From assembly GCA_041671045.1 (NCBI GenBank), contig JBAZCF010000005.1, positions 67,027-131,026 on the forward strand: 64,000 bases of DNA, given 5' to 3'. Below are positions 1 to 64,000 of the stretch, in pieces (position 1 is the stretch's first letter; every line of letters begins with the position of its first letter). A program made the translations under genes and the position numbers. Below the pieces are notes generated by a model. It searched no databases. It was given only the letters and a program-made list of their open reading frames with translations, and was not told the DNA's origin. Origin of the DNA: Parachlamydiales bacterium (GTDB lineage Bacteria; Chlamydiota; Chlamydiia; Chlamydiales; JABDDJ01).

Positions 1-8164: not shown

Positions 8165-10405
8165 TTATTTATTATTATTTAAGCGTAATTTTGAGTCGCG
8201 GAAAATAAGAGCGGAGCCGGCATCAGTAGGCCATCGCGAGTGTAGGACACCGCCTTTAGTATAGAGTTGTATAACTTTTTTGTCTTCAGAGATGAGGAAG
8301 CTGGGGAGTCTGGATAGGAGGAGGGAGTTTGAGGCATAGGGGGAGAGGGAGTCGGTATCGAAACCGAAGCTTAGTCCGGGAAGGCCGGTGCCTTCTATAG
8401 CGGCGGGCATAGCGGTGCGGAAGAGGCTGGATGCGACGTGTTGTTGGTAGAACCAGGCATATCTAAGGTTGGCGTGAGAGTCTATTTGGGCTTTAATGAG
8501 AAGAGGTAGGTCTGAGGGGGTTGCATTTTCATATTGGCTGAGATTTGAGATGACGACTTTCTCGTTGGCGAGGAGAGGGAAGGTGAGTTTATCTAGAGAG
8601 GTGGAGAGGGTGTCCATGTTAGAGATGATTTCGAAAGCCGTTTTATAGGCTTCTTCTTCGTTCTTGCCGTCGTTTATTAATTGAGTGATTAGGGCATCTT
8701 GCGCTTCGAGTAGGGCTTTGGCGAAGCCGGTTTCGTCTATGCCATTGGAGCTACTGATAGCGAGGGTTGTGGTGTCGCCTTGAAGTTTTGCGAAGAGGAG
8801 AGTGAGTTCTACTTCTGCAGTGCGGCTAAGTTTATTTGAAGAGCCGGTATGTTGATTTATCAGAGTGGAGAGGATGAGAAGAGATAGAGCTTTTTTTGGG
8901 TCTTTTTCAAGATAGGTCGCTTGATCCTGAAGCATTTTAGCAGTATGAGATAGGAGTTTAAGAGTTTGGGTGTTAAGGTCGGAGATTTCTTTTTCGAAGA
9001 AAGATATTTCTGGGGTAATTTCTTTCAGTTTAGCTTTAAGTTTTTCAGTATCGCTGGGGGAGGCAGATTTAAGGTTAGTTTGGATATCGATGCTTTGTTT
9101 TTTTAGGTCGTTAACTCTGGCTTGAGCTAGGGTGAGTTTAGTATAAGTTTCTTTTAGGTTAGTGAGGCCGGAAGTTAGCCAAACTTCGAGGGGGGATGTA
9201 TTATTTATGAAGGCAACGAGATTATTGAATTCGCTAGTAAGTTTTTTTAATTCATTAGCGCTTTCCGTGGTGGAGGGATTTTTTTTAATCTCAGCAATTT
9301 CCGTCTGAATTTCGTATGCCCTATCCGAAGCGGCTCTAATTTGGCCGCGCAGGTCTATAACAACATTATGTGTAGAAGGCATCCATGAAGTCATGGTGAC
9401 GAGTCCGGGAATGTTTTGCTCGTAGCTGTAGTTATCTTCCATACGTCCGGGCATTTGGCTGTAGCCGGCCAAACATAGATTTATGTGGGCTACACCAGAA
9501 GTTTTATCGGGATTATGGATTTGACGGTTAAGGAACTGAGCTGCTTGGTGTTGGTTATGGATGGTTTCGCTGTCGAGATATGCGGAGTCAAGTTCCAGCA
9601 TAAGAATAGTTTGTGGGGGTGCGCCGTTACGGGCTTCTTTGATTGTGGAGAGAAGTTCTTTGGCTTTATCGACAGAGTCAACAGCTCCGGAAGTTACCGT
9701 TATTTGATTTCCTTTAACTTGGTAGTGTACGTTTGCCAAGTCGTTGGATGGGCTAATAGAGGATTGTAGATTAGGGGTAACTTGGTCTTGGCGTGCGGAG
9801 AATTTAAACTTTTGTTTTTCCGGGCGTGAGGCGAGCCATACACCGGTTAGGCCTTGAGTGGGAGTGGCACGCTCGTGTGATTTGTTATTTAAGGAGCATT
9901 CTTGGATTAATTTTTTATCGCATTTTTTTGAGATAACGCTATCGACATGTGATTCTACTATGAGGGTAGCGGGGAGTTCGGTCATTTGAAATTCTTGATT
10001 GATGTGGACCATAGTAAAAGCGGCTTTGTAGTTGTCAGCTTGAGAAGCGGTCCAATTTTCGGGATTAGGAATGTGAGAGACGGAGGTGTTAGGAGTTGTT
10101 TGATTGATGATGGATTCGTAGGCGTTGGAGATGATTTGCAGATTTTCCTTATGTTGTTTCAATTTTGAACTATTTTTGGATTGCAGCTGATCTAAAGTAG
10201 ATTGAGCTGTGTGGGAAAGCAGATAAAGTTGGGTTGCAGCCCAGTCTCTTTTTTCGATTGTAGGATGGGGGGTAGTGACTAAGTCAACTATGGATTGAGT
10301 GACTTTCTCCAGTTTGCTGGGATCAATTTTTTTATTAGAGGCAATAGCATCTAATATATTTATTGAATCCTGAGCACTAAAACTGTTAACAGTTGGTTCA
10401 GTCAT
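8165..10405 (-). CDS. Hypothetical protein (746 aa). Candidate secreted/effector protein with a central coiled-coil region.
   Basis: Long ORF with the same C-rich coding-strand composition as the neighbouring core genes. No recognisable catalytic motif or signal peptide. Confidence 0.75.
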   Translation of the reverse strand: MTEPTVNSFSAQDSINILDAIASNKKIDPSKLEKVTQSIVDLVTTPHPTIEKRDWAATQLYLLSHTAQSTLDQLQSKNSSKLKQHKENLQIISNAYESIINQTTPNTSVSHIPNPENWTASQADNYKAAFTMVHINQEFQMTELPATLIVESHVDSVISKKCDKKLIQECSLNNKSHERATPTQGLTGVWLASRPEKQKFKFSARQDQVTPNLQSSISPSNDLANVHYQVKGNQITVTSGAVDSVDKAKELLSTIKEARNGAPPQTILMLELDSAYLDSETIHNQHQAAQFLNRQIHNPDKTSGVAHINLCLAGYSQMPGRMEDNYSYEQNIPGLVTMTSWMPSTHNVVIDLRGQIRAASDRAYEIQTEIAEIKKNPSTTESANELKKLTSEFNNLVAFINNTSPLEVWLTSGLTNLKETYTKLTLAQARVNDLKKQSIDIQTNLKSASPSDTEKLKAKLKEITPEISFFEKEISDLNTQTLKLLSHTAKMLQDQATYLEKDPKKALSLLILSTLINQHTGSSNKLSRTAEVELTLLFAKLQGDTTTLAISSSNGIDETGFAKALLEAQDALITQLINDGKNEEEAYKTAFEIISNMDTLSTSLDKLTFPLLANEKVVISNLSQYENATPSDLPLLIKAQIDSHANLRYAWFYQQHVASSLFRTAMPAAIEGTGLPGLSFGFDTDSLSPYASNSLLLSRLPSFLISEDKKVIQLYTKGGVLHSRWPTDAGSALIFRDSKLRLNNNK

Positions 10406-10507
10406 AGTATCTCTTTTAAATCCTCTTATTACCTTATTATATCTCTAGTTTATTAATAATTGGTAAATATATTTTATTGATTTGGTTAAATTTTTTACGA
10501 ATGGATT

Positions 10508-10536
10508 TTGACATTTTTACTCTAACGGAGTATCAA
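10508..10536 (+). promoter_or_regulatory. Candidate sigma70-type promoter for the 10568 gene (TTGACA-17 nt-TATCAA).
   Basis: TTGACA at 10508-10513, a 17-nt spacer, then TATCAA at 10531-10536, ~30 nt upstream of the ATG. Sequence match only. Confidence 0.3.
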
Positions 10537-10567
10537 GAGAATAATTCTATATCCTTGGGAGTGAAGT

Positions 10568-12130
10568 ATGAAAATTTTAGAGCAGAGCGTACCTCTTAAC
10601 AAATCAAATATTTGGAATCTTCAAACCAGTATATACTCAAAATTAGGGCTTCAGGCTTGGACTCATCGCGGAGTTCCTAGCTATATGACCAATAACCCGT
10701 ATACGGCGAAGCAATATGCCCAGTTGATCGTTAGCTACCTTCGCGACGGATTAGATCCAAATTCAAAGAAACCCATCAGTTCATCGGATCCCATTTATAT
10801 TTTCGATTTAGGGGCCGGAACGGGGCGTTTTGCTTATGTTTTTCTTAAGCAGTTCTTCAAGTTGATCAAAGGGATACAATATTTAGAAAGTTTAACAATA
10901 CGTTATGTATTGACTGACATTGTTGATAGCAATTTAGATTTTTGCGAACACCATAATTACTTGAAATCCTTTATTGAGAAAGGGATCATTGATTTTGCAC
11001 ATTTTAGTTATGATCAGAAGGAGCCCTTGCAATTAAGACTAGCCAAAACGGCCCTTGATCATACCAATGTCAAAAACCCGGTTATTCTAATCGCAAACTA
11101 CTTTTTCGATACGATTCCGCAAGACTTGATCCGTTATCATGGAGGTAATTGGGAAGAGGGACATATCACTATTAAAGGACCTGAAAGTACAAGCTCACTT
11201 GGACATCCTTTTGAGGATACGGAAATCTTAGAAAAACTCCATTTTGAATTCAGCTATCTCCCTATTAGTCCTGAGAAAAAAGCAAATTATGAAGGAATAC
11301 CTGAGGCCCATTCGTTAATAGATGAATATAGCAATAAGTTAGATGGGGTTCCATTTACAGTGCCCCAAGGAGCTTTTAAAACAATAAGGTTTTTTGAGGA
11401 GTTATCTCAAAGTCGGCTGCTTGTTATTTCCGGAGATCAGGGATATAGTTCTATTGAGCAGTTAAAAAATTCAGGCGAACCACGTTTTGCCATTCACGGT
11501 GCATTTTCAATGGCCGTCAATTATAATGCATTGGCTAGATTCTTTGATAAGAAGCAGGGGAAAGGCTTTGTTACGACCTTATCAGATCCTGTATTTCAAG
11601 TTTTTGTAGGGTTGTTGGGCGGCAATGCGAGTGATTATCCGGAACTTTCTGTTGCACATAAGGAATATCTGGAGTCTTTTGAGCCTAAAGATTACTGGAG
11701 CCTTGCTACCTTAGTGCAGTCTGAATGGACCAATCCTTCTCTAGATACACTGTTGCTTATCCTGAAGCTAGGTTCATGGGATCCGATGAACCTTTATACT
11801 TTCTACTCAATGATTAGAGAGCAGGTGCCTACAGCAACACCAAAGCAGAAAGAAGAGCTGCGTACGGCTATCCATGAGGTATGGGAGAACTTCTACCCTA
11901 TCCATGCGCTGGAAGGGGAGTTTATTATGAATCTGGGTGTGATGTTTTTCGAAATGCAATATTTTGCCGAAGCTTTAGGTTTTCTGCAGCGTTCGCTTAT
12001 GATTACGGGGGACAATGCCACGACATATACGAATATGGCAGCGTGCTATCTATCCCTTTTCAATCCAGAAGCAGCGCACAAATGCTTCGAAAAGGCCAAA
12101 GCAATGCATGACGCTGTGGGTGTAGCCTAG
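10568..12130 (+). CDS. Putative SAM-dependent methyltransferase-like protein with C-terminal TPR repeats.
   Basis: 520 aa. A glycine-rich SAM-binding-like motif IFDLGAGTGRFAYVF is present. The C-terminus (YFAEALGFLQRSL..NMAACYLSLFNPEAAHKCFEKA) looks TPR-like. Family assignment is uncertain. Confidence 0.45.
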   Translation: MKILEQSVPLNKSNIWNLQTSIYSKLGLQAWTHRGVPSYMTNNPYTAKQYAQLIVSYLRDGLDPNSKKPISSSDPIYIFDLGAGTGRFAYVFLKQFFKLIKGIQYLESLTIRYVLTDIVDSNLDFCEHHNYLKSFIEKGIIDFAHFSYDQKEPLQLRLAKTALDHTNVKNPVILIANYFFDTIPQDLIRYHGGNWEEGHITIKGPESTSSLGHPFEDTEILEKLHFEFSYLPISPEKKANYEGIPEAHSLIDEYSNKLDGVPFTVPQGAFKTIRFFEELSQSRLLVISGDQGYSSIEQLKNSGEPRFAIHGAFSMAVNYNALARFFDKKQGKGFVTTLSDPVFQVFVGLLGGNASDYPELSVAHKEYLESFEPKDYWSLATLVQSEWTNPSLDTLLLILKLGSWDPMNLYTFYSMIREQVPTATPKQKEELRTAIHEVWENFYPIHALEGEFIMNLGVMFFEMQYFAEALGFLQRSLMITGDNATTYTNMAACYLSLFNPEAAHKCFEKAKAMHDAVGVA

Positions 12131-12153
12131 CCACATTAGGAAGGAATAGTTCT

Positions 12154-12179
12154 ATGGCCCTCGATTAGGCGAGGGCCAT
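12154..12179. terminator. Hairpin between convergent genes (10-bp perfect stem, 6-nt loop). Possible bidirectional terminator without a clear U-tract.
   Basis: ATGGCCCTCG-attagg-CGAGGGCCAT, read directly. It lies between the 3' ends of the 10568..12130 (+) and 12212..12670 (-) ORFs. Confidence 0.4.
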
Positions 12180-12211
12180 GAAACGGAAGAATGTCTATCC
12201 GCTCCTTATTA

Positions 12212-12670
12212 TTATGTTTTTGAAAAGATAAGAAAAGAAAAAGCAGCAGATAAAGTACCGCCTAAATTCGTCCATTTAAATGGTAAGGTAATCAAGGTGT
12301 ATGCACCTCCGCATACGTTTACTATTGAGCTAACTACTCCTATTGGAACTTCATACTTATTTGCATAGTGGCTCCACTTTTTGAGAAGTGAGTTATCACT
12401 ATTAAAATCTTTTCCTAGTGTAAGGATACCGGCAGCGGTAAAAACGCCTAAGGCAGCGTATCCTGCGCCTCCGGAGCCTATAATTGCAAGAGCTGTACAA
12501 CCGGCCAATATTGCACTTGTGCATAAAAACACTCTATCTACAATATTTTCCAACGTTGTCTTAGTACGGCCTTTTGGAAGCACTTCGAGAGCTACAGTGG
12601 AAGAAAACGCAAGGATAAAATTTATCCCTACCTTAGGAACAATACTGGTTAGTGGGGGTGCGAAAGACAT
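12212..12670 (-). CDS. Hypothetical multi-pass membrane protein (152 aa).
   Basis: About four hydrophobic Gly/Ala-rich segments (e.g. FLCTSAILAGCTALAIIGSGGAGYAALGVFTAAGILTL). No known family recognised. Confidence 0.55.
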   Translation of the reverse strand: MSFAPPLTSIVPKVGINFILAFSSTVALEVLPKGRTKTTLENIVDRVFLCTSAILAGCTALAIIGSGGAGYAALGVFTAAGILTLGKDFNSDNSLLKKWSHYANKYEVPIGVVSSIVNVCGGAYTLITLPFKWTNLGGTLSAAFSFLIFSKT

Positions 12671-12718
12671 ATAGATCCTATTATTAATTTGGTTTGATTT
12701 ACATAAGAGAAAACTACA

Positions 12719-12762
12719 AACTATTCATCCTTGCACTCATATGAGTGCAAGGATGAATAGTT
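12719..12762. terminator. Perfect 44-bp palindrome (22-bp arms, no spacer) 25 nt downstream of the M16 peptidase stop. Probable terminator of the rng-plsE-M16 operon.
   Basis: AACTATTCATCCTTGCACTCAT|ATGAGTGCAAGGATGAATAGTT, verified base by base. On the minus strand it is followed by TTGTAGTTTTCTC. Confidence 0.55.
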
Positions 12763-12786
12763 GACTGCCTTATGGTGGGGGCAGCT

Positions 12787-15741
12787 CTAGTTATTCACGT
12801 TAGTGTTGAAGCGAAAGGTACCTTCATCGCGGAGGGCGCTTTTGCTGCGGACACGTTCGTATTGGAATGGGTTTTTGTCGTTGAAGACTCCTCGCAGGAG
12901 GATGCCTATTCTTTTCTTGTTGCTGTGTCCGAGAGATTCTTTAGCGTATTGGATGAAATCGGTGTAGTTGAGTTTGTAGAAGGCATCCACTCTTTGTTGA
13001 GGCCTTTGGAAATCACCGAAGTAGTTGAAGGCGAGTTCGTATAGCAGTTCGGTCATGCTGTCCATATCGCGTGGAGGTTGAGCCATTTGTTCGGCCAGAG
13101 CATGTTGAATGATGGAGTATTTCTCAGGGGTGATTTGTTTTGTTTCGATTTCACGAAGGTAGTCTTCGAGGAATTGTTCGAAGCGGGCTAGGAGGTCACG
13201 GCTGTCGTGGGTGTTGGATTGCACGCCGAAGTAGTCGAGAGTTTGTCCTTCCAGTTCTTCGCCGCCGCTGAAGACGAGGTAGCCGGTTTGTTGCTGTGTG
13301 CGGAGAACAGTGTAGAAGGCTTCAGAAAGGGCTTGCATCAGGATTTGCTGGGCAGCGCGGTTCTTATATGTTGCGTTACCGGCTTCTATAGCTAGTAGGG
13401 CAGCGTTACCTTGAACGGTGATATTATCTTCGATGTAGTAGGGGCCGGAGTTTTCAGGCAGGATCAGTATTTCTTTGCGGTAGTGTTGAGTGGGAGGGTA
13501 GGGGATTGTCCCTACAGCTTGTTGAAGTCTTTTTACGATCTTTTGAGCATCGGATTCGGATAGGTTGCCGTAGATGATACCTTCGATGTAGTTGGTTTGG
13601 AAAAGCCTTTGCACGAAGTCGGTATAATCTTTCAGTGTGATTTTCTTAATGGCATTTTCTTTTTCTTTAGGGGTGGAGTAGTCCTTAAAGAGGATATTGC
13701 GCAGGGCTTCAATGGATTGTTCGATGGGGGATTCGAGTCCTTTGTCGGCGTAGCTGCGTAGGAGGAGGTCACGATAGCGATTGAATTTCACTTCATCGCA
13801 GTTAGGATGAATTAAATTACCTATGATGGTGTCAAAGAACTGGGGAGCTTTGTCGCTGTAGCCGTGTACATCCAGTTTGATTCCGTTACCATTATCGGCT
13901 ACTTTTACGCTGAATTTTAGTCCTCCTAGTTTTGCATTGTATGATGCGTCATCCAGGGATTCTTGAAGGCATTTTGCGTAGAGTTCGCTAAGGGCCATAG
14001 AGCGGGAGTGTGCCGGGGAGATTTCAGGAGTGCGGATGGTCAATACAAAATCGATGAGAGGAACGCCATAGAGGTTATCTTGAGCGTAATATACTTTGCC
14101 GAATTCATTATCCAAGATAGGTTTTGGGGTAGGTACACCTCTATTTTGGAGGAAGAAACCGGTAGAAATCGGATTTTCTGCAGAGTGGAGGACAAGTAGG
14201 TTGGTAGGGAGATAAGGGTTGGGATCGGGAAGGGTGATGGCTTGATGGGGAGTTGCTTGTACCCATTTAGCAAATTGATTTCTGGTGATAGGTTTAAGGG
14301 CAAAATGTACACCGAGCCAAGGTTCTTTTTCTGTCAGTTTTACGCGTGTTTCGGAATAGGGAGCGATGAGGATGACTTGGCTTTTTTGCGGTGTAAGAAG
14401 TTGTAAGAGGGCGTTTGTAGCGAGGGGGTCGTATTTGATTAACAGTTCAGAGCGTTCAGGATAGGTTTCTAGATCTTCAGCCGCGATGCGGAGTGAATGG
14501 TAAGTTGCTTCCTTGTAGGCGGCGCGTTGGGATTGGAATTGGTAGTCGAGAAGTTCTTGTTTTTGAGCTTCATCAAAGATGGATTGCGGGACGCCGGATT
14601 TTTGCAGGAGGGCGATAGTTTGGAAAAGTCTTTCGATGACGATTCCATATTTTTTCAGTCCTTCTTCAGTAAGCTCAATTTCTACATAAAGGAATTGGGT
14701 ATCTCTGGATTCAGGAAGGGAGCCGCAGGATAGGCCTGTCGCTAGGTTTTCCCTTTTAAGTTCTGCTAGCAGGCTTGTTTTTCCTTCATGACCGAGGATA
14801 TGGCAGACGAGTTTTTCGGGATGGGATTCGTTCATATGGGCGAATTTTGCAGGCAGTTCCCAACGGACATAGAGTTTCCGTTCATGTTGGAAGGGTTCGA
14901 TATAGATGACCTGGCCGTAGGCGCTATCGGCGGACATTGGTCCGGGGATATTCATGGGAGGTCTATTGTTATTGGGGATATCTTTGAAGTTATCTATCAC
15001 CATTTCTTTTATGTCGTCGAGGGGAAGGGAGGAGTAGACGACTAATTTCATGATATTCGCGCTATAGTACTTTGAGAACCAGTCCTTAAGATCTGCCGGG
15101 GTTGTATTGGCCAAGGATAGGCTATTGCCCATATTGAAGCGGCTTTGGGGATGTTCTTTCCTTGTCAGGGTTTTAATGACGTGGTCGATGCGGAAGGCGT
15201 CATTTTCGATATTTTTGGCGTATTCTTGGTCGATGGCGTTAAGTTCGCGTTTGACACCGGACGGATTGAAAAGAGGTTCTTTAAAGAAATAGGCGAAGCG
15301 GTGAAGGGCGCCGTCTAGAGCGTCGTTGTTGACGCTGAATAGGTAGGCTGTTTGGTCATTCATGGTGAAGGCGTTATTTTGGCCGCCGTGCTGTGTGATG
15401 TATTGGTGGTATTCGGCTTCATCGGGGTAGGCGGAGGTGCCTAGGAAAAGCATATGTTCAAGAAAGTGGGCGAGGCCGGGATGTTCATTAGGTTCTTCCC
15501 AGCTTCCCGTTTCTACGACCATAGCGGCGGAGGATTGTTCGGCCCTGGGGTCAGAAATAAGGAGGACTTGTAAACCGTTATTGAGTTGGAGTTTTAGGGA
15601 TTTGCGGTCTTTAAGCGCGGGGGAGAGTATGGGAACGTTCGCTTTTTCTTGGATGACATTGTATGAAGTGGATAATTCTGCTTTAAGGTTAGGTGTGCAG
15701 AGAAGAGAGAGAAAAAAAAACAGTTTTAGCAGATGTTTCAT
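12787..15741 (-). CDS. Secreted M16 (insulinase/pitrilysin family) zinc metalloprotease.
   Basis: 984 aa with an N-terminal signal peptide (MKHLLKLFFFLSLLCTPNLKA). The inverted zinc motif HxxEH is present in GLAHFLEHMLFLGT. Length is typical of the pitrilysin/IDE type. Confidence 0.9.
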   Translation of the reverse strand: MKHLLKLFFFLSLLCTPNLKAELSTSYNVIQEKANVPILSPALKDRKSLKLQLNNGLQVLLISDPRAEQSSAAMVVETGSWEEPNEHPGLAHFLEHMLFLGTSAYPDEAEYHQYITQHGGQNNAFTMNDQTAYLFSVNNDALDGALHRFAYFFKEPLFNPSGVKRELNAIDQEYAKNIENDAFRIDHVIKTLTRKEHPQSRFNMGNSLSLANTTPADLKDWFSKYYSANIMKLVVYSSLPLDDIKEMVIDNFKDIPNNNRPPMNIPGPMSADSAYGQVIYIEPFQHERKLYVRWELPAKFAHMNESHPEKLVCHILGHEGKTSLLAELKRENLATGLSCGSLPESRDTQFLYVEIELTEEGLKKYGIVIERLFQTIALLQKSGVPQSIFDEAQKQELLDYQFQSQRAAYKEATYHSLRIAAEDLETYPERSELLIKYDPLATNALLQLLTPQKSQVILIAPYSETRVKLTEKEPWLGVHFALKPITRNQFAKWVQATPHQAITLPDPNPYLPTNLLVLHSAENPISTGFFLQNRGVPTPKPILDNEFGKVYYAQDNLYGVPLIDFVLTIRTPEISPAHSRSMALSELYAKCLQESLDDASYNAKLGGLKFSVKVADNGNGIKLDVHGYSDKAPQFFDTIIGNLIHPNCDEVKFNRYRDLLLRSYADKGLESPIEQSIEALRNILFKDYSTPKEKENAIKKITLKDYTDFVQRLFQTNYIEGIIYGNLSESDAQKIVKRLQQAVGTIPYPPTQHYRKEILILPENSGPYYIEDNITVQGNAALLAIEAGNATYKNRAAQQILMQALSEAFYTVLRTQQQTGYLVFSGGEELEGQTLDYFGVQSNTHDSRDLLARFEQFLEDYLREIETKQITPEKYSIIQHALAEQMAQPPRDMDSMTELLYELAFNYFGDFQRPQQRVDAFYKLNYTDFIQYAKESLGHSNKKRIGILLRGVFNDKNPFQYERVRSKSALRDEGTFRFNTNVNN

Positions 15742-16751
15742 CGGTAGACCTTTCTATAAAGATTTTTAACTTCATCCATAATATAAGCGGTTCTTTTTTC
15801 GCGTTGTTCTCTGTGGTCGCCGCTATTGAATTTTTCGTAGAGGGGGGGGATGGGTATTTCAGCACCGATGTAAATGTGTGCGGGGTGAAATTTAGCGTAG
15901 CGTGGTTCGCCTAGTTCTTTCAGAATTTTTTGAGGCGGGGGCAGAAGTTCGAAAGTAGCCAGGGCCATAGGGAAAATGTGGGTGGGCTTTTTTGCTAGTC
16001 GTGCTAGAAGCAGGAACATTTCCACAGCTGCCGGATCGAAGGGGGCCACGTCGACATGGCCATTTTCATCGGATCTATCTCTGCCGCCACTGGGGGCAAC
16101 ATAGATACTTTTGCCGCCTTCGTCGAGGAGTCTTTGAAGCGCTTTCATTGAGCGTTGGTTGTGGCTCTGTTTGTCCGCTTTTTTTTCTGGAGGCGTATCA
16201 ATATGTCGTTTGGACCAGATAGTTAGGAGGTTGCATCCTAAGCTGAAGGGGATGGCCATAGGATCGGTTGTTACGCGGTGGCCTGCGACGTAGATGAGTT
16301 CTTGTGAGAGTTTGGGATGTTTTTCTTCTAGAAGGATATTGATGAAGGTGGCATCCGGTTCCGTTTGGTGGTTGGCGAAGAAGATGACATTTTCGCCCTT
16401 TTGGAGAAGATCTTCTACCTCATTGAGAGGGGTGTCGCTTTGCACTGTGGAGTGTTTCATGTCGATGAGGGGGCGCATGAAGTCCATACTGAATTTATAG
16501 TAGTCGTAGGGTTCCCTTACGGCTTGGTGGACAGTAGGGAAGGAGTGGGGGTTAGAGGCCTGTTCGCTGACCATATCCAGATAGAGATGGAGGAGTTCAT
16601 CATGGCTTTGGGAAGTATTATGGCTATTTTTATGTACAGTTGTATAGGAGAGGGAAAAAGCTTGCAGCATCTCAAATAGCGGCAAAGATATTTTGCCGCT
16701 ATCGAGATAAGCTTTGAGAGTGGTTTGAAAATCTCTTTTGACCACTATCAA
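15738..16751 (-). CDS. plsE: Glycerol-3-phosphate acyltransferase, plant plastid (ATS1)-like soluble type.
   Basis: 337 aa. The acyltransferase H(X)4D block appears in the plant-GPAT context FFANHQTEPDATFI. TTG start. It has 4-nt overlaps with both flanking genes. Confidence 0.75.
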   Translation of the reverse strand: MIVVKRDFQTTLKAYLDSGKISLPLFEMLQAFSLSYTTVHKNSHNTSQSHDELLHLYLDMVSEQASNPHSFPTVHQAVREPYDYYKFSMDFMRPLIDMKHSTVQSDTPLNEVEDLLQKGENVIFFANHQTEPDATFINILLEEKHPKLSQELIYVAGHRVTTDPMAIPFSLGCNLLTIWSKRHIDTPPEKKADKQSHNQRSMKALQRLLDEGGKSIYVAPSGGRDRSDENGHVDVAPFDPAAVEMFLLLARLAKKPTHIFPMALATFELLPPPQKILKELGEPRYAKFHPAHIYIGAEIPIPPLYEKFNSGDHREQREKRTAYIMDEVKNLYRKVYR

Positions 16752-25495: not shown

Positions 25496-26653
25496 TTAGG
25501 AGGGTGGGAGATGGTTTTTAATTAGGAAATTTTTCCAATTTTCATTTGTTCTTAGAAGATCAAAATCAGGGGAGTGCAAAACATCTTTGATATTTGGAAT
25601 GCCATCGCGCATTGCGCATTGGATCCACCCAACAGCAGGTGTAGCTTGGTTCAGGCGAGCATAACATTTAGCGTTGGCCAATGCAGTAGCATACGAAGGA
25701 AGTTCTTGATAGGCTCGATTGCCATACTGAGTGATCAAATCTAGTTCATTGGCGTGTAAGGCACTTTGAATCAATAGAGCAAGGCTTTGTCCATCCAGTT
25801 TATCTGCAAATGGTTTTAATAGGGATAGTGTGGATTGGTAGCGGCCCTGTTTGAAGTAGAGGTTAGAAAGGTTAATGATTGCCGTATCGTGGATTACACC
25901 CTTCTCTGTAGTTATCGTTAAACCCTCCAAAATTTTTTCTGCTCCATGAATATCACCTTCTTTTATTAGGGAGTCGGCAAGGCGTATTTGCTGCTGATAT
26001 GCGGGGTTTTCATCGGTCGGTGTCATTGAACTAGCAGAACGCCAATGGCGATAGCTTTCCATTGTCAGCATGATAAAAATTATTCCCGGAAGCAGTGCTG
26101 AGATGGCGAAGAAGGTTACTCCTGCAACGAGGGCGATGATAGTGCTGAAGAGGAGCGCAATTTTCAACCCTCTTAGCCCGAAAATTCCCTGCATGGAGAT
26201 GACTAATAACTGGCCCCCATCTAAAGGAAAAACAGGCAACAGATTAAGGATGGTCCAGAAGGTGTTAATATAGAATGTTACTGTTAAAGCATAAACTGAG
26301 ATGGCATTTAAATGTGGTCCTAAGTTTTTTAATAGGATGTAAGCTAGCGCGCCCAATAGCGCACCGAATAAGGGACCGTTAAATACGATGATGAATTCTT
26401 GCCATTTGCTTAAGGGTTTGCCGCTTCGTCGGGTAACGCCGCCATACATGACAAGTTCAATGGTAGCTCTCTGTTTAAATGCCACGGCAGTTAAGGCATG
26501 TCCATATTCATGGATTAATATAGATAGGATGATAACTCCGACCCAGATGAAAATTTCAAGCAGACCGGTAGCATTCATCCAGGCTATAAGGGCAGCCAGG
26601 AGCCAGAAAGTAGGTTGGATGTGTACCGGAATTTTTGTAAGGGCTGTGAACAC
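25496..26653 (-). CDS. M50 family (site-2 protease-like) membrane metalloprotease with a C-terminal TPR-like domain.
   Basis: 385 aa. HEYGHAL (HExxH) lies within a TM segment, followed by a later LNLLPVFPLDGG motif. The helical repeat tail contains SNLYFKQGRYQSTLSLLKP. Confidence 0.85.
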   Translation of the reverse strand: MFTALTKIPVHIQPTFWLLAALIAWMNATGLLEIFIWVGVIILSILIHEYGHALTAVAFKQRATIELVMYGGVTRRSGKPLSKWQEFIIVFNGPLFGALLGALAYILLKNLGPHLNAISVYALTVTFYINTFWTILNLLPVFPLDGGQLLVISMQGIFGLRGLKIALLFSTIIALVAGVTFFAISALLPGIIFIMLTMESYRHWRSASSMTPTDENPAYQQQIRLADSLIKEGDIHGAEKILEGLTITTEKGVIHDTAIINLSNLYFKQGRYQSTLSLLKPFADKLDGQSLALLIQSALHANELDLITQYGNRAYQELPSYATALANAKCYARLNQATPAVGWIQCAMRDGIPNIKDVLHSPDFDLLRTNENWKNFLIKNHLPPS

Positions 26654-26661
26654 GCGCTAAC

Positions 26662-27549
26662 TCATATTTTAACAAAATTATTTAAGGCCATTTGCATTGT
26701 GGATCCCATTTCGGCGGGTGTAGGGGCTAATATTGCTCCGGCTGATTTAAGTGCCTTCACTTTTTCTTCAGCAGTGCCTTTCCCCCCGGAGATGATAGCG
26801 CCGGCATGTCCCATGCGTCTTCCTGGAGGTGCCGTTGCCCCGGCAATAAATGCAGCTACAGGTTTACTGCAATGCCGCTTCATCCATTCAGCAGCTTGTT
26901 CTTCTGCATCACCGCCAATTTCACCAATCATCAATATTCCGTGTGTATCGGGATCTTTTTCGAACAGTTCTAGGATATCGATAAAGTTTGTTCCGTTCAA
27001 TGGGTCTCCACCAATTCCTACGCAGGTAGATTGTCCGAGGCTTAATTGGGTTGTCTGCCAGACAGCTTCATAGGTGAGTGTTCCGGACCGGGAAACAATT
27101 CCGATATTACCGGGTTTATGGATATATCCTGGCATAATGCCAATTTTGCATTGTCCCGGTGTGATGACACCGGGGCAGTTGGGTCCGATAAGACGGCTTG
27201 TTTTACTGTGGCGCATGACTTGGGCTACTTCTATCATATCTTTGACCGGGATTCCTTCAGTAATGCAAATAATGAGGGGAATACGCGCTTCTTCTGCTTC
27301 TAATATAGCTTCTGCGGCATAAGGAGCAGGAACAAAGATGATGGATGCATCGCAATCTGTTTCAAGTTTTGCTTCCAGTACAGTATCAAAAACGGGCAAT
27401 CCAAGAATCTCCTGCCCCCCTTTACCGGGAGTGACGCCTCCGACAAAGTGACTGCCATAGGCGATGCATTGTTCTGTATGGAATTTCCCCGCTTTCCCTG
27501 TGATGCCTTGGGTGATGACGCGGGTATTTTTATTGACGAGTATTGCCAT
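26662..27549 (-). CDS. sucD: Succinyl-CoA synthetase alpha subunit.
   Basis: 295 aa. [19 protein letters not shown] and GHAGAI (phosphohistidine loop). Confidence 0.97.
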
Positions 27550-27558
27550 GTCTTTTTC

Positions 27559-28725
<1,167 letters not shown>

Positions 28726-28817
28726 AAAGCGGCCCTTTTAGGGAAAGCATACTATTTGCTATTGTATTGCATACGTTAACGGTGAAGCTCATTTGCATCA
28801 AGGGACTAAGAGGTGTC

Positions 28818-29747
28818 ATGATTTTTAATGCTTTAAAAGCGGGCTATGCCCGAGTAGCTAGTGCTTTTTCCAGAACAGGGTCGCTGTTAGGAAGCACGAT
28901 TCTTTCACTTTTCAAAGGGAAAGTGGATGAAGATACAATAGATAAGTTAGAGCAAATATTTTATGAGGCAGACCTAGGAGCTTCTCTAGCAAGTGATTTG
29001 GCTGAAAAGGTCAGGCTTGCCTTGAAGAAGCAGCCGGATTTATCGGCGGAACAGATATTGGATTTGATCCGGTCCGATCTATCGGATGAGCTGAAATCTT
29101 CCCAGAGCGAACTTCGCTTTGCAGCTCCCGGAACAGGTCCTACTGTCATTGCGATTGTCGGGGTAAATGGTAATGGAAAAACGACCAGCATAGCTAAAAT
29201 TGCAAAGAAGCTTAAAGACGAGGGTAAATCTGTCCTTATTGCAGCAGGCGATACCTTCAGAGCTGCTGCTATCGACCAATTAGAAATATGGGCCCAAAGA
29301 TTGGATGTCCCCCTTGTAAAAGGACAGCCTAATAGTGACCCGGCTGCAGTAGTTTTTGATGCTTTAACAGCAGCTAAATCTAGGGAAATTGATATTGTTC
29401 TCATTGATACAGCCGGCAGATTACAGACCAAGATCCCCCTAATGCAGGAATTAGAAAAACTGCGCCGGATCTGTAAAAAAGTTTGTCCCGATGCTCCGCA
29501 TGAAACTCTATTAGTTATTGATGCTAACCAAGGGCAGAATGGAGTAGACCAAGCGTTATCATTTCATAAATTCATCCCTCTGACCGGTTTGATTGTCACC
29601 AAGCTAGATGGTAAAGCGAAGGGGGGGATCGTCATTCAAATTCAACGGACGTTAGGTATTCCCGTGAAATTTATCGGAGTGGGCGAGAGTGCTGAAGATC
29701 TACAGCCTTTTAATGCTGAGGCATATTGTCAGGCGATGCTGCAGTAG
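28818..29747 (+). CDS. ftsY: Signal recognition particle receptor FtsY.
   Basis: SRP GTPase motifs GVNGNGKTTS, DTAGRL and TKLDG. I prefer the ATG at 28818 (AAGAGG upstream) over the track's TTG at 28767. Confidence 0.93.
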   Translation: MIFNALKAGYARVASAFSRTGSLLGSTILSLFKGKVDEDTIDKLEQIFYEADLGASLASDLAEKVRLALKKQPDLSAEQILDLIRSDLSDELKSSQSELRFAAPGTGPTVIAIVGVNGNGKTTSIAKIAKKLKDEGKSVLIAAGDTFRAAAIDQLEIWAQRLDVPLVKGQPNSDPAAVVFDALTAAKSREIDIVLIDTAGRLQTKIPLMQELEKLRRICKKVCPDAPHETLLVIDANQGQNGVDQALSFHKFIPLTGLIVTKLDGKAKGGIVIQIQRTLGIPVKFIGVGESAEDLQPFNAEAYCQAMLQ

Positions 29748-29758
29748 GTAATTCCTTC

Positions 29759-29788
29759 ACGGCAAATCTTGCCGTTTTCACGTTTTTT
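29759..29788 (+). terminator. Rho-independent terminator of ftsY.
   Basis: ACGGCAA-atc-TTGCCGT stem-loop followed by TTTCACGTTTTTT. Confidence 0.65.
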
Positions 29789-29908
29789 GCATCCCTTTTG
29801 TCCATTCTCCTAGGGCAATATTGGCATGCCGTTTGCAACTATAAGGATGGGTTGAATAATAGAAAGCTTTAAGGTGAAGCTTTCAAAGACCCATTTTAGG
29901 AGGTTGCC

Positions 29909-30121
29909 ATGTCTTGGATTACACGCATAGGATTAATATTTATATTGGCAATTGTTCCCATGGTAGGTTCTTTGAATGCTGCCCAAATCCAAAATACGGC
30001 TAATTCTTCTGCTAAAACAGGTGAAGACGTCGCTTGGTGGAGATATTGGGGCGGCCCCCGCCACGGTGGGTACTATTATCATGGACCATATTACCACTAC
30101 CGTCATTACTATTACTGGTAA
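29909..30121 (+). CDS. Small secreted Tyr/Trp/His-rich protein (70 aa).
   Basis: Perfect AGGAGG SD with a 5-nt spacer. Signal peptide MSWITRIGLIFILAIVPMVGSLNA. C-terminal WWRYWGGPRHGGYYYHGPYYHYRHYYYW has 10 Tyr in the last 28 residues. Confidence 0.7.
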   Translation: MSWITRIGLIFILAIVPMVGSLNAAQIQNTANSSAKTGEDVAWWRYWGGPRHGGYYYHGPYYHYRHYYYW

Positions 30122-30182
30122 GAAGGTAGTCCTGCGCGAGAATGCCGGAAGGCAGCAATTAAATGTTATCTAGGAGGTCATT

Positions 30183-30506
30183 ATGAAGCTCGGAAACATT
30201 AACAAGCTGTTAGTTGGACTATTAGCGTTAGGCTTATTCTGGATAGCTGAGCCAATGAAGGCTAGTGTTTCCTCTTCTACCGGGGATAAAGAGTTAGTAG
30301 CTGATGGATGGAGAGGCGGCCACAGAAGCTACAGGTCTTGGAACAATAACTATAACGGCGGTGGCTTTTATTATAGACCATATTATTACAATAGTGGTTA
30401 CTATAATAATTACTATACTCCATATAATAGTTATTATTCTCCATACTATTATAACTCGTATCCCTACGGTGGATCAGGAGGCTTATACTTCGGAATTGGT
30501 TTATAG
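30183..30506 (+). CDS. Small secreted Tyr/Gly/Asn-rich protein (107 aa).
   Basis: Perfect AGGAGG SD with a 5-nt spacer. Signal peptide MKLGNINKLLVGLLALGLFWIAEPMKA. The tail ..FYYRPYYYNSGYYNNYYTPYNSYYSPYYYNSYPYGGSGGLYFGIGL has 20 Tyr in the last ~66 residues. Confidence 0.7.
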   Translation: MKLGNINKLLVGLLALGLFWIAEPMKASVSSSTGDKELVADGWRGGHRSYRSWNNNYNGGGFYYRPYYYNSGYYNNYYTPYNSYYSPYYYNSYPYGGSGGLYFGIGL

Positions 30507-30516
30507 TAAGTAAGGA

Positions 30517-30632
30517 CGGCTCTCCCTTTTAAATGTCCACAAAGTTGTGGTTTCGTCCCTAAGAGGGTGGTAAATCCACCGATTTCAGTTCATTTGAACT
30601 AAGGACGAAGGGGAGAGCCGCCCCTTTTTTTT
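30517..30632 (+). ncRNA. Candidate structured RNA element / complex intrinsic terminator. A 14-bp closing helix encloses several hairpins and is followed by C4U8.
   Basis: CGGCTCTCCCTTTT (30517-30530) pairs with GAAGGGGAGAGCCG (30607-30620), including G-U pairs. Internal hairpins lie at 30537-30550, 30566-30580 and 30587-30600. CGTCC (30554-58) pairs with GGACG (30603-07). The T8 run is at 30625-30632. Folded by eye only. Confidence 0.4.
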
Positions 30633-30650
30633 GAAAATTATCTGTGGGTT

Positions 30651-31913
30651 TTATCCCCCAATGTCAATACCAAATACCCCTAAATTAATCATGATTTGGA
30701 TTGCAACTTCGAATGCAACAAATGCACCCAGTAAAATCAATATCATTTTACCACCGGGCAATTGGTTCTGTTCATTGAGCTGCATATGATACCTTCCTCT
30801 CCAAACCATTATTACAGGTAGAAGCCCGAGTAATAATGAACAACCGTATCCCCCGGCTAAATCCAACGCTTCCAGGAACAGATTGGATTTCCAAAGAGAG
30901 ATTAGGAAAGGCGGAAGGAAGACGAGCAAGCTGAGAATCCATTTGCCAGAACCTGATTTTTTTATTTTAAGACCGTCTGAAAGGAAATCAACAAGTCCTA
31001 ATGTCACTCCAAAAAATGAAGTCAATAAAGCGATAAAGGCAAATAAACCACTGACTAGGATAAGCCAAGGATTTTGAATGAAATACTTTAAAGGTTGGAC
31101 AGCGTTTTCGCCTTCATTTAAGGCATTCAAAAGTCCTTCATTTCCGAATGTGGGTACTATACCCAAAATGACGGTCTGCCAGATGATGTAGGTGACTAAA
31201 GGAATAAAGCTACCGATAATAATGGCTAAACGTATACGTCTTACGTCGTAATTCAGGTAATTTACTAATGTAGGCACTGTTCCTTGGTATGCGAATGCTG
31301 TAAATGAAACCGGGAGTGATAGGAGGGAAAGATTCCAATCTCTACGTACAAGGTGTTCAAAATTGATGTGGGGAATTCCCATGAAAATTATGCTGAAAAA
31401 AAGCGTGATCATTATCCCGACGAGGACTCCATTAACGGCGCTAACTAAACGGGTACCCATGATGACCAGGGTTCCAAAAATCCCAATAAATAGAGCAGTA
31501 CCGATATAAGCATGTCCTTGTATGCCTAAAATTTCTCTAATATAATCCCCGCAGCCTACGATATAAGCCAATGATAAGCAGTAGAAAAGAAAAATGTATA
31601 ATAGCCATGCAAAGGCCTTTCCCCATTTTCCGAGGGTCGATTCTGCCATAGAAACAATATTAGCATCCCTATGCAGCCATAGAGAGACTTCGAGAAATAG
31701 CAAACCTGTAGCAGTCATAAATAGCCAGCAGAGGGTATAGATGACAAGGGAAGGCAAAAAGCCCCCTAAACAGGTTAATACGGGCAGGGCCAGCATACCG
31801 CCACCGATGGTGGTACCGGCGATAAGCAAAGTCCCACCTAAAAGGGATCCATGTTTTTCCATAAAATTCTTATAAGATATTGGGTTTGGGCGGCTTAGAC
31901 TTGAAGCAAGCAT
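30651..31913 (-). CDS. tyrP: Aromatic amino acid (tyrosine/tryptophan-type) permease, HAAAP family.
   Basis: N-terminal GGTLLIAGTTIGGGMLALPV signature and ~11 TM segments. The ATG at 31913 gives ~420 aa. The track's TTG at 32051 adds a non-conserved-looking 46-aa extension. Confidence 0.8.
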   Translation of the reverse strand: MLASSLSRPNPISYKNFMEKHGSLLGGTLLIAGTTIGGGMLALPVLTCLGGFLPSLVIYTLCWLFMTATGLLFLEVSLWLHRDANIVSMAESTLGKWGKAFAWLLYIFLFYCLSLAYIVGCGDYIREILGIQGHAYIGTALFIGIFGTLVIMGTRLVSAVNGVLVGIMITLFFSIIFMGIPHINFEHLVRRDWNLSLLSLPVSFTAFAYQGTVPTLVNYLNYDVRRIRLAIIIGSFIPLVTYIIWQTVILGIVPTFGNEGLLNALNEGENAVQPLKYFIQNPWLILVSGLFAFIALLTSFFGVTLGLVDFLSDGLKIKKSGSGKWILSLLVFLPPFLISLWKSNLFLEALDLAGGYGCSLLLGLLPVIMVWRGRYHMQLNEQNQLPGGKMILILLGAFVAFEVAIQIMINLGVFGIDIGG

Positions 31914-32077
31914 TAGACTTCTTTCGAAAATCCATTTGATTGTTAAAATTGCCATTTTTAGCATCTTTATCGGCAAATTTTTCGACCATATGATTACATA
32001 TTCTCTTAAAATTTGACGAAAAATCTGCTCAAAAATCGTCAATTTTCTCAATCAAAGCGAGTTTCGAAAGAAGTCTA
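31914..32077 (-). promoter_or_regulatory. Putative tyrP 5' leader with a 16-bp perfect long-range inverted repeat that would sequester the SD.
   Basis: TAGACTTCTTTCGAAA (31914-31929) is the exact reverse complement of 32062-32077. On the mRNA the downstream arm UUUCGAAAGAAGUCUA abuts the AUG at 31913 and contains the GAAAGAAG SD-like sequence. Confidence 0.45.
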
Positions 32078-32173
32078 TTGGATAACCGGCTAATGTATTT
32101 GCCACGCATCCACTGCTTTTGCTTTATGTTCATTTCCGCAACAAAAAGATTTTGCAGAAATTAGTATTCTAAT

Positions 32174-33202
32174 TCAATAACTATTCTGATCAATACGGAC
32201 TTTGCCATTGAAAATCCAATAGATCATAAAAGTATAAGAAAGAACGAGTGGAATACCTATAAAGGCAATGATTAAGAGGATCTTCAGGGTTAAATCAGAG
32301 GACGCGGCGTTATAAATAGTAAGGCTGTACTCAGGATTATTGATTGCCCGCACCATTTGTGGGAAAGATCCGATGCCATAAAGAATCATTAGAAAAATGA
32401 TATTCGCGCAGGAAGAGGCAAAAGCCCGATGGTCCCGGTTCTTATGGATTTCCCTGGGGATGTTAGCAATAGCTAGCATGTTTAATACCCCAATAATGAA
32501 AAAGAAGGGGCGCTCACGGAAAGCTTCTACCATATGTGGCTGGTAGATAAGGGTTGCCATAGTACAGGTGGCGTATAATATGATGTAGTTGATGATCAGT
32601 GGATTAATCCATGACCGGATTTTATCGTGCAGTTCGCCTTCTGTCTTCATCAACACATAGATCGCCCCATGCATTGCAACTAAGGAAACTGTTAGAAAGC
32701 TGACCAATATTGCATAAGGGTTAAGCAAGGAGAGAAAATCGCCTATGAACTCTTTTTCGTCATTCAGAGGAATGCCGCGGACGAGGTTGCCTAGAACAAT
32801 ACCAAGCCCAAAGGTAATGATAAAGCTTGCAACGGAAAAAAGAACGTCCCAGGTCCATCTCCACCAAGCTTGGGGTTGTTTGCTGCGAAATTCAATCGCT
32901 ACAGCCCTGAATATTATCCCTGTCAGCAATATCATGACGGGAATATAAAAAGCAGAACAGAGAGTTGCGTAAGCATCCGGAAAACCGGCAAAAAGCGCAC
33001 CGCCGGCTGTGACAAGCCAAACTTCGTTTCCATCCCATACAGGTCCTATGGAGTTCAACATGATCCGGCGTTCATCATCCTTTTTAGAAAAAAGATGGAC
33101 AATTCCTACGCCTAAGTCAAAGCCGTCCAGTATTGCGTAGCCTGTGATAAGGATAACAAAAATTATAAACCAAATTAGGTTAAGGCTGGGCAGGTTTTCC
33201 AT
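32174..33202 (-). CDS. cydB: Cytochrome bd ubiquinol oxidase subunit II.
   Basis: Begins [31 protein letters not shown], a typical CydB N-terminus. The ATG at 33202 is preferred over the track start at 33295 and overlaps the cydA 3' end by 23 nt. Confidence 0.9.
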   Translation of the reverse strand: MENLPSLNLIWFIIFVILITGYAILDGFDLGVGIVHLFSKKDDERRIMLNSIGPVWDGNEVWLVTAGGALFAGFPDAYATLCSAFYIPVMILLTGIIFRAVAIEFRSKQPQAWWRWTWDVLFSVASFIITFGLGIVLGNLVRGIPLNDEKEFIGDFLSLLNPYAILVSFLTVSLVAMHGAIYVLMKTEGELHDKIRSWINPLIINYIILYATCTMATLIYQPHMVEAFRERPFFFIIGVLNMLAIANIPREIHKNRDHRAFASSCANIIFLMILYGIGSFPQMVRAINNPEYSLTIYNAASSDLTLKILLIIAFIGIPLVLSYTFMIYWIFNGKVRIDQNSY

Positions 33203-34583
33203 GAGCGTCCTTTGAGGGTGTCTTGAAGGGTGTGGAAAGTTGGTGGTAAAGATTGGCGGTATCGAAGTTTTCCGGTCCGTGCTGGATCTTTTCATTCAGA
33301 AGATAGATAAAGAGGATGAACAAAAAGGTGTAGACAACTCCGAATAGAATGATGGATCCTAAAACGTGTTCTGCTGCAACAGCTTTAGAAAGACCCTCAG
33401 AGATGCGAAGATGTCCATAGACAAGCCAAGGGTAGCGGCCCGTCTCTGCGCAGAACCATCCCATTTGGTTGCCTATCTGAGGGAAAAGGACGGAGAAGGC
33501 AAGTAAACGCAAAAGCCACGGTGTTGTGGTTAACTTTCCACGCCACCAATAGACAATACTTAAAAGGCAGCATAGGAACATAGCCCCCCACATAGCTAAC
33601 ATGAGGTGGTAGCTATAGAAGGTGAAGTACACATTGGGCCAATCTTTTTTCGGAAATTCATTTAGACCTTTGATCTCTGCGTCGGGGTTATCAAAAGCTA
33701 AGTAGCTCAATAATTTGGGAATGGCGATCTGATAGTCGACCCGTTCTTCGGCTGTGTTTGGAATACCGAATAATGAAAGGGGGGCTCCTTTTTCAGTGTG
33801 GTATATTCCTTCTAGAGCTGCGAGTTTTGCCGGTTGATTGACTGCAACGCCTTTAGCTGAACTATGTCCGCTGACAGTTTGCAATAGGACTGCAACTGTG
33901 GCTAATCCCAAGCCCACTTTCATGGATATTTTGGCAAAATCAATGAATTTCCTTTTCAAGAGATAGTAGGCGCTGACGCTTATGACAAGAAAAGCCCCGG
34001 CCAGCCATGCTCCGATAACAGTATGGGCTAATCTGTCCATAGAGGAGGGGTTGAATACCATCGCCCAGAAATCTGTTATCTCAGCCCTAGCTGTCATTCC
34101 TTCTCCCACAATATGATAACCGGCGGGAGTTTGCATCCAGGAGTTTGCCACGACGATCCAGATAGCACTGAAATGAGCTCCTAAACATACCATCAGGGTA
34201 GAAAAGAAATGCAGTTTAGGGCTTATCCTGTTCCAGCCAAAAAGAAGCAGTGCGAGGAAGCCGGATTCAAGAAAAAAGGCAAAAACCCCTTCAGCAGCGA
34301 GGGCACTGCCGAAGACGTCGCCGACATAACGCGAGTAGGTAGCCCAATTAGTGCCGAATTCGAATTCCATCACGATACCGGTGGCGACGCCGATAGCGAA
34401 TGTCAAGGCAAAGATTTTAGTCCAAAACTGTGCCGCTGATTTATAGAGAGGGTTTCCTGTTTTTATGTAGGCCCCTTCGATAAACACCATCACTAGTCCC
34501 AATCCAATACTCAAGGGAGGGTATATGTAATGAAACATGATAGTTAGAGCAAACTGAATTCGGGCTAAGATCTCTACGTCCAT
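33180..34583 (-). CDS. cydA: Cytochrome bd ubiquinol oxidase subunit I.
   Basis: [28 protein letters not shown] is a typical CydA N-terminus, and a Q-loop region is present. The ATG at 34583 is preferred over the track start at 34640. Confidence 0.92.
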
Positions 34584-34735
34584 AATATTTTTTTCCAAAT
34601 GATATAGCACCAGGCTAAGCAATCTTTTGATAAAGAACAAATAATTTTACAAAAAATAATTATGAGGTTGCTACATCACAAGTGCAGAAATACTCTCCAA
34701 AATATAAAGTCCACGTGTTATCATCTTCCCAAAAT

Positions 34736-35560
34736 ATGAGTGGAATTATGCATACAAAGCTTATGGGTATTTTGAACGCCACTCCTGATTCAAGTTTAGA
34801 CAAGGGAAAGCATTTCAGTTTTGAAAAGGCGATACAACGCGCTCATGAAATCTATCAGCAAGGTGCAGACATTATTGATATAGGCGGAGAATCCACCCGC
34901 CCCGGCGCAGCACCTGTTAGCCTAGAAGAAGAAATTCAACGTGTCATACCTCTAATCAAGGAGGTGCGACAGTCCATTCCTCTTCCAATCTCGATAGATA
35001 CAATAAAATGGCAAGTTGCAGCGGCGGCTGTTAATGCGGGCGCAACATTTATCAATGACGTCAGTGGATTTAGGGATCCGGAAATGCGGCGTGTAGGGGT
35101 AGAATCGGAAGCAACATTATTTGTAATGCATATGCAGGGTGAGCCGCGGACAATGCAAAAAGATCCTTCCTATTCTCAAGGAGTGATAAAGGAAATTTCG
35201 ACATGGCTGATGGAAAGAGTGGGCGAACTTCTGGAACAGGGGGCGCACAAGGACAAAATCTATTTAGACCCTGGGATTGGCTTTGGAAAAACTGTTGCTC
35301 ATAATTTAGAAATTGTACACAATTTTGCCGAACTAAAAAAGCTGGGATTTCCTTTGCTCTTAGGTTTATCGCGTAAGTCTTTTATGGGAAAAATTAATAA
35401 TAAATCATATGAAGAACTTCTTCCCGAGAGCTTAGCAATGCATACTATTGCATGTATGAATGGTATAGACATTCTACGAGTTCACGATGTAAAAGAAAGT
35501 CGCGACATTATTAATTTGTTAAAAGCGTATAGCGAACACATCCCTGAAAAACGGGCATAA
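34736..35560 (+). CDS. folP: Dihydropteroate synthase.
   Basis: LMGILNATPDSS, DIIDIGGESTRPGA, INDVSG, DPGIGFGK. The start could be 34736 or 34748. The track's GTG at 34682 is unlikely. Confidence 0.92.
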   Translation: MSGIMHTKLMGILNATPDSSLDKGKHFSFEKAIQRAHEIYQQGADIIDIGGESTRPGAAPVSLEEEIQRVIPLIKEVRQSIPLPISIDTIKWQVAAAAVNAGATFINDVSGFRDPEMRRVGVESEATLFVMHMQGEPRTMQKDPSYSQGVIKEISTWLMERVGELLEQGAHKDKIYLDPGIGFGKTVAHNLEIVHNFAELKKLGFPLLLGLSRKSFMGKINNKSYEELLPESLAMHTIACMNGIDILRVHDVKESRDIINLLKAYSEHIPEKRA

Positions 35561-35574
35561 ATCGAGGTGCAGGA

Positions 35575-64000: not shown

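Follow-up and report, generated by a model that had tools for sequence, protein, structure and literature searches.

The analysed stretch of DNA, hereafter the window, comprises 64,000 nucleotides of a chlamydial genome labelled by NCBI as a Parachlamydiales MAG, in agreement with the developmental-cycle organism supposed in an earlier, sequence-only reading. The GenBank annotation of the MAG includes the proteins MFA6916185.1 and MFA6916186.1, with locus tags WC222_07295 and WC222_07300. Two small genes, ORF1 and ORF2, are preceded by a sigma-54-type promoter motif and followed by a structured region and the convergent tyrP gene (Table 1). A renewed reading of the sequence returned exactly the coordinates, Shine-Dalgarno sequences, and protein sequences described before. 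The strong ribosome-binding sites (AGGAGG in both cases) and the dedicated terminator, a hairpin with a T-run downstream of the genes, are likewise present.

Table 1. Features of the ORF1-ORF2 locus, with positions counted from the first nucleotide of the window
Feature	Position	Strand	Description
Sigma-54-type promoter motif TGGCATGCCGTTTGCA (-24 GG / -12 GC)	29822..29837	+	87 nt upstream of the ORF1 ATG
Predicted 5' UTR stem-loop, inner hairpin GAAAGCTTTAAGGTGAAGCTTTC	29847..29894	+	Same hairpin predicted in the window and in L002
ORF1 Shine-Dalgarno AGGAGG	29898..29903	+	Followed by the 5-nt spacer TTGCC and ATG at 29909; read from the sequence
ORF1	29909..30121	+	70 aa; signal peptide (approximately residues 1-24), linker with TGEDVA motif, W/R/G/H/Y tail ending in YYYW
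ORF1 block with conserved synonymous sites	29945..30055	+	28 of 30 codons for identical residues unchanged in L002
ORF2 Shine-Dalgarno AGGAGG	30172..30177	+	Followed by the 5-nt spacer TCATT and ATG at 30183; read from the sequence
ORF2	30183..30506	+	107 aa; signal peptide (approximately residues 1-27), ELVA motif, W/R/G/N block, Y/N/S/P/G tail, C-terminus GGLYFGIGL
Three-hairpin structure with GC-rich closing stem and U-run	30519..30632	+	Putative terminator or 3' UTR element between convergent genes
tyrP, Trp/Tyr permease gene, convergent	30651..32051	-	PF03222, E = 4.7e-96; likely start ATG at 31868

The predicted mature products of ORF1 and ORF2 are approximately 46 and 80 residues long, contain 22-25% tyrosine and no cysteine, and have an excess of lysine and arginine over aspartate and glutamate of +2, histidine left out. 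The 28-residue tail of ORF1, WWRYWGGPRHGGYYYHGPYYHYRHYYYW, includes 10 Tyr, 4 Trp, and 4 His, which confirms the count given in the sequence-only reading. Mature ORF2 contains 20 tyrosines among its 80 residues; histidines number four in the 46 residues of mature ORF1 and one in ORF2. The tyrosine background in the long ORFs of the 64-kb window is 3.2%, and the binomial probabilities of the enrichment are 9e-9 for ORF1 and 1e-14 for ORF2. The two ORFs reach 15 and 10 tyrosines per 30 residues, compared with at most 7 in other frames of the 64 kb, the antisense frame of ORF2 excepted. Besides tyrosine, ORF1 is enriched in Arg, His, Trp, and Gly, and ORF2 in Asn, Ser, Gly, and Pro. No tyrosine codon bias was found: the TAT:TAC ratio is 5:5 for ORF1 and 13:7 for ORF2, and TAT makes up 59% in the background. 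There are no tRNA genes within the 64-kb window.

The pattern TGGCAY-N5-TTGCW occurs once in the 64-kb window, against 0.08 occurrences expected. The site upstream of ORF1 matches 10 of 11 consensus positions of sigma-54 promoters, and its GG and GC have the required spacing of exactly 10 nt. A perfect TGGCAC-N5-TTGCA is located at the same position in L003, from the closest relative, and in L002, a diverged contig with one ortholog pair (P0004 for ORF1 and P0002 for ORF2). The putative transcription start can be placed from this motif. The stretch that forms the stem-loop of the 5' UTR has 88-95% identity to L002, compared with a background of 72%. A search for terminators returned none between the two genes, and we therefore infer that ORF1 and ORF2 are co-transcribed. 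Both rpoN and ctcC are generally retained across the Chlamydiae. The genes under sigma-54 control in C. trachomatis belong to the mid-late and late classes; among them are those for many membrane proteins and for OmcA and OmcB, two cross-linked proteins of the envelope (PMC7482065). A promoter of this type fits the suggestion of the sequence-only reading that the products are envelope or matrix components of a developmental cycle.

The terminator-like hairpin with a T-run (30607-30627) is the closing stem of the larger conserved three-hairpin structure, in which 8 of 30 pairs have compensatory changes in an alignment of the window, L002, and L083. The 3' end of tyrP is positioned 144 nt from the stop codon of ORF2. 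Of all the features of the locus, the convergent tyrP, which the sequence-only reading had not noticed, is conserved best, and the tail-to-tail arrangement recurs in L002, L004, and many metagenome loci. Tyrosine is, to our knowledge, an amino acid that most chlamydiae must import. Since tyrP and ftsY are presumably near neighbours in C. trachomatis too, their position may be ancestral, and the adjacency to tyrP may reflect inherited gene order, not regulation. Leader peptides for amino-acid attenuation are encoded by short ORFs that precede the regulated gene on its own strand, together with terminator and antiterminator structures that alternate. The ORFs do not qualify as such leaders, as they are convergent with tyrP, separated from it by a terminator, and encode signal peptides. 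Genes for cytochrome bd oxidase are located close by in the window genome.

Both proteins carry a recognisable Sec-type export signal. Their N-termini are composed of a basic n-region, a 14-residue hydrophobic core with a mean Kyte-Doolittle value of 2.55-2.86 over 12 residues, and a small-residue site (SLNA/AQ and PMKA/SV, with the slash at the predicted cleavage position). Inspection of the sequences thus identified the elements expected of Sec/SPase I substrates: a basic n-region, a hydrophobic stretch within the usual 10-15 residues, and a c-region in which small residues occupy positions -1 and -3. An N-terminus of this n-h-c organization is present in every full-length member of the wider set described below, with mean Kyte-Doolittle values of 2.25-3.1 in the hydropathy scan. 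In the AlphaFold2 prediction of ORF2, residues 3-27 form a helix with a pLDDT of approximately 77, whereas the values elsewhere are approximately 40; the overall pLDDT is 48.8, no fold was predicted, and the signal helix is the sole confident part. The Sec-type signal peptides claimed previously are therefore borne out by hydropathy and by the predicted N-terminal helix, and the mature proteins appear from the modelling to be intrinsically disordered. An interpretation of the C-terminal aromatic residue as an outer-membrane beta-signal was dropped, as the last residue differs from member to member of that set (W, L, R, Y, F, Q, E, G, N).

The sequence-only reading had not recognised a described family, and the searches of Pfam, NCBIfam, and PDB and the exhaustive HMMER search agree with it. 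Hmmscan against Pfam-A at E<=1 returned no match for ORF2 and, for ORF1, only DUF4112, a match in the signal peptide that scores 12.3 bits where 23.3 are required. The families proposed for comparison, WXXGXW-repeat and RcnB-like, and also PXPV, were not matched in Pfam-A by ORF1, ORF2, or 10 relatives, which had irrelevant weak matches only. Neither ORF matched the plant glycine-rich protein family PF07172 (gathering threshold 30 bits); the relative from L104 reached 26.8 bits, under the cut-off of 30. Sequence searches of NCBIfam and PDB provided no family for the window proteins. The lactococcin 972 model TIGR01653 gave 16.5 bits for ORF1 (E = 0.0075), below its cut-off of 32.1, and no match for ORF2, P0002, P0004, or the L004 protein. 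A word-indexed search of 5.8 billion clusters recovered a single ortholog for each of the two ORFs, and the L004 protein retrieved only itself. An exhaustive HMMER search of 1.84 billion representative proteins returned only the known ortholog and a spurious S-layer-like repeat protein. We found no description of Tyr-rich secreted proteins of Chlamydiae in the literature, and no peroxidase, oxidase, laccase, or tyrosinase genes among the neighbours examined.

Genomic position revealed a wider set: in related, uncultured chlamydiae, the gap between tyrP and ftsY contains approximately 19 small ORFs of analogous composition. Members were defined by a signal peptide, a tail with at least 7 Tyr in 25 residues, and a location beside tyrP and/or ftsY on a chlamydial contig; they are found in the window, L002, L004/L096, L084-L089, L091-L095, L101, and L104. 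One to three analogous genes are present at 14 of approximately 20 loci with a TyrP at least 49% identical. The encoded proteins have a signal peptide, often a Gly/His block, and then a Tyr-rich tail, and the genes are usually arranged tail-to-tail with tyrP, at stop-to-stop distances of 45-216 nt across diverged loci. In L084-L087 the adjacency to tyrP is kept though another neighbour replaces ftsY, and in L089 and L093 other genes are inserted between the Tyr-rich gene and tyrP. The proteins reach lengths of 196-356 aa. Long (G)nH repeats, with His at 8-15%, are present in many relatives, and GGGH and GYGG repeats also occur among them; the Gly/His block of many relatives is absent from ORF1 and ORF2, and it is the richness in tyrosine, not histidine, that is constant across the set. 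A sigma-54-type match is located 81 nt upstream of the Tyr-rich gene in the more distant relative L092. Most other members lack the motif in their upstream region, and type-A relatives have a sigma-70-like promoter and a long conserved leader instead. Rfam contains no match for this leader or for the 5' UTR, the ORF1 block, and the 3' structure of the window.

Analogous genes thus occur at an equivalent genomic position in related chlamydiae, as judged from gene order and composition. The sequences drift but composition and architecture are kept, a pattern to be expected of structural proteins of low complexity. BLASTP aligned ORF1 with ORF2 at E = 0.26 and found no alignment between ORF1 and the L004 protein. 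Hhalign gave 95% probability over only 8 columns, which correspond to the TGEDVA motif at the same position in type-A relatives, and 94% probability over 12 low-complexity columns. A hydrophobic-hydrophobic-Ala motif before the G/R block is present in 12 of the 19 members (13 counting EVA of L004). Any homology among ORF1, ORF2, and the wider set would rest on these short motifs. A search of GTDB genomes anchored on FtsY added L004 as the only further carrier, since most chlamydiae do not have tyrP beside ftsY. The closest relative, represented by L003 and L083 from one metagenome, yielded no third ortholog since both contigs end at the Tyr-rich region. Gene sets of this kind, defined by composition, escape homology searches: exhaustive HMMER saw none of the approximately 19 analogues.

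ORF1 is 76-79% identical to P0004, and ORF2 is 60% identical to P0002 in the local BLAST alignment and 77% identical in the MAFFT alignment. The dN/dS ratio of ORF1 relative to its L002 ortholog is approximately 0.23; in the tail of ORF2, dN is 0.061 and dS is saturated, and dS is also saturated in the flanking genes. Every indel between the ORFs of the window and L002 is a multiple of three, and other pairs of the wider set have pN/pS of 0.23-0.39. Judged from these substitution patterns, ORF1 and ORF2 are real protein-coding genes, as the sequence-only reading had argued, and are under purifying selection. On a contrary view, the two frames would have no function and would either have arisen by chance in a low-complexity stretch rich in TAY or be remnants in decay. 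The scarcity of homologs (one ortholog each among the 5.8 billion clusters), the low-complexity sequence, and the break of the assemblies at the locus in a relative would suit such an origin; it is nevertheless strongly disfavoured and hardly credible, given a purifying selection that is strong in the annotated frame, where synonymous sites are saturated, the exclusively in-frame indels, the presence of consensus Shine-Dalgarno sequences, promoter, and terminator, and the signal-peptide-bearing analogues with pN/pS below 0.4 in many diverged loci. The block within ORF1 is conserved beyond its protein sequence, with a codon identity of 28/30 compared with a background of 41% (P = 2e-9, window versus L002). 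Its 5' part, approximately codons 13-23, pairs with the Shine-Dalgarno sequence and AUG in the minimum-free-energy folds of both the window and L002 mRNAs. The cause of this synonymous conservation is unexplained.

OmcA is a small (approximately 9 kDa), exported, late-made protein extremely rich in one cross-linkable residue. ORF1 and ORF2 resemble OmcA in their small size, predicted export, and extreme enrichment; a sigma-54-type motif precedes them, and sigma-54 promoters were found on omcA and omcB (PMC7482065). OmcA and OmcB are structural material of the spore-like elementary body. However, their enriched residue is Cys and not Tyr, ORF1 and ORF2 lack mature Cys, a lipobox, and sequence similarity to them, and the sigma-54 motif is present in only part of the wider set. 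With no Cys in their mature parts, ORF1 and ORF2 do not belong to the cysteine-rich outer membrane complex proteins. In Bacillus spore coats, which provide a precedent for Tyr-rich proteins in a resistant type of bacterial cell, the Tyr-rich CotC and CotU form high-mass assemblies, and dityrosine was detected between other coat proteins (PMC7944565). CotC and CotU are likewise small, bacterial, and very Tyr-rich; assembly in a resistant dormant-cell coat is a feature of CotC and CotU. Cot proteins lack a signal peptide, reach the coat from the mother cell, and have many Lys and Asp residues, whereas ORF1 and ORF2 are predicted to be Sec-exported and are rich in Gly, Asn, Ser, Arg, and His; no sequence match to Cot proteins was found with Pfam-A and NCBIfam. 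Eukaryotic Gly/Tyr(/His)-rich proteins, such as plant GRPs (PF07172), apicomplexan oocyst-wall Tyr-rich proteins, squid-beak His-rich proteins, and FUS-like low-complexity domains, share several traits with the window proteins: a signal peptide leads into a low-complexity region that is predicted to be disordered and whose composition would favour pi-stacking, coacervation, or peroxidase cross-linking. The window proteins, however, are bacterial, much shorter, and without a significant match, and the likeness is compositional and does not imply common descent. Periplasmic W/Y/G-repeat proteins of Proteobacteria (WXXGXW, PXPV, RcnB-like) are also small, with a signal peptide and aromatic/Gly-rich repeats, but differ in that the window proteins and their relatives fall outside these families in Pfam-A.

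We tentatively favour the explanation that ORF1 and ORF2 form a bicistronic operon under sigma-54 control, the products of which are Tyr-rich, disordered proteins that are secreted, self-associate as part of the envelope or matrix, and are probably made late in the cycle. The sigma-54-type promoter, structured 5' UTR, two consensus ribosome-binding sites, and structured terminator would delimit one transcription unit. The Sec pathway would export the two small pre-proteins, the signal peptides of which would then be cleaved. Outside the cytoplasm, in the periplasm or envelope or possibly in the inclusion lumen, the mature proteins would most likely form a self-associating material held together by dense Tyr/Arg/aromatic contacts, to which oxidative Tyr-Tyr cross-links might add, although dityrosine here is speculation. 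Synthesis would take place mainly while sigma-54 is active. By analogy with Chlamydia trachomatis, for which alone the timing of sigma-54 is known, this may correspond to the stage late in the cycle at which reticulate bodies convert to elementary bodies. Tyrosine could be supplied by the adjacent permease. The very small size of the proteins and the absence of a tyrosine-oxidising gene nearby count against this explanation, as do the lack of the sigma-54 motif before most other members of the set, the missing Gly/His block in ORF1 and ORF2, and the shortness of the motifs that link the two to the set.

It is unlikely, though conceivable, that the products are secreted bioactive peptides, antimicrobial or host-directed, similar to cationic peptides rich in Gly/His or Gly/Tyr that plants and invertebrates produce, and aimed at competitors or, speculatively, at the amoebal host. 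The mature products are small, predicted to be secreted, and carry two more basic than acidic residues, relatives have GGGH and GYGG repeats, and ORF1 has a weak, sub-threshold likeness to the Sec-dependent lactococcin 972 family. That match is far under the cut-off, however, Sec export alone would reach no further than the periplasm, no immunity, transporter, or processing genes are adjacent, and the long-stable position among housekeeping genes is unlike that of typical bacteriocin loci. Binding of Ni, Zn, or Cu in the periplasm, or redox buffering and oxidant scavenging through His, Tyr, and Trp, is more speculative, and we regard it as rather improbable: the long (G)nH repeats with 8-15% His in many relatives, the four histidines of mature ORF1, and the closeness of the cytochrome bd oxidase genes in this genome speak for it, but ORF2 has a single histidine, the constant of the set is Tyr, RcnB-like and other metal-chaperone families were not matched, and the cydAB neighbourhood is not kept at other loci.

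We similarly give little credence to a function of the ORFs as a tyrosine-demand sensor, in which translation of the Tyr-dense stretches would report the charging of Tyr-tRNA, and stalling would alter transcription or termination in the shared 3' region and so tune tyrP. The tail-to-tail adjacency that recurs over diverged loci and survives the replacement of ftsY in L084-L087, and the conserved structured element between ORF2 and tyrP, are consistent with a sensor, and the nucleotide-level constraint on ORF1, together with the possible occlusion of its Shine-Dalgarno sequence, suggests translational control. Classical leader peptides, however, are located upstream and on the same strand, whereas these ORFs are convergent with tyrP and a strong terminator lies between them. 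Moreover, a sensor would not need signal peptides, mature-region motifs, Gly/His blocks, or lengths of 196-356 aa, other genes intervene before tyrP in L089 and L093, and the tyrP-ftsY position may be ancestral if the gene order presumed for C. trachomatis holds.

The preferred reading of ORF1 and ORF2 as envelope or matrix proteins can be extended to a more far-reaching proposal, which we consider a long shot: in a clade of environmental chlamydiae, sigma-54-controlled, Sec-exported Tyr low-complexity proteins may form part of the elementary-body envelope or the inclusion matrix, as a tyrosine counterpart of OmcA and OmcB held by aromatic stacking or dityrosine, with their genes beside the importer because their synthesis needs imported tyrosine. 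With its compact promoter, its pair of tiny genes, and the transporter next to them, the locus offers three experimental handles for tests of sigma-54 developmental control and of tyrosine dependence in environmental chlamydiae. If the proteins are envelope or matrix material, they would add a bacterial, Sec-exported case to the Tyr-rich structural and phase-separating proteins, which are known mostly from eukaryotes and Bacillus spore coats, and the infectious spore-like form of some chlamydiae would be stabilised by a non-disulfide chemistry, unlike that of pathogenic Chlamydia.

The two adjacent ORFs of the window have exactly the coordinates and ribosome-binding sites that the sequence-only reading gave for them. 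The final 28 residues of ORF1 contain ten tyrosines, four tryptophans, and four histidines, and mature ORF2 has 20 tyrosines among 80 residues. Against a tyrosine background of 3.2%, taken from the long ORFs of the window, the binomial P values of 9e-9 for ORF1 and 1e-14 for ORF2 confirm that the tails are extreme; no other reading frame of the window comes near this density, the antisense frame of ORF2 excepted. As judged from sequence and hydropathy, both N-termini consist of a basic n-region, a hydrophobic core of 14 residues, and a small-residue site, in keeping with the signal peptides proposed earlier. The dedicated terminator of that reading corresponds to a hairpin with a T-run downstream of ORF2. 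AlphaFold2 confidence is confined to the signal helix, and the pLDDT of about 40 in the mature part is consistent with disorder.

Features of the Tyr-rich locus and of related contigs
Locus	Feature	Position	Strand	Remarks
Window	Three consecutive large ORFs	20229-25090	+	575, 585, 450 aa; no Pfam match at E ≤ 1e-6
Window	Sigma-54-like site TGGCACATCACTCGCA	24201-24216	-	second-best in window
Window	sucD, sucC	upstream of pair	-	neighbours
Window	ftsY	upstream of pair	+	neighbour
Window	Candidate sigma-54-type promoter TGGCATGCCGTTTGCA	29822-29837	+	upstream of ORF1
Window	ORF1	29909-30121	+	70 aa; AGGAGG, 5-nt spacer before start
Window	ORF1 codons 13-49	29945-30055		conserved synonymous block
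Window	ORF2	30183-30506	+	107 aa; AGGAGG, 5-nt spacer before start
Window	3' element	30519-30632		between convergent ORF2 and tyrP; three hairpins, GC-rich closing stem, U-run; about 115 nt
Window	tyrP	downstream of pair	convergent	Trp/Tyr permease, PF03222, E = 5e-96
Window	cydB, then cydA	beyond tyrP, downstream of pair		neighbours
Window	ORF	38327-39622	-	431 aa; no Pfam match at E ≤ 1e-6
L004	Sigma-70 promoter region	5010-5290		near-consensus TTGACA-17-TATAAT, followed by conserved leader element
L101	Sigma-70 promoter region	4290-4560	-	as L004
L093	Sigma-70 promoter region	3200-3480	-	as L004
L095	Sigma-70 promoter region	3411-3571	-	as L004; partial
L088	Three low-complexity secreted ORFs	3341-5582	-	between tyrP and ftsY
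L003	Contig end	3957-4056		metagenome Ga0207072
L083	Contig end	4689-4817		metagenome Ga0207072

The database entries for the pair (MFA6916185.1 and MFA6916186.1) are hypothetical proteins of a Parachlamydiales MAG, and the earlier view that they belong to no described bacterial family held up. Pfam-A, including the W/Y/G-repeat and RcnB-like families that had been named for checking, gave nothing relevant at E ≤ 1, and PDB sequences gave no match. The sole NCBIfam match was of ORF1 to lactococcin-972, at a sub-threshold 16.5 bits (cut-off 32.1). An exhaustive HMMER search of 1.84 billion representatives, with a profile of ORF2 and its ortholog P0002, recovered only P0002 and one spurious repeat protein. 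Neither protein belongs to any named family tested, and no account of such Tyr-rich secreted proteins in Chlamydiae was found in the searched literature.

A search of 5.8 billion protein clusters detected one ortholog per ORF and no more, and the two lie together, in the same gene order, on Logan contig L002. This genome has diverged well from that of the window: the FtsY and TyrP proteins are 92% and 87% identical, with synonymous sites of both saturated. The ORF2 tail has a dN of 0.061 and an omega below 0.05, the omega of the whole of ORF1 is about 0.23, and all six indels inside the ORFs are multiples of three. Low values despite synonymous saturation, together with in-frame indels, indicate that ORF1 and ORF2 encode proteins and that purifying selection acts on their annotated frame, as the earlier reading of them as real genes had it; that they are non-genes is extremely unlikely.

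Conservation of ORF1 extends to synonymous positions. In codons 13–49, 28 of the 30 amino-acid-identical codons are the same in L002, compared to a background of 41% in ftsY, tyrP, and cydAB (P = 2e-9), and in the predicted folds of the two mRNAs codons ~13–23 pair with the SD and AUG. Translational control may account for this conservation, as may an RNA element that overlaps the gene or a tract of recombination. The 3' element keeps its architecture in L002 and L083; 8 of its 30 pairs are compensatory across the three genomes, and it may serve as more than a terminator alone. Neither the ORF1 block nor the 3' element has a match in Rfam.

The region upstream of ORF1 is 88–95% conserved, against 72% for the coding background. 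It contains the only match in the window to the sigma-54 pattern TGGCAY-N5-TTGCW (chance expectation 0.08), located 87 nt from the ORF1 ATG. Perfect TGGCAC-N5-TTGCA sequences occur at the same distance in L002 and in a third relative, L003, the contig of which stops at the start codon. In L092, which is more distant, a match precedes the Tyr-rich gene by 81 nt, and just three further matches occur in ~1 Mb of fetched loci. The second-best site in the window agrees with the consensus at 10 of 11 positions but has TCGCA at -12; it lies antisense within the 450-aa ORF and probably matches by chance. The sigma-54 regulon of C. trachomatis comprises mid-late and late genes, among them omcA, omcB, and a large number of genes for membrane proteins (PMC7482065), and it is mainly by this analogy that we favour a late, envelope-related role for the pair. 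The majority of other Tyr-rich genes in relatives are without the motif. Type-A relatives have a sigma-70-like promoter and a long conserved leader in its place. This leader, a structured non-coding element of ~200 nt between promoter and Tyr-rich genes, has 9 of 53 predicted pairs compensatory and no match in Rfam; it is either a riboswitch-like or unknown leader element or a separate small RNA.

Related loci were collected using FtsY as an anchor in GTDB genomes and TyrP in metagenomes. The FtsY anchor gave one extra carrier, L004 (FtsY 54% identical), in which ftsY and convergent tyrP enclose just one 89-aa ORF, its product having a signal peptide and a tail of His, Tyr, and Arg; the remaining 12 chlamydial ftsY loci have neither tyrP nor a Tyr-rich ORF. 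Of ~20 metagenome loci with TyrP at least 49% identical to that of the window, 14 harbour small Tyr-rich ORFs (one to three each), in most cases directly past the tyrP 3' end on the opposite strand, and no TyrP-anchored locus below 48% carries one. Every full-length member begins with a signal-peptide-like sequence and is preceded by a ribosome-binding site of GGAG type, and many have a (G)nH block ahead of the Tyr-rich part. Two C-terminal styles recur, a Tyr run and G-[IL]-Y-F-G-[FW]; ORF2 terminates in LYFGIGL. A hydrophobic-hydrophobic-Ala motif (DVA, LVA, LIA) directly N-terminal to the Gly/Arg block is found in 12 of the 19 members, and in 13 when the EVA of L004 is included. Other pairs within the set have pN/pS of 0.23–0.39 with saturated pS. 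BLASTP among ORF1, ORF2, and the L004 protein gave nothing significant; profile comparison reached ~95% probability, yet only over 12 low-complexity columns or over the eight residues of a TGEDVA motif whose position the two profiles share. Because formal homology is weak, we treat the set as positional and architectural, with common descent probable but unproven.

The three consecutive L088 ORFs encode a Gly/His/Tyr protein of 196 aa, an Asn/Ser/Tyr/Gln protein of 356 aa that repeats SYSGNQMY units, and one of 107 aa, the last preceded by a short tandem repeat of GGACGAAAT type. For the closest further relative, ftsY and tyrP lie on L003 and L083. Each of these contigs stops precisely at the Tyr-rich region, which suggests that the low-complexity locus is hard to assemble and under-represented in MAGs.

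Carrier FtsY proteins are closest to one another (56–62%) and next to named Chlamydiota MAGs (52–57%). The order glmM-glmS-tyrP in L084–L087 and L089, which is also that of Chlamydia trachomatis, supports a chlamydial origin of the contigs. The genes are flanked by cydAB-tyrP and ftsY in the window and L002, by glmS-tyrP and a TPR protein in L084–L087, and by tyrP and ftsY in L088, L096, and L101. Outer contexts vary on both sides, and one (L093) or two (L089) unrelated genes can separate the Tyr-rich ORF from tyrP. In C. trachomatis, too, tyrP and ftsY lie close to each other, so the gap between them appears ancestral. The adjacency may reflect functional coupling, through imported tyrosine supply or regulation, or inherited synteny in one clade, which the data cannot separate. 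A leader-peptide-type tyrosine sensor for tyrP is improbable, because a terminator separates the convergent genes and the products have export signals as well as motifs conserved in their mature part.

Our best explanation is that sigma-54 would drive ORF1 and ORF2 as one bicistronic unit encoding two Sec-exported, disordered, Tyr-dense polypeptides. Beyond the cytoplasm these would self-associate into material of the envelope or a matrix, probably at a late stage of the developmental cycle. The complete chain is tentative; we have high confidence that these are genes and that their products are exported and disordered, and low confidence in assembly and cross-linking. No oxidase capable of dityrosine formation was found among the neighbour genes of the loci examined. 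That the products are instead bioactive secreted peptides is unlikely, and a function in metal or redox buffering is quite doubtful. By working logic, two systems come closest. One is OmcA/OmcB of Chlamydia, late exported proteins that belong to the sigma-54 regulon and have a high content of a single cross-linkable residue; the other is CotC/CotU, Tyr-rich proteins of the Bacillus spore coat. Dityrosine links have been found between other spore-coat proteins (PMC7944565). The likeness to eukaryotic Gly/Tyr/His-rich structural and phase-separating proteins is compositional. These are genuine genes, unusual and undescribed, whose role is wholly inferred. What appears to be new is the presence in Chlamydiae of Tyr-rich secreted proteins of a putative structural type, encoded at a conserved locus with a candidate sigma-54 promoter.
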